Of a DNA stretch of 64,000 nt, positions 1 through 64,000 are shown one piece after another. The position numbers and the translations under genes are program-made. The notes beneath the pieces are model-generated. The model worked only from the letters and a program-made list of their open reading frames with translations. It had not been told where the DNA came from and made no database searches. Numbering within the stretch: the stretch's first letter is position 1; each line of letters begins with the position of its first letter. The stretch is from sequence record MW749006.1, one strand, 5' to 3'.

Positions 1-1244
1 ATCTCTACGTCAGTTCCATATAAACTAGACTTAATAGAACCATAGATCTCCTTCTCAAGAACATCCTTATACATATCAAACAAACCATTAACATCTAGGT
101 TAGAGTTCTGATCAGATACAAGGTTGTTGTAAGCCTTCTGAGTGGGAGTTAAGCTAGCACCTGGGTTCATACTCATCATAGTGTTAACTTGCTTAAGAGA
201 GTTATCACCAGCCTCTAGGTTAAGAGGACGACCTGACTCATCTAACAAAACAAAGTAACCTAAATGTTCAGCACGATCACCTGGAACAAACACTGGAATG
301 ATAGACTCAGTGGGAATCTTCATTACCATAGGACGACCCATAGACTTACGAGCAGTAGCGTCTTTCTGTTTAATGAACTCAATCGACTTACCAGAAGGAG
401 TAGATTGTTTATTACGGAAGATATCTAAGTACTGGATCTTGTCACGTGTCTCCATAGACACTCCAACACCACCACGCATTGAGTTACGAATCAATTTAGA
501 GTTGATGTCATCTCGTATACAACTAAAACGTAAGATGTTAGTGTTGTCAGTTACATGGATCAGTTTGTTAGATACTAAGTTATTACAAATACCTTCAAAT
601 GAGACTTCTGGTTTATCAACACCGTTCTTAATAATACTAGTCATGTTAATAGGGCTAACTAGATTACGAACTAACTGTTCAGCCCGGTTGTTGAAGTCTT
701 CAGTTGAGTAGGTAGTAACTAAGTCAGAGTTAATGACTTCATCTACAGAGGCTTCAGGGATGATTACCTGTACATAAGCTCCTGAGTCAAACAACGCCTC
801 ACGAATGATATCAGGGAGTTTATCCTCTAACTCATAGTGATCATTAGCGTGGTTCTTAATCGTCTCTAGAACGTCTGCTAAGATAGCTGGATCATTCTTA
901 AAGTCTTTACTTAGTTTGTAGTTGAGTTGAATGTCAGTCATCTTCTTAGGTGAAAGAATAGAACTCACAATAACCTGAATAGCTAATTCGATATCAGGGA
1001 ACAACTTAATAATGTTCTTATTGTTTTCCTTGAGGGATTTAATTCTAAGATGAATATCCTCCAAGATACTACGATTAATCTCAAAGTTATCTTCTTCAAT
1101 GTTAGAAGCAACTTCAGGACGGGATGTTAACTTAGAAATAACCGGAATAGCCTTTGGGTTACTCTCGATGATCTTCTTAGCTGCAACGCGTTTACTTTTG
1201 TTCTTACCGATGATATCTATAAGACTATTGGGGTTAATAGGCAT
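1..1244 (-). CDS. Portal-like virion protein, phiKZ gp129 family (partial, runs off window start)
   Basis: Not in ORF track because no stop lies in the window. ATG at 1244 with GGAG RBS. The stretches I translated are open: MPINPNSLID...LFPDIELAIQVIVSSILSPKKM...GAYVQVIIPEASVDEVIN...GRPMVMKIPTESIIPVFVPG...HLGYFVLLDESGRP. These motifs recall phiKZ-like portal proteins. Confidence 0.7.
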   Translation of the reverse strand, partial: MPINPNSLIDIIGKNKSKRVAAKKIIESNPKAIPVISKLTSRPEVASNIEEDNFEINRSILEDIHLRIKSLKENNKNIIKLFPDIELAIQVIVSSILSPKKMTDIQLNYKLSKDFKNDPAILADVLETIKNHANDHYELEDKLPDIIREALFDSGAYVQVIIPEASVDEVINSDLVTTYSTEDFNNRAEQLVRNLVSPINMTSIIKNGVDKPEVSFEGICNNLVSNKLIHVTDNTNILRFSCIRDDINSKLIRNSMRGGVGVSMETRDKIQYLDIFRNKQSTPSGKSIEFIKQKDATARKSMGRPMVMKIPTESIIPVFVPGDRAEHLGYFVLLDESGRPLNLEAGDNSLKQVNTMMSMNPGASLTPTQKAYNNLVSDQNSNLDVNGLFDMYKDVLEKEIYGSIKSSLYGTDVE

Positions 1245-1363
1245 CTGTTTTACTCCTGTTGAGTTTCAAACGATTTTAGGTATAGTTTAAAAGCAATACT
1301 AGGGAATTGAATTTAGTGGTTACTAGAATACCTATTTGGTTAAGAGTTTTAGGAGAACGAATC

Positions 1364-3211
1364 ATGCGTATTAAAAGTTATGTAGACGGTGGACATGCCG
1401 GACAAGGTATCTTCACTTCACAAGGTGCAAGTCTTACTGGTCCATTGATTCTAGCTGGTGATCCAGTAGAACCTATGGAAGCTACTAGTAAGCAATATGT
1501 AGATCAGAACAATCAAGATTTAATTAGTCAAGGTGTTACTGCTGAGGGTTTTGTTAAAGGTGGAGTTGCACCTGCTGTGTTACCAGCGTTTAGTGGTGAT
1601 GTAAGTAACGTTCAAGGTAGTAATGTATTTAACTTACCTGAGTCAGGTGTTATGTCTGGCACTTATCCTAAGGTAGAAGTTAATGCTAAAGGTTTAGTTG
1701 TTGATGGTGGTTCTTTACTTGAGACTGATATCCCTACGTTACCTTGGGGTAAGATCACAAGTGGTCGTCCTACCAGTGTTAGTGGTTTAGGTATTGAAGA
1801 CTTACTTGGTTATGAAGGTGGTGAGCTAACAGGATTGATGGAAGCACATGCTGATCCAGTGAGCCCTAAGAACCCAAGTACTGTTGGTTACATTCGTGGT
1901 AAAGCTGAAACCTATCCTGATATTTTACAAGTAGGAGATATTATTGAGAAACCAACTATCGTGACTCCGTTTGGGTTTTTGAAAGCTAATGGTGGTTTAG
2001 TTAGTAAAGAAATGTATGCTGATTTGTATGCTGTTATTGGTGATAAGTTTAATAATCCACTAATTCAGTCTAATAGTAGAAGTTGGTCCGATCAATATAA
2101 CTTTAACTTTGAGACAAATGGAAATTTAGATGTATGGACTGAAGAAACTCCTTTTCCGTTTGATATAAGATCATCAACTTTATTTACTGTAAACGATTAT
2201 GTATATATAAAGATAGGACAAAAGGGGCTTCACCTATCGGATGAAATATATAGAACTAAATTAATTGGTGGGAATTTAAGTACCTCGTGGGAATTAGTGG
2301 GGACTTACCCGTTAAAAGGACATCATTCTACCGTAGTGGTTTTTAAGGATAAAGTATACCTAATAGGTAACGGCTGGCAGCAAACTACCAATAAAATTTA
2401 TTCCTCTAGCTTAAATAGCGATGGATCTATTTCATCTTGGACAGTTATTTCTGAATTACCTTACCCAATTACAGCCTGTAAAGCTGTAATATATAATAAC
2501 CGATTATACGTTATTGGGGGGTGGACTGGTGCTAATTCTTCTAATAAAATAATTAGCTCTGCGTTAGATTACGATGGTAATTTACTTAGTTGGAGGGAAG
2601 AAACCCATTCTCTTGAAGGTTTAACCGGAGTTGGAGTTTGTCTTATTAATAATAAACTGTATTTATTTGGTGGGTCAACCTATATAACTGATGTATCTCC
2701 ATCAAAAAAATGTTACTATTTTGAGTTTGATGAAAACGGAAGCTTAGGAGAGTTTACACAAGTTGAAGATTTACCAGAAGTAATAGGAATCGGTGTAATA
2801 ATTAGCACCAATAAAGAACTTTACTTCTTTGGTGGCGCTGTTTCTGAAATAGTCGATTCTAAAATTACTAATGATCTATCAAATAAAATTTATAAAAATA
2901 CAATAAATAATGATGGTACTATAAATGATTGGAATTTAGCAGGTACTTTACCAGTAAAAATAGATGACCCTAGACTTTTAATAACTAGTAAGAAACTTTA
3001 CATTATTGGAGGTACTGTAGAAAATCCTTTAGCGGGAGGTTCAAGAGTAGCAACCTCAAAAATATATTCTACTCCCTTTCAAGGAGGTAAAGATAATTAT
3101 AATCAATATTTCAATGAAATAAAACCAACTGACATTTATGATTACAAATTTAGATTACCTGAATTCATCAATAACCCAAAATCTAATATATATACCTACT
3201 TAAAGTACTAA
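1364..3211 (+). CDS. Tail fibre/receptor-binding protein: fibre repeats, split tail-collar domain and six-blade Kelch propeller
   Basis: ATG 1364 after AGGAG (track start 1307 lacks an RBS). Contains TGPLILAGDPVEPMEATSKQYVD fibre repeat, GTYPKVEVNAKG motif, collar-like GFLKANGGLVSKEMYADLYAVIG...FRLPEF and six Kelch-like (V/L)Y(V/L/I/F)(I/F)GG-type repeats. Confidence 0.7.
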   Translation: MRIKSYVDGGHAGQGIFTSQGASLTGPLILAGDPVEPMEATSKQYVDQNNQDLISQGVTAEGFVKGGVAPAVLPAFSGDVSNVQGSNVFNLPESGVMSGTYPKVEVNAKGLVVDGGSLLETDIPTLPWGKITSGRPTSVSGLGIEDLLGYEGGELTGLMEAHADPVSPKNPSTVGYIRGKAETYPDILQVGDIIEKPTIVTPFGFLKANGGLVSKEMYADLYAVIGDKFNNPLIQSNSRSWSDQYNFNFETNGNLDVWTEETPFPFDIRSSTLFTVNDYVYIKIGQKGLHLSDEIYRTKLIGGNLSTSWELVGTYPLKGHHSTVVVFKDKVYLIGNGWQQTTNKIYSSSLNSDGSISSWTVISELPYPITACKAVIYNNRLYVIGGWTGANSSNKIISSALDYDGNLLSWREETHSLEGLTGVGVCLINNKLYLFGGSTYITDVSPSKKCYYFEFDENGSLGEFTQVEDLPEVIGIGVIISTNKELYFFGGAVSEIVDSKITNDLSNKIYKNTINNDGTINDWNLAGTLPVKIDDPRLLITSKKLYIIGGTVENPLAGGSRVATSKIYSTPFQGGKDNYNQYFNEIKPTDIYDYKFRLPEFINNPKSNIYTYLKY

Positions 3212-3223
3212 TCTCCACAATAA

Positions 3224-3261
3224 CACCAGAGAGCCTCCGGGTTCTCTGGTGGTTTCTTTTT
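3224..3261 (+). terminator. Intrinsic terminator
   Basis: CACCAGAGAG/TTCTCTGGTG stem followed by GTTTCTTTTT, just after the fibre gene. Confidence 0.75.
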
Positions 3262-3307
3262 CACTCTACTCTGAATTCTCTGAACCTATTCCCAAGGGAG
3301 ATTTAAT

Positions 3308-5491
3308 GTGTCTACCTCCATCACAGAAGACATCCTCTCCTCCAATAGACTCTATACTGATACCTACCTAAAGAACACTATTAACTTAACAAAGTCTATA
3401 GTGATTAAGAATGACAAAGAAGCTCGTCTCTATAACGATTACATAGGACAAGCTTTCCCAACTCACAAGGTAGATACGACTAACAGAGCTACCTGGAGAT
3501 ATTACAAACATCTCTCTGGACAACATCATCCAGTAGACACTCCTATGGAACTCATCTCCATAGACAACGGTACAGTAATACCACTCACACTAAACACCAT
3601 AGCTCTCAATAAGAACACGCATAAAGAACTTCTACAGTTCAGTTATTACTATCAAGAACTAGTGGATAAGTATCCTGATCAAGAACTACTCATACGTTCT
3701 ATAATCACTACTACTCCAAAGAAAACACCACAACAAATCATAGACTTAGAAGACTACACTATAGTAGGATACAACTCCCAACTAGTAGAGTCTAACGAAG
3801 ACGAGATAATCTATAAACTACAAGACAGAATCAATAACTATAAAGTAACACAACTCTTACATCAATACACTACAACAGACTCACTCTTCTTAGCATCTCA
3901 GTATCACGTACTCTACTCTTATATAGTAACCACATTACTATCCCTACGACTAGAGAACGCTAAGACACCAAGAGCACACAGTTACCACATTCTAAACTAC
4001 TTATCCTCACATCACTACTTAGATACTCAATACAGACATCTAAGTAAAAGACAAGCTCTCTATCTATATCGTAACTTACTCTTCCTGAACAACCACTCAG
4101 GTGCTAACCATGTACAAGAATCACTCATAGAGAATCTCTTCAACGAAAGAAACATCTCCGTAGTGAACTACAGGTATGAGCAAACCAATCAACTAAACTC
4201 AGACGGTTCAATGAAGTACTTCTTTAAACAGAAACTCATGAACAAGAAAGATTTAGTTTATAGTCAGAGTAACTACCAGTTAGAAGAACTATCTAACCGT
4301 GAGATCACTCAAGCTAAGAGTAACAAAGCTACCTATGAGTACGAGCGTGAAGATGTAAACAATAAACTACTCTACACTCTCTCTAACAAACTACTTACTA
4401 AAGACCTAGAAACAATCATCACAGACGTTACTGATACAGTCAAGTATAAACTCATTGCTACTATGATAGACTACTGGGCATACTTAGTTAAGATTAAGTC
4501 CATTAACTTCCTAGTGAGTGTTACAGACCCAATCAACAACGTTACTGTACAACTATTAACTGAAGATCTATTCAAACTCTATACGTTACTCCTCTTCAAG
4601 GCTAACAACTTAGAGTTATCTCACTTCCCTAACTATCAAGTAGATCGAGTATTCAAACCAGTCTTACCTGAGACAGATGAGTTACTCAAAACCTACTACA
4701 AACCACATTACTATCATAAAGATCTGATTACCGAGATCAAGTCAGCTATACCTAGATACACTAACATCACAACGGCTTTCCAGTTTAGTGAGTTTGTTTC
4801 TGAGGTCTATCAACTCAATATCGGTCTATGGTTATTAGAAAGTAATCTCCACGACAAAGACGATAACGGACAAACACTTAACACTATAGGTAATCTCCAC
4901 ACCACTGACACTTTAGTCTTATCTGAAGAAACACCAGAAGACTTTCTACGTCGTATAGGTATGGAAGAGTTATATGTGTATCCTGTAGATGTTATTGAAT
5001 CTATGTCTTATAGTATCTTAGATAGTTTATTCGATAATAAGTTAGACTTCCTTAATAAGTTTAAACACATACAGAAAGCTTTAGTTACTGTCTTTAAGAA
5101 GTTCACAAGTTACACTACTCAGATGTTAGATGACTATAGTTATGAGTCTTCTATTTTAGCAGGCACTAAGGATACCCGTGTTACTATAGATGAGAATATA
5201 CTTAGCTATGGTTTTGTTCAACTCGCTACTCCCTTAACAGTTGATATGAAATACAGGTTAAAGGATAAAGAGACTCTAAGGTTTAAGAGTGAGATACATC
5301 ATTCCAACTCTTACTACAGTGAAGTTTATCTTCCTGTCGTGCCTACTCAAGAGTTTACTTTCCGTAAACGAAGTAATGTGTTTGTTCACATCACACCAAG
5401 ACCTGTATACATTCAACCATCTGAGAGTTGGATAGCAACACCATCCACTAGAGAACATTCAAACTTCTTAGCTTTCAATCCTTTAGATTAA
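3308..5491 (+). CDS. phiKZ-like virion structural protein (gp128-like, probable baseplate/tail)
   Basis: 727 aa; motif WRYYKHLSGQHHPVDTPMELISID recalled from phiKZ-like structural proteins; syntenic with the portal-like gene. Confidence 0.55.
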   Translation: MSTSITEDILSSNRLYTDTYLKNTINLTKSIVIKNDKEARLYNDYIGQAFPTHKVDTTNRATWRYYKHLSGQHHPVDTPMELISIDNGTVIPLTLNTIALNKNTHKELLQFSYYYQELVDKYPDQELLIRSIITTTPKKTPQQIIDLEDYTIVGYNSQLVESNEDEIIYKLQDRINNYKVTQLLHQYTTTDSLFLASQYHVLYSYIVTTLLSLRLENAKTPRAHSYHILNYLSSHHYLDTQYRHLSKRQALYLYRNLLFLNNHSGANHVQESLIENLFNERNISVVNYRYEQTNQLNSDGSMKYFFKQKLMNKKDLVYSQSNYQLEELSNREITQAKSNKATYEYEREDVNNKLLYTLSNKLLTKDLETIITDVTDTVKYKLIATMIDYWAYLVKIKSINFLVSVTDPINNVTVQLLTEDLFKLYTLLLFKANNLELSHFPNYQVDRVFKPVLPETDELLKTYYKPHYYHKDLITEIKSAIPRYTNITTAFQFSEFVSEVYQLNIGLWLLESNLHDKDDNGQTLNTIGNLHTTDTLVLSEETPEDFLRRIGMEELYVYPVDVIESMSYSILDSLFDNKLDFLNKFKHIQKALVTVFKKFTSYTTQMLDDYSYESSILAGTKDTRVTIDENILSYGFVQLATPLTVDMKYRLKDKETLRFKSEIHHSNSYYSEVYLPVVPTQEFTFRKRSNVFVHITPRPVYIQPSESWIATPSTREHSNFLAFNPLD

Positions 5492-5507
5492 CTCCCAGGA
5501 GAAAACC

Positions 5508-6341
5508 ATGGAATCAACAGTAAGAACAATCTACGGTAGTCACATTGAAACATGTCGTCGATTAAATCGTCCTTTCAACGTACTACCTAACTCTACTCTT
5601 AACCAGAAGTTTAGTGTTCACGAGAATACCTTACCTGGACCTAATGAGTACCCCGTAATGGGATACATCGCTATCGGTAACAAAGGTGCTTCTTATGAAG
5701 TAACTGCTGATAATTATGTATTAACTACACCACTACCTCACTTACCACGGGACGCTAGTTTATATAACTTCTTACCGTTTGTAATTCGTACTACTGACAA
5801 TGATTTAGATTCAGCAGAACGAATGAAGTATCGTGTCCGTGTACCTATGGTGATCAATGGTACTAACTACGTAGCTTACTACCTGAAGACTTTACCTATC
5901 GCTAACGTAATTCCTACAGTCGAACTACGTAACGTTAACGGTGACAGTATTACTTCAGCAGTATTCACTCCTAGTGTATCTGATCTATCTCCTACTCCTC
6001 CAGATATCTCAACTACTAACCTGAACAATCCTTCAGGTGACTACTTAGTATCTACTGCTAAGGTAGAGTTTGTTCTAGATCAAGTAGATATCAGTAACAT
6101 CATGGATGCTTGTGCTATCCTTTACGGTGATCCTCGTTACGCTGTTATTAACGAGATTGCTTTATGCACTGGAGTTGATAAAGTAGTACAAGGTACGTTC
6201 GGTGGAACCACATCTAACTACACTGATACTATCGCAACACAGGTAGCAGCTTTCATTTCACAATACCATGCGTTATCTCCTTCTACTACGGAAGTGCGGA
6301 TTACCTTGGATATTGGTGCAGTAGAACCTCTCCTAGTGTAA
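5508..6341 (+). CDS. phiKZ-like virion structural protein
   Basis: 277 aa, GGAG RBS; LNQKF...YIAIGNKG...LYNFLPFVIRTTDNDL...R motifs typical of a conserved jumbo-phage structural protein. Confidence 0.55.
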   Translation: MESTVRTIYGSHIETCRRLNRPFNVLPNSTLNQKFSVHENTLPGPNEYPVMGYIAIGNKGASYEVTADNYVLTTPLPHLPRDASLYNFLPFVIRTTDNDLDSAERMKYRVRVPMVINGTNYVAYYLKTLPIANVIPTVELRNVNGDSITSAVFTPSVSDLSPTPPDISTTNLNNPSGDYLVSTAKVEFVLDQVDISNIMDACAILYGDPRYAVINEIALCTGVDKVVQGTFGGTTSNYTDTIATQVAAFISQYHALSPSTTEVRITLDIGAVEPLLV

Positions 6342-6346
6342 CATCA

Positions 6347-6381
6347 CCACCACTCGGATCAACGTCCGGGTGGTGGCTTTA
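6347..6381 (+). terminator. Intrinsic terminator-like hairpin
   Basis: CCACCACTCGGA/TCCGGGTGGTGG stem followed by CTTTA. Confidence 0.6.
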
Positions 6382-6433
6382 TTGGGTATATCTAGCATTT
6401 TGTGAAGCGCCCATATACACCAAGGAGAATACA

Positions 6434-6964
6434 GTGTTTTTATCCATTGATCCCGGCATCAACATGTGTGGTATAGCAGTTGTAAAAAGCCAAGGTAATA
6501 AATTAGAAGTATTAGAAACACATCTGGTTAAGAACGCTCGTAAGTTCACCGACGCAGAAAAAGAACTAGAAGTCTTACATGGTACTCGTTACGTTAAAGT
6601 AATGGCTATCATTAATAAGCTTACTGAACTATTAGATAAACATAAGACTAAGTTATTAGTTATTGAAGCACCTTTTTATTCAGCTTTAACACCAGTTGCC
6701 TTCGGGTCATTGCTAGAAGTTATCCTAGCTATTAAATACACTACTGCTATTGAACGTAAGTTAGAACTCTCTATGGTAGAACCTACTTTAGTTAAGAAGA
6801 TCTTCACAGGACACGGACGCGCTAAGAAAGACATGATGAAAGAATATGCTATCAGTCTAAAGTTAAATGGTGTACTTGTTACTGATGTGGATTTCTCACT
6901 CATTTCTGAACACGAAATAGACGCAGTTGCTGTTGCTTATACCTACGTTAATAAACCAAACTAG
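6434..6964 (+). CDS. ruvC: RuvC-like Holliday junction resolvase
   Basis: GTG start after AGGAG; LSIDPG, VIEAPF, EPTLVKK...G.GRAKKD and EHEIDAVAVA catalytic motifs. Confidence 0.9.
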   Translation: MFLSIDPGINMCGIAVVKSQGNKLEVLETHLVKNARKFTDAEKELEVLHGTRYVKVMAIINKLTELLDKHKTKLLVIEAPFYSALTPVAFGSLLEVILAIKYTTAIERKLELSMVEPTLVKKIFTGHGRAKKDMMKEYAISLKLNGVLVTDVDFSLISEHEIDAVAVAYTYVNKPN

Positions 6965-6975
6965 GAAGTTCCTGT

Positions 6976-7455
6976 ATGTACGCAATCATTCTTAAGTTCA
7001 TCAAAGATAAACTATTCTCACCGTCTGGTATAGTTCTATTAGGTTTTGGTGCTATCATCTTTTTGTTTCTAGCTTATAACGGAGACACTGTTCTATCTAA
7101 GTTTGGTTTCGAGACTAAGTCTTCTCTTAAAGGAGATTTGATCCAAGCTAAAGCAGATCTTAAAACTCTTAAAGAAGTTAACGAAGACTTAGTGTTTAAG
7201 ATAGATACATTAGAAGCAGATAAGAAAGTTACTGTAGAGGTATTAGAAGAACTCTATAATAAGAAAGCTCAAACCAAAGACACTGTAACAGAAGTACTTA
7301 AACAAAGAGACCAACAAGAGGTAGAGAATAGAAAGACTCTGAAGGCTGCTACAGTCGTTACAGAGACAACTATCACTATGCCTAAGGTTAACTACGAACG
7401 TGCCTCTAGAAGCAATATAGAAGCACTACACAACGCATTTGCTTTACTTAACTAG
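6976..7455 (+). CDS. Putative inner-membrane spanin (Rz-like)
   Basis: Single N-terminal TM segment (GIVLLGFGAIIFLFLAY) followed by a long coiled coil; directly upstream of a lipoprotein gene. Confidence 0.6.
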   Translation: MYAIILKFIKDKLFSPSGIVLLGFGAIIFLFLAYNGDTVLSKFGFETKSSLKGDLIQAKADLKTLKEVNEDLVFKIDTLEADKKVTVEVLEELYNKKAQTKDTVTEVLKQRDQQEVENRKTLKAATVVTETTITMPKVNYERASRSNIEALHNAFALLN

Positions 7456-7465
7456 AGTACCCACT

Positions 7466-7762
7466 ATGAAACTTAAATCTTTAGTGTTAATAATCCTTTT
7501 AACTACTTTACAAGGATGTGGTATCTTTATGAAACCAGAACCTATTGTAGTAACTAGAAAGGAAATAGTCCACACTTACATCCCAGATACGTTGTTAGTT
7601 AAATGTCAAGCAAGCAAACCAATTCCTATAGAAGAGTATCTTTCCTTAGATCCGATCGGTAGAGAAACTTACTTAACTAATTATTCAGTCCAATTATTAG
7701 GGGTAATAAAAGACTGCGATGATAGGTTTACTTCTATAGTTAAATTACAACCCAAGAAATAA
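7466..7762 (+). CDS. Putative outer-membrane spanin lipoprotein (Rz1-like)
   Basis: Start at second Met: MKLKSLVLIILLTTLQG|C is a signal peptide II with lipobox LQGC; Pro-rich periplasmic part. Confidence 0.65.
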   Translation: MKLKSLVLIILLTTLQGCGIFMKPEPIVVTRKEIVHTYIPDTLLVKCQASKPIPIEEYLSLDPIGRETYLTNYSVQLLGVIKDCDDRFTSIVKLQPKK

Positions 7763-7801
7763 AAAGAGATAGTCTCCTGTCTCTATAAGGAGTACACATC
7801 A

Positions 7802-8170
7802 ATGCGTGTTAACAGCCAGCTTAAACAAACACTAATAGAGATAGCAGATAAAACAATAGAATATTCTAATGAAGTAGATACTCAACGTAAGTATTTAAGA
7901 AGGATATTAAGAACCTATAAACATACTCTAAAAGAAGAAGAACAAATGTATGTGCTTCGAGTAATATCCGAAATGATACATTATAGAACCATAGCCACTG
8001 ATCCTGAAAACATGATTACGTTAAGTAACATAAAGCTAAGATCTTATCTAACGATCTTTTTGTTATCGTCTGTCTTTATGTTCATGACTTTCTTTCTAGT
8101 TAGTCAAACTAGTTCAGCTTCCTCCATTACTGAGTTCTTTGGTAAGATAATGATAATGTTAACCGACTAG
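7802..8170 (+). CDS. Small membrane protein, candidate holin
   Basis: 122 aa, AGGAG RBS, charged N-terminus and hydrophobic C-terminal TM (YLTIFLLSSVFMFMTFFLV); follows the spanin pair. Confidence 0.35.
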   Translation: MRVNSQLKQTLIEIADKTIEYSNEVDTQRKYLRRILRTYKHTLKEEEQMYVLRVISEMIHYRTIATDPENMITLSNIKLRSYLTIFLLSSVFMFMTFFLVSQTSSASSITEFFGKIMIMLTD

Positions 8171-8181
8171 GAGAATGAAAC

Positions 8182-9165
8182 ATGACAAACAAAGAAGCAA
8201 CATATACCCTAGCGGTCAGAGCAGGATATAAAACTACTCTAACTAGTATGGGTAATAACGTTTATGATGATGAAGCTTATTACAACAAAGGTAACTTCCC
8301 AGATCTAGAAGTAACTCGACCTGGAGTAGATACTGATCTTAGTTTACTGAACTCACATTGTTTAATGACTGTAAACGGTTATATTCATCCTACCGTATAT
8401 CAGAATGAAAGACTATACATTCCCAATGGCTCTAAGTCTTTACTTATCTCTAAAGAAAACCAAGTTGGTATAATTAGCTTCAACAGTCTAGATAAACCAC
8501 TAAAGAAATTACCTGTAGATGCTTCTATGATTACTCCAGAAGGATCCACTCCTCTTTATGACAAATTGATTATTACTTTTGAAAGAGATATAGGGAATTG
8601 TTTCCTAGTTCTAGCTGGCTACATGATCTTTGAACAACCTGAAATATTCTATAGAGTTTCAGCCAATAGTTTCGTTCTTAGATTAGATAGAATCAACTAC
8701 ATCGAGAAACTATATGAACTAAAAAGACAACGTAAGATTTTCCAAGAGTTAGGTATGGAAGAACCTACAGTCAACCCAGATCTGTTAGATTCAACTGTAG
8801 TACGCTCTGACGTTGTTATTCTAATGTTGATGAATCTATTCAATACTTTCCTTGTAGAAGTTCCTTGTAAAAAACTAACTACCACTCCTATATATTTAGA
8901 ACACAGTAATGTTCCTGGTAACTTCAGAACAGAAGTAGAACCTATCTATCCTATTATAGTTGGATACGGTAAACTCACAGAGTACATTAAACGACGTTCT
9001 AACGACGTTAAGTATACCGTCTATACATCAGACTGTCATTACGATAATTACCTCCTGAGTAAGCTTCCAGAGGGTACTATAGGGCTTATTAATAGTAATA
9101 GAGTAGTTGGTAAGACTCATAGGTTAACACAAGCATTCTTTCTTAGAATGAGTATGGAAGAATAA
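8182..9165 (+). CDS. phiKZ-like virion structural protein
   Basis: 327 aa, AGGAG RBS; CLMTVNGYIHPT and FLVLAGYM motifs recalled from jumbo-phage virion proteins. Confidence 0.5.
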   Translation: MTNKEATYTLAVRAGYKTTLTSMGNNVYDDEAYYNKGNFPDLEVTRPGVDTDLSLLNSHCLMTVNGYIHPTVYQNERLYIPNGSKSLLISKENQVGIISFNSLDKPLKKLPVDASMITPEGSTPLYDKLIITFERDIGNCFLVLAGYMIFEQPEIFYRVSANSFVLRLDRINYIEKLYELKRQRKIFQELGMEEPTVNPDLLDSTVVRSDVVILMLMNLFNTFLVEVPCKKLTTTPIYLEHSNVPGNFRTEVEPIYPIIVGYGKLTEYIKRRSNDVKYTVYTSDCHYDNYLLSKLPEGTIGLINSNRVVGKTHRLTQAFFLRMSMEE

Positions 9166-9169
9166 GTAA

Positions 9170-9212
9170 CTACTCCCTCTACCCGTTATAGGTAGAGGGA
9201 GTAGCTTTCTTT
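9170..9212. terminator. Bidirectional terminator between convergent genes
   Basis: 14-bp perfect stem CTACTCCCTCTACC/GGTAGAGGGAGTAG followed by CTTTCTTT. Confidence 0.75.
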
Positions 9213-9678
9213 AAATGAGTCTAAACAAACTCTGCTTGTACACAAGACGGTTCATGTTATCTTCTAGACCCAGTTTCTTATGTATGCAACGCGGTGTGTT
9301 TGAGAGAAGTACATCTATGATTCGTTTGTAATTAGAGTGTAGAGTTTCATCGTCGGCTATTGCTTGCACAACAGACATCTCTTTACCTCTAATAGTGATT
9401 TTCTTGTTTAGAAACTTATCAGACCAAAACCAATGAACAGTGTAACTTGGAAGTTTCATCAACTCATTGTCAAACGAAAAGTGTAATAGAGTTCGTAGTT
9501 TAGTGTCATCAACAACACTCTTATCTAATATAGTATTCCTAATGTGATATATTAAACTTAACATAGATAGAGAAATAAAGATCTTAGATACTCTAGCTGG
9601 TAAGATATAGAAAAACCCAATAGTTAACTGCTTAAGTAAACGTGAGCCTATTGTAGGGGTTGGTTGGATTGGATACAT
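9211..9678 (-). CDS. Hypothetical protein
   Basis: 155 aa ORF filling the gap between the terminator and the divergent promoter region. Confidence 0.65.
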   Translation of the reverse strand: MYPIQPTPTIGSRLLKQLTIGFFYILPARVSKIFISLSMLSLIYHIRNTILDKSVVDDTKLRTLLHFSFDNELMKLPSYTVHWFWSDKFLNKKITIRGKEMSVVQAIADDETLHSNYKRIIDVLLSNTPRCIHKKLGLEDNMNRLVYKQSLFRLI

Positions 9679-9754
9679 AAATGATACCCTTTAGGTGAAT
9701 AGATGGACTTCAATGTATATAGATTTACTATCTACCTTAGGTTATATTATAAGT

Positions 9755-9770
9755 ACATATATAGTAAGTA
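9755..9770 (+). promoter_or_regulatory. Putative phage early promoter motif (ACATATATAGTAAGTA)
   Basis: Same motif recurs at 11787, 29959, 30577, 31721, 34741 (degenerate), 37446 and 41647, always intergenic and upstream of non-structural genes. Confidence 0.6.
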
Positions 9771-9781
9771 GAATAGCTAAT

Positions 9782-10000
9782 GTCAACTACCCCTACCTTA
9801 AGGTAAGGGCTTGTGAAGAGTAGCCAACTACTCCAACAACTAAGCTGTTGTACTAGCCGGATTGTAACTTAGCTACAGCGACGTGGTAGTCGCAAGAATA
9901 CGTCTCGAATGCTTCTCTAGTTCGGACCTCTATGGTAGAAAGTGGCGAAGAGACCTTGACTTGTCAACAAGATCCCGTAAGGGAATAACTTAAGGAGGTG
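9782..10000 (+). ncRNA. omega-RNA scaffold (HEARO/OMEGA-like) of IsrB
   Basis: About 220-nt structured non-coding region directly 5' of isrB: GTCAACTACCCC...GGGCTTG start, internal hairpins, GAATGCTTCTCTAGTTCGGACCTCT...GGCGAAGAGA segment resembling omega-RNA core motifs, ending in an AAGGAGG RBS. Confidence 0.8.
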
Positions 10001-10005
10001 TTCAC

Positions 10006-11133
10006 ATGCTGAACTCCCAAGAACCAGCAAAACAAAGATGGGTTCCTGTGGTGTCTTCCACAGGTAAACCCTTGATGCCTTGCTCTCCCAAGAGAGCTAG
10101 GAAACTAATGTCCAAAGGTAAAGCTATACCTAGACACCTTAAAGGACTTTTCTACATTAAGTTAACGGATAGAAGTGATGGTGAGGTTCAATCCGTTGTT
10201 GTGGGTATAGACCCGGGAAGTAGATACGAGGGATACACGGTTAAGTCAGCTACTCGCACTTTCTTAAACGTCAACTCACTAGCTGCTGATGGTAAACGTG
10301 TAAAGAGGATTATGGAAGCTAGAAGTAACTCTAGGAGAGCTAGACGACAGCGTAAGAATCCGTACCGAGCTAATCGAATGAATCGCTCCAGAAGTAAAGG
10401 GTGGGTTCCACCCTCTACTAAAGCTAGGTGGCAACTTAAACTTAACATTCTGAAGTGGTTTGCTAGATTATATCCAGTTACCAATGTGGTTGTGGAGGAT
10501 GTTATCTTCGCTACCGAGAAAGGTGGTAGTGTACGTAACTTAGGATTCTCAGCTATCCAATCTGGTAAGAATTGGTTATATTCTCACATAGTAGCTCTTG
10601 GTTACAACCTAACCACTTTCAAAGGAAGTCAAACAGCAGCTTTCAGAAGACGATTGGGATTGTTCAAGACCACGAACAAAGCTTCTAAGTTGTTTGATTC
10701 GCACTGCGTAGATTCATGGGTACTCGCTAACGAGGTTTTAGGTAACCAACTAAAACCTGACCTAACGCACGTACTAGAACTCAAACCGCTTACTTACATT
10801 AGGAGGCAACTACACCGTACTTGCTTCAAGAAAGGAGGTATTAGAAGTAGGCGTGGTGGTACTATGTCTCTAGGTATTCAGAGAGGTACTCTGGTAAAAC
10901 ACGTTAAACATGGTAAATGTATAGTAGGGGGTAACAATGGCGTAGACAGAGTTAGTTTACATTGCAACATCTCTGTTAGAAATTTAACTCGGAATACTAA
11001 ACTAGTAGACTTGCAACTCATAGCTCACTCACCTTGGTTACTGGTAGATAGACTACGTACTTGTAAGAAAGAGAAGAACGCTAGACGTTACAACAGATAT
11101 TTACTTAGGAACTCGTTACTAGGTAATATGTAA
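10006..11133 (+). CDS. isrB: IsrB RNA-guided nickase (IscB family lacking HNH; RRXRR/PLMP-RuvC)
   Basis: N-terminal PLMP (GKPLMPC), RuvC-I GIDPG, Arg-rich bridge helix RRARRQRK, RuvC-II VVVEDV, RuvC-III SHCVDS; no HNH insertion; 375 aa. Confidence 0.85.
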   Translation: MLNSQEPAKQRWVPVVSSTGKPLMPCSPKRARKLMSKGKAIPRHLKGLFYIKLTDRSDGEVQSVVVGIDPGSRYEGYTVKSATRTFLNVNSLAADGKRVKRIMEARSNSRRARRQRKNPYRANRMNRSRSKGWVPPSTKARWQLKLNILKWFARLYPVTNVVVEDVIFATEKGGSVRNLGFSAIQSGKNWLYSHIVALGYNLTTFKGSQTAAFRRRLGLFKTTNKASKLFDSHCVDSWVLANEVLGNQLKPDLTHVLELKPLTYIRRQLHRTCFKKGGIRSRRGGTMSLGIQRGTLVKHVKHGKCIVGGNNGVDRVSLHCNISVRNLTRNTKLVDLQLIAHSPWLLVDRLRTCKKEKNARRYNRYLLRNSLLGNM

Positions 11134-11140
11134 GTTAACC

Positions 11141-11170
11141 GAGTAGATAGAGTATTATCTATCTACTCCC
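11141..11170 (+). terminator. Hairpin after isrB
   Basis: Perfect 10-bp stem GAGTAGATAG/CTATCTACTC. Confidence 0.5.
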
Positions 11171-11217
11171 TTTCCTCCCCTCCCTAAAGGAAGGGGTCAC
11201 CATGGAGTAAACCATAT

Positions 11218-11766
11218 ATGTTTAACCAGATTCTAGAAAAAGCATTACCAGAAATCAATTCACATTTACCTTTAGATAGTTTTACAGAGATAACATCAGT
11301 GCGACCTGGGAAGAACAACGACACTCATTCTATAGTTTTAGAGGGAGTGGATGTGGATGGTTGTCGAGTGATTGAATCTTACTGGATTGGTTGTCGTGAT
11401 TCAGATTGTGGTTTAGAGAATGTCCATGAACTAAAAGAATTACCAGACGGTTTGTTGGAGGTAATGAACAAGTGTGGTAATGAACTTACGTTACTACAAA
11501 CAGAAGCTATTGTTTACCATCTGAATAAACTACAAGGTTTAACTGAAAAAATCAGTAACGACTATGTAGGTGGTATCTACTCTTATAACGACGAAAACGT
11601 TGGAGATAGAACTTGGCGTAAGTTCTTAGTAACAGAAGTCACTAATCCGGTATTTCCGATGAGACTACGTGGGGTCTCTATGGACGACGACGGTGAGTGT
11701 CGTGAATTAGAAATCTCCCAACTGAACTTGTTAGAGCGTGTTGGTGATTATCCTCCACTACTCTAA
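11218..11766 (+). CDS. Hypothetical protein
   Basis: 182 aa; its GGAG RBS lies within the element right end. Confidence 0.7.
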   Translation: MFNQILEKALPEINSHLPLDSFTEITSVRPGKNNDTHSIVLEGVDVDGCRVIESYWIGCRDSDCGLENVHELKELPDGLLEVMNKCGNELTLLQTEAIVYHLNKLQGLTEKISNDYVGGIYSYNDENVGDRTWRKFLVTEVTNPVFPMRLRGVSMDDDGECRELEISQLNLLERVGDYPPLL

Positions 11767-11907
11767 CATCGGAGTGAAATAAAACTCCATATATAGTACG
11801 TAGACTGCAATCGGTCTAACCTTCAAACCAAAGCAACACTAGTAATAAAAAACTAACCGACAATATAGTCTGGTTAGTAAACCTATCTTAAACCAGGAGT
11901 AACACAA

Positions 11908-12393
11908 ATGTCTATTAAATTCAAATCAGAAAACCTACAAAAGCACAAAGACTTAAGCGACGCTATCAAAGCTAACTTAGCTCTTGATGGAACTTCTATC
12001 AAAGAGAAAGAAGGTCACGGTGCTTACTACGGTTCTCTTCCAGAAGAACTGGATAAGAAAACTGTAGAAGCTGTAGCTAACTACAACTCACGCTTTATCA
12101 CAGCAAGTCACATTGCAATCGGTGAGATGGCTGCTGAGTGCTTTAACAAGAACAAAGACGCAACAGAAGTTGAAGCAGAGTTAGGTTACTTCGGTAAGTC
12201 TGACAAGATCAATGTTTCTGTAGCACGCGAAAAGGTATATCAGAACCACATGGCAACTGGTGATCAACCAAAAGAGATCACTAAGCATTTGGTAATGAAG
12301 ACTTCAGTAGCTTCTACCAGCGCTAAAGGTTATGGTCTTAAATCTATCCGCGACTCTATGTCAGAAGAGTTCCGTGATAACTTTAACAAGTAA
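11908..12393 (+). CDS. Hypothetical protein, probably highly expressed early
   Basis: AGGAG RBS, upstream early motif at 11787, codon usage rich in TAC/AAC/TTC. Confidence 0.75.
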   Translation: MSIKFKSENLQKHKDLSDAIKANLALDGTSIKEKEGHGAYYGSLPEELDKKTVEAVANYNSRFITASHIAIGEMAAECFNKNKDATEVEAELGYFGKSDKINVSVAREKVYQNHMATGDQPKEITKHLVMKTSVASTSAKGYGLKSIRDSMSEEFRDNFNK

Positions 12394-12458
12394 TCATTAG
12401 ACTAGTACAACCCGCCCTTAGAAAAGTCTAGGGGCGTGGACTATCAGAGGAAACACCC

Positions 12459-13154
12459 ATGTCATATAGACAGTATCTTCCTTCACTTAACGTGGAGGGC
12501 AAACACCTTTACGTTTATAGTCATCGTCAGGAAATCTGGACTGTCACTATAGACGAAGAAAGAAATACACTTTCAGTTATTACAGCGGATCGAGATTTGG
12601 TTTTTAAAGACATACAAGTCATTGAACCATTTAACGATATTGATGTTAAAGAACTATCAAACGCAATCTTCTTTAAACCACGTATGGATTCTTTTAATAA
12701 CCAAATATTCACTGGAGTTATTTTCAGAGGTTCTAATACGTTTAAGTTTGCTATTAAAAATGGTAAGTTATACTTACTAGAAGAGATACAATACCAACCA
12801 GGAATAAACGGGGTTGAGTATAACGTAGCTTTAGGTTTATCTGTTTCTTTCTTTCAGAAATTGGAGGATGAAGGCACTGAAGTAGTACACGCTATATCTA
12901 AAGACGACAAGATATACATGGTTGCTAGAGGTATAGTAGATGACACTGAAGATTATGATTATTTTTATGCTATAGTTGATAAAGAAACAGGGATGTATGA
13001 TAAGATGCATTTACTATATTCAGATGTAGAAGATATAGTATTAACTGCTTTAAATATCGACACAGAATATCGCAGTGTATATTTGGTGGGATACATTAAA
13101 CCCCTTGAATCTGAATCACCAATAAAACCTCTATTCGAGAGACTAACTTTTTAA
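12459..13154 (+). CDS. Hypothetical protein
   Basis: 231 aa ORF with AGAGG RBS. Confidence 0.7.
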   Translation: MSYRQYLPSLNVEGKHLYVYSHRQEIWTVTIDEERNTLSVITADRDLVFKDIQVIEPFNDIDVKELSNAIFFKPRMDSFNNQIFTGVIFRGSNTFKFAIKNGKLYLLEEIQYQPGINGVEYNVALGLSVSFFQKLEDEGTEVVHAISKDDKIYMVARGIVDDTEDYDYFYAIVDKETGMYDKMHLLYSDVEDIVLTALNIDTEYRSVYLVGYIKPLESESPIKPLFERLTF

Positions 13155-13163
13155 GGAACTATT

Positions 13164-13751
13164 ATGCTATTAAATGTGTTTGTAAATGACGGAGGAGATC
13201 ACATTCGAGTCTCCCCTTACGGTAAAACAACTGTAGGACGGATTGCGTCTATGGATTGGAGAAAGAAATTCTTCGTTCCACACTTAGGTGAATTCTCGTC
13301 ATCACGTTGCTTTGCCAATTGGTTAGTGTGTGGTAATGAAGATGCTCGCCACAACACACGTTTCAAAGTAGATAAAACTGTTAAAGGTTATCGTGCTTTG
13401 ATGTTGTATGCGAAGTATCATCAACTTTGTTCTTTAAAGAAGACTTTAGCTTCTGAGAAGACTAACCTAGTATTCGTCGCGTATAAAGAACACAAAAGCG
13501 GTATCAAAGAAGGTACTGGTTATCGTGAAAACCCTGTAGAAGTTAATGACTTTATTAACTATATTCTAGAGAACGAAGATACTACTAAATACGATTGGGA
13601 TAAACACTACCCCGGTTTGTTAGGTATGATTGATTCCTTAGTTAAAGAAATTCTAAAGGACAACGCGCCTCAAGTAGAAACTAAACAGGAAGAAGTAGTA
13701 GCTCCTGTTGTTGAAGAAACCAAAGAACCTGAAGTGGAGACAGTTGAATGA
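13164..13751 (+). CDS. Conserved jumbo-phage protein, possibly divergent NADAR-like fold
   Basis: DGGDHIRVSPYGKTTVGRIAS...F..PHLGEFSS..CF..WL pattern; weak recognition only. Confidence 0.35.
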   Translation: MLLNVFVNDGGDHIRVSPYGKTTVGRIASMDWRKKFFVPHLGEFSSSRCFANWLVCGNEDARHNTRFKVDKTVKGYRALMLYAKYHQLCSLKKTLASEKTNLVFVAYKEHKSGIKEGTGYRENPVEVNDFINYILENEDTTKYDWDKHYPGLLGMIDSLVKEILKDNAPQVETKQEEVVAPVVEETKEPEVETVE

Positions 13752-14479
13752 ACCGCATTTATGTAACAGACATTGAGTCGATTGATCAAGATGGTCGCAT
13801 TAACCGTGCCGAAGTTGAAGTGTTAGATGGTGATAAACCAGAGAACATGGATATCATCCGTAACTTAGTTACAGTAGTACAAATGAAAGATGAGCAGTTG
13901 AGTGTTGAGTTCTTCCAAGAAGAAACTGGTATTTCTTTACTTAAAGAGATCACAGTTAATCCTCTAGAAGAAGGTATTGACCAAGTTGATCTATTGAAGT
14001 TAGGTCAAGCTCCTTTACGTGCTATCATTAAAGATATCACTGATGTAAACACCATCATCATTTCTTCAATGTTTGAAGACCTAACCCTGAAAGAAGAAAA
14101 AGAATACTTCTTACAGTCTATTGTTTTCTCACCTAACGAAGAAACATACAAAGCTGTAGTTGAAGCTTTGAAAGATGAAGGTCAAGAAAGCGGTGCTATT
14201 ACGTTTGATATTGGTCAGATCGTTGAGTCTTTAAACGTGAACCAAGTTGTCGAAGGTGTTAAGAAACACATGCGTGAAAATAACAACCCAACACATCGTA
14301 GTGACTTGCAACTAGAACACACTCTAGTAACTGCAATCTATAACGTAGTTGGTTCTGTTAAGTTTGCTGATATGGTTCGTATCCATAAAGAAAAACAAAC
14401 CTTGTTAGCTGACTTCCCTGACGTTGAGAAGTTGGAAGATGGTAGTGTTGTAGGTAATTCTGTTGAATCAGTAGAGTAA
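13748..14479 (+). CDS. Acidic hypothetical protein
   Basis: 243 aa, ATGA overlap with the previous gene, GGAG RBS. Confidence 0.7.
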   Translation: MNRIYVTDIESIDQDGRINRAEVEVLDGDKPENMDIIRNLVTVVQMKDEQLSVEFFQEETGISLLKEITVNPLEEGIDQVDLLKLGQAPLRAIIKDITDVNTIIISSMFEDLTLKEEKEYFLQSIVFSPNEETYKAVVEALKDEGQESGAITFDIGQIVESLNVNQVVEGVKKHMRENNNPTHRSDLQLEHTLVTAIYNVVGSVKFADMVRIHKEKQTLLADFPDVEKLEDGSVVGNSVESVE

Positions 14480-14493
14480 CAACTCGCTACTAA

Positions 14494-14528
14494 AGAGAAA
14501 GTCTTCCTTAGGGGAGGCTTTCTTTTTT
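14494..14528 (+). terminator. Intrinsic terminator
   Basis: AGAAAGTCTTCC-TTAG-GGGAGGCTTTCT followed by a T-run. Confidence 0.75.
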
Positions 14529-14579
14529 CCCTTTAAACGTCAGAATTCTTTGATTACCTAACCACTAGGAGTATAGGCA

Positions 14580-16790
14580 ATGTTTACAATAACGAGTAAG
14601 ACGGATACTAGTAGACACATACTACCCGTAGACTCAACCTTTGACTCAGCTTGGTTAAAGAGTACCTTTATAATTAGAGATTCTGATTTAGTTGCAGGGG
14701 ATGAGTACGCTAAGTTTGTAAAGACAAACAGATATTACACTACAGCAGATAGTAAGTTTACATCTACAGCTCCAGGTATGAGTATGGCTGTTAACCCAAT
14801 ACCTCAGTTTACTAGATATGCTGATATACGTAGTCCTGGTAGATTAAGTTCTAGACCTGGAGACTCTTTAGGTAGAGGTGCTTCGGGTAACGATTTAGAT
14901 GTACGCACTACAGGAGCTCCAGGTGGTTTTGGTTTAGGGATGGGACATTACTATTCAGAAGCTATTGATGATAACCAACAACGAATCTATTTACGTTTTG
15001 GTGTTCCTTCATACACTAACCTTTTGTTTTGGATTACAAGATCATTCGATATTGATAAAGCCATTCTACAGAATCGTGGTGTAATCACTACAGTGTTCTT
15101 AGAAGCAGTCGGTGTAGTTGCTACTGTGTTTGCTATTGCAGCAGCTCCTTTGTTTGCTGGAGTTGCTTTACTAGTTGGTGGTTTCATTGATAACAGTAGG
15201 TTCTATGGTTTTAAGGAGACTATGTATATTTACTGGTCTACTGTTGAGACTATCATGAACGCTATGATTGCTCGTCGTACTTTAGCACCAGCTGTGTTTA
15301 CTGACTTCAGTTTTGCTATTGATTCAAAGATGCAACGTGGACAGAGTATAGATAAGACTTTCTTAACTAATATTAATGAAGTAATGCCAGGTTTGGTTGA
15401 TCCAGAAACTGGTAGAATTAGTGTATTTACTATTGCACTAAAAGCACAAGCTGCTTATAACAAGATGTTGTTAGCTGATTTAGAGTTAAGTAAGACTGAA
15501 GACCCTAGTAAAGATTTTACAGGTTATGCGGATAAAGGAAATCCTACCCACGATGGATATTTCCACCACTCTAACGGTAAAGCTACTTGGTTTACACAAC
15601 GTATCTTTGCAAACGCTGCTAGGTTGTTAGGTGTTACTCCTGAAGAAGAAAATAGTATGTCTTCACCTACAACGGAAACAGATGTCACAGGGAACTTAGT
15701 TGAGATGGATCCATTCACCTTAGACGTAAATGGTAATCCGTTATCTTTAGTTATTGATGAAAACGACCCTACTCAATCTGTAGACTCTATAATACAAGAT
15801 AATGCAAAAGCTAAAGCTCCAACAATGACTAGGTATAAAGAGTATACTTTAGCTTCTTTGTCAGACGGTGGTATGTTTGCTGTGTTTAATGTTAATAGCA
15901 CAGGTTCAGTTGGAGAGTCTTTTAGTAACTCAACTACAGGTAACCCTATTGAGTCTACCTTTAACTCATTATCTTCTAAGTCAAGAAACATTACTAACAT
16001 AATGAAATCAGCTACCGACTTCCCTATAGTTGGAGAAATGATTGGTCTTGCTGCTGACACTGTAAGTATGATTGCGAGTAAAGCTAGTTTTGGACTAGCT
16101 AACCCTATCTTAGCTCTCGCCTACGGGGTTAACGTTAGTATGCCTAAGGTTTGGGACTCTTCTTCTGCATCGCTCCCTAGAGCGTCTTACAGCTTCAAGT
16201 TGATATCCCCTTACGGTAATGCTTACTCTCAGTTATTTAACATCTATCTTCCGTTAGCTATGTTGTTAGCTGGTAGTCTTCCACGTAGTACAGGTAACTC
16301 AAGTTACACTGCTCCTTTCTTATGTCAGTTATTTGATAGAGGTAGGGTAAACATTCATCTAGGTGTTATTGATTCATTATCAATTACTCGCGGTACTTCT
16401 AACTTACCGTTCAGTAGAGCAGGTCATCCTAACGCTATTGACGTAGATATTAGTGTAGCTAACTTAGATGAAATTATTGCAGTTGATGTTACTCAGAATG
16501 GAGTTATTAGTAAAGCAGTAAAAGCTTTATCTCCTAACTTCGCCGATACTCCTATGACTACTTACCTCAACACTGTTACTGGTGTAGATGTGTTTACACA
16601 AATCTATCGTGTGCCTATGATGAGACTTAAGTTAGCAGAGAGAGCTATGGCTATTAAAGCTGTGACTAATCCAGATCCAGCAGCACTAGCTGCCTTCACT
16701 GTAGAGAATATGCCGGGATTCAAACTGTTCCAAGGTATAATTGGTAACAACTCACAAGCATTAGGTCAACTCAAAGATCAAGGTTCATAA
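14580..16790 (+). CDS. phiKZ-like tail/baseplate structural protein
   Basis: 736 aa; C-terminal MPKVWDSSSASLP...YSFKLISPYGN...IYLPLAMLLAGSLPRSTG...SYTAPFL...GVIDSLSITRG pattern typical of jumbo-phage baseplate hub-like proteins; near vRNAP beta' and tape measure. Confidence 0.55.
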   Translation: MFTITSKTDTSRHILPVDSTFDSAWLKSTFIIRDSDLVAGDEYAKFVKTNRYYTTADSKFTSTAPGMSMAVNPIPQFTRYADIRSPGRLSSRPGDSLGRGASGNDLDVRTTGAPGGFGLGMGHYYSEAIDDNQQRIYLRFGVPSYTNLLFWITRSFDIDKAILQNRGVITTVFLEAVGVVATVFAIAAAPLFAGVALLVGGFIDNSRFYGFKETMYIYWSTVETIMNAMIARRTLAPAVFTDFSFAIDSKMQRGQSIDKTFLTNINEVMPGLVDPETGRISVFTIALKAQAAYNKMLLADLELSKTEDPSKDFTGYADKGNPTHDGYFHHSNGKATWFTQRIFANAARLLGVTPEEENSMSSPTTETDVTGNLVEMDPFTLDVNGNPLSLVIDENDPTQSVDSIIQDNAKAKAPTMTRYKEYTLASLSDGGMFAVFNVNSTGSVGESFSNSTTGNPIESTFNSLSSKSRNITNIMKSATDFPIVGEMIGLAADTVSMIASKASFGLANPILALAYGVNVSMPKVWDSSSASLPRASYSFKLISPYGNAYSQLFNIYLPLAMLLAGSLPRSTGNSSYTAPFLCQLFDRGRVNIHLGVIDSLSITRGTSNLPFSRAGHPNAIDVDISVANLDEIIAVDVTQNGVISKAVKALSPNFADTPMTTYLNTVTGVDVFTQIYRVPMMRLKLAERAMAIKAVTNPDPAALAAFTVENMPGFKLFQGIIGNNSQALGQLKDQGS

Positions 16791-16796
16791 ACAACT

Positions 16797-16828
16797 ACCA
16801 CCACCACCGGGAGACCAGTGGTGGTGGT
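16797..16828. terminator. Bidirectional hairpin between convergent genes
   Basis: ACCACCACCACCGGG-AGAC-CAGTGGTGGTGGT; near-identical copy at 47574. Confidence 0.65.
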
Positions 16829-16836
16829 TATTGTTT

Positions 16837-18465
16837 CTAAGATGTCATGTAAGTTAACACAGACTCGATTACATCAACGTTCATATTAAACTGCATGTCG
16901 TTACTATCAGAAATATAGTAACTGCGTTTATTAAACAATCCGTTAATCTCATCCTTAACATCATCAGCTAACATAGGTGTAACTGAGATTGTGTCTCCAT
17001 CAAAGTCAGCTCCTAATCTTCCTAAGTGAGAAGGATGTACACTAGTAGTGTTAAAGAAGTCTAATCCTCGTATAGGGAAGTTAGTAGCTATATTACCAGT
17101 TGGTTGCCAGTTACTATCTAGTTCTTCTAACACCTCTACCTTAAAGGTAGTAGTGAACTTAATGAAAGCAGGATAGATACCACCATAACCTTGTACTGGA
17201 TAACGTGTAATCAAACCAGGTATCTTACCGTTTAATTGGAACATAGACATATAAACAATCTCAGCTAAACTAACAGGTGAGACTTTAGCTTTATCATAAC
17301 CTTCAGGTAAGTCATCTATGTCTTGTAAGAACTTAAAGTATCTATTATCTCGATACAATAAACCTAGGTAATGTTTACCTTTATTAAACGTAACTGGATT
17401 GTGGCGCATATCTAAGTTACCTAGACCTGCAATTACTTTCTCAAGACCATCACTGGAAGTCCATAGATCATGTTCTTTCTGGATGTGTGTGTTTAGAACT
17501 TCTTCTCGTTTAAGTGTCTTAACGTTGGTTAGGTAAGCCATGTTATTGTTTTCAATAAAGACATCACGAATATACTTATTGCGTAACTCGTAAATAGACT
17601 TAGGAACAATACCTCTAGCAAACTGATGTATGCCGATTAAACATTCGTTATAGCTTAATCTGTTTTCATCTGTTAGACGTTTAGTGTTGTCAACTGAACC
17701 CGATAACACGTTACGTGTAGAGTTAAATACTTTTCTAGATAACCACTTACCTAATACTAACTTATTCTTACCTTCCAGTAATGATTTAAGGTAATTGAAT
17801 AAATCCACTAAGTTATTCTGCATAGTAACGTATAAGTTATCATATACGTCAGGTGTCTTTCTTGCAACGCTACTATCCACGATGTTAGATAGAGACAATA
17901 GTCTTCTATAGAAAGTGTTTACTTCGTCCTCCTGTGGCTTACCAGAGGGATCTACGATGTAGTCTCTAAGACCAGCAGGCATAACCATAACGTATCGTAG
18001 TAAATGTTTCTTAGCTTTAATAGAATCTGTTACTATCTTGATAGCGTTAGTTCTTTTATCTGAACTACTAGTTTCAAATTTCAATTCTTCAAGGTGTTTT
18101 AAGAAGAAAGAATAACCTGTATTAGCTTTAGGGTCGTTACTCTTAACAAAGTCTTTAGTTTTAGAATCAAAGATAGCTAATGTAGTACCGTCCATTATTT
18201 GTTTATACAAACTCTTCAACTCACAAATACTAATGTAAATTAAAGGATGTAATACAACTGCGTTCAAATCAATATAACCAAACACTCGGTTACGGTATTC
18301 TGAACCAACAGCTCCAAAGATAGTGGTTGAGAATAATCCTTCAGGATGGAAGTTATTATTGTTATCAAATATCTGGGGGTCATTTATCTTACCCAGTTTA
18401 ATAAGGTCACGTTCTTGTATATGTAGTAACTCAAGGTTAACTGGTAACTTGTTCTGTGTAGACAT
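16837..18465 (-). CDS. Virion RNA polymerase beta' subunit, N-terminal part (phiKZ gp180-like)
   Basis: EGLFSTTIFG, FGYIDL, MPAGLRD, GKWLSRKVF and catalytic LGADFDGDT motifs. Confidence 0.9.
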   Translation of the reverse strand: MSTQNKLPVNLELLHIQERDLIKLGKINDPQIFDNNNNFHPEGLFSTTIFGAVGSEYRNRVFGYIDLNAVVLHPLIYISICELKSLYKQIMDGTTLAIFDSKTKDFVKSNDPKANTGYSFFLKHLEELKFETSSSDKRTNAIKIVTDSIKAKKHLLRYVMVMPAGLRDYIVDPSGKPQEDEVNTFYRRLLSLSNIVDSSVARKTPDVYDNLYVTMQNNLVDLFNYLKSLLEGKNKLVLGKWLSRKVFNSTRNVLSGSVDNTKRLTDENRLSYNECLIGIHQFARGIVPKSIYELRNKYIRDVFIENNNMAYLTNVKTLKREEVLNTHIQKEHDLWTSSDGLEKVIAGLGNLDMRHNPVTFNKGKHYLGLLYRDNRYFKFLQDIDDLPEGYDKAKVSPVSLAEIVYMSMFQLNGKIPGLITRYPVQGYGGIYPAFIKFTTTFKVEVLEELDSNWQPTGNIATNFPIRGLDFFNTTSVHPSHLGRLGADFDGDTISVTPMLADDVKDEINGLFNKRSYYISDSNDMQFNMNVDVIESVLTYMTS

Positions 18466-18569
18466 TAAGATGTCCTCTATATACTGAATGAATACTCACC
18501 TGATGTCGAGAGTTATTTTTATTTGATTTGGTATGGTTTGACAGCAAAACAACTAGGGGAGATACACCC

Positions 18570-21500
18570 ATGGCTGGTAAAAAAGATAAAGACGATATCG
18601 ACAATTTGAATGTGGATTTCGATGAGTTAGGTGACTTTGATAGCGATATAGATTTTGGTGATGATTTAGATTTCGATCGCAAACCAAGTACTAGTGAAGT
18701 GGCTAAAGATCTAGCTAAAGATGCAGGTGGTGGGTTCTTAGACGGACTAGCTAAGAGTACTGCTAAGAAGGTTCTACCTGAGTCTTACGAGTACGGTGTA
18801 CCAGAGGCAATGGATTACGTTGACTTTGGTAAAGAAGTAGTTGGTAAGAATAAGAGTAAGATAGAAAAGAGTTTATATGGTCTAGGTAAAGAAGTAAAAA
18901 AGATACTCCCTTTCCAGAGTACTCTTCTAGAGAACTTCTTAGAGAAACATAGTTCAAACTTTGAGAAACAAAGAGAGCAAAGTGAAGAAGCTATACGTGA
19001 AGCTAGTATAGGTGGTAATCTAAACGCTATCTTCGACAAACAACTAGAGATGCAAAAAGCTCTAGAAACTCGTCGCTCCGCTGAAGACAAAGTAGAATCA
19101 AAAGAACGTCTAGTTACTAATAAACTTCAGACTGATTTACTACGTAACATTGCTAGTTCTTCAGGACAGCAAACAGCATTCACAACTCAAATAGGTAAAG
19201 AGTATTATCGTAAATCTCTAGAGTTACAGTTTAAGACATATTATATTCAAGCTGATATGTTAAAGACTCAACGTGATTACTATCAAGGATTTACTAAACA
19301 GTTTGACACTATTGTAAAGAACACAGGTTTACCTGATTTCGTTAAACTTCATAACACTGAGTTAATCTCAGAGACTATGAAAAGACGAGCTATTGAAAGT
19401 ACTACGAAACGAATCTTTGATAACTCCAAGTTTGTACAAGGAGCTAAGAAAAGAGTTTCTAGTCTAATAGATGATAAGGTAGGTCAGTTAACTGAAAAGG
19501 TTGACCAAATGACAGGTGGTCTTGACATGATGAGTGGTGGTGGTAATCCACTCACACTGATGGCTAGTGTTATGTCTTCGATTGCTGGTAGTTCTTTAGG
19601 AGAGAAAGTATCAGGTAAGATATCGCCTAAGATAAAGGAAAAGATTAAAGACAACAAACTAATAAACACAGGTGGTAACTACTTAGAGTCCCTTGCTAAT
19701 AACCCACAAGCTTTCTTTGAGATGATGAGACAAGGAATAGATCGTAAGAAAGAAGCTTATGAAGGTGAGGAAGGACCTCTTCAATACTTTATGAGTAAGG
19801 TGTTAGGTGGATCTAGTTCTATCTTAGATACTGCTATAGGTGGTAGACAAAAGTTTGAAGTTAAGAACACGTCTAATATCCTAGAGAATAAAGCACCAGC
19901 TATCTTTGATCAGAGAGCACATAGAAGTATAGTAGAAGTCATACCTATGTACTTAAGTAAGATCCTACATCAGAACACTAACTTAACCGGTATGTATGGT
20001 TCAGTAAACGGCGCTCTATTACAAGCTAATAAATTCTCAGCTACCGGTGAGTTGATGTATGACTACAATAACCGTAAGTTAGATTCAAGAGAAAACGTTA
20101 GGAAAGGTATTGTAGATAAAGCATTCGGTTCACGCACTAAGAAAATACATCAAATATCAGCTGGTATGATTAGTAGTACTGTAGGTAATCTTAATAAAGA
20201 TAAGACAAAGAACGCAGATGTTATTAAAGACATTAGTAGTGACAAGTCTAAGAACGTTCTAAACAACTACACAAAGGCAATGAGTGAAGTTGACGGAATG
20301 ACTATGGATTACGATTCCCTAGTTACAACTGCGTTAGATCCTAGTAAACAAACAGAACAAATGAAAAATTACCTTTTAGATAATCCTGAAGTGGTTCGTT
20401 TATTAAAAGTAATTAAAGAGAACACTGAAACTGGTTCTCAACGTAAGAATCTAGACATAACTATTAGTGATGCTACAACTCTATATCCTATCGGTGACAT
20501 CATGAAGATGTTTGGTGAGATAAGTCGAATTGCCGGTTCTAGAGTTCGTAACGTGATCACTGAAGAACAAGCTAAGGTGTTGAGTAAATGCTTCACTACT
20601 TACATGGTAAAAAATGGTATCGGAGTTATATCCTACCACGATGTTATCAGTGGTAAAGTTTTCATTAAAACTATTACCGAGAAAGACTTTGAGAAGATCA
20701 AAGGACCAGTTACTATTCTTATTAGAGAACTTACCAATGTAATTAATTTAGAAGACGCAGTGTTAACTAGTAAAGTTATGTTAGCGTTTACATATGTTAC
20801 TAACGCTATAGCTAACAACACTGACAACAATCCAGAGATCTGGCAAATACTACATGACTATAGTCCAGACTTAGTTAGTGAAGGTACTTTAACATCAGCT
20901 AACTTAGTCGAAGCTAGTTTAGATATACAGAAAGATAACGTTGAGTATGTTAGTGTAGATAAGATACGTAGTATGTCTAAAGCTACAGGTACTACCCTAA
21001 ACGCTGCTAAGACAAGTGGTGTGTTAGCTAGTGTTTCTAAAGATATGTCTGGTGCTGTAACCAACCTTAAAGAAGTTGCTAGTAAAGTTGCAACTGCTGC
21101 TTCTAAAGGTGATATGAAAGGTGCTGGGGATATTCTCAAAGAAGCAGGTAAGCAACTATCAGCTTCTGCTACTGAGAAGTATAACAGACACGCTAGAACT
21201 ATTAAAGGTTACGCGGATGACTTAGCTAACAGTGTTGGTGACTTAGCGAACGGTGCTTTAGATAGTTTACTAGCTAAACAGATTAAAGCTATCAATGGAG
21301 CTATCAACGGTATAGATGAACACATTAAGACTAGCGTAGAAACCAGAGATCAGATTAACTCTCAACTAGAGCAAGTTAAAAAGACTATGGCTAACATATC
21401 TAACAGTGAATCTAGCATTAATGAAACAGATAAAACTATTAGAGAATCTGCTAACAAATATAACTCAGAGATTAAAAGGTTAGAGGCTACTAGAGATGTT

Positions 21501-21662
21501 ATTCTTAACTTAAGAAAACAATTAACCAGTATGCAAGAGTCAGGTTTAGAAGGTAACATTGAACAAACAACTACTAAGATTAGAAACCTAATCAATGGAG
21601 TTAAAGGTCAACTAGAAAGTATAGTAGATCAAAGTAGACTTAACGTGGCAGGTAATGCCTAG
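18570..21662 (+). CDS. Large tail-associated virion protein
   Basis: ATG 18570 after GGGGAG; about 1030 aa helical/coiled-coil protein immediately upstream of the tape measure; KSLELQFKTYYIQAD...KNTGLPDFVK motif. Confidence 0.55.
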   Translation: MAGKKDKDDIDNLNVDFDELGDFDSDIDFGDDLDFDRKPSTSEVAKDLAKDAGGGFLDGLAKSTAKKVLPESYEYGVPEAMDYVDFGKEVVGKNKSKIEKSLYGLGKEVKKILPFQSTLLENFLEKHSSNFEKQREQSEEAIREASIGGNLNAIFDKQLEMQKALETRRSAEDKVESKERLVTNKLQTDLLRNIASSSGQQTAFTTQIGKEYYRKSLELQFKTYYIQADMLKTQRDYYQGFTKQFDTIVKNTGLPDFVKLHNTELISETMKRRAIESTTKRIFDNSKFVQGAKKRVSSLIDDKVGQLTEKVDQMTGGLDMMSGGGNPLTLMASVMSSIAGSSLGEKVSGKISPKIKEKIKDNKLINTGGNYLESLANNPQAFFEMMRQGIDRKKEAYEGEEGPLQYFMSKVLGGSSSILDTAIGGRQKFEVKNTSNILENKAPAIFDQRAHRSIVEVIPMYLSKILHQNTNLTGMYGSVNGALLQANKFSATGELMYDYNNRKLDSRENVRKGIVDKAFGSRTKKIHQISAGMISSTVGNLNKDKTKNADVIKDISSDKSKNVLNNYTKAMSEVDGMTMDYDSLVTTALDPSKQTEQMKNYLLDNPEVVRLLKVIKENTETGSQRKNLDITISDATTLYPIGDIMKMFGEISRIAGSRVRNVITEEQAKVLSKCFTTYMVKNGIGVISYHDVISGKVFIKTITEKDFEKIKGPVTILIRELTNVINLEDAVLTSKVMLAFTYVTNAIANNTDNNPEIWQILHDYSPDLVSEGTLTSANLVEASLDIQKDNVEYVSVDKIRSMSKATGTTLNAAKTSGVLASVSKDMSGAVTNLKEVASKVATAASKGDMKGAGDILKEAGKQLSASATEKYNRHARTIKGYADDLANSVGDLANGALDSLLAKQIKAINGAINGIDEHIKTSVETRDQINSQLEQVKKTMANISNSESSINETDKTIRESANKYNSEIKRLEATRDVILNLRKQLTSMQESGLEGNIEQTTTKIRNLINGVKGQLESIVDQSRLNVAGNA

Positions 21663-21670
21663 GAGTTCAC

Positions 21671-24600
21671 ATGGCTGAATCTATAGAAGAACTTAACAAA
21701 AGTGTTAGGGAGATGGGAGATATCAGTAAAGGTATAAATAAGACAGGGATGGCTATTAGTATCATCTCTGGTCTTATCTCTGGTATGTCCAAAGTCGTAG
21801 ACAAGTTTGATGTTTTCTTGAAGACAAAGGGAATTGATTTTGCTAAAGGAGCTAAGGACTTAAAGAAGGAAGGCGGGAAAGCTTGGCGAGGACTTAAAGG
21901 TAAAGCTAAAGACAGTGGACTTACTGGTCAGTTAGATAAAGCTATAGTGAAAACAGCTGATATCGCTGGACAGATAAAGGACACTTACGCTAGCTACGAC
22001 GAGAACACAGTGGGTCCCCCAAGACCTGGCGAAGAACTTAAACCAACTTTAGGTGTTATAGGTAAGAGTAAGTTAATAGCTGAAGATGCCTTAACTAAAG
22101 GGAAGGATAAACTTAAAGAACTTAAAGAAGAATACTTACCTAAAGATCTTGAAACTAAGGTTACTGAAGAAACTCAAGTTAAACCAAGACAAAGGTTAAT
22201 GAGTAAGAAACAGGAACGTAGGTTAAGGAAACAAACTACCCAAGTAAAACAAGATCCTATTGTAGTTAGTGAAGAGAAACCCTCTGAGGTTGAAACTGAC
22301 TATGTAGAGTTTGATGAGAACTTCTTTGAACAACAAGCAGAGATGTTACGTAAAGGGTTCTTTGACTTTAATAAAGACAGTGAAGGTAAGTCTAAATCAT
22401 CTACACCTGTAGTAGACACAGTAGCTAATGGTCTTTACCAGTTAGGTAAAATCACCACTATGGGTACTGGTCAATTGTCTATGGCTATTGCATCTAACTT
22501 AGAGAAAGCTACTTGGTTTGTCACTAAACATTCTGCTAAACTAGCATGGGGTGTTGCTAAGTGGTCCGGTAAGAAAATTCTAGGTGGGTTAAGTAGTTTA
22601 GGTGGTATGATGTACAGAGGACTTGATAAACTGACATTAGGTTTATTGGGTAAGACAGTTAATAAAGTTAAAGAGAAAGGTAAGCAAGCGTTTAACTACA
22701 TGAAAGAAGTTGGTGGTTCTTTCATGGATGGTTATAGGAAAACTAGAAAGAATAAACTATCACCAGAAACCCCTGAAGTTAAAGCAGGTTTTAAAGAAGC
22801 TTCTAAGGCTTGGGATAAAGGTGAAGGTTTTATTCAGACAGTAGGTAATAACGCTAAATTACCAGAAGAAAATATTGAAGAAGTAAAGAAACCTAAATTA
22901 TCTTTAATGGGTAAACTAAAAGACGCTAAGTCTAAGTTTATAACAGCGGTTAAAAGTGGATCTATTCCTAAAGAAGAAATCAGTGATGTTTCTAAAGAAG
23001 AAGTAGAACCTAAAGTAGTTGTTGAAACCGCAGTAAAGAAACATACCATTTTCGATAACTTAAAGAACGCGTATAATTCTAGAGTTAGTTTATTACCTAA
23101 ACCTTCTATAGTTCCTACTCCTATAGTAGAACCAGAACTAATAGTAGATCCAGTAAAAACAGAAGAACTAGTTAAACCCATTAAGACTTTAAAGGGTAAA
23201 GGGGAATCTAGATTAGGACTACGAAAGTATAAAGACGTATCTCCCTTAAAACATCGCATAGGTAAACCTAGTTTACTTGGTAATAGAACTAGTATCGTTG
23301 ATGAATCTAAACCTACTACCTTTGAAGTTGATCCAAGTAAAGACACAGAGGCTATCTTAGAGCCTAAAGCTATAGAGAAACCCAAGTTCTCCTTTAAAGG
23401 AATGATGGGTGGTATAAAGGATACCTTCTTAGAGGGATATGATTCAGTAGAGTCTATTCAGAAAGCTAAAGAGAGAGAAGCTAAAGAAGGACCTAAAGAG
23501 TCACTAGCTACTCGTTTAGGAACTAAAATAGGAGACATGTCTGTTTCCATAACTAACAGTATAGATAAAGCTACTTTATTTATGACAGAACACGCAGCGA
23601 CTCTAGCGTGGGATGTTGCTAAGTGGTCAGGACAGAAGCTACTAAGTGGTATTAAAGGTCTAGGTGGAATGTTATATTCTAGTCTGGATAAACTGTCTGG
23701 TGGTAGACTGAGTAAGTCTATTGACTATTTAAAGAATAAAGGTAAAGAATTATTAGCTAAAGGAAAAGAGAAAGCTAAGCTTGGTATGTCTAAACTAGGA
23801 TCTATGGTTGGTAACTTAGTAGGTACTGGTAAAGAGAAAGCAGCTGAACTCCTATCTAAAGGTAAAGATAAAGCTAAACAAGGTATACGATACACCGGTG
23901 AAGTAGCTGGTGAATTGGTAGGCAGTTTTAAGAATACTTATGCTGAAGGTAAAGAAGGTAGAGATGAAGCTATAACAAAAGCTAAACAAGATATCTCTAA
24001 CCTTACTGATTCCGGTAAAGAGAAAGGTGTAGAGTTACTAGCTAAAGGTAAAGAGAAACTAGGCACACTTAAAACTGGACTAGGTGGAATGTTATCTAAT
24101 GCTAAAACTTCCCTTGTAGATAAATACAACTCTATAGACACTTCAACAGAAGACTGGACTGTTTCTGAAGAAGAAAGAAAACTATTAAGAGACGTAGAGA
24201 TACAAAAAGAGAAAGACTTAGTTAAGAAAAGAGGACTTAAATCACCAAACAAGTTATCCAAGAAAGGATTACTAGGAATGGTTGGTGGTATCGGTGCTTT
24301 ATCTTTAAGTTCCATGACTAATAAATTCAACTCTAAAGTACCTACTGATCCAGAAGAAGAAGTAACTGACTCTAAAGAAAATGAAGAAGGTGCTGAGAAA
24401 GTATCTTTGAAAGATAGGGTTTCTGGACTTTTTGGGTTTAAGAATAAACCTGAAACTTGGGATGAAGAAGCTGAAGTTAGAGAGCAAAAACGTAAAGATG
24501 AAATCGAAGAAGAAAAGAGAGCTAACAAAGAAAGAGCTAAACCTAAGAAGAAAAGTGATTGGTTAAGTAAGATCTTAGGTGCTGTTGCTGGTGTTGGTAG

Positions 24601-27600
24601 TTTCTTACTTGGTGGATTCAAAGCAGTTATGCTTCCTATAGGTAAAGCTCTTCTACGAGGAACTTTAGGTTTAGCTAAAGGTATAGGTAAACTTGTATGG
24701 CCTGCCGTTAAGTGGTTAAGTAAAGGTCTAGGTAAAGCTACTTGGGCTGTTGCTAAGTGGAGTGCAACCAAACTACTAAGTGGTTCTAAGTTCTTATTCA
24801 AAGGTCTTGGTAAAGGACTAATGATGGGACTTAATAAACTAACTGGTGGATTAGCTAGTAAGATAGTTAGTGGGGTTGGTAAGTCGGTACTTAGTATGGG
24901 TAGTAAACTAGGCGGTCTTTTAAGTAAAGGAGGTTTACTAGGGAAAGCTGGGGGACTACTCTCTAAAGGAGGTAGTTTACTTCGCGGTGGTTTAATGGCT
25001 GCTAAAGCTATTGGTTTTAAAGGTATGGCTATGAAAGCCGGTGCCTTCCTTGGTAAAGCTGCTATCGTTGCTTCCGGTCCAGTTGGTTGGGCTATCGCTG
25101 GCGCAGTTGCAGTAGGTATTGCAGCCTACGCTGGTTATAAACTATATAAGTATCTCAAACGTAATGATCTACGAGAAGACATATATGGTAAACTAACTAG
25201 ACTAAGACTACTACTTTACGGAATCAACGAGACTAATAAAGACTACTTCTCTAAGATGTTTGATTTGGAGATGGAGCTTAAAGATTATCTAGTCGAAAGA
25301 CCTGGTTCTACTTCAGGTGGAACTGTAGCTGACTACGCTCTTAAACCACTAGACGCTGAGTTCACTACTAAAGCACTTAAGATATTAGGGATCGACAGAG
25401 AAGATAAAGTAATGTCTGCTAAGTTAAACGTTTGGTTTGCTAAGCGTTTTGTTCCAGGTTACTTGTCTTTCATGAAAGCTATAAAGGCTGCAGATTCTAA
25501 AATCTATTTAGATGATATTGAAGGTCTAAAACAGGAAGGTTTAGAAACATTCCTCATGAATTATAATATACCTACAAGTATATATCAAATTAAAGAAATA
25601 CCTATTAAAGATAACGAAACGATTTTAGTAACTGAGAATGACATACAAGAACAATTAACAGATATTAAGAATGACATATTAAACAAATCTAAAACACCTA
25701 AAGATATCAATAACAAGATAACAGCTAAAAATAAACAAGTTAAGACTAATAAGCAGAAAGATTTATCCACTAAGAAAACTGTAGAAACAACAGCTCCACC
25801 TATTAAGCCACCTGACATATCTAAAGTAAAAGATCTAGACGGAGAAGCTGAAATAGAGAATGAAGCTAACGCAGTTCAAACTAGTAAAGATAACCTTTCT
25901 AGCTCAGCCAACGCTAAGTTAAATATGGCGGGTGGAGATATGGTTAGAGGATCCCCAGCGTTAGAGGGAATCTCAACTAAACTAGATCCAGCCAAGATAC
26001 TAAGTATGGATCCACAAGTAGTAGAACTCTTTACCGGTATGGCTAAAGAGTACAACATGATAACTGGTAAAAACATCTCAGTTAACGAGGCTTTTAGATC
26101 CTACGAGGATCAAGCTGCACTTCATCGTAAGTATCCAAACAAAGCTGCTCCTCCTGGGAGATCGTTACATGAGTTTGGATTAGCAGTAGATATCAACACT
26201 GTAGATGTTAAAGCACTAGACGAACTTGGGTTATTACGCAAGTACGGTTTTGCTACTTCTGTCGGTGGAGAGACCTGGCACTTAGAACCTATTGGAGTTT
26301 CTTTAAACCCTAACTTAGCTAAAACTGATATGGCTTTCCGTGAGCAAGCTATTAAAGACTCACCTGGTAGAGGTGGATTAGGTTTTGGATTTGCTAACGG
26401 TAAGAAATGGAGTAGAAATATTCCGTTCCAGAAAGCTATATTTGCTAGTAATCCAACTACACCAATTAAGAATCCAGTACCTAATACAACTGAAGCTATT
26501 AATAACGCAGTGTTAGCTACTAATAAAGGTAACACACCACCTGCTAGTACAGTTAAACCAATACAAGTACCTAATAGAATACCTACGGTTAATGACCGAC
26601 CACCAGCTTCGGTTCAAGGTAACAATCCGTTATCTAGTAAAGACTTACTAATGCCACAGGCTAGAAACATTAACACTGGTTCACCAACTAACACTATAGA
26701 CTCATTTGCAGCAGATACTAGATACCGTATGGATGCGGCAGCTATGACTGATATCAATGAGAGTAGTAGTATGGATCCTGTTGCTGCTATTCATCAAGCT
26801 GCTAGTATGTCAGAGATGGATCCTGAGTTGTTAATGACTGTAGCTAAGATTGAATCTGGTTTAGATCCTAATGCTAAGGCTAAGACTAGTTCCGCTACTG
26901 GCTTGTTCCAGTTCATAGCCTCTACTTGGAATGAAATAACTTCTAAGAAAGGTGAGAAGTATGGATTAAAGACAGGAGCTAATATTAGAAACCCTCTACA
27001 TAACGCTTTGATGGGTGCAGAATATCTTAAAGGTATTACTGGTGGATTAAAGCAGTATAACGGTAATGGGTTAAGAGAAGATATTAAAGCATATCTAGGA
27101 CACTTCTTAGGTCCAGGTGGGGCAAGATCTATATTGAAAGCTTACATGGCTAACCCTAATGCTAGCATGGCTAATGCTGTTTCAGCTAAAGTCTTTAATG
27201 CTAACAGAAGTATGTTTACAGGTAAAACCATTGCTCAGTTCATAGCCTCCATTGGTGAGAAATTAGATAGAGCTAAGTCAACACCTGCAACACAATACAA
27301 AGGTGGTCAAGGAAGTACGTTTGTAGCTAACCAGGAAGACTTTACTCCTAAAGATAATCCTGGAATAGCAGAGTCTGGTGTAGGTTCTGAGAGTCCTCAG
27401 GGACAGTCTCAATCTACAAGTGCACCAATGCCTCCTATTAACCAAACAAGTGCCGCTATGAGTCCCTACGGAGCTCCTACTGGTATCAGTGATGTTAATA
27501 TGCAGCAGTCCTCTCCATCTGAAGCAATGTCTCCAGTTCTTAACACAGAGAACATGGAAAACTTACTTGGTCAACAGGTTACACTCCTATCGACTATGGC

Positions 27601-27916
27601 AAGTGTGTTGTCTTCTATTGATGGTAAGATGCCTAATCCAGACGGTACTTACTCAACAGGTAAACCAACTACTAGAAAGATTCAGGATATCCCTAAAGGG
27701 AAACAACCAGACTCTGTTGAGGGTAGATTAAATGACCCCAAACAAAATTATGAATCAAGACCTATGACTGATCAAGAGAAACAAGATGCTAGTGATAGGG
27801 ACAAACGTATGTACGAAAAAAGAAAAGAAATGCTACTTAAGTCAGCGTCTCCTGTATCAGGGAACTCTGTTAGTGTAGCAAGAACTAGTATGAATGTAGA
27901 CGTGTCAAACTACTAA
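21671..27916 (+). CDS. Tape measure/tail lysin (phiKZ gp181-like) with M15 peptidase and lytic transglycosylase domains
   Basis: 2081 aa with Lys/Gly-rich helical repeats; EAFRSYEDQ...AAPPGRSLHEFGLAVDI...ETWHLE (M15/VanY-like); AKIESGLDPNAKAKTSSATGLFQFIASTW...AYLGHFLGPGGA (SLT). Confidence 0.85.
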   Translation: MAESIEELNKSVREMGDISKGINKTGMAISIISGLISGMSKVVDKFDVFLKTKGIDFAKGAKDLKKEGGKAWRGLKGKAKDSGLTGQLDKAIVKTADIAGQIKDTYASYDENTVGPPRPGEELKPTLGVIGKSKLIAEDALTKGKDKLKELKEEYLPKDLETKVTEETQVKPRQRLMSKKQERRLRKQTTQVKQDPIVVSEEKPSEVETDYVEFDENFFEQQAEMLRKGFFDFNKDSEGKSKSSTPVVDTVANGLYQLGKITTMGTGQLSMAIASNLEKATWFVTKHSAKLAWGVAKWSGKKILGGLSSLGGMMYRGLDKLTLGLLGKTVNKVKEKGKQAFNYMKEVGGSFMDGYRKTRKNKLSPETPEVKAGFKEASKAWDKGEGFIQTVGNNAKLPEENIEEVKKPKLSLMGKLKDAKSKFITAVKSGSIPKEEISDVSKEEVEPKVVVETAVKKHTIFDNLKNAYNSRVSLLPKPSIVPTPIVEPELIVDPVKTEELVKPIKTLKGKGESRLGLRKYKDVSPLKHRIGKPSLLGNRTSIVDESKPTTFEVDPSKDTEAILEPKAIEKPKFSFKGMMGGIKDTFLEGYDSVESIQKAKEREAKEGPKESLATRLGTKIGDMSVSITNSIDKATLFMTEHAATLAWDVAKWSGQKLLSGIKGLGGMLYSSLDKLSGGRLSKSIDYLKNKGKELLAKGKEKAKLGMSKLGSMVGNLVGTGKEKAAELLSKGKDKAKQGIRYTGEVAGELVGSFKNTYAEGKEGRDEAITKAKQDISNLTDSGKEKGVELLAKGKEKLGTLKTGLGGMLSNAKTSLVDKYNSIDTSTEDWTVSEEERKLLRDVEIQKEKDLVKKRGLKSPNKLSKKGLLGMVGGIGALSLSSMTNKFNSKVPTDPEEEVTDSKENEEGAEKVSLKDRVSGLFGFKNKPETWDEEAEVREQKRKDEIEEEKRANKERAKPKKKSDWLSKILGAVAGVGSFLLGGFKAVMLPIGKALLRGTLGLAKGIGKLVWPAVKWLSKGLGKATWAVAKWSATKLLSGSKFLFKGLGKGLMMGLNKLTGGLASKIVSGVGKSVLSMGSKLGGLLSKGGLLGKAGGLLSKGGSLLRGGLMAAKAIGFKGMAMKAGAFLGKAAIVASGPVGWAIAGAVAVGIAAYAGYKLYKYLKRNDLREDIYGKLTRLRLLLYGINETNKDYFSKMFDLEMELKDYLVERPGSTSGGTVADYALKPLDAEFTTKALKILGIDREDKVMSAKLNVWFAKRFVPGYLSFMKAIKAADSKIYLDDIEGLKQEGLETFLMNYNIPTSIYQIKEIPIKDNETILVTENDIQEQLTDIKNDILNKSKTPKDINNKITAKNKQVKTNKQKDLSTKKTVETTAPPIKPPDISKVKDLDGEAEIENEANAVQTSKDNLSSSANAKLNMAGGDMVRGSPALEGISTKLDPAKILSMDPQVVELFTGMAKEYNMITGKNISVNEAFRSYEDQAALHRKYPNKAAPPGRSLHEFGLAVDINTVDVKALDELGLLRKYGFATSVGGETWHLEPIGVSLNPNLAKTDMAFREQAIKDSPGRGGLGFGFANGKKWSRNIPFQKAIFASNPTTPIKNPVPNTTEAINNAVLATNKGNTPPASTVKPIQVPNRIPTVNDRPPASVQGNNPLSSKDLLMPQARNINTGSPTNTIDSFAADTRYRMDAAAMTDINESSSMDPVAAIHQAASMSEMDPELLMTVAKIESGLDPNAKAKTSSATGLFQFIASTWNEITSKKGEKYGLKTGANIRNPLHNALMGAEYLKGITGGLKQYNGNGLREDIKAYLGHFLGPGGARSILKAYMANPNASMANAVSAKVFNANRSMFTGKTIAQFIASIGEKLDRAKSTPATQYKGGQGSTFVANQEDFTPKDNPGIAESGVGSESPQGQSQSTSAPMPPINQTSAAMSPYGAPTGISDVNMQQSSPSEAMSPVLNTENMENLLGQQVTLLSTMASVLSSIDGKMPNPDGTYSTGKPTTRKIQDIPKGKQPDSVEGRLNDPKQNYESRPMTDQEKQDASDRDKRMYEKRKEMLLKSASPVSGNSVSVARTSMNVDVSNY

Positions 27917-27922
27917 ACGAGA

Positions 27923-27959
27923 ACAACCCCTCCTCTAGGTGACTAGAGGAGGGAGTTGT
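27923..27959. terminator. Bidirectional terminator
   Basis: ACAACCCCTCCTCTAG-GTGA-CTAGAGGAGGGAGTTGT between convergent genes. Confidence 0.7.
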
Positions 27960-29182
27960 CAATCTTTAACTAGCATGTATAGAACGATGTATATATAAAC
28001 TGCGTTACGTAGATTACGGATTAATCTATCTCCAGGTTCAATCTTATTATGTTTATAGATCATCTTTAATAGTTTATCACCATCGTCTTTTACTTTGTTG
28101 ATATCTAAATCAGTTCCACGAGCATATAAAACATTACCTACGATATGATTAATCACATCTAATAAACTAGTCTTACTGTTTAAGAATACGTTGTTGTTCT
28201 GTAAGTAAGTAACAGTGTTAACTACTACATCGCGAACGAATCCGTAGACAGCATCATTAGCTTTCTTATTCTCCTGTGCGTAGTCAACTATATAACTAAG
28301 TGAATCATACATCTGATTGTTAGACACACTGTTAATGATATCAGTAACTACAGCTATGTATTCTTTCTTGATAAAAGAAGACTTATCTGTAAGAGCTGCA
28401 TCTAACTTATTAATGTAACTAGTGATACCACCTATCTTATCTAGAACAACATCCTCACCAGAAGCATCACTAATGATAGCTCTTTTACTTTGAATGATCT
28501 CATCTGTTTCCATCATAGCAACAAATTCAGAGTAGATAGATTTAAGAGTATCCTTAGATCTACCAAAGAGGTCGGTGATAGCGTTAGGTAAAGCACGATC
28601 ATCATTCATCTTAACTAAGAGTGGTAAGTACTTGTTCTTCAAATATTCTTCACTACGATAAGAAGCATATTCGTTCCAGTTCTTTAACTGTTTAATAATG
28701 TACCGGTTACTCAATCTCTCAGTTAGACTCAAAGCCTTATCTTCAGAGATAGGATAGATCCAGTACATACTAGCTATAAGAACTAAGGTACGATATGTAA
28801 AGTAGTTAAGAATGTCTGTAGCGTATTCTAGTTGCTTCTTCTTATCTAGATCTTTGTTAGATAGGAATCTATGAGCTACGTAGAAACAAACTAAGTTAAT
28901 GTCATCACGTGCTATCTTAAAGTTCTTAGGTATAGAAGTGATGTTCTCAATACCTTTAACTACTACGTCGGTAGGTAGATCAAATAAGTTCTCGTAGAAG
29001 ATGTCTTTATGGTAGTAGGTGTAACTAAAGTAGTGACAACCTATTAAACGTGAACCAAAGAAGTTCTTATGGTCATCTGTAGAAGTAATGAAAGATACGT
29101 TGTTTTGTATGATCTTCTTATGTAGACTAGTATCGAATTTAACATTAGCGAATACTTCGTCTAAAGCTTGTTTAACCTTCAA
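27959..29182 (-). CDS. phiKZ-like virion structural protein
   Basis: 407 aa; FFGSRLIGCH...DDINLVCFYVAHRF...LSNRYIIKQLKNW pattern recalled from conserved jumbo-phage structural proteins. Confidence 0.5.
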   Translation of the reverse strand: MKVKQALDEVFANVKFDTSLHKKIIQNNVSFITSTDDHKNFFGSRLIGCHYFSYTYYHKDIFYENLFDLPTDVVVKGIENITSIPKNFKIARDDINLVCFYVAHRFLSNKDLDKKKQLEYATDILNYFTYRTLVLIASMYWIYPISEDKALSLTERLSNRYIIKQLKNWNEYASYRSEEYLKNKYLPLLVKMNDDRALPNAITDLFGRSKDTLKSIYSEFVAMMETDEIIQSKRAIISDASGEDVVLDKIGGITSYINKLDAALTDKSSFIKKEYIAVVTDIINSVSNNQMYDSLSYIVDYAQENKKANDAVYGFVRDVVVNTVTYLQNNNVFLNSKTSLLDVINHIVGNVLYARGTDLDINKVKDDGDKLLKMIYKHNKIEPGDRLIRNLRNAVYIYIVLYMLVKD

Positions 29183-29633
29183 CGGAAGACTCCTGGAATA
29201 AAGAACTAATGTGTTTAACGAAAGACTCTACACTGTAAAAGACTGTAGGTGTCTTATTAGTTACGTTAGTTAAGAACCATTCTTCTTTCTCAGTGTGGAA
29301 ACCTTCATTACTAATAAGAAGAATATCGTTAGGTGAGACTGAACGTAAAGTTGCAATTGGGTCGTTGTTGATTGACTCAGTAGTAACCACACGTGCTTGT
29401 GGGTTGTTACCTTGTTCTTCTTTATTCTTATCTGCTAGTTGTTGGATAGTTGCACGATTCCCTAATACCTCTAAGAGGGTCTTAGCTACGATCTCAGCTA
29501 CACTTGCATCTACATTGATAGTAACTTGTTGTTCTTCAACAGGAGGAGATGTAGTGCCCTCTGGAGAGCCTTCTGTTGATTGAGGAGCTTCCTCGGTTTT
29601 CTCTTCATACTTCTTTAAGATGAAAGTAGTCAT
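29172..29633 (-). CDS. Hypothetical protein (possible head protein)
   Basis: 153 aa, overlaps the next gene, acidic N-terminus with STE|G. Confidence 0.6.
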   Translation of the reverse strand: MTTFILKKYEEKTEEAPQSTEGSPEGTTSPPVEEQQVTINVDASVAEIVAKTLLEVLGNRATIQQLADKNKEEQGNNPQARVVTTESINNDPIATLRSVSPNDILLISNEGFHTEKEEWFLTNVTNKTPTVFYSVESFVKHISSLFQESSVEG

Positions 29634-29711
29634 GGTTAGTTACCCCTATTGTTAAAAGAATTAGTCAATTGATTAGGTGGATTATACTTTATAGATTAGG
29701 AAGGTTAAGAA

Positions 29712-29945
29712 ATGGAACAGATTGCTATTGCGTTTACTGGAGTTATTGCTATATGGTTGAGTCAAGACACAAGAGATAACTATAGAAAATATGCGTCTAT
29801 CTTCGGGTTAGCGGGACAACCGTTCTGGATCTATTCCTCTTATCAATCTGAGTTGTGGGGTATCTTAGTTCTGTCTGTGTTCTATAGTTATGCTTGGTTT
29901 AAGGGATTTAAGAATAACTGGTTAAAACCAAAGGAAAACATTTGA
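29712..29945 (+). CDS. Small membrane protein (PnuC-like fragment family)
   Basis: 77 aa with about three hydrophobic segments; GLAGQPFWIY...WGILVLSVFYSYAWFKG. Confidence 0.55.
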   Translation: MEQIAIAFTGVIAIWLSQDTRDNYRKYASIFGLAGQPFWIYSSYQSELWGILVLSVFYSYAWFKGFKNNWLKPKENI

Positions 29946-30024
29946 ATGGTATAAGGTTACATATATAATACTTAGTGAACTGTGTAGAATATATCTACCA
30001 GGTTTAAAGTGTAGAGGATAACGA

Positions 30025-30489
30025 ATGAAAGTAGTATTAGGTTTGAGTGACGAACATTACGAGTTAATGGAATATGTCTTACCGGAAAAACGCCACCAGT
30101 TGAACGTAGAGAAATACGGTAATATAGTAACTCTAGTAATTGTAGATGGTAAAAAAGCTATTCAATACGAAGGTCCTAGAGATCATCTAGTTATACTAAC
30201 TGATCTGTTCTTCCTTAGAGATATTAAGTTTGTTAACTTTGAAGTGTTAGAGTACGTAACAGAAACACCAAAACAACTTTGGTGGGAGAAAGAAGTTGGG
30301 TACTTAGTTAGGATGGGAAAGGATTATGTCTTAGATCTAATTCTAACACCGGATCCTAAATGGAGTCCTAGAGAGATTGGTATTCAGTTAAGCTTATACC
30401 CATACAACCTGCAGTTAGCTATAATTTTACTGTGGAATAATAAGTGGGGTGACGCTATTCGAAGCGGTCGCAAGGTGAGAGTTTACTGA
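30025..30489 (+). CDS. Hypothetical early protein
   Basis: AGAGGA RBS, early motif at 29959. Confidence 0.7.
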   Translation: MKVVLGLSDEHYELMEYVLPEKRHQLNVEKYGNIVTLVIVDGKKAIQYEGPRDHLVILTDLFFLRDIKFVNFEVLEYVTETPKQLWWEKEVGYLVRMGKDYVLDLILTPDPKWSPREIGIQLSLYPYNLQLAIILLWNNKWGDAIRSGRKVRVY

Positions 30490-30503
30490 ATAGAGTTGTA
30501 ACC

Positions 30504-30535
30504 AAGGGAGACTCTTAACTGAGTCTTTCTTTTTT
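30504..30535 (+). terminator. Intrinsic terminator
   Basis: AAGGGAGACTC-TTAACT-GAGTCTTTCTT followed by a T-run. Confidence 0.75.
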
Positions 30536-30642
30536 CCACGTATATGTCTTAGTTAGTACCTGAAATTCTTACAGTTACATATATAGTTATTAGAAGCTAT
30601 ACTGAATATATCAGTTAGCGAACTTTTGACCCGGAGGTCATC

Positions 30643-30879
30643 ATGAATAACTTCTCTAAGTTCTGTGCAGGTGTTATTGCTGGTGTTGTAATTGTTGTAA
30701 TGTCTCAACTTAATGCTCAAGATAACTCTCGCCTTGAAAAGGTGCAGAGTGGTGAGTTAACTCTTACCTGTCACCTCCCACAAGGAATAGTCGATATCGA
30801 GAAGGAATTAGTAACAGGTTACGATGGAGAAATGTGGAAGTTCGAAAATGGTTCGGCGAAGTCATGCTGGACGAATTAA
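30643..30879 (+). CDS. Small membrane-anchored hypothetical protein
   Basis: GGAGG RBS, N-terminal hydrophobic helix, C-terminal Cys pair. Confidence 0.7.
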   Translation: MNNFSKFCAGVIAGVVIVVMSQLNAQDNSRLEKVQSGELTLTCHLPQGIVDIEKELVTGYDGEMWKFENGSAKSCWTN

Positions 30880-31115
30880 AATCACTCAAGGTAACTATAG
30901 GAGAAAAGAAACTCTCTCTGGTTACCTTGAGCGATCTAGTTCAAGTGAATGTTAAGATCACTCAACTAGAAGCTAACCGTCTTCTAGGACGTCTATTAGA
31001 CTTAGAAGTTATTGGTGAGAGGTATGTAGCTATTGTTAGAACTACAGATCCACTCATCTGGCAATTCAAACAAGGTCATTACTGTCCTTGTTGTGAAGGG
31101 GGTACAGTACACTAA
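30864..31115 (+). CDS. Hypothetical protein with C-terminal CPCC motif
   Basis: Likely start at the internal Met (MLDELKS); overlaps the previous gene end. Confidence 0.55.
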   Translation: MLDELKSLKVTIGEKKLSLVTLSDLVQVNVKITQLEANRLLGRLLDLEVIGERYVAIVRTTDPLIWQFKQGHYCPCCEGGTVH

Positions 31116-31233
31116 TATAAAGAAACACTACCTATGTTAGCTGGTAGTGTTTCTTTTTTTCTTTTTCTCACATAGAGTAACTGAACTACACTTAGTAACA
31201 TATATACAATCTATAATAACGGAGATTAAAACT

Positions 31234-31707
31234 ATGATCACTGAAGAGATGTTAAAGAACAATGGACTACTTATAAAGTATATTCGTAATCCTTCCTTAA
31301 GACAAAGACGTTTAGCTATAGAACAAAACCCACACGCCATTAAGTATATCAAACAACAATCTAAAGGACTGTGTCAGTTAGCTGTGGAAGGAGATCCATA
31401 CACTATCAGATACTTGAAACACCAGTATGAATACCTAGTGGAATACGCAGTCCTTAAAGATCCTACCGTAGTTCGTTGGGTGAGAAGACACACTAAACAT
31501 CTAACTGACTTAACTCTATCACTAGACAACACACTAGAGATATACATACACGATCAAACTAGGAGTAGATTCATTCGTAACCGTATAGAACAAGAAGGAC
31601 GCATAGTGCCTATAGTCTCTTCCTCTAGATTTTCTACACTTGAAGAAATACAGAAGTCTAAACAACTAGCAAACAAAATCTATTACAACCAACCCAGTAA
31701 CACCTGA
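31234..31707 (+). CDS. DUF4116-like 24-aa repeat protein
   Basis: ATG 31234 after GGAG; repeats such as LAIEQNPHAIKYIKQQSKGLCQLAV. Confidence 0.65.
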   Translation: MITEEMLKNNGLLIKYIRNPSLRQRRLAIEQNPHAIKYIKQQSKGLCQLAVEGDPYTIRYLKHQYEYLVEYAVLKDPTVVRWVRRHTKHLTDLTLSLDNTLEIYIHDQTRSRFIRNRIEQEGRIVPIVSSSRFSTLEEIQKSKQLANKIYYNQPSNT

Positions 31708-31779
31708 ACCCAGTATAAACACATATATAGTAAGTATAAGCTATACTGAATATATCAGTTAGCAAACAGGAGTAACATT

Positions 31780-32235
31780 ATGATTAAGTCTTTAAGATCC
31801 TTACCAGAATACAAACAATTGAGTCGTTCAGTTAAAAGACTTGCACACCTCACTGTTCTTAATGAGGTTAATGACACTGATTATGATTTAAGTATTGTGC
31901 GTCAAGAAATCCATGAACAACAAAGGCTTTTATCTAGATCTATTAGTGAAGGAAGTAAACAATACAAAGAGTGGACAGATCACTCTAAGTTATACGTTTA
32001 CACTGTTATCACTTACCATGACTACGAGGAGGATAACTCTTTCCACTATCACTGTGTAAATGGAGATTACTCTGAAGAATACAGAGAACATAATCATAGG
32101 GTAATTATTACGGATAAAAAGTTACCTGAGTTAGATTACGACTCTAAAAGTCTTAACGCTCTTTGTGGGGAGTGGATGAGTCTTAACTTATACAACTACA
32201 TTAAGTTAACGTTGGAGAATTTCAGTGAAAACTAA
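31780..32235 (+). CDS. Hypothetical early protein
   Basis: AGGAG RBS, early motif at 31721. Confidence 0.7.
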   Translation: MIKSLRSLPEYKQLSRSVKRLAHLTVLNEVNDTDYDLSIVRQEIHEQQRLLSRSISEGSKQYKEWTDHSKLYVYTVITYHDYEEDNSFHYHCVNGDYSEEYREHNHRVIITDKKLPELDYDSKSLNALCGEWMSLNLYNYIKLTLENFSEN

Positions 32236-32416
32236 AAAAGAAATTAAAGTTAGACTCACACAACTACAAGTTGAACTAGAAGAATTAAAGGGAGTTTATG
32301 ATTTAAAAGTAGTAACTCCCAAGTTGAGAGAAATAATTAAAGAAGCACAGATTTGTAAAGAGCAAGCTGATATACACTACTACTTAGAAAACAAAAACAG
32401 TATTCAATTACATTAA
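32225..32416 (+). CDS. Small coiled-coil hypothetical protein
   Basis: GTG start after GGAG, overlaps the upstream gene end. Confidence 0.55.
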   Translation: MKTKKEIKVRLTQLQVELEELKGVYDLKVVTPKLREIIKEAQICKEQADIHYYLENKNSIQLH

Positions 32417-32432
32417 TAGAGAGGGACAATGT

Positions 32433-33059
32433 ATGTCTAACCAATTTGAAGGTATGTCCGATTCAGAAATTATAGAGTTGTATAGTAACAACCCATACAC
32501 TCCTCTCTCATGTAACTTCGATTACTTTGGTGAAAGCTTAGTCATCGAGTTAATGAAAATTAACGGATTGTGGTTAGAGTATGTGTTAGAGCAAACAGAA
32601 GCTATTTGTGAAGCTGCAATAAGACAACATCCCGGGGTACTTAGTTATGTTCGAAAGCAAACAGAGTATCTGTGTAAGTTAGCAGTTACTCTAGAGGGAT
32701 TTAACTTAGAATATATTCGTAGACAAACTCCTGAGATGGTGGCGATAGCTCTAAGTGTGAGACCCTACGCTTTACGTTACGTACACTATCAAACTAAACA
32801 GATGTGTTACGATTTCATTAACATACATCCAGAAGCACTTTGGGTTATTAAAGATCAAACATATGATCTGTGTTACAACGCTATCCTTAGAAACCCACAC
32901 GCTTTAGAACATGTTAACACACAAGTGGAGGTGTTATGTATTGTCGCTGTTAACATAGACGGATTAGCATTACAACATGTTAGGTATCAAACACAAGAGA
33001 TCATAGACACTGCTCTGAGACAAAACCCAGAAGCAGCTAAATTTATTAATACGTATTAA
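32433..33059 (+). CDS. DUF4116-like 24-aa repeat protein
   Basis: Tandem QTEAICEAAIRQHPGVLSYVRK-type repeats. Confidence 0.7.
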   Translation: MSNQFEGMSDSEIIELYSNNPYTPLSCNFDYFGESLVIELMKINGLWLEYVLEQTEAICEAAIRQHPGVLSYVRKQTEYLCKLAVTLEGFNLEYIRRQTPEMVAIALSVRPYALRYVHYQTKQMCYDFINIHPEALWVIKDQTYDLCYNAILRNPHALEHVNTQVEVLCIVAVNIDGLALQHVRYQTQEIIDTALRQNPEAAKFINTY

Positions 33060-33079
33060 CCTTAATAGGAAGACAATAC

Positions 33080-33721
33080 ATGTCTGATTTAAAAGATCTA
33101 AGCTTGGTAGAGCAAAACGGTTTGTTAGTACAATACTTAACTAATCCATCCTTGCGTGTTCTACGCGCTTCTGTAAAACAGAACCCGGAAGCTATTCGTT
33201 ACATCAAACGTCAGACTCACGGACTGTGTTTGATGGCGGTTAAACAAGACGGAGATGTACTTCGTTACATTCGTGTTCAAACAGAAGACGTTTGTAAACA
33301 AGCTATCCTCAATAAACCAAGTGCGTTGTTACATGTAAAACACAAGACAGAGTACTTGTGTAGTTTAGCGGTTAAGTTAAGTTCTTTAGACTTAGGTATT
33401 GTAAAAGAAGAAATCGAAGAAGGTGATCTTCTACCAAAGTCTTTTCATTCCACACCAGTGAAGTTAGCTATACGAACTGTGAGTAAAGACGGACTTCTAC
33501 TCAAACACATTAAACCCCAGACTAAAGAAATATGTCTAGCAGCTGTGCGTAACAACGGACTAGCTCTTCAGTATGTAGAGAACCAAACAGAAGAGATTGT
33601 CTTAGCTGCTGTCTTAGAGAACACGTTAGCTATGGAGTTCATTAAAGATCCAAAACACCGTGACATGATAGTAGTTCATTATGTTACTAAAGACGGTAAA
33701 CCTAATAACACATCTCACTAA
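33080..33721 (+). CDS. DUF4116-like 24-aa repeat protein
   Basis: QTKEICLAAVRNNGLALQYVEN-type repeats. Confidence 0.7.
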   Translation: MSDLKDLSLVEQNGLLVQYLTNPSLRVLRASVKQNPEAIRYIKRQTHGLCLMAVKQDGDVLRYIRVQTEDVCKQAILNKPSALLHVKHKTEYLCSLAVKLSSLDLGIVKEEIEEGDLLPKSFHSTPVKLAIRTVSKDGLLLKHIKPQTKEICLAAVRNNGLALQYVENQTEEIVLAAVLENTLAMEFIKDPKHRDMIVVHYVTKDGKPNNTSH

Positions 33722-33737
33722 TTAAAGGTAAAATAAA

Positions 33738-34730
33738 ATGTCTAAAGAACACAAAAAGTTAATTGATGAGTGGTATGCGTCAATGGAAAAAGATATAGCT
33801 GAACTACTTAAAACCAAAACCCCTGTAGAAGTAGTTAGAATGGCTCCTATTAACTTAATGTTTATTAAAGACCAAACTGAAGAGTTATGTGAAGAAGCTA
33901 TCAAAGCTAACCCTTGGTCCTTTGTATATGTTAAGAATAAAACTCCTGAGTTATCTAAACTCGCAGTGAGTCTTAACGGATATACTATTCGTGATGTAGA
34001 GGATCAAACAGAAGAGCTATGTAACTTAGCTATCGAGAATCAACCTGGAGCTATCCAAGGTATCCGTGATCAAACTGAAGAGTTGTGCTTGAAAGCAGTA
34101 ACAGCTTCAGGTAGAGCTTTACAGTCAGTAGTTAATCCTTCTGAAGCGGTTTGCTTAGCTGCGGTTAAACAACACGGATATGCGTTACAGTGGATACCCA
34201 ATGCTTCTAAAGAAGTATGTCTTGCTGCTGTTACACAAAACCCAGATGCTTTAGAGTGTGTTAATGATGACTACTACGAAGAATGTGAACACGCGGCACA
34301 TTTAGCTACATTAGCTCTCTCTGAAGAAAGTGCTAAAGAAAAAGCTTTAGAAGACACTACTCGCGGAACTAAAGAAGATCTTGATTCTGATCTTTTCAAT
34401 GAACTTTCAACCGAGGGATACTTTCCTCTAACTGAGACTCCTCTGGCTATAAAAAATCCGACTATTAAGACGTTATTGATCGAGTTGGATAAAACAGTGG
34501 ACCCTTGGGATGTGGTTAACCCAGATGCAGGAGTCAATGTACTTTTTGATAAATGGATGAAAGACTTAAATGTGTTTGTTGACGATGTCACTCGTAAGAG
34601 AGAATTGGCTACTAAGATAATGGAAGAATACGAATTACATCAAGAAGGTAAAGATAACGCAGAAACATTAAGTTTATTAATAAACGAAGCAATTGAGTTG
34701 GGTATGTTATATCCATCTTCTGTAGAATAA
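33738..34730 (+). CDS. DUF4116-like repeat protein with acidic C-terminal domain
   Basis: QTEELCEEAIKANPWSFVYVKN-type repeats in the N-terminal half. Confidence 0.7.
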   Translation: MSKEHKKLIDEWYASMEKDIAELLKTKTPVEVVRMAPINLMFIKDQTEELCEEAIKANPWSFVYVKNKTPELSKLAVSLNGYTIRDVEDQTEELCNLAIENQPGAIQGIRDQTEELCLKAVTASGRALQSVVNPSEAVCLAAVKQHGYALQWIPNASKEVCLAAVTQNPDALECVNDDYYEECEHAAHLATLALSEESAKEKALEDTTRGTKEDLDSDLFNELSTEGYFPLTETPLAIKNPTIKTLLIELDKTVDPWDVVNPDAGVNVLFDKWMKDLNVFVDDVTRKRELATKIMEEYELHQEGKDNAETLSLLINEAIELGMLYPSSVE

Positions 34731-34834
34731 CATATAACCCCAAATATAGTAGGTAGATTAGAACACATAGTCTACATAGTCTACCTGCTATCTACTGAGC
34801 TGCAGCTCAAACTTTCCCTAGGAGAAACAAAAAC

Positions 34835-35752
34835 ATGATTAACGTATATGCGTGTGGTGGTGCTGGTGGTAACATTGGTAAACAGATTAAGAACTTAGAC
34901 ATGGATGTGTTCTTCATTGATACATCTAACTCTAACCTTAAAGACATCAAGACAGATAACGTCTACTTGGTAGAAGGTATGGACGGTGCTGGTAAACGTC
35001 GTGCTACCACATACGAAGGATTTAAAGGTTTAGCTGAAGAAGTATTGATTCGTTTCAAACCTTCTACGGATCTTAACATCGTTGTTAGTTCCCTCAGCGG
35101 TGGTAGTGGAAGTATCTTGAGTCCACTATTGGTTAAAGAGTTGATTGCTAATGGTAGTAACACTATTGTTATCGGTGTAGACTCTCGTAGTAGTGTTATT
35201 GAGATTGATAACACTATCAGCACTCTGAAGACTTTCAAATCCATCAGTGACGCTGTTGATAAATGTATTTCTCTCTTCTACGTAGAGAACTCTTCTCGTA
35301 AAGAAGCTGACAAACAAGCTATCAACCTTCTTGAGTTACTAGCGCTATTAGTAAACAAAGAACTAACTGAAGAGTTTGATACCTCAGACGTTCATAACTT
35401 CATCAATTACGATAAGGTTACTGACAACGAACCAGGTGTTGCTATCTTAGAAGTTAACGCTAATGAAACAATCCTACCCGAGAAGGGCACTACGATCGTT
35501 TCTACGGTGTTATTGACTAAGGACACTGGTGCTAATATCAACCCGGCTATTCCAGAGTACCTAGCGACTTGTATCGTGACTGATCCTAACTATAGTCTAG
35601 CAGATATCCGTATGGATAACGTGTTAGGTAAGTTAGTACACTTAGTCAAAGATCTTGAAGAGCAATCTAAAGAACTTAAAGACAATAAGCGTATCAATAA
35701 ACATCAGAGTCTTGATGTAGACAACGCTAACAGTGATGGTATTGTGCTCTAA
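34835..35752 (+). CDS. phuZ: Phage tubulin PhuZ
   Basis: INVYACGGAGGNIG, FIDTSNSN, GAGKRR, tubulin signature SLSGGSGS, acidic C-terminal tail ending DGIVL. Confidence 0.93.
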   Translation: MINVYACGGAGGNIGKQIKNLDMDVFFIDTSNSNLKDIKTDNVYLVEGMDGAGKRRATTYEGFKGLAEEVLIRFKPSTDLNIVVSSLSGGSGSILSPLLVKELIANGSNTIVIGVDSRSSVIEIDNTISTLKTFKSISDAVDKCISLFYVENSSRKEADKQAINLLELLALLVNKELTEEFDTSDVHNFINYDKVTDNEPGVAILEVNANETILPEKGTTIVSTVLLTKDTGANINPAIPEYLATCIVTDPNYSLADIRMDNVLGKLVHLVKDLEEQSKELKDNKRINKHQSLDVDNANSDGIVL

Positions 35753-35767
35753 GTAAACAACCACAAT

Positions 35768-35802
35768 AGAATAAGAGGACTTCGGTTCTCTTATTCTTTT
35801 TT
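35768..35802 (+). terminator. Intrinsic terminator
   Basis: AGAATAAGAGGAC-TTCG-GTTCTCTTATTCT followed by TTTTT. Confidence 0.85.
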
Positions 35803-35817
35803 ACCGAGAGATTAAAT

Positions 35818-36174
35818 ATGTATAATAGAGTAGAAGATAAATTACGTAAAGATAAGAAACTGTTTGTTTATAGTTATTTAGAAGAATACGACGAAGAAAA
35901 CGAAGAATATACTTTAACTACATGTCCTGTAGATGCTGTTGATTTAAAGGATACTACTATCTTCTTTTCGGATGTAGAGTTAGATATTGACGAAACTAAT
36001 TCCAGACAACTAAAGATAACTAATATACTAGATGGTAGTTTAGTAGACTTTGAAAATATGTTAGACATGGCTAAACGATGGCGTCTACTACCAGAGTGGT
36101 GTTATGACGCTATCAAAGGTAAGTTTCAATTACCAGATGAAGGTATACTAGAGTTTAACAAAGTAGAAGACTAA
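35818..36174 (+). CDS. Acidic hypothetical protein
   Basis: 118 aa ORF. Confidence 0.65.
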   Translation: MYNRVEDKLRKDKKLFVYSYLEEYDEENEEYTLTTCPVDAVDLKDTTIFFSDVELDIDETNSRQLKITNILDGSLVDFENMLDMAKRWRLLPEWCYDAIKGKFQLPDEGILEFNKVED

Positions 36175-36183
36175 ACAACAATC

Positions 36184-36217
36184 AGAGACCACACAGCATC
36201 CTAGCTGTGTGGTCTCT
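36184..36217. terminator. Bidirectional terminator
   Basis: Perfect 14-bp stem AGAGACCACACAGC/GCTGTGTGGTCTCT between convergent genes. Confidence 0.75.
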
Positions 36218-36222
36218 ATTTG

Positions 36223-37320
36223 TTACATCTCTCTTATACGTTGTATTTTTTCTTCTATGTCTTTACCGATATCAAAGGAAAACATCTTACGTATTTCATT
36301 ACTATTAATCATACGTTCAACTAAACGTTTCCAGTCATTGATGTAGTGTTGATTCATTCCCTTATCATAAGCAACATCATACAGGAAGATCATGTAATCT
36401 AACTTAGCAACAAACACCGACCATCTAACTTGTCTAGTGGGATTAATGTCACTCATAGATAACAACTCACTCATATCTTCATTAAACACTAACTTAATGT
36501 TACGCATGATATTAATGAAGTCCATCTTCCTACCAGTGATTACTTTCAAGGTATCATCTAAGTACCTATCCAACTGCATAGTAGGTTCGAACAACTTGAA
36601 CTTATGTTTATACTTAGGAGTAACAACATCTCTACCGTAGAACCTATCCATTAACTTATTGAGTAGAGTATGATCAACCACGTCTTTCATCATGAAAGGT
36701 AAGATATGTCTACTGATGAATTGAGTCTTGATTAAAGCAGCGTCTTCACCTTCCTCTAGGAAACGTATTTGTTCCTTAATAAACTCACGATACTTCAAAG
36801 CTAACATAGGTATATTAATAGAGACTATATCTAACCCACTTCTATTACCATCATCTCTACCCAAAGGTAACAACATTCTATCGTCATTACGATTGTGTTT
36901 AAGTACAGAGATAACAGATGAAGTCTTCCAACCTTTAACCGCTTCATTCATATCGAAGTGATCGTAGTTAGACATGATGATACTCTCACCGTCATTACCA
37001 AAGAAGTAACTAGGGTGAACAATACCTTTCTCCATCTCACTAGTAAACTTAAAGTGCTTAGCTATATACATAGTACGTTCAGATGCAAAGTCTAAGTATC
37101 TATGAGGATCATAGCTCAAGTGTGTTGGGAAGTGTTCCATGATACGTGAGAGGATATGAGTATTCTTTACAGCGAACTTTCTAGATAGGTAATACTCTTC
37201 TATCTTCCTAACGTTGAATTCATATAGCTTCCTTAAGTAGGGAATATCCCTTTGAATGATAATACCGGTCTTGGGAGTACGACTTATGTAGTCAGACTCG
37301 AATACTTCTAGATACTGCAT
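36223..37320 (-). CDS. Conserved phiKZ-like protein (probable virion component)
   Basis: 365 aa ORF with GGGA RBS; YYLSRKFAVKNTHILSRI...INIPMLALKYREF pattern. Confidence 0.5.
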   Translation of the reverse strand: MQYLEVFESDYISRTPKTGIIIQRDIPYLRKLYEFNVRKIEEYYLSRKFAVKNTHILSRIMEHFPTHLSYDPHRYLDFASERTMYIAKHFKFTSEMEKGIVHPSYFFGNDGESIIMSNYDHFDMNEAVKGWKTSSVISVLKHNRNDDRMLLPLGRDDGNRSGLDIVSINIPMLALKYREFIKEQIRFLEEGEDAALIKTQFISRHILPFMMKDVVDHTLLNKLMDRFYGRDVVTPKYKHKFKLFEPTMQLDRYLDDTLKVITGRKMDFINIMRNIKLVFNEDMSELLSMSDINPTRQVRWSVFVAKLDYMIFLYDVAYDKGMNQHYINDWKRLVERMINSNEIRKMFSFDIGKDIEEKIQRIREM

Positions 37321-37669
37321 AATGGTAAGTCCCTACATAGCTACCTGACTGTTCACAAAATACAACAAGTACTAATAATAAATTACTATATGAATACATA
37401 CATATGGAGGATTAACTAAGTACATGCATCGGGAACCTTTATAAACCTATATATAGTACTTAGATAAGCATACAGTATTAACTGTGTTAGCTATATCTAC
37501 CCTCACTCTAACCGGTTATAGTGAGTAGTGTTATGTTGAGTAAAAAATAACTCACACATACATACAGTGGAAAGATATCATCGACGTAAAGTCGGTGTGT
37601 TGGACCAAGGAAGAATTAATCTTAAAAACTAACGTTAGTAGTAAACTATATAAACCAGGAGTTACAAAA

Positions 37670-39493
37670 ATGGCCGTTAATGTAAAGAACAACCAAAACC
37701 AAAACAACCCTAACCAGGGTCAAGCTCAACAACAGTACCAACAGCGTAACGCTGGCTTCACTCCTAACTTTGGTATCAACTCTCGTTTGAGTGTATTCGG
37801 TAATGGTGGTGAAGTATTTGAAGCTCTCTATGAGAAGCTAAACGCACAAGTTAAGTACTTTAATGAAGAAGCAAAAACTGCTGAAAAGTATGCGGTTATC
37901 AAACTCTTGAAGCAGAATGCTGGTTTGAACTACAGCGGTATCGTTCTTTGTGAGACTCTGAATGATACTACTTCAGCTCACATCTTGATGGTAGAGCGCA
38001 CTGGTGACTATCCAGAGAAAGTGATTGAGAACATCAACGGTACACGTTACGAGATCCTTCGTACACCTGCTGATGCTTTAGATCATAAATACGCAGCACA
38101 AGCTCAGTTAGCTGTAGCTGCTGCACTGAAGATTCCTGCTGACTCAGTAGTAGTTACTGACGGTGTTCTAGTTCCTAACGAGTTTGATGTTAGTAACGAA
38201 GTAGCAACTATGGATCTACTGAACAACGCATTCAAGGCCATCCACTCAGAAAACCAGATCCGAGTGAATGACTATAAAGGTATCTCTATTCCTGAGATGA
38301 TGCGTGATAACCCGAACGGTAAGTTCTTAGTTAACATGTACTTTAACTCTGAAGAAGTTGATGTACTTGATCAGATCGGTTTACCAATCCGTCAAGACGT
38401 TTGTATCTCACTGAAGTACAAAGCTAACACTGGTAACGACAATCGTTCAGTTAACCAATCTAACGACATGTTTGATGTTGTTAAGACTTACGGTTATGTA
38501 GACTTTGAATACCAAGGTAACCAACAACAACAAGGTGGATACCCTTCAACTCAGAAGTTCGTACCAAACTTTGTAATCACTCACATCGAGTCTGAAGTTG
38601 CAGCTACTGCTGACATCTTGATGTTAGGTGTTGCGTCTGTCATGGCGTTGAACGAAGACTTACAGTGGATGCAAGCGTTCCGTAGCACAGCTCCACGTAA
38701 AGGTGAGAGTGACTACAACGACATCGGTGGTCTTAACGTTGAAGGTAACTTAGAGAATACTCCTACTGGTTACGGTAAGAAGTATGACACTAAGAGCAAG
38801 ACTTTCTCAATGATCGAAATGAACAAGTTCATGCAGACATTGGTTCGTCCTAACCTAGTTGTGTCTATCGACGTACCTAAAGCTGGTGGTGAAACTTGGT
38901 ACACTAGTATCTTCAACTACGTTAAGAACGGTGACGTTGGTGCATTTGAGCGTCTGCTCTTAGGTATTAACACACTGACTAACGGTGGTATGACTAACTA
39001 CGCAGCTCAACCTTTCATGGGTATTAGTAACCGCATTCATGGTGGTTTCTATAAGACCAAAGACGGTATGAAAGATCTGCGTCACTTAGGTAGCTACTTG
39101 AGCGTAAGTAACTATATCGCTGATACTGCACAAGACCCAGCACTCATCAGTCAGTACACTAACACTCTGTACAACAGCTCACTTCCAACTGAGTTACGTG
39201 CAGCAGAACGTAAGAAGTACATCGACGAAATGAGTAACAACACCGCAGTGTACAAACAGTACTACGACCGTTTGACCTTCACTGGTCACTTCTTGTCAGC
39301 ACTGTCTACTGCACTTGGTAATGCTGGCTTCTCACCAGTGTTCAGTAACATGGGTATTGCTAACGATATGTTCGCACGTCGTAGCACTGTTGACTTCAGT
39401 TCAGCTATGCTTGATCCGAACGCTCGTTTCATGGGTCAGAACACCACTTACGGTGGTTTCTACTCACCACGTAACTACACCCGTGGTTACTAA
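37670..39493 (+). CDS. chmA: Chimallin, major phage-nucleus shell protein (phiKZ gp54-like)
   Basis: ATG 37670 after AGGAG; about 607 aa, Q/N-rich N-terminus, TQKFVPNFVITHIE and NDIGGLNVEGN motifs, highly expressed codon usage; lies between phuZ and gp55-like nvRNAP as in Chimalliviridae. Confidence 0.82.
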   Translation: MAVNVKNNQNQNNPNQGQAQQQYQQRNAGFTPNFGINSRLSVFGNGGEVFEALYEKLNAQVKYFNEEAKTAEKYAVIKLLKQNAGLNYSGIVLCETLNDTTSAHILMVERTGDYPEKVIENINGTRYEILRTPADALDHKYAAQAQLAVAAALKIPADSVVVTDGVLVPNEFDVSNEVATMDLLNNAFKAIHSENQIRVNDYKGISIPEMMRDNPNGKFLVNMYFNSEEVDVLDQIGLPIRQDVCISLKYKANTGNDNRSVNQSNDMFDVVKTYGYVDFEYQGNQQQQGGYPSTQKFVPNFVITHIESEVAATADILMLGVASVMALNEDLQWMQAFRSTAPRKGESDYNDIGGLNVEGNLENTPTGYGKKYDTKSKTFSMIEMNKFMQTLVRPNLVVSIDVPKAGGETWYTSIFNYVKNGDVGAFERLLLGINTLTNGGMTNYAAQPFMGISNRIHGGFYKTKDGMKDLRHLGSYLSVSNYIADTAQDPALISQYTNTLYNSSLPTELRAAERKKYIDEMSNNTAVYKQYYDRLTFTGHFLSALSTALGNAGFSPVFSNMGIANDMFARRSTVDFSSAMLDPNARFMGQNTTYGGFYSPRNYTRGY

Positions 39494-39518
39494 GTAACAA
39501 GAACTACCTGTAACACTA

Positions 39519-39558
39519 GTTACCTCTGGGGATCATTCCTCAGAGGTAGCTTTTTTTT
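39519..39558 (+). terminator. Intrinsic terminator of chmA
   Basis: GTTACCTCTGGGGA-TCAT-TCCTCAGAGGTAGC followed by T8. Confidence 0.85.
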
Positions 39559-39587
39559 GTTAACTTTAGCCACAGAGGTAAAGTACT

Positions 39588-39881
39588 ATGATAGACACCC
39601 GAGCTATTATATTAGCACCTAGTTTAGATATTTATAATTCCATTAAAGAAATGGTTTCTCAGGTGTATTCTGAGGTTATGTCGTTTGAACACCCTATCAA
39701 CACGTTCGGAGTTACACGTCAAGAATTATTACAACATGTAACTGAAAATTACGGTGTAGCGAATTCTTCGTTTACAAGTGCAGCAATAATAATAGCGTAC
39801 AGTGAAACAATCTATTCTTTAATGATAAGTAGAGTGGTTGCAACAGGTGTTATGTACAACTCACCACTAACACCCAGGTAA
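39588..39881 (+). CDS. Hypothetical protein
   Basis: 97 aa, GAGGT RBS. Confidence 0.6.
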   Translation: MIDTRAIILAPSLDIYNSIKEMVSQVYSEVMSFEHPINTFGVTRQELLQHVTENYGVANSSFTSAAIIIAYSETIYSLMISRVVATGVMYNSPLTPR

Positions 39882-39885
39882 AGTC

Positions 39886-39943
39886 ATGTCAACTACCCCT
39901 CCCCCCCCCCGGGGAAGGAAGGGTCTCCATGGAGTACAGTTTT
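39886..39943 (+). mobile_element. 58-bp internally deleted (ends-only) derivative of the IsrB element
   Basis: ATGTCAACTACCCCT matches 9779-9793 exactly; GGAAGGGTCTCCATGGAGTA closely matches the right end GGAAGGGGTCACCATGGAGTA at 11189-11209; the two are joined by a C10 run. Confidence 0.75.
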
Positions 39944-41107
39944 ATGAAACCAACACAACTAGATCTAATAGAACCAAACCCTTTTGAGGGTATGGACGAT
40001 AAACAAATTATCGAACACATGTTAAAAGAAGACTATTTACCGTTACTAAGATACGTAGTTAATCCCACTGAACGAGTTATTGTTGAAGCTTTAACTATTA
40101 ATGGAATGAACTTACGTTGGGTAAAGGAACAAACTCCTTACCTATGTAGTCTAGCTGTTAAACAGAACGGATACTCTATTCAATGGGTTAAAGATCAAAC
40201 AGAAGAACTCAAGTGGTTAGCTTTAAGGGAGAACGCTGAGTGCTATCGTTTCATTAAAGAACCCACCGAAGAAATGAGTATCTTTATGGTTTCTGACTCC
40301 GACATTAAACCTTCTTTAGATATGGTTAAGAATCAAACTAAAGAGATCTGTTTAGCTGCCGTTGAAACTTTTGGATACAATCTACGTTATGTTGAAGAAC
40401 AAACTGAAGAGATGTGTTTGTTAGCAGTTAAACAAGACGGATTTAACATACGGTATGTGAGAGATCAAACAGAAGAAATCTGTATGGAAGCTATCGCTAA
40501 TGAACCAGACTCACTAATGTACGTTAAAGAACAAACCGAAAAGATGTGTTATTTAGCAGTGTCTAAAGCACCAAATCTAGTTAAGTATGTTAAGAAACAA
40601 ACATTACCTATCTGTATGGTTGCTGTAACTAAAAGTCACTTTACATTGAAGTACATTAGAAACCAAAATGTAGCTATCTGTATGACTGCTGTTATTCAAG
40701 ACGGGAGAGCCTTACAGTACGTAAGAGAGCAAACTGAGGAGATCTGTATAGAAGCTATTACTAATCACCCAGACTCCTTTAAACACGTTCACAGACAGAC
40801 TCCTAAGGTATGTTTGCTAGCTGTTAAACTAAACCCTTATCTGTTATGTGAAGTACAAGACCAAACAGAAGAAATCTGTATGGAAGCTATCCAGAATAAC
40901 CCTTTAGTTATCTCACACATGTGGTTTCAAACTGAGAAGTTATGTATGGACGCTGTAAGGTTAGACTCTAGTGCAATTGAACGTGTAAGAAACCAAACAG
41001 AAGAAATGTGTCGGTTAGCATATGAGAATAACCCAAAGACTATTATTTGGATCCGAGACTCAAATGTAGTCTCTAAACTTATTAACGAAACATCCCAGTC
41101 TAATTAG
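39944..41107 (+). CDS. DUF4116-like protein with more than 12 tandem 24-aa repeats
   Basis: QTEEICMEAI..N...L.YV repeats; start at ATG 39944 spaced correctly from GGAG (track start 39929 overlaps the RBS). Confidence 0.75.
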   Translation: MKPTQLDLIEPNPFEGMDDKQIIEHMLKEDYLPLLRYVVNPTERVIVEALTINGMNLRWVKEQTPYLCSLAVKQNGYSIQWVKDQTEELKWLALRENAECYRFIKEPTEEMSIFMVSDSDIKPSLDMVKNQTKEICLAAVETFGYNLRYVEEQTEEMCLLAVKQDGFNIRYVRDQTEEICMEAIANEPDSLMYVKEQTEKMCYLAVSKAPNLVKYVKKQTLPICMVAVTKSHFTLKYIRNQNVAICMTAVIQDGRALQYVREQTEEICIEAITNHPDSFKHVHRQTPKVCLLAVKLNPYLLCEVQDQTEEICMEAIQNNPLVISHMWFQTEKLCMDAVRLDSSAIERVRNQTEEMCRLAYENNPKTIIWIRDSNVVSKLINETSQSN

Positions 41108-41114
41108 GATAGTT

Positions 41115-41579
41115 ATGCAGGAACAAACTAACGAAACAACTAAAATAGATTTCGATAATCTTAGTAGCGGTGTATTACTTACAGTGATACGTTCCAACGG
41201 TCTTAATCTTGAACACCTTACAGATAAAACTTTATCTTTATGTATGGAAGCAGTTATCTCTAACCCTCTTAGCATTGTGTTTGTTCCTGAAGACATGTTA
41301 GATATCTGTAGAGTAATGTGTACAATAGGTGAATTGAAGAAACAGATACAGACAGTGTTGGTTGAAACTCGTAAACAGTTCAATGTTAGTAAATGGACCA
41401 TTGAAGAGTTAGATATTGAGTTATCTAAAGCTATTAAACCAATAAAGATACGTCGTGATGGAGAGTTCTATATTAGTATTTACTCCATGAGCGATTACGT
41501 CTCCACTGGTAATGTTAAGATTTACATCGAACACACTGTAACTGAGATCTCTAAGATCTTTGAGCTAAAGATCAAATAA
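41115..41579 (+). CDS. Hypothetical protein with 1-2 DUF4116-like repeats
   Basis: NGLNLEHLTDKTLSLCMEAVISNPLSIVFVPE. Confidence 0.6.
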   Translation: MQEQTNETTKIDFDNLSSGVLLTVIRSNGLNLEHLTDKTLSLCMEAVISNPLSIVFVPEDMLDICRVMCTIGELKKQIQTVLVETRKQFNVSKWTIEELDIELSKAIKPIKIRRDGEFYISIYSMSDYVSTGNVKIYIEHTVTEISKIFELKIK

Positions 41580-41584
41580 ACTAT

Positions 41585-41623
41585 AACCACTCCCAGGGCT
41601 ACCCTAGGAGTGGTTTATTCTTT
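41585..41623 (+). terminator. Intrinsic terminator
   Basis: AACCACTCC(C)AGGG-CTA-CCCTAGGAGTGGTT followed by TATTCTTT. Confidence 0.7.
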
Positions 41624-41722
41624 ACGTAGTGGGATGTAATACAAACACATATATAGTAAGTAGTGTGGGTAATGTTTATTTTACTTACATGTTAATAGCT
41701 TGACTAACTGGAGTGAAAGATA

Positions 41723-43150
41723 ATGGCTGTCAAGTTTGAACTAACTAGCTTTGATAAACTGTTCCACAATCTCAACAATGAGAAAGTGGTAATTAACAAC
41801 ATTGATATCTTCATAGAGGAGAACAAAGAAGTTCTAGATAGTTACATCATGCGTAACTATGATACAGATAACATCAGCACTATTCCTAGCTGTCAGTGCG
41901 GGGAACTGAAAGGTAACTACTATCTTAACACAGTCTGTTCACGTTGTAATAGTAAAGTAACAGCTTCAGTGGAAGATAACATCTCTTTCTTGTTGTGGAG
42001 TAAACAAGTAGAAGGTGTAGAGAAGTTTATATCTCCTTATCTTCTTTCGGTGTTATTAGATCGCTATAAGATCACTCGACCACCAACTGCTATTGTTGAG
42101 TATCTTATCCTACCACCTAACAAGTTAACTAAACGTCAACCCAAACAAAATCTACATCGACTAGAACGATTAGATATGTTACTGGAATCAGCTGGTATCC
42201 CTAAAGGGTATAATAGCTTTATAGCTAACTTCTACACGATCATACCTATTCTTGAGTCTGAGTTTGTAAAAGGACCTAAAGAAGAATCTGAAGAGTTTAT
42301 GCAATGGTTAATAGATAACCAAGCTAACATCTTTAGCGAACACCTACCTTATCCTAACAACATTATGTTTGTTATGGACAGTAATCCGTTAGGACGATTC
42401 ATTGATCGAGAAGTAATCAACCCTATTAACACGATTCGTCGTATGACAGGTATTGATTTACAGACAAGAAGTAATAACATTAAACAACAACGTGTAGCTA
42501 AGAGTTTAGTAGAGCTAAGTAAGTTCTATCACAACTATATGAAATCTAAGATCTTTCCTAAACCAGGTTTGATCCGACAACATATCAGTTCTACACGCAG
42601 TCACTTTACTGCTCGTGGTGTTATTACTAGTATTCCTGGTCCTCATCAGTATGATGAGATCCATTTACCGTGGAGTATGTCAGTAACATTGTTTCGACCG
42701 CATGTAATAAACGGTCTTTACAAACGCGGGTATGGTTACAATCAAGCCATTGCTTTTATGATGGAACACAATCGAACCTATCATCCGTTAATGGATGAGA
42801 TCTTTAATGATATCATTAAAGCTAGTGGTGGTGGTGTGCGTGTTATGTTTAACCGTAACCCAGGTTTACACCGTGGTTCTATTCAGACTGTTCGTGTGAC
42901 TAAGGTAAAGATTGATAGAGACGACAACACTATCAGTATGAGTTACCTTATTGCTAAAAGCTTTAACGCAGACTTTGACGGAGACGCACTTAACTTAGCT
43001 TTAGTGTTATCTGAGAAAGTACAACGTAACCTTGATAACTTTGAACCTCACCATAACCTGTTGAGTCTATCAGGTATTAATGAGTTTAATGATAACATCG
43101 GTTATCCAAAGACTATTACATCTACTTTAGCGAGTTGGTATAATAGTTAA
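41723..43150 (+). CDS. Non-virion RNA polymerase beta' subunit, N-terminal part (phiKZ gp55-like), uninterrupted
   Basis: Zn finger IPSCQCG...VCSRC, RSHFTARGVITS, FNRNPGLHRGSIQ and catalytic NADFDGD. Confidence 0.92.
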   Translation: MAVKFELTSFDKLFHNLNNEKVVINNIDIFIEENKEVLDSYIMRNYDTDNISTIPSCQCGELKGNYYLNTVCSRCNSKVTASVEDNISFLLWSKQVEGVEKFISPYLLSVLLDRYKITRPPTAIVEYLILPPNKLTKRQPKQNLHRLERLDMLLESAGIPKGYNSFIANFYTIIPILESEFVKGPKEESEEFMQWLIDNQANIFSEHLPYPNNIMFVMDSNPLGRFIDREVINPINTIRRMTGIDLQTRSNNIKQQRVAKSLVELSKFYHNYMKSKIFPKPGLIRQHISSTRSHFTARGVITSIPGPHQYDEIHLPWSMSVTLFRPHVINGLYKRGYGYNQAIAFMMEHNRTYHPLMDEIFNDIIKASGGGVRVMFNRNPGLHRGSIQTVRVTKVKIDRDDNTISMSYLIAKSFNADFDGDALNLALVLSEKVQRNLDNFEPHHNLLSLSGINEFNDNIGYPKTITSTLASWYNS

Positions 43151-43173
43151 CTACTAACACAGGAGTAACGTTC

Positions 43174-43506
43174 ATGACTGATGTAAGTGAAGATCAGAAA
43201 CAACTCTACGAAGAAACTCTAAGTAAGATGCGTGTCAAGTTAAAGAAAGAAGGGCGAGTTCTTTTAAACACTTTAGAGATAGAGGAGTTAAAAAGTATAT
43301 CACCTACCTTACTCACTGAGCAATTCGAAAGAGAGTTGAGTGTAGGTATGGAGAAAATGCAACGTAACTCAACTTACGGAGCTTTCCCTGAGTATGTTCC
43401 TGACTTAGATGTTACTATGATGTATCCTAGAACAGTTGAACCACTTAAGTTAAATTTACAAGGTATGTACGGATCACACGCTAAAAAGAATAATGACTTA
43501 GACTAA
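43174..43506 (+). CDS. Hypothetical protein
   Basis: AGGAG RBS, 110 aa. Confidence 0.65.
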   Translation: MTDVSEDQKQLYEETLSKMRVKLKKEGRVLLNTLEIEELKSISPTLLTEQFERELSVGMEKMQRNSTYGAFPEYVPDLDVTMMYPRTVEPLKLNLQGMYGSHAKKNNDLD

Positions 43507-43541
43507 ACACTAACTACCTATATGGTCAGGAGGAATAACTT

Positions 43542-44168
43542 ATGGGTCAAGTACTGAATATATCAGCGCCAGCCCTCGATCACGTTCTCTACGGAGATAA
43601 AAGTCAAGTGGTAGCTAACTATCTAGCTAACCAATTACAAAGTTTACCACCAGCGTTTAACGAACTCTCACAGCGTGTTTATGGAGCTATGCAAACTTCA
43701 TATAACTATGTTACTGATAAGCTTACGCAATATGGTATCTTAAATCAACTACAAGACGCAGGAGTACAAGGAGTAGATAACTACTACACTGGACTATACT
43801 CCTTCCAGCAGCTTCAAGAAGCTAACCTAACTATGCAACGTTGGGTAATGTCTCATCCAGGTGTACGTGAACTATATCTAGAACAGAACATAGATGGATA
43901 TAGCGAATCTTACAACAACGTCTTTGGTAACGAAGTAGGTGTTGAGGATTATAACTATCGTCGTGTGATGGACGGAGTTCCTGTTGATCACGGTACACAG
44001 TTTACAGTAACACATTACGTTGAAGATCTATTAAGTGGTGACCGTGAGTTAGATCATCATGAAAAGAGTCTTATTCTTCATACGTATGATACTATAGACT
44101 GGTTGCTAAAAGAAGGTGACTTTGACTTTACTGTAGATTCAGAAGCACCACCTAAGATAAACAAATAA
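43542..44168 (+). CDS. Conserved Chimalliviridae hypothetical protein
   Basis: AGGAGG RBS; MQRWVMSHPGVRELYLEQNIDGYSESY...DYNYRRVMDG motif. Confidence 0.65.
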   Translation: MGQVLNISAPALDHVLYGDKSQVVANYLANQLQSLPPAFNELSQRVYGAMQTSYNYVTDKLTQYGILNQLQDAGVQGVDNYYTGLYSFQQLQEANLTMQRWVMSHPGVRELYLEQNIDGYSESYNNVFGNEVGVEDYNYRRVMDGVPVDHGTQFTVTHYVEDLLSGDRELDHHEKSLILHTYDTIDWLLKEGDFDFTVDSEAPPKINK

Positions 44169-44179
44169 GAGATAGTGAG

Positions 44180-44386
44180 ATGTCAGATAAAAAGTACTGC
44201 GGTGGAAAGTTAAATAAGGAAGAAGTAGAAGAACTCAATCGACTACTACTAAAGAACAAACTGGACTTACCTCTACACCGTAGAGTAGTTGACTTATCAG
44301 GACGTAATTACGATTGGTTGAAAAAGAACCTAACGTTAAAGAATCCAGATGTCTCTGGTAGACTTAAAGAACTCTTGGGTCTATAG
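44180..44386 (+). CDS. Conserved small jumbo-phage protein
   Basis: LDLPLHRRVVDLSGRNYDWLKKNL motif. Confidence 0.6.
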   Translation: MSDKKYCGGKLNKEEVEELNRLLLKNKLDLPLHRRVVDLSGRNYDWLKKNLTLKNPDVSGRLKELLGL

Positions 44387-44438
44387 TAACAAGAGAGATC
44401 ACACTTCGGTGTGGTCTCTTTCTTTTTTGGAGAAAAAC

Positions 44439-44870
44439 ATGGCTAAAGTAGTACCTTCTTTATCTGACCAAGGTTGGGTAACTAGTACACCTAGAATTCT
44501 AGAGAAAGTCATTAGCTATTATATTACCACTGATGGCGCACAGTCATTAGTGTTTAAAGATAGACTAATTAACCTACCCACTACCTATTTTAAAAATATT
44601 AATGATCCAGATGGTATGGAAAGAGCTTTAAGTTTAGATTTAGAAGAATTGTTAGGGCGTTACTTTGAAGACTCTGATGTGTTGACTGAAGCAATAGAAG
44701 TAAAACCTTCCGAATACGGTATTCTGTTATCCGTTTCAGTTATAGGAGCGGATGGTGTAAAGGCTGATTTACATCGAGTATTAGAAATGAGTGAAACAGG
44801 TTTGCGTAAAGTAATAAACATTAGCAATTACGGTACCGCTAAACAAGCTTTGAATAGTTTAGTGGATTAA
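44439..44870 (+). CDS. Conserved Chimalliviridae hypothetical protein
   Basis: ATG 44439 after GGAG; VPSLSDQGWV...YYITTD...QS motif. Confidence 0.6.
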   Translation: MAKVVPSLSDQGWVTSTPRILEKVISYYITTDGAQSLVFKDRLINLPTTYFKNINDPDGMERALSLDLEELLGRYFEDSDVLTEAIEVKPSEYGILLSVSVIGADGVKADLHRVLEMSETGLRKVINISNYGTAKQALNSLVD

Positions 44871-44892
44871 CTAAATTCAACGGAGACAGATC

Positions 44893-45441
44893 ATGTCACT
44901 AGAAAAACATATAAAGATGCAACAAGACGCTATACACAGTGACATTACCTCAACCAGAGATCATGTCTTCGAAGGTTTAGTTACTAACCTAACTGTGTCT
45001 AGAATTCCAGAAGAACTATTTGTTAATCGTTACTTACCAGCTTTCATGGGTAATCCTCTAGACAACAATTGGGTTGTAGAATGGATTAGCATTGCAGGTA
45101 GTCCAGCTTCAGAAGTTGATGTGTTTAATAGTAGTACTGGAGAAACTTTATATCGAGTACCTCCATTGATGGCTACTAGTAATGTTCTCTTAGGTCAAGA
45201 CGGTGTTAGCTTTACAGCTATCATGGGTCGGTTTGAACAACTATCAACTAACATCCCACAACACGGTATGCGTTTCTTAAATGAAGCTTTAGCTGATAAA
45301 GGGGATCAAGTAGATCCTAACTCGTCTACAGTTATGCAACAATGGCAATATATTCTAGGTAGATACAACTTGTTACCTAGTCAAAGTGTTGCTGTTAATA
45401 GCGATAACGATGATGACATGGATGATTTCTTAGACTATTAA
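44893..45441 (+). CDS. Conserved Chimalliviridae hypothetical protein
   Basis: RIPEELFVNRYLPAF...WISIAGSPASEVDV...LYRVPPL; acidic C-terminal tail. Confidence 0.6.
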   Translation: MSLEKHIKMQQDAIHSDITSTRDHVFEGLVTNLTVSRIPEELFVNRYLPAFMGNPLDNNWVVEWISIAGSPASEVDVFNSSTGETLYRVPPLMATSNVLLGQDGVSFTAIMGRFEQLSTNIPQHGMRFLNEALADKGDQVDPNSSTVMQQWQYILGRYNLLPSQSVAVNSDNDDDMDDFLDY

Positions 45442-45444
45442 TTA

Positions 45445-45478
45445 GCACCTACATCCATGTGCGGGTGTAGGTGTTTTC
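45445..45478 (+). terminator. Intrinsic terminator
   Basis: GCACCTACATCC/GGGTGTAGGTGT followed by TTT. Confidence 0.7.
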
Positions 45479-45517
45479 CATTTTTTGATTTGAGTATTCT
45501 TTTTAAGGAGAGTCGTT

Positions 45518-47164
45518 ATGTCAGGTAACGCTATAGGTGTGATTGGGGCAGACGGTAGTACTCCCATTTATCAACCAGACGCCCGTTGGACTATGTGGAG
45601 TATACATGATATCTACAGAGGTAACTTAGGGAAGAATAAGTTTATTCCTAAGGTTAATGATTGGGTAATTGAACCAGAAACAGGAGATATGTTCTTAGTC
45701 GCTGAGTTGGACTTTATGACATATATTCCAGAGTTAGTACCAGTAACTATACAAAAACAAAAGAGTGTAGACGAGATTACCTCACCTACTAATGACAACT
45801 ATAGAGTCTACTACGATAAGTCAGTTAGTCCTTATACTTTATCTGTAGATGGATTAATGCGAGTTAACGGTTCTAATTCGTCATTTGCAAGAGTGTATCG
45901 TGGTACTACAATAGATCCTACTAAAATTATATCTAGACGTTACGATAATAGCGGTAACTTTATTGGACATGATATTCCTTTAGAAATCGTTGCTTTTAAT
46001 AGTCATGATAATTATGCTATTAAATCCATACCTTCTTGTAATTGCGATATAGAATTACCAGACGGTGAAGTTTGTATTGTTGTAGCATATAACACTAGCG
46101 GTAAAGTTATCAGTAAAGTAACTTGTATTATAGAAGAAACTACTCACGTAGCACAAGCTTATGCAGAACAAAAGTATATCACTCAGATCTTCTTGAAGAG
46201 TGCTTTCATTGATACTACTAACAGTACAGATATATTGTATCCGGTTAACTTACCCACTGCTTCCTTTAACCCCCTCGGTGTAGTTCAATACAACGACGGT
46301 ACACAAGTAGAGTATCCAATTGACGGTAATAAGTTTAACTTGTACGGGTTAGATCAGTTTGTAAGTACTATTATAGGACATAAGGTTCCTATGGTTCTTA
46401 GTTATCGTCTAGATGACACTGAGTCTGCTCTAGCCTCTGTGGATAGTGACGGTGTTTACATTACACGTCCTTATGATCTTAAAGTAAGTCACCCTAACCG
46501 TAGTTATAACGTTAAGTTGTTTGTGTATCCTGTATGGCAAGATCCAGTTAACGGATATACCTACAGAGCTTACATGATGAGTTTAGATCGTAACTTCGTT
46601 ATGGACGTAACTGCTTTCGTTGGTATCTCTAGTAATTCACCTAGCTTTAATCCACTTGCATATGGTGTTACTCAACGAGTTACTTTCACTATAGACTTAG
46701 CTAATGCTTCAAGTATTTACAATCACTTCCTACATGTACAGACTATAGACATTACTTTACGTGGTCCTGCGTCAGATAACAGTATAACTAATATTTGGGA
46801 AGTTGGTTCACAAGTACCTTCTAATACACCTTACTACGGAACTAATCTAATCGCAAGGTTAAATCAGCTAGGTACAGGGTTTACTATTTCAAGTGGTATA
46901 GAAACTAAGGAAGAATTCTTAACTAAAGTCTATAAAACAACATTACCTCTACGCAATCCTTTAACTGAGTTAGAGGAACCAATTCCAACACACATCGAGG
47001 TAAGATATTTAGATGAAGTCAAGCGGGTAACTATTTCTGAATTCAAGAATGTATTCAGTTTTACCAATCCAATTCAACCTCATTCCAATATAGAGATAGT
47101 GTTCTTAAAAGAATCCATCTCAGGCTACCTCAAACTTTCATTAGCGGTTATGACTGTGAGGTAA
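45518..47164 (+). CDS. phiKZ-like virion structural protein (gp26-like, next to terminase)
   Basis: 548 aa, beta-rich; PVNLP...GVVQYNDG, YNVKLFVYPVW motifs; adjacent to terminase. Confidence 0.55.
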   Translation: MSGNAIGVIGADGSTPIYQPDARWTMWSIHDIYRGNLGKNKFIPKVNDWVIEPETGDMFLVAELDFMTYIPELVPVTIQKQKSVDEITSPTNDNYRVYYDKSVSPYTLSVDGLMRVNGSNSSFARVYRGTTIDPTKIISRRYDNSGNFIGHDIPLEIVAFNSHDNYAIKSIPSCNCDIELPDGEVCIVVAYNTSGKVISKVTCIIEETTHVAQAYAEQKYITQIFLKSAFIDTTNSTDILYPVNLPTASFNPLGVVQYNDGTQVEYPIDGNKFNLYGLDQFVSTIIGHKVPMVLSYRLDDTESALASVDSDGVYITRPYDLKVSHPNRSYNVKLFVYPVWQDPVNGYTYRAYMMSLDRNFVMDVTAFVGISSNSPSFNPLAYGVTQRVTFTIDLANASSIYNHFLHVQTIDITLRGPASDNSITNIWEVGSQVPSNTPYYGTNLIARLNQLGTGFTISSGIETKEEFLTKVYKTTLPLRNPLTELEEPIPTHIEVRYLDEVKRVTISEFKNVFSFTNPIQPHSNIEIVFLKESISGYLKLSLAVMTVR

Positions 47165-47166
47165 TT

Positions 47167-47568
47167 ATGTTTAAAAAGATCCGCACTACCATATCCAGAT
47201 GGTTAACACACATACTTATTTATAACGTCATCGTGATAGATAAGAAACAAGTAGCGGACTTTAAGAACTTAGAAATATTTAGTAGTTATACAGTTGAGAC
47301 TGATGTCGGGGTATTTGTTTTTAATTTCAAACGGGACAGACGACTCAAAGGTAAACGAAAAAGGGATAGGTATATCACCTATTATGTTGTAGAGGTAGAT
47401 GTGCCACCTGTTCTTAAAGAACACACCAAAGACGACGGAATGACTATGAAGTCAGTAATCGTTCTTAAAATTATTTTATGGAATATCAAACCAGAAACCT
47501 TGGTTAGATTACTAAGCGATGTTTACATGGATGTACTCATAGCTCGCATACAAGCTAAAAACAGTTAA
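47167..47568 (+). CDS. Hypothetical protein
   Basis: 133 aa, GAGGT RBS. Confidence 0.55.
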   Translation: MFKKIRTTISRWLTHILIYNVIVIDKKQVADFKNLEIFSSYTVETDVGVFVFNFKRDRRLKGKRKRDRYITYYVVEVDVPPVLKEHTKDDGMTMKSVIVLKIILWNIKPETLVRLLSDVYMDVLIARIQAKNS

Positions 47569-47573
47569 CAGAG

Positions 47574-47604
47574 ACCACCACCACCGGGTAACCAGTGGTG
47601 GTGG
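47574..47604. terminator. Bidirectional hairpin between convergent genes
   Basis: ACCACCACCACCGGG-TAAC-CAGTGGTGGTGG, twin of 16797. Confidence 0.65.
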
Positions 47605-47614
47605 ATACTCTTTA

Positions 47615-49768
47615 TTAACGTCTTTGCAGTGACTTCAACTTCTTATCTCTATCTATAGACTCTAACATCTCTTCAATAGAAACAGCTCCACTACCATTAC
47701 CATTATTCATATCTCTTGCATACATACGAATCTTAATTTCTAACTTTCTAGCTATGGTTGGATTAGTTTCTTCCTCATAAGCTTCAAGTAAGTTATTGAA
47801 GTCACGTTCCATCTCCATAGCTTCTTCTTCGTTCATCTTTCTTTCTAAAGTAGCAAACTTATCATTCAAGTAGATGTTGTTAGCTCTAAGTATCTTACCA
47901 CTATCAACACCATAGACGTTTAAGTTTACACCATTAGTTAGTAACCAGAAAGATAACAAGGCAGCAATAACCATATCGTCACTACCACCAGACGGGTGAT
48001 CTATTCGATTGTTCTTAACTACTAGCCCAGATAGCTGACTAATAATATCCTGGTCTCTAGTGAGGTGTGCGGTGTACTTTAACATAGTCATTAGAGTAAC
48101 ACTATATAACTCTGAACGAGCTGTGACGCCAGCACCAGACGTTGTAAAGCCTATGTGTTTCTTATACTTGATGAAAGTATACTCATCAGAAGGACGAGCT
48201 TCCATTATCTCTTTATACTCTCTAGGATATTTCTCTTTATTTTGTACGATTGTATTATATAGTCTAGTGTATGGATTAATATCTTTAGCTAATAACTTAG
48301 TGATCATATAGTCAATAATACTAGCAGCAGAAGAACGTCTCTCAATAATCATTACTGAATTACGATACTTAAGTAAGAACGACACAAAGAAGTCTGCTAA
48401 CGTAATCAAGTTGATCTCGTTAAACACAGCAGTAATGATAACTTCACCTGTAGTGTGATCTCTTACTACGAAAGTAATGTCATCTCCACCAGCTCCGTCT
48501 GAAGTATCTACCCCAATAACAAATGAATGACCAGCAGCTTCTCGTTGAGCTAAATCTTCATCTGTAATGTACTTAGTTATTAAGTAGTTGTGAGGTGCAT
48601 AAAACTCAGTGTAAGGATTTTCAACAACATGTTCTTTAAGTAGTTCCAAATACTCACGAGGGATAGGAGATACGTTACTACCTGAGATCCACATGCTGAA
48701 AAGATCTCGCTTGATGTTCTCAGCAGAAGAGATGTTCTCACTAAGACGCTCTTGTAACCATTCTTCACTATAACCTAACTGACGATAACTAAGAGAGATG
48801 TTAACGATAGGACGTTTAGTCTGATTCTTAGTAGCTCGTGAGTTCTTGTAGATATTCTCTAGAAGTTCCTTGTGATCTACACTGTCATAGAACTTCTCGT
48901 TTAGACGAGTAGAACCAGTAACAATACCGTAGATGTAAGCACCATCTCTATCGTCAATGTTACCTGCAGTAGTTGCTAAGATAGTACCGTAAGGTTTACC
49001 ATTGACACGAGCAGATTCACGAGCAGCGTTACCTGACATGAGCATAGCACCCATAGCGATAGCGATGTTCTCAATGAAGGCTGCCTCGTCAATCATGTTA
49101 ATAGGTGAAGTAAAACCACGACCTACCTTCTCAGCTTGTTTAGGTGAACTAGACGATAGACTACCCTGAACTTTGTTCTTAAGTAAATCAATAGAAACTT
49201 CATCTCCGTTAAAGATATCTTTCTTAGTAGAGAAGTTTAAGTAATCAGGTAGGTCTTCAAACATCTCTTTTACTTTAGAGAGTGTTTCACCTTTAAGAGT
49301 TTCTGAACGAGTCAAGAAGTTAATAAAGGTGTTAGTAGCACCAAAGTTTAGAAGGTATGTAAACAGAGCTACGATGGATGTTGTCTTACCTGTTTGTCGA
49401 AGGATAATGATTAAAGTAGTAATGTGGTTAAAGAACATCCAGTACAAACCAATGTTAGCTCGATTACCTTGGAAGTGTATTGTCTCCATACTACCTTTAA
49501 CTGAGATACGCTGAACTTCTCTTAAGTAATACCAGAAGTTAACCTTACACTCCATAATTATCTTTGCTTGCGTTTCTATAGTTAAGTTTGGGTCATAAGG
49601 ATCTACGTCCTTTAACTCTGGTTGTGTGAGAGCTAATAGGAAGGCACAGTTCTCCACACCCATCTTGTTATATACATGAGCTAAGTGTAAGAATGATTTG
49701 TTTTTTGTTTCATAATGAATGACTGCACGAGGATACTTCATCCAGTCGTTAGCAAATAAAATGGTCAT
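47615..49768 (-). CDS. terL: Terminase large subunit (phiKZ gp25-like)
   Basis: ECKVNFWYYLREV, Walker A LRQTGKT, Walker B IDEAAF, coupling TTAG, nuclease IGVDTSDG and DDMVIA. Confidence 0.93.
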   Translation of the reverse strand: MTILFANDWMKYPRAVIHYETKNKSFLHLAHVYNKMGVENCAFLLALTQPELKDVDPYDPNLTIETQAKIIMECKVNFWYYLREVQRISVKGSMETIHFQGNRANIGLYWMFFNHITTLIIILRQTGKTTSIVALFTYLLNFGATNTFINFLTRSETLKGETLSKVKEMFEDLPDYLNFSTKKDIFNGDEVSIDLLKNKVQGSLSSSSPKQAEKVGRGFTSPINMIDEAAFIENIAIAMGAMLMSGNAARESARVNGKPYGTILATTAGNIDDRDGAYIYGIVTGSTRLNEKFYDSVDHKELLENIYKNSRATKNQTKRPIVNISLSYRQLGYSEEWLQERLSENISSAENIKRDLFSMWISGSNVSPIPREYLELLKEHVVENPYTEFYAPHNYLITKYITDEDLAQREAAGHSFVIGVDTSDGAGGDDITFVVRDHTTGEVIITAVFNEINLITLADFFVSFLLKYRNSVMIIERRSSAASIIDYMITKLLAKDINPYTRLYNTIVQNKEKYPREYKEIMEARPSDEYTFIKYKKHIGFTTSGAGVTARSELYSVTLMTMLKYTAHLTRDQDIISQLSGLVVKNNRIDHPSGGSDDMVIAALLSFWLLTNGVNLNVYGVDSGKILRANNIYLNDKFATLERKMNEEEAMEMERDFNNLLEAYEEETNPTIARKLEIKIRMYARDMNNGNGSGAVSIEEMLESIDRDKKLKSLQRR

Positions 49769-49857
49769 GTAACAGTCTCCTCATATACCAGACAATTGAC
49801 CATCCTTTTCATTTTCTAATATAAGTTAGATCGTTTGACTTATTAGAGGATACTCAG

Positions 49858-52800
49858 ATGTTAATGTTATATCAACAATTTATCCTGCGCCAAGCTGTAA
49901 AGAATTCAATGTACTTAATTAACCCACCTGTGATGGAAGCAAGTGAGTTAACAGTACCTAGATACACAGTTCTTCACTATCTAGATACAACCTCAGATAG
50001 ACACTTCCCAGATAGAGAACTTTATTACTTTAAAGAGATTGAAAAGAATAAGAAGATACCTATATTACACGTAACTGACTTGTTGTATAAAGAAGACGTT
50101 ACCGTATTAGAGAACAAGTACGTAGGTGCTGAAGTTCGTAAATGGGGACGTTCTAACATTAAGAGTTTTAGAGGTAGTGACCTTGACATCACTCCTAACT
50201 CATCAGTAACAGTGATCGGTGTTTATAACTACAACCTTTTAAAGGATATGTATAAGTATAAAACAACGTTACTTAGTGACTATAATGAACACCAGAACTT
50301 ATATAGAACTTACTGGGACACTATAAAGAAAGCAGTGGATTTAGATCAGGAGTCTAGACACTTAGTAACTATAGAGTTACCCGTACATGTGCCAAGTTAT
50401 AACGTCTTGAAACGCCTCATTCAGTTTACACCAGTGAAGTATAGTCGTGTTGTTAAAGACGATAAACTCAAAACTATCATTGAGTTAGTTAAATGGTTAG
50501 ATCCACAGGAAGAAGGTACTTCCGTGATGTCTAAGATTACTGAAGAGGATTCCTTAAAGATAATCATTGAGTTCAAGTATAAAGGTTATAGTTGTATAGT
50601 TCCTTTATCTACTTTAATGTCTGTCCACGAGAAGTCTACTTTAGAATCAAGTATAAAGATGGGCCCTATTAAAGCTTTGAAGTTGTTCATTGTCTTTCTT
50701 CGACGTATTCAAGATCGAGTAGTTGGAATCACTGATAAACTAGGTGATCCTTTAGAGATTGAAGATAAGTTAGAAGTAGATCAGACTGAAGAGACTACAG
50801 ACGCTCCAGAGGGCGCACAAGACTACGAGGGAGAAGATAGTGGTGAAGATGATGAAACACCAAGCTATCGCGATAGAATCCTTCCTATAGCGTCTCTAGC
50901 TCCTAAGAGAGAGTTAGTTGGTACTGTGATTGATAAGTTATCTGATATAGGATCTGTTCCTGAAATTCCTAAGTATCAGTTTAACCAACCAAAGAAAATA
51001 ACTATACCAGCTATAGCTAATAAAGTACTAAAGAAAAAAGATATAAGTGACGATGATATCTTTGTTAATAGATCAGCAGACATAGACGTAGATCAAATCC
51101 TTAAGGAGATGGATGAAGAAGTAGACGGGATGGATGAGTACTACGAACAAGCTATCATGGGTGGAGGAGAAGACAGTCCAGATACGTTTAACGTGGACTA
51201 TAGTGATAATCTTCGAGAAGACTTGTTGAGAGACATTGACTTAGATAGTAAGTACGAGAACTTCGTAGCTACTGCTAAAGAGTTTAACAGTATGTCTTCT
51301 TCTGAGTTACGTAGTGTTAGTAAGTCTAAAGAGAAACGTGCTACTCTTAAATCCCCTTATGCTAAAGACATTGCTTTAGATACTTACACTGTACCTGATA
51401 AGTTTGGTTCATTGTTAGACAGTGAGGCTATCGGTCTGAATGAGGATATTCCCCATGTTAGTTCTGTCTATAAACAAGACGTACTTAAAGCCTTCGATGA
51501 TAACTATCTGAAGAAACAATACAAGAAAGACATTGTTGCTAACGTAGTTAATCTAGAGAAAGCTGGAGTTATCATCAGTGACTATGAAGTAGAAGAAGTA
51601 AACACTTCTACTGATAACTATGAAGTGCATCGTCTATCTATTCGTCCTTTGAACGGTAAAGAATCAACAGTTCTGTTTCGTTTACCTAAGATAGATAGTG
51701 AAGGTAAGATGCGTTCAGGTAACATCATTACTAAACTACGTAAAGTTAGAACCGATCTACCTATCCGTAAAATCACTCCTACTAAAGTTGCCTTAAGTAG
51801 TAACTATGGTAAGTTCTTTGTGTTTCGCACAGAACGAAGTGCTTACGATCCTTATAAGTACTATGTAGACTTCATTAAGAATTCTTACTTAGACGAAGAT
51901 GGTTTAATTAAGAAAGTAGTTCCACGTAGAAAAAGTCTTAATACTAAGAAGTTCCCTAACGTATACGCTGCCCTAACTAGTGAGTTTAATGAAGTACAAA
52001 CTGAAGGAGCTACTTTACTCCTAGACTATGAGAACAGACATACCTTTGTAGATGAACTAACTCATAAAGACTTGGAGACGAAGAACTTACTATTAGCTGG
52101 GTATTTGAACGGGAAAGGAGATCGTAGTAAAAACATACTAGTAGTGGATATGAACAACAAGTTCTATAACTACACTAACAACATGGAGTTAGTTGGGACA
52201 TTAGAAGATGTTCTAGGTATGGACGTTTCTAAAACACCTAAACCGTTTAGTATGGTTAAAGTGTTGGGTGATAATATCGCATTAGGTCTAGCTCTAAGTT
52301 ACTATGTTGGTTTAAACAATCTACTAGCTATCACTAAGACCGAGTTTAAACTACTAGGTCCTCGTGAAAGATATACTCCAGAGAAAGGTGAGTTAGTTCT
52401 AAGGTTCAGTGATCATAAGTTAGTTATAATAACAGAGAGACAAGAGCAAGAGTTATTGTTCAATGGTTTCTTGTTTTATGAGAACTACACTAAACAACAC
52501 GAACTAGTTCGCTTTAACAATAAAGACATTTATCTAGGTATGGTCGAGTTACGTAACTCAGGAATGATTCATCTTAAAGAAATGGATTTGTTACGTGAGT
52601 TGTTCTTAGATCCTATTACCATTGATGTTCTAAAAGAAATGGAAGAACCACACGAGTATATCCCTTTACTTTTAAAAGCCAACAAGTTGTTAGAGACTTT
52701 AGATCACCCGGATATTAATGATCCACGTATTAGTCGCATTCGTGGTTATGATCGGGTCCCTGGTCTCATGTACAAGGTGTTGACTGAATCAGTTAGGGAA

Positions 52801-54105
52801 CATAGAATCAAAGGTAGAAAGAACTCCAAGATAGAACTAGACCCTTATAAGGTATGGAACTATGTATTGTCCGATAACACTACCAAGATAACTGAAGAGA
52901 CTAACCCTGTAGTTGATCTTAAAGAAAAGGAAGTAATTACTTTCACTGGTAAAGACGGTATGAGTGCTAGCGCTATACCGATGAAGATGAGATCGTATCA
53001 CGAAGAAGATATAGGTTTAATGTCAGAAGCCACTGTAGATAGTAAAGACGTAGCTATTAGCGCTTATCTATCTCCACACGCTAAGATAAAGAACACTCGT
53101 GGTATGGTTTTAGATAACACTGACGAGTATATAAAAGAAAAGGGTACTGTGTTTTCAACCTCTGCTTTATTAGCACCTATGGTTGAGAACGATGACCCCA
53201 AACGAATCAACTTCGTAAATATCCAGAACGGACACACTATCTCAGCGGTTGGGTATGTTCAACCAACTATTCGAACAGGCTATGAATATGTCATGCCATA
53301 TCGAGTAGGTCCTCTGTATGCTTCTATGGCAGAAGAAGACGGTGAGGTTGTTTCTGTTACTGATAAACAACTGGTAGTTAAATACAAGTCAGGTGAAGTC
53401 AAAGCTATTAAAGTAGGTACACAATACGGACGAATGGAAGGTTCAGTTTATCCACACAGCTTAGTGACTGATCTAACTCCAGGTAAGAAGTTTAAGAAAG
53501 ATGTAGCTCTTGCATATAACGAGAATTTCTTCGAGAAAGATTGGTTAGATTCGACTAAGCTCTTAATGAAGTTTGGTAAGAACATCTCCGTTGCTTTAAC
53601 TGCTAATGATGAAACCTACGAAGATAGTTGTTCTGTATCTGATACTTTAAGTGAAGGAATGACTACCTCTATTATTAAAGAGAAGATCTTTATTATTGAG
53701 TCAACTAAAAACATAATCAACTTAGTTCCTATCGGTTCTAAAGTAGATCCTAATACACCTTTGTTTTCTATAGTAGATGAAACTACAGACTACAATAACT
53801 TATCTGAAACCTCAGTTGACTTACTACAGAACTTAGCCACTATGTCTCCTAGAGCCAAAGTCTATGGTGAAGTAGAACGTTATGAGATTAAATATAACGG
53901 TGAGTTAGCTGATATGTCTCCTACTTTTAGGAAGTTAGCTAACAAACTAGATAAGGATTTATTTGAAGAAACTAAAGGCACTGAATACGAAGCTAAGAAT
54001 AATAGAATTACAGCAGAGTATCGTTCAGAAGGAAAGAACTTAAACGTAGACACTTTAGAACTAAAGATCTATGTTACAGTACAACTTGGCATGGGTATTG
54101 GTGAT
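49858..54105 (+). CDS. Virion RNA polymerase beta subunit (phiKZ gp178-like), exon 1
   Basis: RKVRTDLPIRKI, KRIRGYDR-like region, GLMSEATVDSKDVA, DDPKRINF...IQNGH, QPTIRTGYE; ends MGIGD just before an in-frame TAA that starts the intron. Confidence 0.9.
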
Positions 54106-55776
54106 TAACTAAAGTAACTAATTTACATCAACTATTATGTGAAAATATATGGTAGTAGGTGGTTAAGGTGTATAATATACTTCGCGTAAATAAAAGATAT
54201 TCGATTGATCTTCAAGGTAATGTTAAGTTAGACGATGTCAAAATTGTAGATAAAGATTCCACTGAAAAAGTAACAATTGAGATTGAAGGTAAGTTATTTA
54301 AACTATGTCCTATATGGTTGGGTTTAATAGCTCACTATCAAGTAGAGGTTTCTGTTAAAGATCTCTTTAATATTTCTTTTGTAAAGTGTGTGAGTAAACT
54401 CTTACGCTATCGGTGTGAAAATAAAATGGTTTTTAATAAACCAATTATCTACAAACCTGGATTTAGGGTAGTTCCCGATTTGATGAGATACGCTGTATCT
54501 AGAAACGGTGAAGTCATTTCTATAAATACAGACAGGTCTTTAAAGATTCAAACTGGCCCTAATGGTTATCCGGTTGTAAATCTTTACGATCCAGACAAAA
54601 ATCGTTATAGGTCAGTTGGCGTTCATATACTAGTGGCTAGAAGTTGGGTTGTAAATCGTAATCCAACTATTAACCACGTTGTGAATCATAAAGACGGAAA
54701 CAAAACTAACTATCATTACCTTAACTTAGAGTGGACTAACGGAGTTAAGAATAACATACACGCCAGAGATACTGGATTAACGTCAGATAACATTAACTGT
54801 ACACTTTACGACACTGAGACTCACAAATTTGTAGACTTTCCTTCTATCTCCGAAGCCGCTAAAGCTATAGGATATATTAGAAGTTCTATAAAGACAACAA
54901 TAGTGTTGAATGGAGTTAAACAATTAAGGTTAATCTTTGGTAGATATTATCTTATCCGAAAAGACTGTGAGTTTAAAATTGAAGATGTTAAAACCTTTTT
55001 AGAGTTTAAAAGAACTGCCAATAAAGGACCTTACGAAGTATTATGTATTAAAAGTGGGGAAACCATGACGTTAAACTCTGTACCGGAAATTACAAGACAT
55101 ATAGGTATAAATGAGTCGAATATCTACCATGCTTTAGGTAGAGGACCAAGTTATCCTGTAGGAGATTTCCTAGTTAGAGTTAAAACAGATAAACCATGGC
55201 CTAAACCAGTTCCTCGTAAGGTAATAAATCGACCTGTTAGTATAGAAGCTAGGAAAGACGGTAAGTCTTTAGTCTTTAAATCTATACGCGAAGCTACAAC
55301 CCATCTAGAGTGCGACAAGAGTACTATAACTAAAAGACTTAAAAGTCCGGATAGGTTTGGTGCTTATGAAGGATGGACCTTTAAAAAAATAGTTACAATA
55401 TAGTCCTATTACAACGAAACTTGTAATAGAATTCTCTCTAATTGACGGGAAAATCCTTAGAGCTTTATCTACCAAACTACTACAGGAAACTTAGTAGCGG
55501 CTAACAGTAATGTGTTAGGTACGGTAAAAAAGATAAAGATTGGGTGATCCGCAGCGAAGCTTCTAAATATAGTCGGGAGACTAGATACGAAGAACGTTCA
55601 ACGACTACATGACTTACCATCAAGTAGGAGTCAGTGACTCCAAAACGGGAGACACCTTAGCGTGTGTAATGACGTAGGTGAAGATATAGTCTGTTCCTGA
55701 AGGAAAGCTTCAGGCGGTGCCGCTCTAACTGATAGAGACAGGCCGGGTAAGCGTAACGAACTTACTGGACATAAAG
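54106..55776 (+). mobile_element. Group I self-splicing intron with homing endonuclease
   Basis: 5' exon ends in U (GAT|TAA); intron ends in G (AAAG|AAA). Core elements P AATTGACGGGAA (~55440), Q GATCCGCAGC (~55546), R GTTCAACGACTA (~55596), S AAGATATAGTCT (~55680). Splicing restores IGD|KVVFGNQMKS. Confidence 0.88.
54159..55403 (+). CDS. Intron-encoded HNH homing endonuclease (NUMOD4-HNH-NUMOD1, I-HmuI-like)
   Basis: YAVSRNGEV (NUMOD4-like), VHILVARSW...VNHKDGNKTNYHYLNLEWTN...NNIHA (HNH), repeated F.SI.EAA/A...L C-terminal DNA-binding modules. Confidence 0.88.
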   Translation: MVKVYNILRVNKRYSIDLQGNVKLDDVKIVDKDSTEKVTIEIEGKLFKLCPIWLGLIAHYQVEVSVKDLFNISFVKCVSKLLRYRCENKMVFNKPIIYKPGFRVVPDLMRYAVSRNGEVISINTDRSLKIQTGPNGYPVVNLYDPDKNRYRSVGVHILVARSWVVNRNPTINHVVNHKDGNKTNYHYLNLEWTNGVKNNIHARDTGLTSDNINCTLYDTETHKFVDFPSISEAAKAIGYIRSSIKTTIVLNGVKQLRLIFGRYYLIRKDCEFKIEDVKTFLEFKRTANKGPYEVLCIKSGETMTLNSVPEITRHIGINESNIYHALGRGPSYPVGDFLVRVKTDKPWPKPVPRKVINRPVSIEARKDGKSLVFKSIREATTHLECDKSTITKRLKSPDRFGAYEGWTFKKIVTI

Positions 55777-55989
55777 AAAGTAGTTTTTGGTAACCAAATG
55801 AAATCAGTTGTTTCTGATGTATTTAGTTCTACTATTAAAACAGAAAGTAACAAAAGAGTTGAGGCTTTCTTCTCTTATGACGGTATCCTACGTCGTGTTG
55901 CTAACTCACCAATCCTAATGGGAACTACTAATAGATTGCTAAAAGAAGCTAGTAAACAAGTAACAAATATATACTTTAATAAGAAGTAA
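55777..55989 (+). CDS. Virion RNA polymerase beta subunit, exon 2
   Basis: KVVFGNQMKSVVSDV...EAFFSYDGILRRVANSP is in frame after the terminal intron G. Confidence 0.85.
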   Translation, partial: KVVFGNQMKSVVSDVFSSTIKTESNKRVEAFFSYDGILRRVANSPILMGTTNRLLKEASKQVTNIYFNKK

Positions 55990-55993
55990 CGAA

Positions 55994-56023
55994 TAGACCG
56001 ACAGGTTAACCCCTGTCGGTCTA
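55994..56023 (+). terminator. Terminator-like hairpin
   Basis: Perfect 12-bp stem TAGACCGACAGG/CCTGTCGGTCTA. Confidence 0.6.
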
Positions 56024-56065
56024 GCATTTTGTGAATGCATTCAACTTAACCAAGGATAGAGTCTT

Positions 56066-57082
56066 ATGTCTATTACCTTTCCACTCGATCACTCAGGAGT
56101 CGCTCCTACTAACTTAGTAACAGGCGAAATCCATAGCGTCAATGAGGCACACTTTAAAGACTACTTTTTCCTTGTGCCTAACTTTGCTCCTTTTTACGTA
56201 AAGAATTTTAAAGCAACCTTAACTCTAGGCGGCATCACTACTAACTTAGTGGAGGATGTTGACTTTAGTTTTGCTCTACCTTATGTTACTGGTACTCGTG
56301 TTACTGGTTCTGCTATGTATGGTGCTGTTACTTTACATAACTTAGATATCTCAGGTTTGATTACTATTGAATATCAGACTATCGGTGGAGATCAAATACC
56401 AGATAGATTACAAGTATTAACTGAGTTAGCAGATAGAGCTTATAATCCACGCACTACCATTTGGGATATCTTAACTAACGTACCAGACGCATTACCACCA
56501 ACTCCTCACTACCAAGACTACAATGACTTCTACGGTCAAGAAGAAGTTGTACGTGCTTTAGGTGAAGTACGTGATGCTATCTTAACTAATAGTTCTTTAA
56601 CACAAACTGAGATCCTTAAGTTTCTAGAGGCTTTAGGTTCAGGTGAGTTTAGTAACTACGTTAAGAAGACCGGTGATGAGATGACTGGTCCATTACTATT
56701 AGACGGTTTACCTACTGAAGACAGACACGCTGTAGTTAAGAAGTATGTAGACTTAAACTTTGTAAGTGATGATAAGTTAACTGCTGAGTTAAGTTTGTAT
56801 CTACAGATAGATGCTGCTATAGTTGAGTTTGCTACTAAAGTAAACAAAGGTGGAGATACCATGACTGGGTTTCTACATCTTAACGATGATCCAGTTGAAC
56901 CAACCCACGCAGTGACTAAAAAGTATGTAGATGATTTCTCTACTTTAGTTAATCAGAAGTTTGATGAATTAGATCAAGATTTGGTTGACGTCAATACAGA
57001 TAGAGTAACTAAAACTTATGTAGATGATCGCATTAATGAACTTAAAGCTTATATTGAAACATTAGCCTCATTCAGGTATTAA
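56066..57082 (+). CDS. Tail fibre base/baseplate-associated protein
   Basis: phiKZ-like N-terminus (FPLDHSGVAPTNLV...FFLVPNFAPFY) plus two MTG.L.L...P.....A..KKYVD fibre repeats. Confidence 0.65.
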   Translation: MSITFPLDHSGVAPTNLVTGEIHSVNEAHFKDYFFLVPNFAPFYVKNFKATLTLGGITTNLVEDVDFSFALPYVTGTRVTGSAMYGAVTLHNLDISGLITIEYQTIGGDQIPDRLQVLTELADRAYNPRTTIWDILTNVPDALPPTPHYQDYNDFYGQEEVVRALGEVRDAILTNSSLTQTEILKFLEALGSGEFSNYVKKTGDEMTGPLLLDGLPTEDRHAVVKKYVDLNFVSDDKLTAELSLYLQIDAAIVEFATKVNKGGDTMTGFLHLNDDPVEPTHAVTKKYVDDFSTLVNQKFDELDQDLVDVNTDRVTKTYVDDRINELKAYIETLASFRY

Positions 57083-57088
57083 CTAAAC

Positions 57089-57121
57089 CACAGGACATCC
57101 CGTTGTGGGTGTCCTGTGTTT
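57089..57121 (+). terminator. Hairpin/terminator
   Basis: CACAGGACATCC/GGGTGTCCTGTG followed by TTT. Confidence 0.6.
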
Positions 57122-57213
57122 AGCGTCTATAGCTGGTAGGAGAATATTAATTCAGTGGAGTTTCCACGACTACTAAACCGGTTAGCAGTCTTTCTTTTAT
57201 TGAGGAATTTTAC

Positions 57214-60200
57214 ATGAAACTAAATATTTACGGTAATCAGCCGATCATTGCTCCACGTGATCCAGAACTACCAATGGAAGTAACAACTAAGAACTACGTT
57301 GATACCTTAGTTGGAACTCACTCTTCAGATTCTAGCTTACACATTACTAGTGAAGAACGTGAATTGTTAAGTGGTTTAACTATTGGTTCTGGTGCACTTA
57401 ATCAACTAGAAGGTTTGACTGGTAACGTACAACAGCAATTGAATGCTCGTGTTCTGAAAGCTGGCGACACTATGACTGGTCCTTTGGCGTTACCTGGTAA
57501 CCCAATGGAACCTTTACAAGCTGCTACTAAACAGTACGTGGATGCTGTTGACACTGCTAAACTAAGTTTAGCTGGTGGTGTGATGACTGGTAACCTGTTC
57601 TTAGTTGGTGATCCTACCTCTAACTTACATGGTGCAACCAAACGCTACGTGGATAACAGTGTAGCTAATCACGCTGCTGATGATAGTTTACACCTCACAG
57701 CTGGTCAGAATGATTTCCTTGATGCGGTAACAGTGTCTGCTGTTGAAGTTAACCGTTTAGCTGGTATTGAAGGTAACGTTCAAACTCAGATCGGTGAACG
57801 AGTTCGTTTAGATGGTGGTGTGATGACTGGAGATCTTTCTCTAGCTGGTCTACCTACCGTTGACGCACACGCTGCTAATAAACAGTATGTTGATAGTAAG
57901 GACGCATTAGCTGTTAAGAAAGCTGGTGACACCATGACTGGACCTTTGGTTCTTTCAGGTAATCCTACTCTTGATGCACAAGCTGCTAACAAGAAGTATG
58001 TTGATGAGCAACGCGCTTCACACGAAGCAGATAAAACTCTTCACATCACAGCTGGTCAGAACGAGTTCCTTGATGCAGTAACAGTATCTGCTGTTGAAGT
58101 TAACCGTTTAGCTGGTATTGAAGGTGATGTACAAACATTACTAGATACTAAGTTTGATAAGACTGGTGGAACCATTAGCGGTGACGTTACTTTAGCTGAA
58201 GGCAAAACTGTCTTTGTAAGTAAAGTACCAGAAGTACAGACTGAAGTAGTTAATAAAGCTTACGTTGATTCACGCATTAAAGGTCTGCAATGGCGTGATC
58301 CAGTTACTGAAGTTAACTTAGTCAGTGACGAATTATCTACTCCACCATCAGAAGCAGTTATTGCTGACACTTATATTGTTGCAGCTAATGCAACAGGTGA
58401 ATGGTTAGGTAAAGAAGGTTACGTTGTACAGTTCCAAGACGAAGGTTGGAAGTTCTTACAAGGTCGTCCAGTTCAGAAGGGAGATCGCTTCGGTGTTGGT
58501 TTCACTACTGAGACTCCAGTTAGTGGTGGTCTAGTTGGTAATGGTAGTAAGATTGCTACTGTAGTTTCAGTGTTGGACGGAGTTATTACTTATAGCTTCG
58601 GTGAACACAGTCCAAGTAGCACTACTTTAGTATTCGATCCTGACGCTAAACACTTCGGTGTTAGTTACTCATTCACAGACGAAGGTAACTGGGTAGCTAC
58701 AAATACCTCAGCTAACCTGACTCCAGGTGAAGGTATGCGTTTAGACGGTAACTTACTAAACCTGAACCTAGGTGATGGTATTGCTATCGTAGATAACATC
58801 ATTGCTGCTGATCTTGATAAGTCAACTGGTCTTGATGTAGTTGATGGTAAAGTAGCTATGAAGGCTGCTAACCCAACAGTTAAGTTATCTGCTGCTGGTG
58901 CTGAGGTCGGTGCTGGTGTTCTAGCTGATATTGCTGATCGCGTTAGTAAGACAGTTGATAGTGACGTGTCTGCGGTTGTTACTGTTAAAGCTACTGGTGG
59001 TTTGCGTATTGAATCTCCTGTTCTTGTAGGTGCTGATGCAACTAACAAAACGTACGTAGATGGCTTAGACGCTGCTATGGATTTACGTGTTGATAGTTTA
59101 GAGTCTACAGTTGGTGATTTAACTACTGACTCAGTGACTAAAGGCTACGTTGACAGTCAAGATGCTTTAGCTGTTAAGAAGGCTGGTGGTGTAATGACAG
59201 GTCACTTGACCTTGAACGCTGATCCTACCTCTGAGTTACACGCAGTAACTAAAGCTTACTCTGACGCGGAGTTAGCTGAACACGCTGCTGATGATAGTCT
59301 ACACATTACACCAACTCAAAACGTATTCTTAGATGGTATTACTATTACATCTACAGAAGCTAACTACCTTGAAGGTGTTACAAGTCCAGTACAAGCTCAG
59401 ATTGATTCTAGACTGAAACGTGAAGGGGATACCTTAACTGGTCCGTTGAACGTGCATCTTGCTCCAGTAGCAAACATGCAAGTAGCTAACAAACAGTACG
59501 TGGACGAAGGTGTAAACACTAAAGTAAGTAAATCTGGCGATACCATGACTGGTGCGTTAGTATTACCTGGTGCTCCAACTACTACTTTAGAAGCTTCAAC
59601 CAAAGGTTATGTGGATTCAGAGATTACTTCTCACGCTAACAACACGAATCTTCACATCAACGCTGGTGAGCGTGTACTGTTGTCTGGTATTACTGTTGAC
59701 TCTACTGAACTTAATAGTTTAGAAGGCGTTACTGGTAATGTACAAACACAAGTAGACTCTAAGCTTCCTAAAGCAGGCGGTACTTTAACTGGTGATCTAA
59801 CCTTAGCTGGTGCTCCAACTCAAGGTGGTCATGCTACTAACAAAACTTATGTAGATGCTGGTCTAGCTTTAGGAGTTAAGAAAGCTGGCGACACTATGAC
59901 TGGTGCGTTAGTATTACCAGGTGCTCCAGTAGCTGAATTAGAAGCTGCAACTAAAGGTTATGTTGATTCTGAAAACGTTACTCTTAAAGGTTATGTTGAT
60001 AGTCAAGATGCTCTTAAGTTAAACAAAACTGGTGGTACTTTAACTGGTTCATTGATCCTTAAAGGTGCTCCAGAAGCTGAATTAGAAGCTGCCACTAAAC
60101 AGTATGTCGATACTGGGTTAACTACATTAAAAGGTCAATTAGAAAACGACGCTGGTGCTTTAGGTGGTCGAGTTACTACTCTTGAGGGTGAAGTTGCTGG

Positions 60201-61563
60201 TCTGTTAGTAGATCCAGTTACAAAAGAGTATGTTGATCAAGCTGATGTGTTGAAGTTAGATAAGACTGGCGGAACTATGACAGGACATCTCCTGTTACAC
60301 GCAAACCCAGTTCAAGATCTACACCCTGCTACTAAGCAGTACGTAGATGCTATTGCTCAAGGTCTAGCTGTTAAACCTGCTGTTCGTTTCGGTACTTCTG
60401 CTCCATTAGCTGCTACCTACAACAACGGTACTCAAGGTGTTAACTCTACACTTACTGCTTCTGCAAACGGTGTATTAACTCTTGATGGTAAAACTGCTCG
60501 TGTTGGTGATCGCGTACTTGTTATGCATCAGACTAACAAAGCACAAAACGGTGACTATACTGTACAACAAATAGGTGATGCTGGTACTCCGTTCATCTTG
60601 AAGCGTGTTGTAACTGCTGACCAATCTGAAGAGATTCCAGGTAGCTACTTCTACATCTTCGGTGGTGATACACTTAAGGGTACTGGTTGGGTATTCACTG
60701 TTGACAATCCAATCACATTCAAAATCGGTACTGATCCTATCTATGTTAACCAGTTCTCTGGTCAAGGTAGTATTATTGCGGGTGACGGTCTATTACTAGA
60801 AGGTAACACTCTTAGTATTGGTACTGCCAACTCTAACCGTATCGTTGTGAGTGGTGATTACATTGACTTAGCTGTTACTGGTGTTACTCCAGGTGAATAC
60901 ACTAAGTTCAACGTAGACGGCTACGGTCGTGTTACTAGTGGTTCTAACCCATCTACTCTACAAGGTTATGGTATCGTTGATGCTCAACCTTTAGCTAATA
61001 ACTTAACAAGTATCTCTGCTATTGCAACTAATGGTCTAGTTATTCGTAACGAAGCTGGTTCAATGGTAACTAAAGAAGTGGCTGTCCAAGGTGTTGGTCT
61101 ATCCATCACTAACGCTTCAGGTGCTGCTTCAGGTAACATCATTGTTAAGTCTAATGCTTCTAGTGCTGCCTCTGTAGATACATTAGTTAGTCGTGATGGT
61201 GAGGGTAACTTCGCTGCTAACCAAATCACTGCTGACTTACTAGGTAATGCTAACACTGCTACTAAACTCAAAACAGCTCGTGATGTTTCTATCACTGGTG
61301 ACGTTGAAGCAGCGGCTATCTCCTTTGATGGTTCAGCTAACGTTGCTCTTGCAACTAACTTAACTGCTACTGGTGTAACTGCTGGTACTTATACTAAAGT
61401 AACTGTAGACGCGAAAGGTCGTGTGTCTGCTGCTGAGAATCCAGAAACCCTAGCGGGTCATGGTATCACAGACGCAGCTACTATCGCTCGTCTAGAACAA
61501 GAAGTTTCTGATCTCCGTAAAGAGATGAATGAACTTTACTTATATGTAATGTCACGTATCTAA
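57214..61563 (+). CDS. Long tail fibre protein, highly repetitive
   Basis: 1449 aa; about 17 K.YVD-type repeats, five His-containing spacer repeats, C-terminal GVT.G.YTK..VD..GRV fibre motifs. Confidence 0.8.
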   Translation: MKLNIYGNQPIIAPRDPELPMEVTTKNYVDTLVGTHSSDSSLHITSEERELLSGLTIGSGALNQLEGLTGNVQQQLNARVLKAGDTMTGPLALPGNPMEPLQAATKQYVDAVDTAKLSLAGGVMTGNLFLVGDPTSNLHGATKRYVDNSVANHAADDSLHLTAGQNDFLDAVTVSAVEVNRLAGIEGNVQTQIGERVRLDGGVMTGDLSLAGLPTVDAHAANKQYVDSKDALAVKKAGDTMTGPLVLSGNPTLDAQAANKKYVDEQRASHEADKTLHITAGQNEFLDAVTVSAVEVNRLAGIEGDVQTLLDTKFDKTGGTISGDVTLAEGKTVFVSKVPEVQTEVVNKAYVDSRIKGLQWRDPVTEVNLVSDELSTPPSEAVIADTYIVAANATGEWLGKEGYVVQFQDEGWKFLQGRPVQKGDRFGVGFTTETPVSGGLVGNGSKIATVVSVLDGVITYSFGEHSPSSTTLVFDPDAKHFGVSYSFTDEGNWVATNTSANLTPGEGMRLDGNLLNLNLGDGIAIVDNIIAADLDKSTGLDVVDGKVAMKAANPTVKLSAAGAEVGAGVLADIADRVSKTVDSDVSAVVTVKATGGLRIESPVLVGADATNKTYVDGLDAAMDLRVDSLESTVGDLTTDSVTKGYVDSQDALAVKKAGGVMTGHLTLNADPTSELHAVTKAYSDAELAEHAADDSLHITPTQNVFLDGITITSTEANYLEGVTSPVQAQIDSRLKREGDTLTGPLNVHLAPVANMQVANKQYVDEGVNTKVSKSGDTMTGALVLPGAPTTTLEASTKGYVDSEITSHANNTNLHINAGERVLLSGITVDSTELNSLEGVTGNVQTQVDSKLPKAGGTLTGDLTLAGAPTQGGHATNKTYVDAGLALGVKKAGDTMTGALVLPGAPVAELEAATKGYVDSENVTLKGYVDSQDALKLNKTGGTLTGSLILKGAPEAELEAATKQYVDTGLTTLKGQLENDAGALGGRVTTLEGEVAGLLVDPVTKEYVDQADVLKLDKTGGTMTGHLLLHANPVQDLHPATKQYVDAIAQGLAVKPAVRFGTSAPLAATYNNGTQGVNSTLTASANGVLTLDGKTARVGDRVLVMHQTNKAQNGDYTVQQIGDAGTPFILKRVVTADQSEEIPGSYFYIFGGDTLKGTGWVFTVDNPITFKIGTDPIYVNQFSGQGSIIAGDGLLLEGNTLSIGTANSNRIVVSGDYIDLAVTGVTPGEYTKFNVDGYGRVTSGSNPSTLQGYGIVDAQPLANNLTSISAIATNGLVIRNEAGSMVTKEVAVQGVGLSITNASGAASGNIIVKSNASSAASVDTLVSRDGEGNFAANQITADLLGNANTATKLKTARDVSITGDVEAAAISFDGSANVALATNLTATGVTAGTYTKVTVDAKGRVSAAENPETLAGHGITDAATIARLEQEVSDLRKEMNELYLYVMSRI

Positions 61564-61571
61564 AACTAGAT

Positions 61572-61647
61572 AGGACTCCCTGGGACTCACGTCTCAGGGA
61601 GATCCTTTAACGTGCGTATACCAGGAAGCTCTCTAGGAGCTCCCTGG
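61572..61647. terminator. Two hairpins between convergent genes
   Basis: AGGACTCCCTGGGAC/GTCTCAGGGAGATCCT and CCAGGAAGCTC/GAGCTCCCTGG. Confidence 0.6.
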
Positions 61648-61671
61648 TAGAGTTTATACTCACATTTGATA

Positions 61672-62526
61672 CTACGACTCAGATACAGTTTTAACAGTGT
61701 TAGAAAGAGAATCAACAGCCTTGTAGAAGAACATAGCGTTAGAGTAAAGATAAGCAACTAACTCTACTTCTTTAGCAACGGTATGTAATGCTGCAATCAA
61801 ATCTTTCTTTAGATAGTTACTGTTCATTAGGAAACCAGTCTTATTGTTTTGCTCTAAGACTAGATCAACCATTTCAGATACTTCTTCGGTTAGTTTAGTT
61901 ACGCCTTTAAGAACTGAAGGATTAATTAACTTCTCTAATTCAGATATACCTATAAAGATCTTTGGTATCTCATCTAAGTTATTCAAGACATCTTTAATAT
62001 AACCTTTAGTAGCATTACTTTTACTAGGGAAATATTTAGATAGTTTATCTTGATGTATCTTAGTTTGCTTCTCAGACTCTTTATAAACTACCTTACCAAA
62101 TAAGTTATCTGCTTTATCTTCAGAGAACTCGTTCATGAAAGCACTCAGAGTCATCTTAAGAGTACCTAAAGCTTTCTCTGTGTCAGGTATAAGAGCGCGT
62201 GATGCGTCTGTTAGGTCTTTAATGTATTCAATGTACTTACCTTTAAAGTTCTCAGGGATGGTAACTGAGTAAGGTTTAAGGTTACTGAACTTAAGACGTT
62301 TGAGTTTGTTCTCTACTTCGAAACGACTAGACAGAACATCAGTGACTAAACGATCGTCATCTAAAGAGAAGACTTTAGTAGTAGCGGTGTTTAAGGTGTC
62401 TTTTAGTTTGAAGAAGTAATCACTAATAGCTTCAGTGGAAACAACTGAAGCAGTAGAGTAGTAGTTAACAAATGCTTCTTGGGACAACGACATTGCTTTA
62501 GGTTGTTCCTTACTAAACAATAGCAT
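61672..62526 (-). CDS. Probable virion head protein
   Basis: 284 aa helical protein; AAGGA RBS; N-terminal SQE|A and STE|A fit the S/A/G-X-E prohead protease motif. Confidence 0.4.
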   Translation of the reverse strand: MLLFSKEQPKAMSLSQEAFVNYYSTASVVSTEAISDYFFKLKDTLNTATTKVFSLDDDRLVTDVLSSRFEVENKLKRLKFSNLKPYSVTIPENFKGKYIEYIKDLTDASRALIPDTEKALGTLKMTLSAFMNEFSEDKADNLFGKVVYKESEKQTKIHQDKLSKYFPSKSNATKGYIKDVLNNLDEIPKIFIGISELEKLINPSVLKGVTKLTEEVSEMVDLVLEQNNKTGFLMNSNYLKKDLIAALHTVAKEVELVAYLYSNAMFFYKAVDSLSNTVKTVSES

Positions 62527-62537
62527 AGATATGTTCC

Positions 62538-63626
62538 TTAGTAGTTAAACATGAGATGGTATAGACTAACTTCATCGTTAGTGTCTATGTAGTTTAGATC
62601 TCTTATGTAACGAGGTAATTCAGAGATACCTTCTAAGAGTAAACCATAGTTAGAGTTAGTGGTGGTTGGTTCTACTGTGTTGATTACATAAGTAACAGCT
62701 AAGAACTCAGGATCAGATAACTCTTTCTTAACACCAACATAAAGAGGATAGTCTACAACGTTAGTTTTAGAAGGAACGTAGATAGTAAAGTTAGCTATAC
62801 CACCATTACAGATGACACTACCGTTCTTCTGGGTAAACAAAGATAAGTTGAGTTCTGGTTTGTAGAGTTCCCAGTAAAGAACAGAACCTACAGGGTAAGC
62901 TGATGTATCTATCTCACCTGTGTAAGACTGACCTTTAATCCAATCACACTTAGGAACATCAATCCAAGTATCACTTAAGATCTTTCTACGACTGAGGAAG
63001 TAAAGAAGAGCATCGTATTGCAAGAGTTTATTGTTAGGTATGATCTTAGGTAACTCATCACACTTAAACTTCGACAGTAGAGAGTTCACTAGTTCTAGGA
63101 TGATAGATGTCTGTCCTAGAGTAATAGCTCTCTTAATGCGTTCTAGATGATCTACAATAGGTTCAAAACCATAGATGTCGTCTAAGAGGTGACGGTGTAT
63201 GGTTGGTGTGAACTCCGTTGGTTTATTAAAAACGTTAGTCCAATCTACTGGACGTTCATCACTGATAACAGATTGATACATGTTAGCAATGGCTTTATCA
63301 CTATAAGTAAAATGACCACCTAACGCTTGGTATGTGATTGTGACTTCAGAACTAACACTGGAGTTAATAACAAGGATGACTGAAGCTATCTCTTTACCGT
63401 ACTTAAGAGTAGCTTCTTGGTGTAACTCAACTATCTGATAATCCATACCACGGGTTAGTATATTAGCACCGTCTCGGATAACTAAGCTATTAGCAAAGAA
63501 AGGTCCGAGGTTAGCAGCTATACTACGGGTAGGTCTGTCAGATAGAGAGTGTGGTTCATCAAAAATCTTGTTATTAACATCTGATCCAGTAATATCTAAG
63601 TCTAGTACCGGGATGTTATATGCCAT
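62538..63626 (-). CDS. Tail/baseplate-associated virion protein (paralogue of the 56066 N-terminal domain)
   Basis: LDLDITGSDVNNKIFDEPH...GPFFANSL...YQALGG...W..V.NKPTEF.PT.H.H...DIYG.E, parallel to the 56066 protein. Confidence 0.6.
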   Translation of the reverse strand: MAYNIPVLDLDITGSDVNNKIFDEPHSLSDRPTRSIAANLGPFFANSLVIRDGANILTRGMDYQIVELHQEATLKYGKEIASVILVINSSVSSEVTITYQALGGHFTYSDKAIANMYQSVISDERPVDWTNVFNKPTEFTPTIHRHLLDDIYGFEPIVDHLERIKRAITLGQTSIILELVNSLLSKFKCDELPKIIPNNKLLQYDALLYFLSRRKILSDTWIDVPKCDWIKGQSYTGEIDTSAYPVGSVLYWELYKPELNLSLFTQKNGSVICNGGIANFTIYVPSKTNVVDYPLYVGVKKELSDPEFLAVTYVINTVEPTTTNSNYGLLLEGISELPRYIRDLNYIDTNDEVSLYHLMFNY

Positions 63627-64000
63627 TTAGATTTCCTCTATCGTTTCTAACAAAGATCATCTCGTGTTTACTCTTCTTTAGAACAGCTCGTACGAGGGCG
63701 TGTGGGGTGTGGGGTGCTTCGTCGTCTACAATATAACCGATGTTATTGTAAAAGTTACCAGCGAGCTCTGAACAATAGTAAGAGTCATCACTTGAACCTA
63801 TACCAAAGATACCCTTAACAAAATCCCATAGACCGTAAGGTTTACCTAAATTCTTTAGTAAGAGGTCATAATGACGACTGTTTAATTCTAGATCTGTTTT
63901 GATTAGATAGAAATCATCTGTCATGGAAATAGGAAACAGTCTAACTACCGGTGGAGTTGCTTCAACGATGAATTGTCTGTCACCAATAATGGCTACGATA
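63616..64000 (-). CDS. Permuted papain-like amidase (YiiX/YebB-like NlpC/P60), partial
   Basis: Frame stays open to the window end (IVAIIGDRQFIVEATPPVVR...) and continues LGKPYGLWDF...YYCSELAGNFY...TPHAL, i.e. catalytic Cys late in the sequence. Confidence 0.6.
   Translation of the reverse strand, partial: IVAIIGDRQFIVEATPPVVRLFPISMTDDFYLIKTDLELNSRHYDLLLKNLGKPYGLWDFVKGIFGIGSSDDSYYCSELAGNFYNNIGYIVDDEAPHTPHALVRAVLKKSKHEMIFVRNDRGNLNGI

Follow-up and report, generated by a model that had tools for sequence, protein, structure and literature searches.

A probable early promoter precedes an IsrB/omega-RNA element within the gene 74 leader of the jumbo Bacillus phage AgentSmith, with a putative later loss of leader DNA

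The stretch of DNA analysed here (the window, 64,000 nucleotides) is identical to sequence of Bacillus phage vB_BspM_AgentSmith (MW749006.1, 200,233 bp), and its positions are record positions minus 62000. The annotation of AgentSmith, which includes several split RNA-polymerase beta-type genes, a PhuZ-like tubulin and UvsX, is that of a jumbo phage of the phiKZ/AR9 style. Judged from sequence, positions 9755-9800 contain the upstream boundary of an IsrB/omega-RNA element (9782-11206, 1425 nt) of the non-autonomous IS200/IS605 type, which lies inside the 5' leader of gene 74. The features are as follows.

9168-9206, both strands: bidirectional terminator-like hairpin between gene 71 (+) and gene 72 (-), a 14-17 bp stem followed by a T-run on each strand
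9740-9772, + strand: probable virion-RNAP early promoter, with G9740 (-15), TAtAr at 9748-9752 and the core ACATATATAgTAnnTAgA at 9755-9772
9762-9781, + strand: nominal 20-nt guide-encoding flank, native phage DNA, of which only about 9771/9774-9781 is predicted to be transcribed
9782-10005, + strand: omega-RNA scaffold with a HEARO match, abutting the transposon end named RE in TnpA nomenclature
9790-9809, + strand: transposon-end hairpin SL1, within the omega-RNA scaffold
10006-11133, + strand: IsrB (AGENTSMITH_73, 375 aa), with a PLMP/RRXRR domain, a split RuvC, no HNH and a TAM-interacting (TI) domain
11177-11206, + strand: downstream transposon end, made of a hairpin (11177-11196) and TCACCATGGA, set by the resumption of empty-allele homology at 11207
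11207-11217, + strand: what is left of the native gene 74 5' leader, GTAAACCATAT, identical at 10 of 11 positions to the leaders of relatives
11218-11766, + strand: gene 74 (AGENTSMITH_74), 182 aa, intact, no assigned function
39888-39943, + strand: solo-hairpin relic of the IsrB element before the ATG of AGENTSMITH_100, one of three in the genome

The element at 9782 is identified as IsrB/omega-RNA by the RRXRR domain of its protein, by the match of that protein to DtIsrB (PDB 8dmb), by the conservation of D69, E164, H233 and D236, and by an RNA that aligns from the first position of the HEARO model. The N-terminus matches Pfam RRXRR (PF14239, E 3.8e-40, residues 13-172), with the PLMP motif visible in the translation. 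RRXRR was the sole family matched, and no HNH family appeared among Pfam-A matches with E up to 0.01. DtIsrB is an OMEGA nickase of solved structure (Hirano et al. 2022), tested alongside K2IsrB from a viral metagenome (PMC9581776); the single AgentSmith sequence aligned to it with an E value of 1.7e-41 (residues 13-309), and a profile of 27 sequences with an E value of 2.4e-90 (residues 4-334). Among the 27 homologues, the RuvC residues D69, E164 and D236 are invariant and H233 is nearly so. The dN/dS ratio among the three full copies described below is 0.18-0.23, and by this measure IsrB is under purifying selection. Calculated by branch, it is about 0.27 for the copy at 9782 versus 0.17-0.19 for the others, which is only slightly higher.

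Three independent lines fix the scaffold start at G9782: 1) the HEARO covariance model aligns there from its position 1; 2) the second genomic copy aligns from exactly 9782; and 3) empty-site metagenome contigs break at 9781. The left junction is thus AAT|GTCAAC. A first-pass annotation of this DNA, which read the junction as ATG-TCAAC, had the letters right and placed the cut one base too far to the right. HEARO is the Rfam family of IscB omega-RNAs, and the match to RF02033 (9782-9960) covers the full span of the model at 41.6 bits (E 1e-6), a score that does not reach the Rfam gathering score of 83; the other two full copies match in the same way. Covariation among the three omega-RNAs comprises one compensatory pair only. 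The minimum-free-energy fold of 9755-10010 was no better than those of shuffled sequences (z = -0.9), a measure that is uninformative for pseudoknotted RNA. Omega-RNAs of IscB and IsrB abut the TnpA-defined right end. Both ends of the element have similar subterminal hairpins (9790-9809 and 11177-11196) and lack inverted terminal repeats, and no target-site duplication was seen at any copy. A search of the whole 200-kb record with the Y1 (HUH) TnpA model PF01797, which found matches in 10 of 14 control genomes (6 above the curated cut-off), gave none; tnpA lies nearby in only about 1.5% of IscB/IsrB elements, so its absence is usual. At the right junction we found what had been described at first, GGAG (11204-11207) and then the ATG of a 182-aa ORF at 11218. 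The GGA of this Shine-Dalgarno sequence is element DNA. The suggestion that the element end supplies the Shine-Dalgarno sequence of the next gene agrees with every copy, and gene 74 is intact; its homologues in relatives are all 182 aa long and 68-86% identical (protein word search, n=4).

Immediately upstream of the junction lies the motif ACATATATAGTAAGTA (9755-9770). With up to two mismatches it occurs 6 times in the window versus 0.33 expected, and none of the shuffles reached 6. A longer element of roughly 33 nt has this motif as its core; the genome contains about 22 copies of it, all co-oriented with the non-structural genes that they precede. A logo of these 22 sites has an invariant G at -15, TAtAr at -7 to -3 and ACATATATAgTAnnTAgA at 1-18, and the site at 9755 fits every conserved part of it. 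The genes behind the copies encode small hypothetical proteins, a tubulin-like protein, the RNAP beta-type proteins 102 and 133, a GIY-YIG nuclease and an HTH regulator; no annotated virion protein was found among them. Core positions 1-13 match the AR9 early consensus AAATATATATTAT-N6-G(+1) at 10 of 13 positions, and extended AT-rich motifs are typical of virion-RNAP promoters in phiKZ-like phages (PMC5312081). Like the AR9/phiKZ early promoters (Lavysh et al. 2017, PMC5312081), the AgentSmith motif is extended, conserved and AT-rich, has a few dozen copies and precedes early-type genes. Unlike those of AR9, it carries the extra G at -15, TAtAr at -7 to -3 and TAgA at 15-18, and it has no conserved base at the +1 distance; polymerase and timing are assigned here by analogy. 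The placement of the copies and the AR9 match bear out the initial view of the motif as a phage early promoter of virion-RNAP type, which would most likely be read early by the virion RNA polymerase. The promoter is conserved in relatives with an empty site. Elsewhere in the record, the annotated start of AGENTSMITH_13 (record 11551) is probably too far upstream: a perfect promoter core lies at record 11579 (L014:11551-11670), and a Shine-Dalgarno sequence and ATG follow downstream of this internal core near record 11668.

The 20 nt before the scaffold (9762-9781) read TAGTAAGTAGAATAGCTAAT; their first 9 nt overlap the motif, and the element starts 11 nt behind the promoter core. We infer a transcription start near 9774 by AR9 spacing, or at 9771-9772 by the last conserved block, TAgA. 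Since the predicted start is at 9771-9774 and the terminator at 9168-9206 would block read-through, the guide would be only 8-11 nt long. No other source of a plus-strand transcript was obvious, given this terminator and the divergent gene 72. The 20-nt guide supposed at first is therefore not what the predicted start would give, as just 8-11 of the 20 nt would enter the RNA. That the guide flank is native DNA from the promoter side, by contrast, is supported by element-free relatives, which retain the promoter and GAATAGCTAAT. A genome-wide search for a good match to the guide of either AgentSmith copy followed by NTG returned zero self-targets, and other promoter copies share the TAM-distal 9 nt only, in line with the proposed avoidance of self-targeting; this lack of a self-target would matter little if the TAM-distal guide bases go untranscribed. 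Separately, GAATAGCTAAT (9771-9781, directly after the core) is better conserved than the remaining leader, and it is kept even in the distant relative L022, which lacks the upstream half of the promoter.

Further copies of the element allow its ends to be compared. The second full copy in AgentSmith (the sister copy) is divided by the arbitrary ends of the record (minus strand, from record 1432) and shares 87% nucleotide and 86% protein identity with the copy at 9782. The third (85% protein identity) lies in a distantly related phage (IMG/VR contig 3300018411_000101) among different genes. These three full copies are about equidistant from one another, and their omega-RNAs, 88-90% identical, are better conserved than the ORF. 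AgentSmith also has three solo-hairpin relics of roughly 50 nt (record 101888, which is window 39888, and record 148750 and 151093), each consisting of the first 16 nt of the element joined to the downstream hairpin and tail, a fusion of two hairpins. A scan for hairpin or right-end halves gave the five AgentSmith copies only. All copies, full or relic, start with GTCAAC and end with the hairpin, about 7 nt, (T/C)(A/G)T(G/A)GAGTA, 2-8 nt and ATG. The relic before gene 142 is retained in one relative (L088) and absent in another (L089), whose downstream gene differs. A survey sequence, GTCAACTACCCCTNCC, is present in 54 viral contigs, of which one was flagged as a full element by a crude script, so no statistics are drawn from it. 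In a wastewater run (X1), a contig with a word depth of about 516 has only CAATG separating 9985 from 11061; this relative of the element, which keeps the omega-RNA and downstream end and has lost nearly all of the IsrB ORF, may be a trans-dependent derivative. An unrelated IMG/VR contig (L036:3903-4010) carries a two-hairpin, PATE-like mini HEARO element that ends with GAGGTG, a few bases and ATG, and SD-bearing ends may be more widespread among viral IscB/IsrB elements.

The sister copy has a clean empty site. In relatives L023 (92% amino acid identity), L024/L025 and L027, the homologues of gene 2 and gene 215 lie 4-6 nt apart, and the empty site in L023 reads ...GGTTAAATTA|ATGTCTG. The AgentSmith site reads ...GGTTAAATCA, then the element ending in GGAGTAATATTG, then ATGTCTG. 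The insertion is scarless, changing AAATTA|ATG in L023 to AAATCA-element-ATG, with no duplication and directly before the start codon. The IMG/VR copy ends with GTAATATTG followed by ATGAAC. Because the sister and IMG/VR copies both end with GTAATATTG in different gene contexts, the element extends up to the last base in front of ATG, and the two copies would have ATGT and ATGA as their TAMs. All six IsrBs tested so far use NTG, NTGA or NTGG TAMs (PMC9581776). The ATG-type TAM put forward in the first-pass annotation thus holds for the sister copy, which is inserted precisely before ATG and fits the published NTG, and is not supported for the copy at 9782. An empty site of the IMG/VR copy was not found: among the matches listed, its downstream gene occurs in four contigs, three of which have the element upstream, and the fourth begins just 26 nt before the gene. 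Where AgentSmith has the relic upstream of gene 145, relative L028 (90% nucleotide identity) reads CGAAA, 20 native bases and ATG; similarity to L028 resumes at GTAAA, and 10-20 native bases are missing in AgentSmith. The bases flanking the end distal to the guide are ATGT and ATGA at the two clean copies; at the copy at 9782 and at this relic the junction is blurred by the missing native spacer. As a by-product of the relic, gene 144 now ends at a TAA in the relic hairpin loop. In the record, AGENTSMITH_144 runs into the relic at 151093-151111 (L017:1093-1111), its last six codons are transposon-derived, and L028 stops at its native TAA. Two observations on annotation concern the sister copy: the AgentSmith record was opened inside it (L012:3221-3234 corresponds to record 200220-200233; L003:1-20), and AGENTSMITH_215 is annotated from a TTG at record 200223, with its homologues starting at an ATG 3 nt downstream.

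We then compared the gene 74 leader with element-free relatives, whose sequences came from a protein word search and look-up of their contigs only. INPHARED gave zero close relatives for the 5-kb region or for gene 74, and so did IMG/VR and JGI metagenome scans with gene 74 and gene 144; the public runs matched are metagenome contigs of relatives (5-13% of sampled words). Four gene 74 relatives were listed, the contig DNA being compared for three and the fourth listed without DNA. Relatives L019, L020/L021 and L022 have no IsrB between their gene 72 and gene 74 homologues. The promoter and GAATAGCTAAT are conserved in the alignment of empty alleles. Beginning at the motif, L020 agrees with the window at 27 of 27 positions; the five closest of the six alleles share GAATAGCTAAT without change, and L022 differs from them by one base. 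The empty alleles read GCTAAT, a 44-nt leader (L020:1604-1647, L019:5957-6000) with its own Shine-Dalgarno sequence, AGGT, and then ATG, and AgentSmith lacks the first 33 nt of this leader (L020:1604-1636). A contig from a landfill metagenome (X5) joins 9781 to 11207 with 33 other letters between, and two wastewater runs (X2, X3) have the leader as in the relatives, in the form of loose ends at 9781/9782. In BLAST comparisons, L019 and L020 become homologous again at record 73207 (window 11207). On these alignments, the element stands where the relatives have 33 further nt of leader, among them most of the original ribosome-binding site, and it contributes the GGA of the new one. The bases beside the guide match in the empty alleles are ATAG (L020), ACAG (L019, X3, X5), GCAG (X2) and ACGG (L022). 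Empty-site alleles, which were to be sought in related phages, thus do exist, with a junction other than the one foreseen and with bases other than ATG beside the guide match; the predicted allele GCTAAT|ATGTTTAACC is in no relative found, and at least six independent alleles have the 44-nt leader instead.

We also aligned the TAM-reading residues. In DtIsrB, R323 reads G3 and Q326 reads A4, R323A kills activity and Q326R accepts G4; the enzyme was studied with a 20-nt guide and nicks 8-11 nt from the TAM (PMC9581776). A profile alignment to 8dmb, a fusion construct with an offset of 150 residues, places the two columns as follows.

IMG/VR copy: R in the R323 column, Q in the Q326 column, junction ATGA
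Sister copy: R in the R323 column, K in the Q326 column, junction ATGT
Copy at 9782: N in the R323 column, R in the Q326 column, ATAG or ACAG in empty alleles

The copy at 9782 alone of the 27 aligned homologues has Asn in the R323 column. Arg is found there in 24 of the other 26, both sister copies included, and two more distant ones lack it. The copy at 9782 does have an Arg one residue before the R323 column, which might substitute for the TAM-reading Arg. By sequence, this copy may be unable to recognise any TAM, and because its guide is short and the TAM-reading arginine is lost, its homing ability is uncertain.

These data bear on how the element arrived. Had it simply been inserted with GCTAAT on one side and the gene 74 ATG on the other, it would have a 20-nt guide and an ATG TAM and be competent to cut GCTAAT|ATGTTTAACC. 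The sister copy is exactly such an insertion, the IMG/VR copy likewise abuts ATGA, and the published IsrB TAMs are NTG. At gene 74, however, the 44-nt leader stands between GCTAAT and ATG in at least six independent empty alleles, with GCTAAT|ATG in none. The last 11 nt before the AgentSmith ATG match the native leader at 10 of 11 positions, and the tail of the sister copies, GTAATATTG, differs from them; the predicted start would leave 8-11 nt of guide, and the TAM-reading Arg is missing. As a boundary, GCTAAT|ATG was rejected on the empty alleles, and we regard this account as a whole as very unlikely. A boundary at ATG with a later leader deletion on the left side was also rejected, leaving the native-like 11-mer unexplained.

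Our best overall explanation, to which we assign a probability of about 70%, is a non-autonomous IsrB/omega-RNA element in the gene 74 leader, behind a promoter most likely read early, whose family would spread as an RNA-guided nickase. For the copy at 9782 we favour a history of insertion and later loss of leader DNA. Insertion would have occurred right after GCTAAT, next to ATAG (at the relic, after CGAAA and next to AT(A/G)), so the left junction would be original. A deletion would then have joined the SD tail of the element to the native Shine-Dalgarno sequence through short direct repeats about 40 nt apart. Such repeats are likely because ribosome-binding contexts of this kind are over-represented before ATG in the genome (GGAGTAA 13 versus 2.4 expected, AGGTAA 42 versus 16 expected). 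We favour this model because one kind of secondary event would cover all three sites; it needs a TAM looser than NTG. Against the overall explanation count the absence of NTG beside the guide match from all empty alleles, the Asn in the R323 column, the HEARO score below the gathering score and the lack of a Y1 transposase in the phage. The order of events at gene 74, both the insertion point and the side that lost DNA, is not fixed by the present sequences.

Empty-allele homology resumes exactly at GTAAAC, and that of the gene 145 relic at GTAAA, where L028 has 10 extra native bases. GTAA is the IS608-like TTAC target on the opposite strand. The element could accordingly have been inserted first at ...CACACAG|GTAAAC, with a GTAA TAM, and a later 33-nt deletion flush with the omega-RNA end could have fused the scaffold to GCTAAT, leaving a stranded copy and a secondary guide for which there is no cleavable target. 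The loss of the Arg and the slightly raised branch dN/dS would suit the relaxed constraint expected of such a copy. Yet the sister site natively lacks GTAA and the element brings 9 more bases there, GTAATATTG; these 9 bases recur unchanged in the IMG/VR copy of another phage, which implies that the element end extends past GGA. In addition, two independent deletions would have to end exactly at the element boundary, without microhomology, and the GTAA match may be a side effect of the common GGAGTAA/AGGTAA ribosome-binding contexts. We consider this history unlikely. GTAA as a general TAM, with the boundary after TGGA, was rejected as well, because GTAA is absent from the sister empty site and 9 additional bases were gained there.

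In the overall explanation, a single early transcript starting at about 9771-9774 would contain the remaining 8-11 nt of guide together with the omega-RNA, the IsrB message and gene 74. Insertion points directly before start codons would follow from an ATG-like family TAM. OMEGA nucleases are thought to be homing enzymes that restore excised transposons. Here, the RNA-guided nickase would nick insertion-free alleles of co-infecting relatives, and recombination would copy the element in. To our knowledge, OMEGA-driven spread between co-infecting phages has been discussed and so far not demonstrated.

Two readings give the copy at 9782 a function of its own. It may have been re-aimed: the N/R pair would predict an N-T-A-G TAM, and with an original left junction the protein would be an early homing nickase directed against the early promoter start region of a rival. 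In the closest empty allele (L020), ATAG comes right after a perfect 27-nt match to promoter and guide; some of the other alleles have ACAG. This reading is tentative and, to us, rather doubtful; if true, it would mean that IsrB TAM specificity evolves in nature by a two-residue swap. Alternatively, the copy could be domesticated, its guide being too short to permit nicking and serving for binding only, at the early promoter start region of its own genome or of rivals, as an RNA-guided regulator or blocker. TldR proteins, which derive from TnpB, act as RNA-guided regulators. A predicted guide of merely 8-11 nt, a target GAATAGCTAAT that is strictly conserved in the five closest of six empty alleles and purifying selection on IsrB would agree with such a role. 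The catalytic residues of RuvC are nevertheless all intact, the AgentSmith site itself is followed by GTC of the scaffold, and the presence of several copies and relics suggests that the family is otherwise mobile. Domestication is the least probable of the readings weighed here.

The kind of system is already known (OMEGA/IS200-IS605, with IsrBs reported from viral metagenomes); the SD-bearing end, the landing sites at start codons, the single-hairpin relics, the promoter capture and the natural change of TAM-reading residues are features of this variant. Like DtIsrB, the AgentSmith protein has a PLMP domain, a split RuvC without HNH and a TI domain, with a candidate omega-RNA upstream of the ORF and a predicted guide at its 5' side; the sister copies abut ATGT and ATGA, fitting an NTG(A) TAM, and the IMG/VR copy has the R/Q pair for G3 and A4. 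The differences from DtIsrB are a nucleus-type jumbo Bacillus phage as host, an omega-RNA scaffold before the ORF of 224 nt versus 262 nt, N/R in the R323/Q326 columns, a guide probably truncated by the promoter 11 nt upstream, and activity that is predicted only. As in ISC-type IscB elements and PATEs (Meers et al., bioRxiv 10.1101/2023.03.14.532601), there is no tnpA in cis, the subterminal hairpins are similar, the omega-RNA is bounded by RE, the element is co-oriented with the upstream gene, insertion is scarless, gene-less minis occur, and guide plus TAM would define the empty donor site. Unlike the two-ended PATEs, the AgentSmith minis are single-hairpin collapses. Unlike in ISC-type IscB elements, a Shine-Dalgarno sequence is built into the downstream end, suitably spaced from the start codon that follows, the native spacer is missing at two of the three sites compared, and no transposase source was found in the phage. 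Like the T4 Seg/Mob homing endonucleases (reviewed in PMC13565253), this is a selfish nuclease gene between conserved phage genes, patchy among relatives and expected to spread by cleaving the element-free allele during co-infection. By contrast with them, the target would be set by RNA and TAM and not by protein, the enzyme is a predicted nickase, and the element is delimited by transposon ends and found at several unrelated positions within a single genome.

As a natural test set AgentSmith is compact, comprising two divergent full-length copies, both under purifying selection, the three relics and sequenced empty alleles of each full copy. One of these copies is wired to an early-type promoter and the other embedded in a late structural operon, and three different pairs of TAM-reading residues stand beside three different junction sequences. 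Landing just before start codons and bringing its own ribosome-binding site, the element has a harmless transposon seat in a tightly packed genome. The window also holds a group I intron (Rfam RF00028, 55384-55713, + strand, 81.8 bits; gathering score 50), which overlaps AGENTSMITH_112 at its annotated end and precedes AGENTSMITH_113; the flanking ORFs may be exons of one gene.

Follow-up and report, generated by a model that had tools for sequence, protein, structure and literature searches.

The described system closest to the locus reported here is the DtIsrB-omegaRNA complex of Desulfovirgula thermocuniculi (8dmb; Hirano et al. 2022, PMC9581776), in which a protein with a PLMP domain, RuvC I, a bridge helix, RuvC II, RuvC III and a TAM-interacting domain, and with no HNH domain, is accompanied by an omega-RNA that is encoded upstream on the same strand, carries its guide at the 5' end and finishes in tandem 3' hairpins with a Shine-Dalgarno (SD) sequence at the end. 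The locus analyzed here shares each of these features, including the arrangement of 3' hairpins and SD at the omega-RNA end, and the motif that adjoins it is likewise compatible with NTG(A), the published IsrB TAMs being NTG, NTGA and NTGG (PMC9581776). It lies in a window of 64,000 nucleotides taken from the 200,233-bp genome of Bacillus phage vB_BspM_AgentSmith (record MW749006.1). Positions are those of the window unless the record is named, and all features given with window positions lie on the + strand.

IsrB and its omega-RNA in a chimallin-encoding phage

An initial annotation of the window had proposed an apparently intact IsrB system in a nucleus-forming jumbo phage. The proposed phage type agrees with the gene set: in a genome of about 200 kb we found a gene for chimallin, the phage nuclear shell protein (37595-39493; 82 bits for Pfam PF25677, whose cut-off is 27, and 3.3e-66 for the PHROG nuclear shell protein), a gene for a PhuZ-type phage tubulin (34835-35752; PHROG tubulin PhuZ, 1.7e-61) and a multisubunit RNA polymerase (RNAP), of which split beta subunits appear in the AgentSmith annotation. 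Furthermore, chimallin and the IsrB element occur together on a related contig (L173), and the link between IsrB elements and chimallin phages is new here.

The IsrB gene, AGENTSMITH_73 (10006-11133), encodes 375 aa, and all the protein motifs of the initial annotation were recovered at the positions it gave. Profile searches, which it had recommended, matched Pfam RRXRR (PF14239) over residues 13-172 with an E-value of 3.8e-40, while the NCBIfam IscB model aligned over its first half only, with a score under the cut-off. The PLMP motif occupies residues 22-25, with M24 and P25 invariant in 25 homologues, and aligns with the PLMP domain of DtIsrB. The split RuvC domain is represented by GIDPG (67-71), VVEDV (E164) and HCVD (233-236); the catalytic residues D69, E164, H233 and D236 align with D65, E159, H226 and D229 of DtIsrB, and their columns are invariant across the 25 homologues, as are R106, R110 and R114 of the Arg-rich bridge helix (residues 96-114 in the AF2 model). 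The reported lack of an HNH domain held, since a Pfam search returned no HNH family match even at E<=1 and just 68 aa separate RuvC-II from RuvC-III, a stretch that aligns to DtIsrB without any insertion. DtIsrB was the top PDB sequence match (1.7e-41; profile 1.3e-64), and the AF2 model (pLDDT 80.6) found its best PDB fold match in 8dmb_P (TM 0.69/0.78), IscB structures fitting the model less well than the IsrB structure does. The HMMER alignment to 8dmb stopped at DtIsrB residue 301, and the TAM-interacting domain was mapped by a joint family alignment that included DtIsrB; its fold is present as six strands at 296-348 of the AF2 model, and the fold match is full-length.

Directly upstream of this gene and on the same strand lies the structured omega-RNA, whose guide is provided by the flank. 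We place its 224-nt scaffold at 9782-10005, the 5' edge corresponding to the transposon RE boundary in canonical IS200/IS605 terms; just 3' of the scaffold's tandem 3' hairpins, the SD of IsrB (AAGGAGG, 9992-9998) was read from the sequence. A structured RNA of about 220 nt had been claimed, with an Infernal comparison to HEARO as the suggested check. Rfam HEARO (RF02033) does match at 9782-9960, over the full model (1-211) with internal deletions and an E-value of 1.7e-6; the score of 41.6 bits lies below the Rfam gathering score of 83, so that the RNA falls short of formal membership in that family. Further support came from a covariance model (R1) built from the scaffolds of the phage copies, which gave full-length matches directly upstream of the IsrB open reading frame (ORF) in about 65 distant loci. 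Covariation was strong: compensatory changes were present in 51 of 54 pairs, and 91% of cells were paired compared to 30-50% in slid controls. Support for the structure is comparative only, because single-sequence folding of the 224-nt RNA (z -1.33) was indistinguishable from shuffles. A long-range pairing of 9902-9910 with the SD region of IsrB, predicted by RNAalifold, is broken in L014 and was dropped. Thus, the identity of the pair as IsrB and omega-RNA is supported by sequence, fold, RNA covariance and, as described below, element anatomy.

Element ends, copies and empty alleles

Homology among all copies of the element starts exactly at GTCAAC (9782), the first position of the range given in the initial annotation, and the left flanks are unrelated; the guide is therefore flanking phage DNA. 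The matching hairpins that had been reported at the two ends are direct repeats of a single palindrome and almost identical, CCCCTACCTTAAGGTAAGGG at 9790-9809, where the end hairpin also forms the first stem-loop inside the omega-RNA P1 stem and pairs in the consensus fold, and CCCCTCCCTAAAGGAAGGGG at 11177-11196, on the canonical LE side. They lie 8 nt from the element end on one side and about 21 nt on the other. Between the IsrB stop codon and the second hairpin there is a perfect 11-bp stem-loop (GAGTAGATAGA / TCTATCTACTC, 11141-11168). The two AgentSmith copies show no difference in it although their dS is 0.38, and the variants seen in relatives permit G.U pairing in the + strand only. 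Then follows CCATGGAGTAA (11200-11210), an element-borne ribosome-binding site (RBS; GGAG) for the downstream phage gene that is conserved in all copies and scars; in clean pairs of filled and empty alleles this segment plus 5-7 nt belongs to the insert. The end of the window copy had been set too far, at 11217: its junction with native DNA falls within GTAA (11207-11210), element-derived DNA ends at about 11206-11210, and ACCATAT (11211-11217) is native 5'UTR of gene 74. Consistent with this, 13 of 14 positions in GTAAACCATATATG agree with L183 and L182, both empty alleles. The window copy lacks the terminal spacer of the element itself, which reads TATTG in four other copies.

The comparison of the locus across related phages that had been proposed yielded filled alleles, empty alleles and differing sites. 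AgentSmith itself carries a second full copy, 87% identical and with a different flank (its omega-RNA region at record positions 1206-1452, minus strand), and three solo-hairpin scars. One scar, composed of GTCAACTA, a degenerate hairpin, TCTCCATGGAGTAC and AGTTTT, occupies 39888-39944, directly before the ATG (39945) of gene 100, and two others lie outside the window at record positions 148750-148797 and 151093-151140. The element is present on twelve related phage contigs, at at least eight other sites, and the collection comprises nine full copies and three scars at different sites. For three sites, relatives provide empty alleles, some of them in the same metagenome samples, and the comparison of filled with empty alleles revealed clean insertion directly before an ATG without target-site duplication. 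With a subterminal hairpin at either end, and with neither terminal inverted repeats nor target-site duplication, the insert has the anatomy of an IS200/IS605-type (ISC1) element. Movement has been recent, as the copies of L010 and L013 differ by a dS of 0.04 yet occupy different sites; the L009 copy lies inside a coding region and has a truncated end. IS200/IS605 excision is seamless, so we rejected a reading of the scars as products of TnpA excision; they are instead as expected of a deletion from one hairpin repeat to the other. DNA searches of phage databases matched AgentSmith alone, and among GTDB genomes we found no close relatives, so that no bacterial donor or cognate TnpA can be named.

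All nine IsrB ORFs are intact, with a median dN/dS of 0.21 at a dS of about 0.4, which rules out a family of decaying pseudogenes. Among the copies, the Jukes-Cantor distance of the scaffold is 0.097 compared to a dS of about 0.42, so that the RNA evolves four-fold slower than synonymous sites. Thus, protein and omega-RNA are both under purifying selection. A transposase was reported to be lacking, and we detected no Y1_Tnp (PF01797) in the element or among 79 ATG-initiated AgentSmith ORFs of 105-200 aa, no transposase on the related phage contigs that carry the element, and no TnpA adjoining IsrB in 172 loci by motif search and ORF clustering. In 63-78% of distant loci the IsrB stop is followed, at a distance of up to 60 nt, by the start of a co-oriented ORF, compared to 14-24% at random positions, an observation that we set aside as evidence since ordinary operon genes would score alike. 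A missing tnpA is usual for IscB/IsrB, which it accompanies in only about 1.5% of cases (PMC10055086).

With a guide length of 20 nt, borrowed from DtIsrB (PMC9581776), the putative guide in the window copy is TAGTAAGTAGAATAGCTAAT (9762-9781), directly 5' of the scaffold. It overlaps a phage promoter-like motif, CATATATAGTAAGTAG (9756-9771), which lies outside the element and is native to gene 74 (11218-11766, 182 aa), whose homologues sit at the empty sites; owing to this overlap the guide may be short. The motif recurs 58-147 nt upstream of genes 75, 86, 87 and 90 and of the genes for PhuZ, chimallin and an RNAP subunit (9 matches compared to 2.2 expected, on the + strand only), and it is kept in the empty alleles L012, L182 and L183. 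With the insertion in place, gene 74 is predicted to be translated from the element-borne RBS or a hybrid one. A guide that covers a conserved phage promoter, a far terminus fixed to native DNA, the absence of a transposase and the retention of two divergent copies in one genome could all speak for domestication, that is, for a system that benefits the phage as a weapon or regulator, for example by excluding relatives or tuning the gene 74 promoter. We consider this improbable: the family acts as a mobile element, with many sites, scars and recent movement, what it targets are its own empty sites, as selfish homing would predict, and the nuclease residues are retained, unlike in the domesticated TldR-type factors of the literature.

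The TAM and its reader in the window copy

In two clean pairs of filled and empty alleles the insert is followed by ATG, and ATG (in one case GTG) also adjoins the end of the other canonical full-length copies and of all three scars, as judged by their shared end sequence; this ATG is usually the start codon of the next gene. The flank fits the known IsrB TAM, NTG. Furthermore, every copy in which the residue corresponding to DtIsrB Q326 is Gln stands beside ATGA, while those with Lys or His stand beside ATGT, ATGG or GTGA, a co-variation of the reader of TAM position 4 with the adjoining base that fits guided TAM recognition. The exceptions to the ATG/GTG flank are L009 and the window copy, for which the empty-allele junctions read ATA, ACA or ACG.

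The window copy also deviates in the protein. At the column of DtIsrB R323 it carries Asn326, whereas 30 of 31 aligned sequences, including DtIsrB and the second AgentSmith copy, have the base-reading Arg. Among 31 close homologues, Asn326 is the window copy's only private change at otherwise invariant columns, other copies having 0-5. Exchange of this residue in DtIsrB (R323A) abolishes cleavage (PMC9581776), and the window copy may therefore be inactive. The description of the system as apparently intact thus stands for the catalytic residues, all of which are kept, and fails for the TAM-reading Arg. This substitution bears on the activity of the window copy, not on its descent from the family.

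It is conceivable, if on balance doubtful, that the window copy is a disabled or immobilized relic of an active family, no longer able to recognize its TAM (R326N), deprived of its terminal cleavage site and kept only since its removal would disturb gene 74 expression. The uniqueness of Asn326, the replacement of the terminal TATTG by native UTR and the reduction of three other AgentSmith copies to scars would all be accounted for in this way. The ORF is nevertheless full-length with its catalytic residues in place, a single private substitution is within the range of the other copies, the scaffold is as conserved as theirs, and pairwise dN/dS against each other copy is about 0.2, a pairwise value that cannot isolate the terminal branch.

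The empty alleles of the window site bear on a second explanation. L183 and L184 match the guide flank perfectly (27 of 27 nt) and continue with ATA; they are the sole perfect protospacers found, the other empty alleles of this site carrying ACA or ACG at the junction. A search of the JGI metagenomes and IMG/VR with the 19-mer of the window guide returned seven chance matches, none in a related context, and no susceptible target was found among the empty alleles, each of which differs from the guide beside the TAM or is without NTG. Asn326 might have switched the TAM from NTG to NTA by reading A instead of G at position 3, permitting attack on relatives with ATA. The substitution sits exactly at the G3-reading position, Arg329 of the window copy occupies the place of Q326, whose exchange to Arg relaxes TAM position 4 in DtIsrB (PMC9581776), and Arg-to-Gln/Asn is, in work cited there, a known Cas9 PAM-engineering route from G-reading to A-reading. 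We regard such a switch as unlikely, as it is built on one substitution and one type of allele, with the other empty alleles reading ACA or ACG, and Asn, being shorter than Arg, may fall short of the base. Either way, R326N and the lost terminus may have impaired or retargeted the window copy.

Probable nick-induced homing and comparison with known systems

We think it probable that the element is a non-autonomous IS200/IS605-type IsrB (ISC1) element of chimallin-encoding Bacillus jumbo phages that spreads between co-infecting phages by RNA-guided, nick-induced homing. Homing fits because filled and empty alleles coexist, guides derive from the flank, NTG lies beside the target, selection is purifying and the reader residue co-varies with its base. 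From these data we infer a route from transcription through RNP formation and import into the phage nucleus to nicking and homing. Since the element is co-oriented with the surrounding phage genes, phage RNA polymerase would transcribe it, the window copy from gene 74's native promoter, and the transcript would yield an omega-RNA with a 5' guide from the upstream phage flank and the 224-nt scaffold, which would bind IsrB made from the same RNA. The target of the RNP would be the uninterrupted allele, in which the guide match is followed by NTG, in most copies the ATG at which the next gene starts; the element-bearing genome would be spared because there the guide match runs into GTCAAC. IsrB would nick the non-target strand, replication would convert the nick to a break in a co-infecting relative without the insertion, and phage recombination would repair the break from the element-bearing genome, copying the element in. 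Insertion would be tolerated in so dense a genome because it lands between a gene's SD and its ATG and brings a replacement SD at the element end, and the element would be lost by deletion between its end hairpins, leaving 50-nt scars. A nick is a weaker trigger of recombination than a double-strand break. Against homing as the full account, new sites are not explained by it and no transposase was found; we suppose that these rare events use a Y1 transposase in trans or another route. The homing or interference role suggested in the initial annotation agrees with the comparative data but is not proven by them.

There is a slim chance that this is moreover a lineage specialized to nucleus-forming phages, with a start-codon TAM, its own RBS, nick-induced homing inside the nucleus and an arms race with its targets, in which surviving empty alleles have changes in the seed or the TAM, to which the window copy responded by retargeting from NTG to NTA. 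In that case IsrB would have to be imported through the chimallin shell, and no RNA-guided nuclease is so far known to act inside it; those of bacteria are known to be excluded from the phage nucleus. More generally, a chimallin phage here encodes a Cas9 ancestor that selection apparently maintains. Action on phage DNA would require entry of this protein into the nucleus, which would reveal an import route and offer a means to edit jumbo phages. Insertion beside a start codon, with an RBS brought along by the element, also illustrates how a transposon can persist where non-coding DNA is almost absent. According to a 2026 review (PMC13565253), transposase-free OMEGA homing into co-infecting phage genomes is theoretical, and the present family, with its filled and empty alleles, scars, TAM-reader variant and two divergent copies in one culturable phage, is a natural test of it.

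Relative to DtIsrB, with which the window IsrB shares about 30% identity, the phage protein has an extra C-terminal helix (354-371), Asn in place of R323 and Arg in place of Q326 in the window copy, a scaffold of 224 nt instead of about 264 nt, and a lytic-type jumbo phage instead of a bacterial chromosome as its host. Other phage IsrB/RRXRR genes, from the Microcystis phages Ma-LMM01 and MaMV-DC, the huge phage LR745208 and the viral-metagenome K2IsrB, share 32-43% identity with it, and about 80 IMG/VR contigs carry IsrB relatives with an omega-RNA match upstream; for none of them has a multi-copy family with polymorphic sites been described. The ISGst5 IscB element of Geobacillus stearothermophilus (Meers et al. 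2023, PMC10055086) likewise has an omega-RNA bounded by one transposon end, a flank guide and a TAM at the other end, TTCAT being the reverse complement of the ATGAA present at most phage sites; it too is non-autonomous, and its donor joint is the natural target. It differs in that IscB has an HNH domain and makes double-strand cuts, while the phage enzyme is a predicted nickase, in its chromosomal location with TnpA in the same genome, where none was found for the phage element, and in its restorative homing on the sister chromosome, the plausible targets here being co-infecting phage genomes. In this last respect the element resembles the free-standing homing endonucleases of T-even phages (SegF, SegB and Mob; PMC13565253), compact nuclease genes between conserved phage genes with a patchy distribution among relatives, whose expected spread is by break-induced recombination in co-infection with co-conversion of flanks. 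In contrast to their protein-encoded recognition, the phage IsrB would be RNA-guided, its specificity set automatically by the flank; the element has transposon ends, and its enzyme is predicted to nick rather than cut.

The phage, the IsrB protein and its omega-RNA

The window matched Bacillus phage vB_BspM_AgentSmith (MW749006.1, 200,233 bp) at 100% identity, with window coordinates equal to record coordinates minus 62,000. In the annotation of that record the IsrB ORF is merely a 'putative RRXRR domain-containing protein'. Two hallmark genes of nucleus-forming phages, the kind of jumbo phage named in the initial annotation, lie inside the window, namely a chimallin homologue (37595-39493; Pfam PF25677, 82 bits, cut-off 27; PHROG 'nuclear shell protein', 3.3e-66) and a PhuZ tubulin (34835-35752; PHROG, 1.7e-61), and the record annotates many split RNA-polymerase beta subunits. 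Because of these three features AgentSmith would, judged by gene content, be a nucleus-forming phage. UvsX-, RuvC- and SbcCD-like recombination proteins are also annotated.

The 375-aa ORF (10006-11133) was confirmed. Its product matched Pfam RRXRR at 3.8e-40 and aligned to the N-terminal half only of the NCBI IscB model, and its closest solved relative was DtIsrB (PDB 8dmb; 1.7e-41, residues 13-309). The top structure match of its AlphaFold model (pLDDT 80.6) was 8dmb_P (E 3.5e-24, TM 0.69/0.78, 353 columns), with all IscB structures ranking below it. M24 and P25 of the PLMP motif, D69, E164, H233 and D236 were invariant whether 25 or 31 homologues were aligned, the last four aligning with D65, E159, H226 and D229 of DtIsrB, and no HNH domain was detectable by Pfam search. 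These results uphold the PLMP/RuvC protein with three catalytic motifs and no HNH domain that had been read from the sequence.

For the structured omega-RNA proposed upstream, the Rfam HEARO model was spanned completely by 9782-9960 (E 1.7e-6), at a score of 41.6 bits that falls below the gathering score of 83; a single-sequence fold of the scaffold was no better than shuffles. Support for the structure comes from comparison. A covariance model made from ten copies of the phage family matched over its full length in ~65 distant loci, bacterial and viral, each match ending at the IsrB start codon. In the resulting alignment, which is fitted to the model, 91% of paired cells could pair versus 30-50% with slid partners, 51 of 54 pairs showed compensatory changes, and the covariation score was 0.378 versus <=0.06 in controls. 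The matching terminal hairpins were also borne out, 9790-9809 and 11177-11196 being copies of one palindrome. A perfect 11-bp stem-loop 3' of the IsrB stop (11141-11168) is the same in both AgentSmith copies despite a dS of 0.38, and substitutions in relatives preserve its pairing solely as G.U, on the + strand only. Scaffold positions 9900-9918 (19 nt) are 79% complementary to 11070-11088 at the 3' end of the coding region, probably by chance.

ORFs of 374-375 aa were intact in all nine copies examined, with a median pairwise dN/dS of 0.21 at dS ~0.4 (0.23 between the two AgentSmith copies), and scaffold distance among copies was 0.097, about four times below synonymous divergence. Purifying selection of this kind on protein and RNA is evidence for a system maintained in working order.

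Copies of the element and their insertion sites

AgentSmith gene 1 encodes another IsrB of 375 aa, and the two elements share 87% identity across 1.43 kb. Homology starts exactly at GTCAAC (9782), position 1 of the HEARO model, and the flanks upstream of it show no relation to each other, so that the guide consists of flanking phage DNA. Since this second element spans both record ends (L002 3-1432, minus strand, and the end of L004, record 200233, beside a C12 run), the GenBank record probably begins at a break in the assembly and not at a physical end of the genome.

Metagenome assemblies held ~30 protein clusters of close relatives (81-88% identity), while 185,579 species-representative genomes held none; distant relatives (40-57% identity) occurred in Chloroflexota, cyanobacteria and ~80 IMG/VR contigs. 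All 12 related contigs that were fetched resemble AgentSmith (phiKZ internal proteins, split RNAP, RuvC, SbcC), and one, L173, carries chimallin and the element together. Across them the element occupies at least eight different places, always in the orientation of the neighbouring genes. The L010 and L013 copies, at dS 0.04, occupy different loci, so movement has been recent. The initial annotation had noted no transposase with the element; there was none on any of the 12 contigs either, nor, for Y1, in a Pfam scan of 79 ATG-initiated ORFs of 105-200 aa from the fetched AgentSmith genome.

Comparison of loci across related phages, as had been proposed, yielded both filled and empty alleles. 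Two filled/empty pairs were clean, both in comparison with AgentSmith: L012 where the RuvC gene meets gene 68, and L008 at a site flanked by two internal-protein genes. Each insert directly follows the final 5'UTR base and directly precedes the next gene's ATG, with no target duplication, and ends in CCATGGAGTA plus 5-7 nt, a Shine-Dalgarno sequence at correct spacing; the displaced gene's native Shine-Dalgarno lands within the guide. The remaining full-length sites of canonical type, and likewise the three AgentSmith scars, solo-hairpin remnants of the element, show the same end sequence followed by ATG, or by GTG in L185. The exceptions are the window copy and L009, whose copy (1217-2581) lies within a gene 77 homologue without far-end hairpins, replaces ~28 nt of coding sequence and has GTAGA microhomology at the junction; it is a product of illegitimate recombination rather than a canonical insertion.

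Each 50-nt scar (window 39888-39944; record 148750-148797, L005 48750-48797; record 151093-151140, L004 860-907) consists of GTCAACTA, one hairpin and a terminal CCATGGAGTA segment, the structure that deletion between two hairpin repeats would leave. All three lie directly 5' of a gene's ATG and still provide that gene with a ribosome-binding site. For gene 100 the annotation places the start at record 101929, within CCATGG of the window scar, and the true start is probably window 39945.

Other IsrB loci were also seen. In L010 (and also in L007) the full element is followed by a 589-aa gene and, 3' of this, at L010 5738-6427, by 229 aa that form the C-terminal half of a second, divergent IsrB. 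Like P0037 it belongs to the clade at ~55% identity, and it represents another IsrB lineage of the same phage group in degraded form. Among the distant loci (L015-L172), a co-oriented ATG ORF begins no more than 60 nt from the IsrB stop in 63-78%, the LE-side non-coding segment is often just 5-45 nt, and visual inspection of a few loci showed no obvious LE-side hairpin. Many IsrB genes may thus be placed like free-standing homing genes rather than within complete IS ends.

DtIsrB reads bases 3 and 4 of its TAM, the motif 3' of the guide target, through R323 and Q326 (PMC9581776), which in a joint alignment fall on a conserved R-x-x-Q of the phage family. Copies with Gln at the Q326 position are all followed by ATGA (five sites), those with Lys or His by ATGT, ATGT, ATGG and GTGA (Gln versus Lys/His by TAM base 4, Fisher about 0.05 in a small sample). 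This pattern would be expected if IsrB reads its own empty site.

The window copy

Empty alleles of the window site (L012, L182, L183/L184) showed that CATATATAGTAAGTAG (9756-9771), a promoter-like motif, belongs natively to gene 74, directly downstream; it also occurs 5' of PhuZ, chimallin and an RNAP subunit. The element starts 10 nt past it, and the promoter therefore overlaps the presumed guide. On the + strand the motif (T)A(T/C)A(A)nnnCATATATAGTAAGTAG recurs at 9756-9771, 11788-11803, 29960-29975, 30578-30593, 31722-31737, 34741-34756, 37448-37463 and 41648-41663, 58-147 nt 5' of genes 74/IsrB, 75, 86, 87, 90, PhuZ, chimallin and an RNAP beta subunit. The motif probably marks a class of phage promoters, and its place ahead of chimallin and PhuZ makes an early class possible.

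The right junction lies away from the ATG. Here GTAAACCATATATG agrees with native UTR sequence at 13 of 14 positions, the element's terminal TATTG is missing and ~35-40 nt of UTR are also gone. A canonical insertion at a more upstream position, with a later deletion through a shared GTAA, would be the simplest history, and element DNA therefore ends at ~11206-11210; of the extent first assigned, 9782-11217, the start was exact and the end too far. The copy is one cleavage site short. In columns that are invariant among the other homologues, the protein differs only once, by R326N; the equivalent residue of DtIsrB is R323, where R323A abolishes activity (PMC9581776). 'Apparently intact' therefore held for the full ORF and catalytic residues, and failed at this TAM-reading position and the lost far terminus.

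With R326N and the R323A precedent, it is possible, if doubtful, that the window copy is disabled and cannot read its TAM. No NTG lies beside the window-site empty alleles: the flank is ACA in L182 and ACG in L012, while L183 and L184 match the guide flank perfectly over 27 nt and continue with ATA. The latter make attractive a TAM switch in which the copy would read another base, Asn facing the A of ATA, a reading we nevertheless consider improbable.

Proposed homing and comparison with known systems

The best-supported reading, which we hold to be reasonably probable, is that the IsrB element is selfish and non-autonomous and that, when related phages co-infect, it homes into their empty alleles. 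The element would be transcribed along with phage genes, a guide-directed nick in a relative's empty allele would lead to its being copied in, and moves to new sites would depend on a transposase acting in trans or on another route. Homing into co-infecting phages is still theoretical according to a 2026 review (PMC13565253). Domestication of the IsrB system by the phage seems unlikely. In both clean pairs (L012 3081-3100 versus L003 18953-18975; L008 6804-6823 versus L002 35268-35289) the empty allele mismatches the guide at position -2 by the ATG, a difference that may reflect either escape from targeting or, with n = 2, chance. All empty alleles seen would be poor targets, because of this mismatch at two sites and the lack of NTG at the window site. 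An absence of good empty targets is expected if susceptible alleles get converted, and is also possible by chance.

IsrB itself is already known, as are its RNA and its transposon context, and IsrB genes also occur in other phages; K2IsrB came from a viral metagenome (PMC9581776). We found no paper on AgentSmith, on IsrB in chimallin phages, on a multi-copy, site-polymorphic phage family of IsrB elements, or on start-codon-adjacent insertion with a donated ribosome-binding site. The AgentSmith family is an unusually informative natural setting for a known kind of system. As in other IscB/IsrB elements, where the transposon end bounds the omega-RNA (PMC10055086), its guide comes from the flank. 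Insertion beside ATG or GTG fits published specificities: IsrB orthologues have NTG-type TAMs (NTG, NTGA or NTGG, 3' of the target; PMC9581776), and the TTCAT beside the left end of a Geobacillus IscB element, the reverse complement of ATGAA (PMC10055086), agrees with the ATG flank of the phage family.

Follow-up and report, generated by a model that had tools for sequence, protein, structure and literature searches.

The locus

The DNA analysed here, called the window, is a stretch of 64,000 nucleotides that corresponds to positions 62001-126000 of the 200,233-bp record of Bacillus phage vB_BspM_AgentSmith (MW749006.1). AgentSmith is a jumbo phage that carries tubulin-like and multi-subunit RNA polymerase (RNAP) genes, and in translated alignment its gene 98 is 48-65% identical to the chimallin-family protein of a relative. 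An unannotated unit of 56 bp, termed m1, lies on the plus strand at 39888-39943, directly upstream of gene 100 (AGENTSMITH_100). The product of this gene contains five DUF4116 repeats. The parts of m1 and the adjoining start codon, in window coordinates, are:

39888..39895, plus strand: 5' tail GTCAACTA, 8 nt that open the omega-RNA scaffold, and outer tail of RE (TnpA nomenclature)
39896..39923, plus strand: terminal imperfect hairpin, common to both ends of the full copies, with an 8-nt expansion (C-run plus GGGG)
39924..39936, plus strand: conserved tail TCTCCATGGAGTA of the RBS-carrying end, with GGAG at 39931-39934
39937..39943, plus strand: spacer CAGTTTT, 7 nt; the canonical tail is ATATTG
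39944..39947, plus strand: ATGA target/TAM motif 3' of m1, likely the true start of the DUF4116 gene

The original prediction placed a 58-bp, ends-only derivative of an IsrB element at 39886-39943. Exact and near-exact matches to both ends of a full copy in the same window bear out this derivation. The 15-mer ATGTCAACTACCCCT, predicted to be a left end shared with the full copy, occurs exactly twice in the window, at 39886-39900 and at 9780-9794 (9779-9793 had been given for the latter). The chance of a second exact copy in 128 kb of two-strand sequence is estimated arithmetically at ~1e-4. At the other end, the 20-mer at 39917-39936 and the sequence at 11190-11209 differ at 3 positions, and a second match appeared in 0 of 100 shuffles, so the proposed right-end copy is significant. 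A model built from the five minis described below recovers m1 at E=1e-11. Chance similarity of m1 to the element ends is ruled out by the shuffles, the HEARO start, the empty sites and the genome profile search.

The C10 run at 39901-39910 and the GGGG at 39911-39914 had been read as a linker fusing two ends. Both runs are present, but alignment of the five minis places them within the shared terminal hairpin as an 8-nt expansion that lengthens the stem predicted by RNA folding. A similar C12 run is found in the hairpin arm of the second full copy in this genome. Rather than two joined ends, m1 is a single chimeric hairpin, preceded by the outermost 8 nt of one end and followed by the outermost ~20-28 nt of the other. 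With its expansion, it has diverged further than any other mini, matching the canonical form at 39/57. The fold energies of the mini hairpins are no better than those of shuffles (z between 0 and -1.4), and thermodynamics alone is therefore uninformative. The TCTCCATGGAGTA tail is conserved in full copies and minis with an intact RBS-carrying end. Positions 39888-39936 can be assigned to the element with confidence, and 39937-39943 are uncertain. CAGTTTT may be either a diverged element tail or a native spacer left by a secondary deletion, and comparison at the m2 site (below) suggests a native origin.

As predicted, m1 is invisible to ORF-based annotation. The annotated start of AGENTSMITH_100 is the ATG at 39929, inside the element tail CCATGGAG. 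The usual ATG-GAG-TAA of the tail reads ATG-GAG-TAC in m1, which puts the ATG at 39929 in frame with that at 39944. The ancestral start is probably 39944, where the ATGAAA of the DUF4116 gene directly follows the mini, as had been proposed. A site scan found no promoter-like or terminator-like site inside m1. The nearest strong terminator-like site is at 39518-39551, upstream of gene 99, and a weak 5-pair site lies at 39978-39991 on the minus strand, inside gene 100.

The full IsrB element in the window

The parent of m1 is represented in the window by full copy 1, which has the following parts:

9782..11217, plus strand: full copy 1, IsrB/omega-RNA element, 1436 bp
from 9782, plus strand: omega-RNA (HEARO)
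9790-9809, plus strand: first terminal hairpin
10006-11133, plus strand: IsrB ORF, 375 aa
11177-11196, plus strand: second terminal hairpin
11197-11217, plus strand: tail with GGAG, followed by the ATG of AGENTSMITH_74 at 11218

In a Pfam search, the ORF at 10006-11133 matched RRXRR alone (E=4e-40), with no HNH domain. Its top solved relative is the IsrB nickase of D. thermocuniculi, DtIsrB (8DMB; E=1.7e-41, residues 13-309), and IscB chains align over residues 13-132 only. Directly upstream of the ORF, 9782-9960 matches the Rfam HEARO family with E=1e-6; the score, 41.6 bits, falls short of the gathering score, which is 83. This match was obtained with an E-value threshold rather than the gathering threshold. 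HEARO is unseen at the default setting because of this low score, and at the gathering threshold the window yields only a group I intron elsewhere. Within the sub-gathering alignment, the 5' helix and the first hairpin align well. The HEARO consensus opens with GUCAacuaCCCC, followed by a hairpin ending in GGGG. The G at 9782 and the G at 39888 are therefore the first bases of the omega-RNA scaffold, and the A and T that precede them are flank. Thus, m1 is 56 bp long, and the A/T at 39886-39887 are not part of it. The domain and RNA matches identify the parent as an ISC-type transposon (IS200/IS605 superfamily) that encodes an RNA-guided nickase, IsrB, and its probable omega-RNA (HEARO). There is no transposase among the annotated genes of the AgentSmith record.

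Upstream of the terminal hairpin of full copy 1 is an ACTCC that, by prediction, forms base pairs with GGAGT in the donated RBS, so that the hairpin is closed off between them (window 11165-11215). This partner is absent from the minis, and the RBS may therefore not be equally accessible in the two kinds of copy.

The group I catalytic intron (Rfam RF00028; E=3e-19, 81.8 bits) lies at 55384-55713 on the plus strand. It shares 20 nt with the 3' end of AGENTSMITH_112 and runs into the gap before AGENTSMITH_113. From this position, the ORFs of AGENTSMITH_112 and 113 may be exons of one gene.

Element boundaries and target

Approximately 30 proteins are 80-88% identical to AgentSmith IsrB, and all are derived from metagenomes except that of the second AgentSmith copy. 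No other isolate phage with the same IsrB family was found in isolate-phage databases, where the next best protein is 43% identical. Nine contigs were fetched, each with homologues of AgentSmith genes or with phiKZ-type jumbo-phage domains. The element locus differs in each of the nine, except that L009 and L013 share one site.

Filled and empty sites can be compared at two junctions. At the RuvC/gene-68 junction, AgentSmith is empty and reads ...GGAAGTTCCTGT/ATGTAC, and in L012 the element separates ...TTCCTAT from ATGTAT. At the gene-33/34 junction, the AgentSmith sequence is ...AAGGAGCTTATC/ATGGCT, and in L010 the element separates ...CTTACC from ATGGCT. The element therefore extends from the G of GTCAAC to the last base before the ATG, and its insertion produces no duplication. 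It is inserted between the RBS-spacer of a gene and its ATG(A), leaving the native RBS and spacer on the far side. The full element ends with a near-identical hairpin, T(C/T)(A/T)CCATGGAGTA and a further 6-8 nt. Terminal inverted repeats and target-site duplications are absent from all copies. Subterminal imperfect hairpins are found at the ends of the full copies, one at each end in all but L011, whose second end is truncated. In TnpA nomenclature, the left end of the original prediction is RE and its right end is LE.

The filled/empty comparisons rule out an element end at GGAG or GGAGTA for the canonical copies. Such an end is conceivable for the AgentSmith copies with odd tails. Of the 14 scored sites, 7 have the canonical tail ATATTG, namely full copy 2 of AgentSmith and six loci on other contigs, and m1, m2, m3 and full copy 1 have non-canonical tails of 7-8 nt. 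The empty site for full copy 1, at L012:7335-7382, is not clean; 46 nt of L012 intergenic DNA are missing from AgentSmith. Part of this intergenic stretch, AAATACCATAT, resembles the tail of full copy 1, AAACCATAT, which points to secondary deletions beside the element.

At both empty AgentSmith sites, that for L012 (record ~68975) and that for L010 (record ~35289), the second base 5' of the ATG is not the one in the guide-side flank of the relative's element. These TAM-proximal differences could be homing-escape mutations; chance is also possible, as there are two cases and spacer DNA is unconstrained.

The target was scored at 14 independent sites with an intact end, from AgentSmith and the other contigs. 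ATG directly follows the element at 14/14 sites and ATGA at 10/14, against a background of 0.015 per position for ATG. The downstream ATG opens an ORF of at least 60 codons at 13 of the 14. At the exception, L015, it opens 5 codons, and the specificity is therefore for the sequence rather than for translation as such. The prediction that the element targets ATG thus holds on the downstream side. On the left side, the ATG at m1 is coincidental, as it is made of two flank bases and the first G of the element; other copies are preceded by AA, TA, CA, AC, GA, CC, CT or TT. These rules predict the empty junction at m1 to be ...AGTCAT/ATGAAA rather than the ...AGTC-ATG-AAA proposed originally.

ISC transposons have 5'-GTCA termini and insert at N/ATGA without duplication (PMC4810608). 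The IscB scaffold is derived from an end of the transposon, with the guide located outside that end; the TAM, TTCAT, reads ATGAA on the opposite strand (10.1101/2023.03.14.532601). The TAM of IsrB is NTGA or NTG, and the nick falls 8-11 nt upstream (PMC9581776). The boundaries and target read from the AgentSmith family agree with the published ISC target and IsrB TAM.

Copies in the AgentSmith genome

For a genome-wide census, the record was assembled from annotated stretches and searched with the element, the mini and a profile made from the minis. AgentSmith has 2 full copies and 3 minis (m1, m2 and m3) at five loci. The occurrence of the family at more than one genomic site had been anticipated. 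No additional significant copy was found in the AgentSmith genome with the profile built from five minis. Apart from full copy 1 and m1, the copies are:

record about 1432 down to 1, minus strand: full copy 2, 88% identical in DNA to full copy 1
record 151093-151140 (L016:4093-4140): mini m2
record 148750-148797: mini m3

The last 21 nt of full copy 2 are found at the other terminus of the permuted record, where they directly precede the ATG of gene 215. The copy is contiguous only if the record is taken as circularly permuted. The start of the GenBank record splits its terminal hairpin and tail (positions 1-26 and 200227-200233).

The three AgentSmith minis share one layout: GTCAACTA, one imperfect hairpin (CCCCTACC, loop, GGAAGGGG), T(C/T)TCCATGGAGTA, 7 nt and ATGAAA. 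In m3, CTCTGTAGAGTA takes the place of T(C/T)TCCATGGAGTA. The sequence GTCAACTA is identical in all 16 copies, full and mini. In the full copies, the hairpins at the two ends are direct repeats.

A probable RBS carried by the element end

The canonical RBS-carrying end is GGAGTAATATTG. Apart from L015, all copies whose end is intact have a GGAG at 8-10 nt upstream of the target ATG; the motif is GGGG in L008 and AGAG in m3. In L010 and L012, the native AGGAG or GGAAG is displaced 1.4 kb upstream. With the native RBS left upstream of a 1.4-kb insert, the downstream gene must use the GGAG of the element. On this sequence evidence, we infer that the GGAG replaces the displaced native RBS of the downstream gene, and the stranded native sites in the relatives uphold the earlier suggestion that the element donates an RBS. 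No description of a GGAG at RBS distance in an ISC/IsrB element end was found in the literature examined.

Neighbourhoods of the minis in relatives

Element-free carriers of the unit, which would speak against the original prediction, were not seen at the m2 site, where the 97.5%-identical relative L017 has no mini. L017 reads ...CGAAA/ATAATCGGAAGTAAAAAACT/ATGAAAG at this site, with 20 nt replaced. The m2 tail GGAGTAAACAATT resembles the native RBS-spacer of L017, GGAAGTAAAAAACT, and the odd tails may thus represent native spacer that a further small deletion has brought up against the GGAGTAA of the element. The stop region of AGENTSMITH_144 is replaced by m2: the gene continues for six codons inside the mini and stops at the TAA of the hairpin loop, giving 425 aa as against 419 aa in L017.

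Both m2 and m3 coincide with mosaic breakpoints. Identity to L017 is 93-100% left of m2 and 61-82% right of it. Left of m3, identity to L018 is 95-97%, and on the right of m3 the genes are unrelated. These breakpoints fit import with flanking DNA (co-conversion after an IsrB nick) and recombination at a shared unit alike. The homologues of genes 145 and 146 are in swapped order in L018.

The gene 99/100 junction was found in no relative, so neither a full nor an empty state is seen at the m1 site. Gene 100 has no close orthologues, its matches being generic DUF4116 proteins of at most 49% identity, and no relatives of gene 99 were found in IMG/VR or among isolate phages. In L015 and L076, the interval from the chimallin gene to the RNAP gene lacks genes 99-101. 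The full IsrB copy of L015 in this interval was considered as an orthologue of m1 and rejected, since the intervening segments have no homology.

Origin of the mini-copies

The two terminal hairpins of the full copy in L007 are identical at 20/20 positions. A virtual solo of L007, made of the outer 8 nt, one hairpin and the outer 19 nt, is a 47-mer. This 47-mer matches the mini of L076 at 47/47 positions, that of L098 at 45/47, m2 at 45/49, m3 at 41/49 and m1 at 39/57. L076 and L098 are distant AgentSmith-like metagenomic phage contigs with protein identity of ~37-65%. One of their two minis lies between homologues of genes 106 and 107, and the other follows a dCTP deaminase gene; each precedes ATGA. 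A scan of IMG/VR with the mini pattern gave no match. A looser pattern gave at least 120 matches in GTDB genomes and 89 in JGI metagenomes, among which only L076 and L098 are genuine. Almost all the others are chance matches in high-GC coding DNA, in line with expectation for a pattern that specifies 19 bases and was searched in about 1e12 positions.

Other copies show further states of loss. At L009:5993-6717 (and likewise in L013 from 5703), there is a second, divergent, internally deleted IsrB element that joins the scaffold start GTCAACTACCCC... to the C-terminal half of an IsrB ORF (228 aa). At L011:1217-2600, a full copy with a shortened IsrB of 352 aa lies in the 3' end of a gene-77 homologue, and its RBS-side hairpin and tail are deleted. 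A 53-nt remnant at L018:4120-4172 has 98% identity to AgentSmith record 73124-73176, which covers the last IsrB codons and the stem after them. The remnant is separated by 4 nt from the stop codon of the gene-144 homologue, which places it at the m2 junction, and has lost the terminal hairpin and RBS tail. Together, these decay products support a general decay series.

Because collapse of the L007 hairpins reproduces the L076 mini at 47/47 positions, a solo-hairpin deletion scar is a better reading than a mobile MITE. Both a MITE-like derivative and a deletion scar had been offered originally; the scar fits better, as m1 has one chimeric hairpin and neither inverted repeats nor a target-site duplication. 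We consider it likely, with a fair measure of doubt, that m1 is the remnant of a full ISC-type/IsrB copy that lost its interior between direct-repeat hairpins. A competing account holds that the minis are themselves mobile, as REP- or PATE-like non-autonomous units of 47-56 bp placed 5' of ATGA by a Y1 (TnpA-type) transposase acting in trans. The five minis at five loci have complete outer termini and one architecture, with ATGA at every one. They are shared by AgentSmith and two contigs with ~37-65% protein identity, yet apart from m1 they are identical at 41-47 of 47-49 positions. PATEs and REPs are, moreover, known derivatives of the IS200/IS605 superfamily (PMC4810608; 10.1101/2023.03.14.532601). 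We nevertheless hold mobility of the minis to be unlikely. Each mini has a single hairpin, and the TnpA dimer of IS608 requires one at either end. The phage record has no annotated transposase, and the m2 junction in L018 bears a different remnant of a full copy. The AgentSmith minis have lost the canonical ATATTG tail and are mutually diverged (37-40 matches in 51-57 alignment columns), unlike the products of a recent burst of one mobile mini. Separate mobility is also not needed, since hairpin collapse of a full copy gives an exact mini.

The unit could also be regarded as a native regulatory motif of the phage, a hairpin with an RBS, that IsrB targets rather than one derived from it, given that it always stands just 5' of a start codon and has GGAG inside. 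This is very improbable, as GTCAACTA and the hairpin form the conserved 5' start of HEARO/omega-RNA in bacteria generally, the motif is absent from the empty sites in AgentSmith and L017, and only three copies are present in 200 kb. A different question is whether m1 arrived, as a mini or a full copy, with an accessory cassette (genes 99-101) from another phage. Under this account, the five copies are no sign of repeated transposition within the genome, and the unit may have begun either as a solo remnant or as a mobile mini. L015 and L076 lack genes 99-101 between the chimallin and RNAP genes, genes 99 and 100 are without close orthologues, and m2 and m3 sit exactly where similarity to relatives changes. 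On the other hand, m1 lies inside the cassette rather than at its edge, and no donor is known. Import of m1 is conceivable but doubtful. In any case, the 88% identity between the AgentSmith full copies needs at least two independent acquisitions or an old duplication.

Under the preferred reading, that of a solo-hairpin remnant, a full 1.4-kb copy would once have occupied the m1 site, or been present in the phage that donated the gene cassette. Insertion would be the work of a Y1 transposase that acts 3' of TCAT, on the complement of the IsrB strand. The 19-nt linker from the cleavage site to the hairpin resembles that of IS608. The genome is ~90% coding and has 1855 ATGA sites on both strands. 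The surviving insertions may be those at start codons, where the built-in RBS would compensate, with insertions at ATGA elsewhere being disruptive. The interior of the full copy would then have been lost through recombination, or slippage during replication, from one of the direct-repeat hairpins (~20 nt) to the other. The remnant, with one hairpin and no omega-RNA or IsrB, would probably be immobile and nearly neutral, and its donated GGAG would keep gene 100 translated. The empty sites that are not clean (20 nt replaced at m2/L017 and 46 nt at full copy 1/L012) mean that extra deletions or import by recombination must be assumed as well.

Possible homing immunity and significance

In a solo, GTCA replaces the NTG TAM after the flank, and a solo would therefore not be a target for an IsrB guided by the same flank. 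Solos may be immune to homing, and the remnant may be nearly neutral. A stronger proposal, which we regard as improbable, is that solos are selected, homing-immune 'vaccination scars' and perhaps also recombination linkers that swap cassettes between divergent jumbo phages. If they are scars of this kind, precise loss of the element would restore the flank and ATGA and permit nicking and re-invasion by the IsrB of a co-infecting carrier, and collapse would shed 1.4 kb, keep the donated RBS and destroy the adjacency of the TAM. If they are linkers, the positions of m2 and m3 at mosaic breakpoints would be explained.

This type of transposon is already known, as are its target and the occurrence of derivatives that encode no protein. 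New relative to the literature searched are the single-hairpin solo form of 47-56 bp and its repeated occurrence in jumbo phages of the nucleus-forming type, the RBS-carrying end by which the element can insert between an RBS and a start codon, and the two solos at mosaic junctions. These observations outline a life cycle of an OMEGA/IsrB transposon in lytic jumbo phages, with ATGA insertion, a built-in RBS, a single-hairpin scar and association with mosaic junctions. They also matter for annotation, because the scars shift called starts (AGENTSMITH_100) and extend upstream genes (AGENTSMITH_144, which ends in the hairpin loop). The filled, solo and empty alleles in related phages offer a system for testing transposon homing between co-infecting phages, and resistance to it.

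Comparison with known systems

The parent resembles the ISC transposons (IscB1/IsrB, HEARO/omega-RNA) in its 5'-GTCA terminus, its subterminal imperfect hairpins at both ends and its insertion at N/ATGA without duplication. It likewise encodes an RRXRR/RuvC protein without HNH, and upstream of this lies a HEARO-like RNA, the putative scaffold of which begins at the boundary of the transposon. It differs in its low HEARO score (41.6 bits, with 83 as the gathering score), in being carried by nucleus-forming-type jumbo phages, in having GGAG at RBS distance in its target-side end and in having no TnpA in the annotation.

The minis are similar to palindrome-associated transposable elements (PATEs) of the IS200/IS605 superfamily in that they are ends-only, protein-less and have termini in common with a coding element. 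PATEs keep both end hairpins and are typically longer. The minis have one chimeric hairpin between two outer tails in 47-56 bp, and so differ from PATEs in the number of hairpins. Classical MITEs differ from the minis, which have no terminal inverted repeats and no target-site duplication at any copy. With the REP sequences of REP/RAYT (Y1) systems, the minis share a single short imperfect hairpin, a conserved 5' oligonucleotide (GTCAACTA) and a relationship to IS200/IS605 ends. They differ from REPs in having three copies per genome, no BIME-like pairs, no known RAYT here and the opposite transposon tail on each unit. By analogy only, they are also like solo LTRs, as remnants left when direct terminal repeats recombine and the interior is deleted, though here the repeats are 20-nt hairpins of a DNA transposon.

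PeSL cassettes carry promoters, not transposon ends; the minis consist of transposon ends, and no promoter-like site was found in m1. The PeSL cassettes of T4-type phages were reportedly described by Arbiol et al. in 2010 as short repeated units of stem-loops and expression signals at gene starts and mosaic boundaries, and the minis resemble them in both positions. By this analogy, one may speculate that the minis act as recombination linkers.

Follow-up and report, generated by a model that had tools for sequence, protein, structure and literature searches.

A probable mobile group I intron with an HNH endonuclease gene inside the GDK motif of a virion RNA polymerase beta gene in Bacillus phage AgentSmith

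How can the gene of a virion RNA polymerase (RNAP) be read to its end if its reading frame stops inside an invariant motif? This question is raised by a 64-kb stretch of DNA (the window; record MW749006.1) from Bacillus phage vB_BspM_AgentSmith, a Bacillus jumbo phage with a 200-kb genome. A long open reading frame (49858-54108) ends there with TAA (54106-54108) immediately after the codons GGT GAT, and the conserved continuation of the protein is encoded beyond an endonuclease gene. The preliminary description of this DNA had proposed an insertion into the virion RNAP beta gene at GD/K (a slash marks the insertion site), namely a group I intron that carries an HNH endonuclease. In the GenBank record, the intron is absent from the annotation: The first exon (AGENTSMITH_111) is mislabelled 'putative HNH endonuclease', the intron ORF (AGENTSMITH_112) is a 'hypothetical protein', and AGENTSMITH_113, again a 'hypothetical protein', comprises only the last 63 codons of exon 2, from ATG 55798. 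Our analysis corrects this record, as the three 'genes' are read as one intron-split virion RNAP beta gene and a homing endonuclease gene (Table 1). With a probability of roughly 0.86, the AgentSmith gene carries a mobile group I intron, putatively of the phage IA type (P7.1/P7.2 and P9.1/P9.2), that contains an HNH gene and is spliced to restore GDK.

Table 1. Features of the interrupted virion RNAP beta gene and its intron (positions in the window)
Feature	Position	Strand	Description and basis
Exon 1, virion RNAP beta (N-terminal part)	49858..54105	+	1416 codons, end ...MGIGD; ORF, PHROG 3148, phiKZ gp178
Group I intron	54106..55776	+	1671 nt; opens with in-frame UAA, closes with terminal (omega) G55776; Rfam, exon boundaries, natural variants
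P1, 5' strand (GAU/UA)	54103..54107	+	pairing check
Proposed P1a, 5' strand (GUAACUA)	54114..54120	+	7 Watson-Crick pairs with 55390-55396; would close ORF-bearing loop
Hairpin over part of the ribosome-binding site of the ORF (AGGUGG, 54157-54162)	54126..54161	+	-12.6 kcal/mol, z = -3.07
Intron ORF	54168..55403	+	411 aa, GTG start; I-HmuI-like HNH endonuclease with NUMOD modules; Pfam, PHROG 59, 1U3E
Proposed P1a, 3' strand (UAGUUAC)	55390..55396	+	within ORF end; missing from ORF-less variant; guide in the alternative P1 pairing
Internal guide sequence UAGUC (P1, 3' strand)	55401..55405	+	immediately 5' of P2; pairing check; kept in ORF-less variant
P2 hairpin (CUAUUACAA / UUGUAAUAG)	55406..55429	+	motif positions, pairing check
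Catalytic core	55432..55714	+	Rfam alignment, motif positions, folds
P3	55433-38/55647-52	+	core element
P4	55443-49/55548-53	+	core element
P5 with three-way extension	about 55455-55544	+	core element
P6/P6a	55554-55597	+	core element
P7	55603-07/55687-91	+	core element
P7.1 and P7.2	55612-55641	+	two predicted hairpins
P8	55653-55680	+	core element
P9	55696-55714	+	core element
P9.1	55715-18/55742-45, inner 55723-27/55733-37	+	fold; peripheral 3' helix (region 55715..55765)
P9.2	55747-51/55761-65	+	fold; peripheral 3' helix
Exon 2	55777..55989	+	70 codons (KVVFGNQMKSV...) and stop; PHROG 3148, phiKZ gp178 1377-1442, homologue alignment
Terminator-like hairpin with T run	55994..56023	+	directly 3' of the gene

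The interrupted gene and its exon junction

Judged by homology, the interrupted gene is orthologous to phiKZ gp178 and AR9 gp188, both of which code for the N-terminal part of virion RNAP beta. Both exons were searched and aligned each on its own: Exon 1 corresponds to positions 2-1354 (E 5.5e-282) and exon 2 to positions 1355-1422 of the PHROG 3148 profile 'RNA polymerase beta subunit'. Exon 1 is 34% identical to phiKZ gp178 over 880 aa (E 4e-156), with an additional N-terminal match, and the AgentSmith protein has the long N-terminal extension of the gp178 / AR9 gp188 type. The gene product also matches AR9 gp188, which is annotated as 'virion RNAP subunit'. Moreover, the DD and GDK(x7)K motifs of bacterial beta subunits are both present and collinear when the homologue profile is compared with Thermus beta (535-712, E 3.2e-09; a second collinear stretch, 822-880, is weak and contains GDK). 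The orthology as well as the place of the gene among terminase, structural and tail-fibre genes suggest that the AgentSmith beta subunit is packaged in the virion.

The exon junction is exact, as three independent measures agree. First, the two exons abut on the PHROG 3148 profile. Second, in the alignment with phiKZ gp178 exon 1 ends at D1376 and exon 2 begins at K1377. Finally, the tblastn matches of both exons are base-contiguous in intronless phages, e.g. at 167909/167910 in Eowyn and at 142165/142166 in KpHz_2. The junction as previously proposed was thus borne out on both sides: The TAA directly follows GGT GAT, and the terminal G55776 is followed in frame by AAA GTA GTT TTT GGT AAC CAA ATG AAA (KVVFGNQMK).

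The intron is located exactly between the D and the K of the invariant GDK...K motif. All aligned homologues have the G, D and K of this motif, which correspond to those of the bacterial beta motif GDK..RHGNKG; according to the profile alignment, the insertion site is equivalent to D837/K838 of Thermus beta in the motif VGDKLANRHGNKG. Two relatives from IMG/VR and seven metagenome loci with 54-64% identity (two of the seven loci stem from the two IMG/VR phages) have an uninterrupted (G/A)D-KGV... and zero Rfam matches. In the subset of homologue-bearing phages that was inspected one by one (these relatives, AR9, phiKZ, Eowyn, Goslar and RP12; roughly 280 other phage records also have a homologue), no intron was found at the same site.

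The intron fold and its predicted splicing

A match to the Rfam group I intron model RF00028 (55384-55713, 81.8 bits at a gathering score of 50, E 2.9e-19) covers the full model (positions 1-253). It lies directly 3' of the endonuclease ORF and includes P4/P4' (P/Q) and P7 (R/S), in agreement with the P/Q/R/S core that the preliminary description had placed there. As is expected for a group I intron, the element ends with a G, and its removal restores the reading frame. No other Rfam group I intron was found in the GenBank record of the 200-kb genome. Introns of subgroup IA have the additional hairpins P7.1/P7.2 between P7 and P3'. Two hairpins are predicted in AgentSmith in the interval 55612-55641, with a natural substitution, A55623C, breaking one predicted pair of P7.1.

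The 5' splice site would be defined by a P1 helix of 5 bp, GAUUA/UAGUC, in which the splice-site U54105 pairs with G55403 as a U.G wobble. The minimum-energy fold of the ORF-less form of the intron (see below) contains the identical GAUU/AGUC hairpin, and the intron of phage EL has the same P1 layout. Alternatively, the upstream UAGUUAC (55390-55396) might act as the guide and pair with GUGAU/UA. Such a helix would be longer (7 bp, with two wobbles), and U54105 would likewise be opposite a G; however, the guide of the related EL intron abuts P2, as does UAGUC. We consider the upstream guide unlikely and reject it because the natural ORF-less variant lacks 55390-55396 and yet keeps 55400-55405. 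With UAGUC as the guide, UAGUUAC may form the 3' strand of a P1a stem; since 19% of shuffles yield such a 7-bp complement, the match is not significant alone and this stem stays a proposal. A P10 pairing of the 3' exon with bases 5' of the guide was not seen by inspection.

These elements suggest the following course of events. On the primary transcript, translation would end at UAA, the first three bases of the intron. The GAU at the exon end and the UA of the intron would pair with the guide UAGUC (55401-55405) to give the wobble U54105.G55403, free guanosine would cleave 3' of U54105, and the released exon end would attack behind G55776, so that GAU is joined to AAA. The predicted product (...GIGD-KVVFGNQMK...) has 1486 residues with both conserved lysines of GDK(x7)K intact, and its tryptic junction peptide would be IYVTVQLGMGIGDK, the final K coming from exon 2. 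Self-splicing in the cell is thus what the fold predicts; the strong core match is no proof of splicing, because full-length cDNA sequencing showed no splicing of the predicted phiKZ introns of gp56, gp72 and gp179 in the conditions of that study (10.1101/2023.10.13.562163). Among the sequencing runs recorded as RNA, none contained the intron stretch.

If the intron were a relic that no longer splices, two polypeptides of 1416 and 63 aa (the latter from ATG 55798) would be made from the gene, an extra split in an already split RNAP. Jumbo-phage RNAP subunits are indeed naturally split, splits have been proposed to stem from intron loss (PMC7598289), and the GenBank annotation has exactly these separate ORFs. 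However, such an expression would lose KVVFGNQ, the seven codons 5' of ATG 55798, which are conserved in the homologues and include the invariant K of GDK, and no ribosome-binding site was found upstream of 55798. Moreover, the core scores far above the Rfam threshold and every core element is present. Natural variation keeps the pairing of P9 (A55700G gives a G.U pair) and, apart from the P7.1 substitution, is confined to loops. We therefore regard a relic as highly improbable.

The endonuclease gene and natural variants of the intron

The endonuclease ORF occupies the 1.29-kb loop of P1. Its product matches PHROG 59 and contains three Pfam modules: NUMOD4 (residues 105-143; 23.2 bits, slightly below the cut-off of 23.4), NUMOD1 (217-245) and I-HmuI_NUMOD-like (366-394). 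The sole relative with a solved structure is I-HmuI (1U3E, E 3.8e-07), of which residues 12-96 are aligned. Together with the gp178/gp188 orthology, these matches uphold the earlier assignment of the element. The HNH motif VNH174KDGN...N186LEW...N195 is intact, and H153, H174, N186 and N195 are invariant across five phage HNH proteins (AgentSmith, phiKZ gp56, gp72 and gp179, and AR9 gp189). At the metal-ligand position that precedes the catalytic His, the AgentSmith protein has Asn whereas I-HmuI has Asp; Asn-His at these positions is the norm in phiKZ gp56, gp72 and gp179. By analogy to characterized enzymes, the ORF product may nick the intronless allele site-specifically. The hairpin that covers part of the ribosome-binding site may have a regulatory role. 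As had been stated before, this is the second selfish nuclease in the window, the other one being an IsrB-type RRXRR protein with a HEARO-like RNA (9782-11133).

Contigs from landfill metagenomes revealed a closely related phage that is 92-98% identical to AgentSmith over the aligned parts. A contig of 2280 nt contains an ORF-less intron at the same site: Six bases replace 54107-55399, and the match resumes at 55400. In a contig of 60 nt, 54105 is joined directly to 55777, with AAG as the first codon of exon 2; here, only 23 and 27 bases flank the junction, and the DNA/RNA label of the run was guessed (probably DNA). In another landfill copy of the intron, the match ends precisely at 55776. 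Thus, the natural alleles without the ORF and without the intron break at exactly the predicted intron boundaries. Moreover, a wastewater metagenome yielded identical fragments, both from the ORF and from the 3' junction. As judged from these assembled contigs, the empty site, the ORF-less intron and the intron with the HNH gene seem to coexist in environmental populations, corresponding to three stages of a homing cycle.

These variants also bear on the idea that the intron splices but that the element is immobile or useless, i. e. a neutral, inherited passenger with an HNH protein that is inactive or has no target. All distinct relatives at 54-64% identity are without the intron and the ORF is absent from the close relative, either by loss or from the outset, which fits a sporadic and possibly decaying element; the Asn in place of the Asp of I-HmuI and the absence of further Rfam group I introns from the genome can be read in the same way. 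On the other hand, the ORF is intact over its 411 codons and has a strong ribosome-binding site, the four invariant residues are conserved with an Asn-His pair that is usual in the phiKZ proteins, and identical ORF fragments occur in the independent wastewater sample. Finally, the empty sites in the population mean that targets for the HNH enzyme exist. Taken together, we consider it rather unlikely that the element is a mere passenger.

Known introns and a possible role in phage competition

RNAP subunit genes of jumbo phages, including the virion ones, are often disrupted by introns (10.1101/2020.12.14.422802). In phage PhiPA3, the virion RNAP beta gene is gp211/209 (homologous to gp178), and its intron, which contains gp210, is inserted behind the equivalent of D1072 (Birkholz et al. 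2024, PMC11620839). The two elements are alike: In the same gene, a group I intron with an HNH nicking endonuclease (predicted as such in AgentSmith) follows the conserved Asp of an active-site-proximal motif. However, the PhiPA3 intron follows the DD motif (gp178 D1072, E. coli D675), whereas the AgentSmith intron follows gp178 D1376 in GDK, about 300 residues downstream, and the DD site of AgentSmith is uninterrupted (VENDDPKRINF). The hosts differ as well (Bacillus for AgentSmith, Pseudomonas for PhiPA3). The preliminary description had set the virion RNAP site apart from that of PhiPA3; this was wrong since the gp210 intron itself lies in the virion RNAP beta gene. Its view that an essential packaged enzyme depends on splicing holds, with splicing predicted in the present case, but such a dependence was already known from PhiPA3 and AR9, as virion RNAP genes of jumbo phages are so often intron-disrupted. 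In AR9, the orthologous Bacillus jumbo-phage gene gp188 is annotated as a join of six exons with five Rfam-positive group I introns, one of them with an HNH gene, as compared to the single intron in the whole AgentSmith genome. The GDK motif of AR9 is continuous (ELGIGDKITYY); thus none of its five introns is at the AgentSmith site. The AgentSmith intron is therefore a further example of a type already known from PhiPA3 and AR9 and leaves the understanding of such elements unchanged. What is novel is the insertion site inside the two-lysine GDK...K motif, one more for the mobile introns of jumbo-phage RNAP genes, and the phage lineage.

By analogy to I-HmuI, I-BasI and PhiPA3 gp210, the HNH enzyme might nick intronless alleles of co-infecting relatives near GGnGAY/AAAGGnGT, and nicking could result in intron spread or in harm to the rival phage. 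The activity and the target of the nuclease as well as a competitive benefit are plausible on these grounds, and interference competition by the AgentSmith intron is suggested by analogy only. It is a tentative idea, and one that we would not bet on, that Bacillus jumbo phages have a live homing site at GD/K of the virion RNAP beta gene and that the HNH enzyme serves as a weapon which prevents intronless co-infecting relatives from producing their packaged polymerase. If true, this would be a second, independent case of intron-mediated interference competition, in a genetically tractable (Bacillus) setting. The ORF-less and intronless alleles of close relatives provide a convenient Gram-positive system for tests of homing and of phage-phage interference.

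The closest clade of HNH proteins is formed by phiKZ gp56, gp72 and gp179 (26-27% identity), with which the VNHKDGN motif and the order of ORF and core are shared; their genes are found either within genes of the non-virion RNAP (gp55/56, gp71-73) or 5' of gp178. As to a phage nucleus, no match to the phiKZ chimallin gp54 was found in the AgentSmith record, which has little weight given that this protein is very divergent. Among introns, the best long DNA match to the AgentSmith core (75% over 173 nt) is the core of the one in gp186/gp187 of Pseudomonas phage EL, the same gene split after ...THDD and thus at the DD site used in PhiPA3. In both phages, the 5' exon ends with GAU that is paired to a GUC guide beside P2; the EL intron is ORF-less and scores below the Rfam gathering score, whereas that of AgentSmith has an ORF and scores above it. 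A special kinship with the EL intron was rejected: The core identity with introns of Staphylococcus and SPO1-like phages is comparable. I-HmuI, from the DNA polymerase intron of SPO1 (PDB 1U3E), and I-BasI are like the AgentSmith protein in that they belong to an intron-encoded HNH nicking family with NUMOD-type modules in Bacillus phages. I-HmuI differs in its host gene, DNA polymerase, and in its size of 174 aa, whereas the AgentSmith protein of 411 aa is extended at its N terminus by about 100 aa and has additional DNA-binding modules; the position of its ORF in the P1 loop is a further contrast to I-HmuI.

Boundaries of the intron and its natural alleles

The preliminary description had exon 1 of the virion RNA polymerase (vRNAP) beta gene of phage AgentSmith ending in GGT GAT with an immediate TAA (54106-54108), G55776 followed in frame by AAA GTA GTT TTT GGT AAC CAA ATG AAA, and a group I core behind the endonuclease ORF. 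All three hold: the Rfam group I model matches 55384-55713 over its full length with 81.8 bits (E 2.9e-19; gathering score, 50). A permissive scan found no second group I intron in the whole window, and a scan of the whole MW749006.1 record found this single one. The two exons were searched separately rather than as a joined sequence. The 1424-position profile PHROG 3148 ('RNA polymerase beta subunit') is matched at 2-1354 by exon 1 and at 1355-1422 by the 70 codons that begin at 55777; the alignment to phiKZ gp178 reaches ...PCGVGD1376 with exon 1 and resumes at K1377 (KGVVANQMKTV) with exon 2. In the intronless phage Eowyn, the exon tblastn matches (166998-167909 and 167910-168119) touch to the base, as they do in the intronless KpGz_1, KpHz_2 and KpLz-2_45. 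One unbroken frame with (G/A)D^KGV(F/I)xxQMKSV (^, insertion site) is found in the closest IMG/VR relatives, L006 (64% identity to the final 300 exon-1 residues) and L007 (55%), as well as at seven metagenome loci (54-64%), of which two belong to the L006 and L007 phages themselves; L006 and L007 gave no match in an Rfam scan. Since the exon boundaries agree on the protein family, on gp178 and on the intronless relatives, the intron comprises the 1671 nt of 54106-55776, and excising it brings GAU next to AAA. We put the probability that this is a functional self-splicing intron with exactly these boundaries at about 0.86.

The metagenome results come from contigs only; they reveal that a sequence is present but not how strongly it is expressed. 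One landfill metagenome (X2) yielded a 2280-nt contig, from a close relative, that spans the insertion site, with 92% identity over the aligned part of exon 1 and 97.6% over core and exon 2. It reads exon 1, T54106, TGTAAA and then 55400 onward to the gene end: the relative has the intron in the identical position but lacks the 1293-nt ORF segment. The ORF-less joint is also present in a second landfill study (X4), in which a 60-nt contig links 54105 to 55780 with AAG, the relative's lysine codon, in between, which is the exact exon-exon joint. The adjoining contigs end exactly at 54105/54106 and 55776/55777, and 60 nt is the expected length of a short bubble arm in a k=31 assembly graph. Given flanks of just 23 and 27 bases and a run label of 'DNA?', the contig stems from an intronless allele or, with lower probability, from spliced RNA; under either reading, it marks the predicted junction. 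Contigs of both landfill studies also match the last 40 nt of the intron (55737-55776) and diverge into a different 3' exon right after 55776, so some phage in these samples carries a related intron in a different gene. Finally, fragments that match AgentSmith without a difference occur in a wastewater metagenome (X1), among them a stretch of the ORF and the 3' junction in unspliced form.

Predicted structure of the intron RNA

The helix layout predicted from the Rfam alignment and folds (see table) is that of phage IA-type introns, the subgroup being assigned by prediction only. In the core of the landfill relative, A55700G converts an A-U pair of P9 to G.U, G55664C and G55666A fall into the P8 loop, C55483U affects an unpaired base, and A55623C disrupts a pair of the predicted P7.1. 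For P1, two pairings were considered. In model A, GAU^UA pairs with UAGUC at 55401-05; in model B, GUGAU^UA pairs with UAGUUAC at 55390-96. In both models U54105 faces a G, and the ORF is located inside the P1 loop whichever holds. Model B was rejected, as the natural ORF-less variant lacks 55390-96 but retains 55400-05. Model A is preferred because of this retention and because the guide sequence GUC of the related phage EL intron also directly abuts P2. Under model A, 55390-96 is perfectly complementary to 54114-20, a candidate stem closing the ORF-bearing loop; this 7-bp complement is not significant alone, since 19% of shuffles yield one. Inspection revealed no P10 pairing.

Features of the AgentSmith window and predicted helices of the intron
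Feature	Position	Description	Basis
RRXRR-domain protein	10006-11133	PF14239, E 3.8e-40	
AGENTSMITH_111		1416-codon ORF; labelled 'putative HNH endonuclease', really RNAP beta exon 1	GenBank label
AGENTSMITH_112	54168-55403	labelled 'hypothetical protein', really the HNH gene	GenBank label
AGENTSMITH_113	ATG 55798	63 codons; labelled 'hypothetical protein', really last part of exon 2	GenBank label
P2	55406-14/55421-29		Rfam alignment and folds
P3	55433-38/55647-52		Rfam alignment and folds
P4	55443-49/55548-53	bulged A	Rfam alignment and folds
P5	to about 55540	three-way extension	Rfam alignment and folds
P6/P6a	55554-55597	GGGA loop	Rfam alignment and folds
P7	55603-07/55687-91	inside GUUCAACGACUA...AGAUAUAGUC	Rfam alignment and folds
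P7.1 and P7.2	55612-55641	two hairpins between P7 and P3'	Rfam alignment and folds
P8	55653-80		Rfam alignment and folds
P9	55696-55714		Rfam alignment and folds
P9.1 and P9.2	up to 55765	then UGGACAUAAAG closing with the terminal G	Rfam alignment and folds

Interrupted gene and insertion site

By orthology, the gene encodes the vRNAP beta subunit (N-terminal part): its product aligns with the orthologous phiKZ gp178 at 34% identity across 880 residues (E 4e-156), and the N-terminal extension of the AgentSmith protein gives a further, weak match. The phiKZ record labels gp178 'structural head protein'; Birkholz et al. (PMC11620839) describe it as part of the vRNAP, which is carried in the virion and serves to transcribe early genes. 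AR9 gp188 ('DNA-directed RNA polymerase beta subunit, N-terminus; virion RNAP subunit') was matched as well, and the gene is flanked by the large terminase on one side and by virion or tail-fibre genes on the other. Six intronless homologues, combined into a profile, match Thermus beta at 535-712 (E 3.2e-09) and, weakly and collinearly, at 822-880, where phage GVGDKGVFANQMKSV aligns with VGDKLANRHGNKGVV. Projected onto Thermus beta, the insertion falls between D837 and K838, and the claim of a conserved GDK site is borne out: G, D and K are invariant among the intronless homologues, and the K-to-K spacing is that of the bacterial motif, whose two conserved lysines (K1065 and K1073 in E. coli) belong to the beta double-psi beta-barrel close to the active centre. 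At 55780-55782, AgentSmith and its landfill relative have GDK-V, whereas all other homologues examined have GDK-G; this glycine (G402) is invariant in the alignment of intronless homologues. Located one codon from the splice junction, this lineage-specific GDK-V could reflect an adaptation of the intron-bearing allele, e.g. a change that makes it immune to its own nuclease, or a tract of co-conversion.

A contrast with PhiPA3, implied to carry its intron in a non-virion RNAP gene, fails because the putative group I intron that encodes PhiPA3 gp210 itself interrupts the vRNAP beta gene gp211/209, the gp178 homologue (PMC11620839). PhiPA3 gp210 nicks phiKZ gp178, and PhiPA3 gains an advantage in co-infection (PMC11620839). 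The PhiPA3 intron is located behind the DD motif (gp178 D1072; PMC11620839), whereas this site is unbroken in AgentSmith (VENDDPKRINF). The vRNAP beta region of phage EL (L002, NC_007623.1) contains two unannotated introns (138-510 and 3940-4396): one is Rfam-positive and lies behind the HNH gene gp185, upstream of gp186; the other, without an ORF and under the Rfam gathering score, separates gp186 (...THDD) from gp187, and its AgentSmith-like core is the longest DNA match to the AgentSmith intron (75% over 173 nt). AR9 gp188 is annotated as a join of six pieces, with five Rfam group I introns in this single gene (L016, NC_031039.1, 7109-10012, minus strand), and is continuous at the GDK site, unlike AgentSmith; the intron load of the two Bacillus jumbo phages is very unequal, one in the whole AgentSmith genome as compared to five in gp188 alone. 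According to a Staphylococcus jumbo phage preprint, introns frequently disrupt jumbo-phage RNAP subunit genes, virion ones included (10.1101/2020.12.14.422802). In phiKZ, a group I match of 92.2 bits (L005, NC_004629.1, 10397-10718, minus strand) lies between the HNH gene gp179 and the annotated gp178 start; since the N-termini of gp178 and the AgentSmith protein align, it would lie upstream of or between genes (gp180-gp179-gp178) rather than inside gp178. A good core match is not proof of splicing, because one full-length cDNA study saw no splicing of the predicted phiKZ introns (gp56, gp72, gp179; 10.1101/2023.10.13.562163). Taken together, observation and anatomy in the preliminary description stand with all sequence statements, but the specialness claimed for the intron was overstated; new are the insertion site, which was encountered in none of the phages examined, the lineage of the phage, and the natural alleles as a set.

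The endonuclease gene, a second selfish element and the public annotation

The intron-borne ORF (411 codons) starts with GTG five bases after AGGUGG and encodes NUMOD4, NUMOD1 and I-HmuI NUMOD-like modules; it matches PHROG 59 'HNH endonuclease'. The sole solved relative of its product is I-HmuI (1U3E, E 3.8e-07), aligned over VVNH174KDGNKTNYHYLN186LEW. When aligned with phiKZ gp56, gp72 and gp179 and AR9 gp189, all five proteins share H153, H174, N186 and N195; the residue preceding the catalytic His is Asn in the AgentSmith and phiKZ proteins but Asp in I-HmuI. The nearest relatives among sequenced phages are HNH genes of phiKZ-like phages (24-32% identity); no close copy was found among them, and several Serratia phages have HNH matches about 1.3 kb upstream of the end of the polymerase gene. 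That the endonuclease currently acts in homing or competition seems rather doubtful. A hairpin at 54126-54161 (-12.6 kcal/mol, z = -3.07) pairs the GGUG of the ribosome-binding site. The intron ORFs of T4 are under translational control, and by analogy the hairpin may serve as a translational brake on the nuclease.

The window does contain a second selfish nuclease, as had been proposed: an IsrB/IscB-type element (9782-11133), in which a HEARO-like RNA (RF02033, a sub-threshold 41.6 bits against a gathering score of 83) precedes the RRXRR gene.

The region 53000-56500 is 100% identical to Bacillus phage vB_BspM_AgentSmith (MW749006.1, 200,233 bp; window position = record position minus 62000). 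For 49858-55989 (MW749006.1 111864-117989), GenBank lists three separate genes and no intron feature; this stretch is mis-annotated, as RNAP beta is called an HNH endonuclease and the true HNH gene is called hypothetical.
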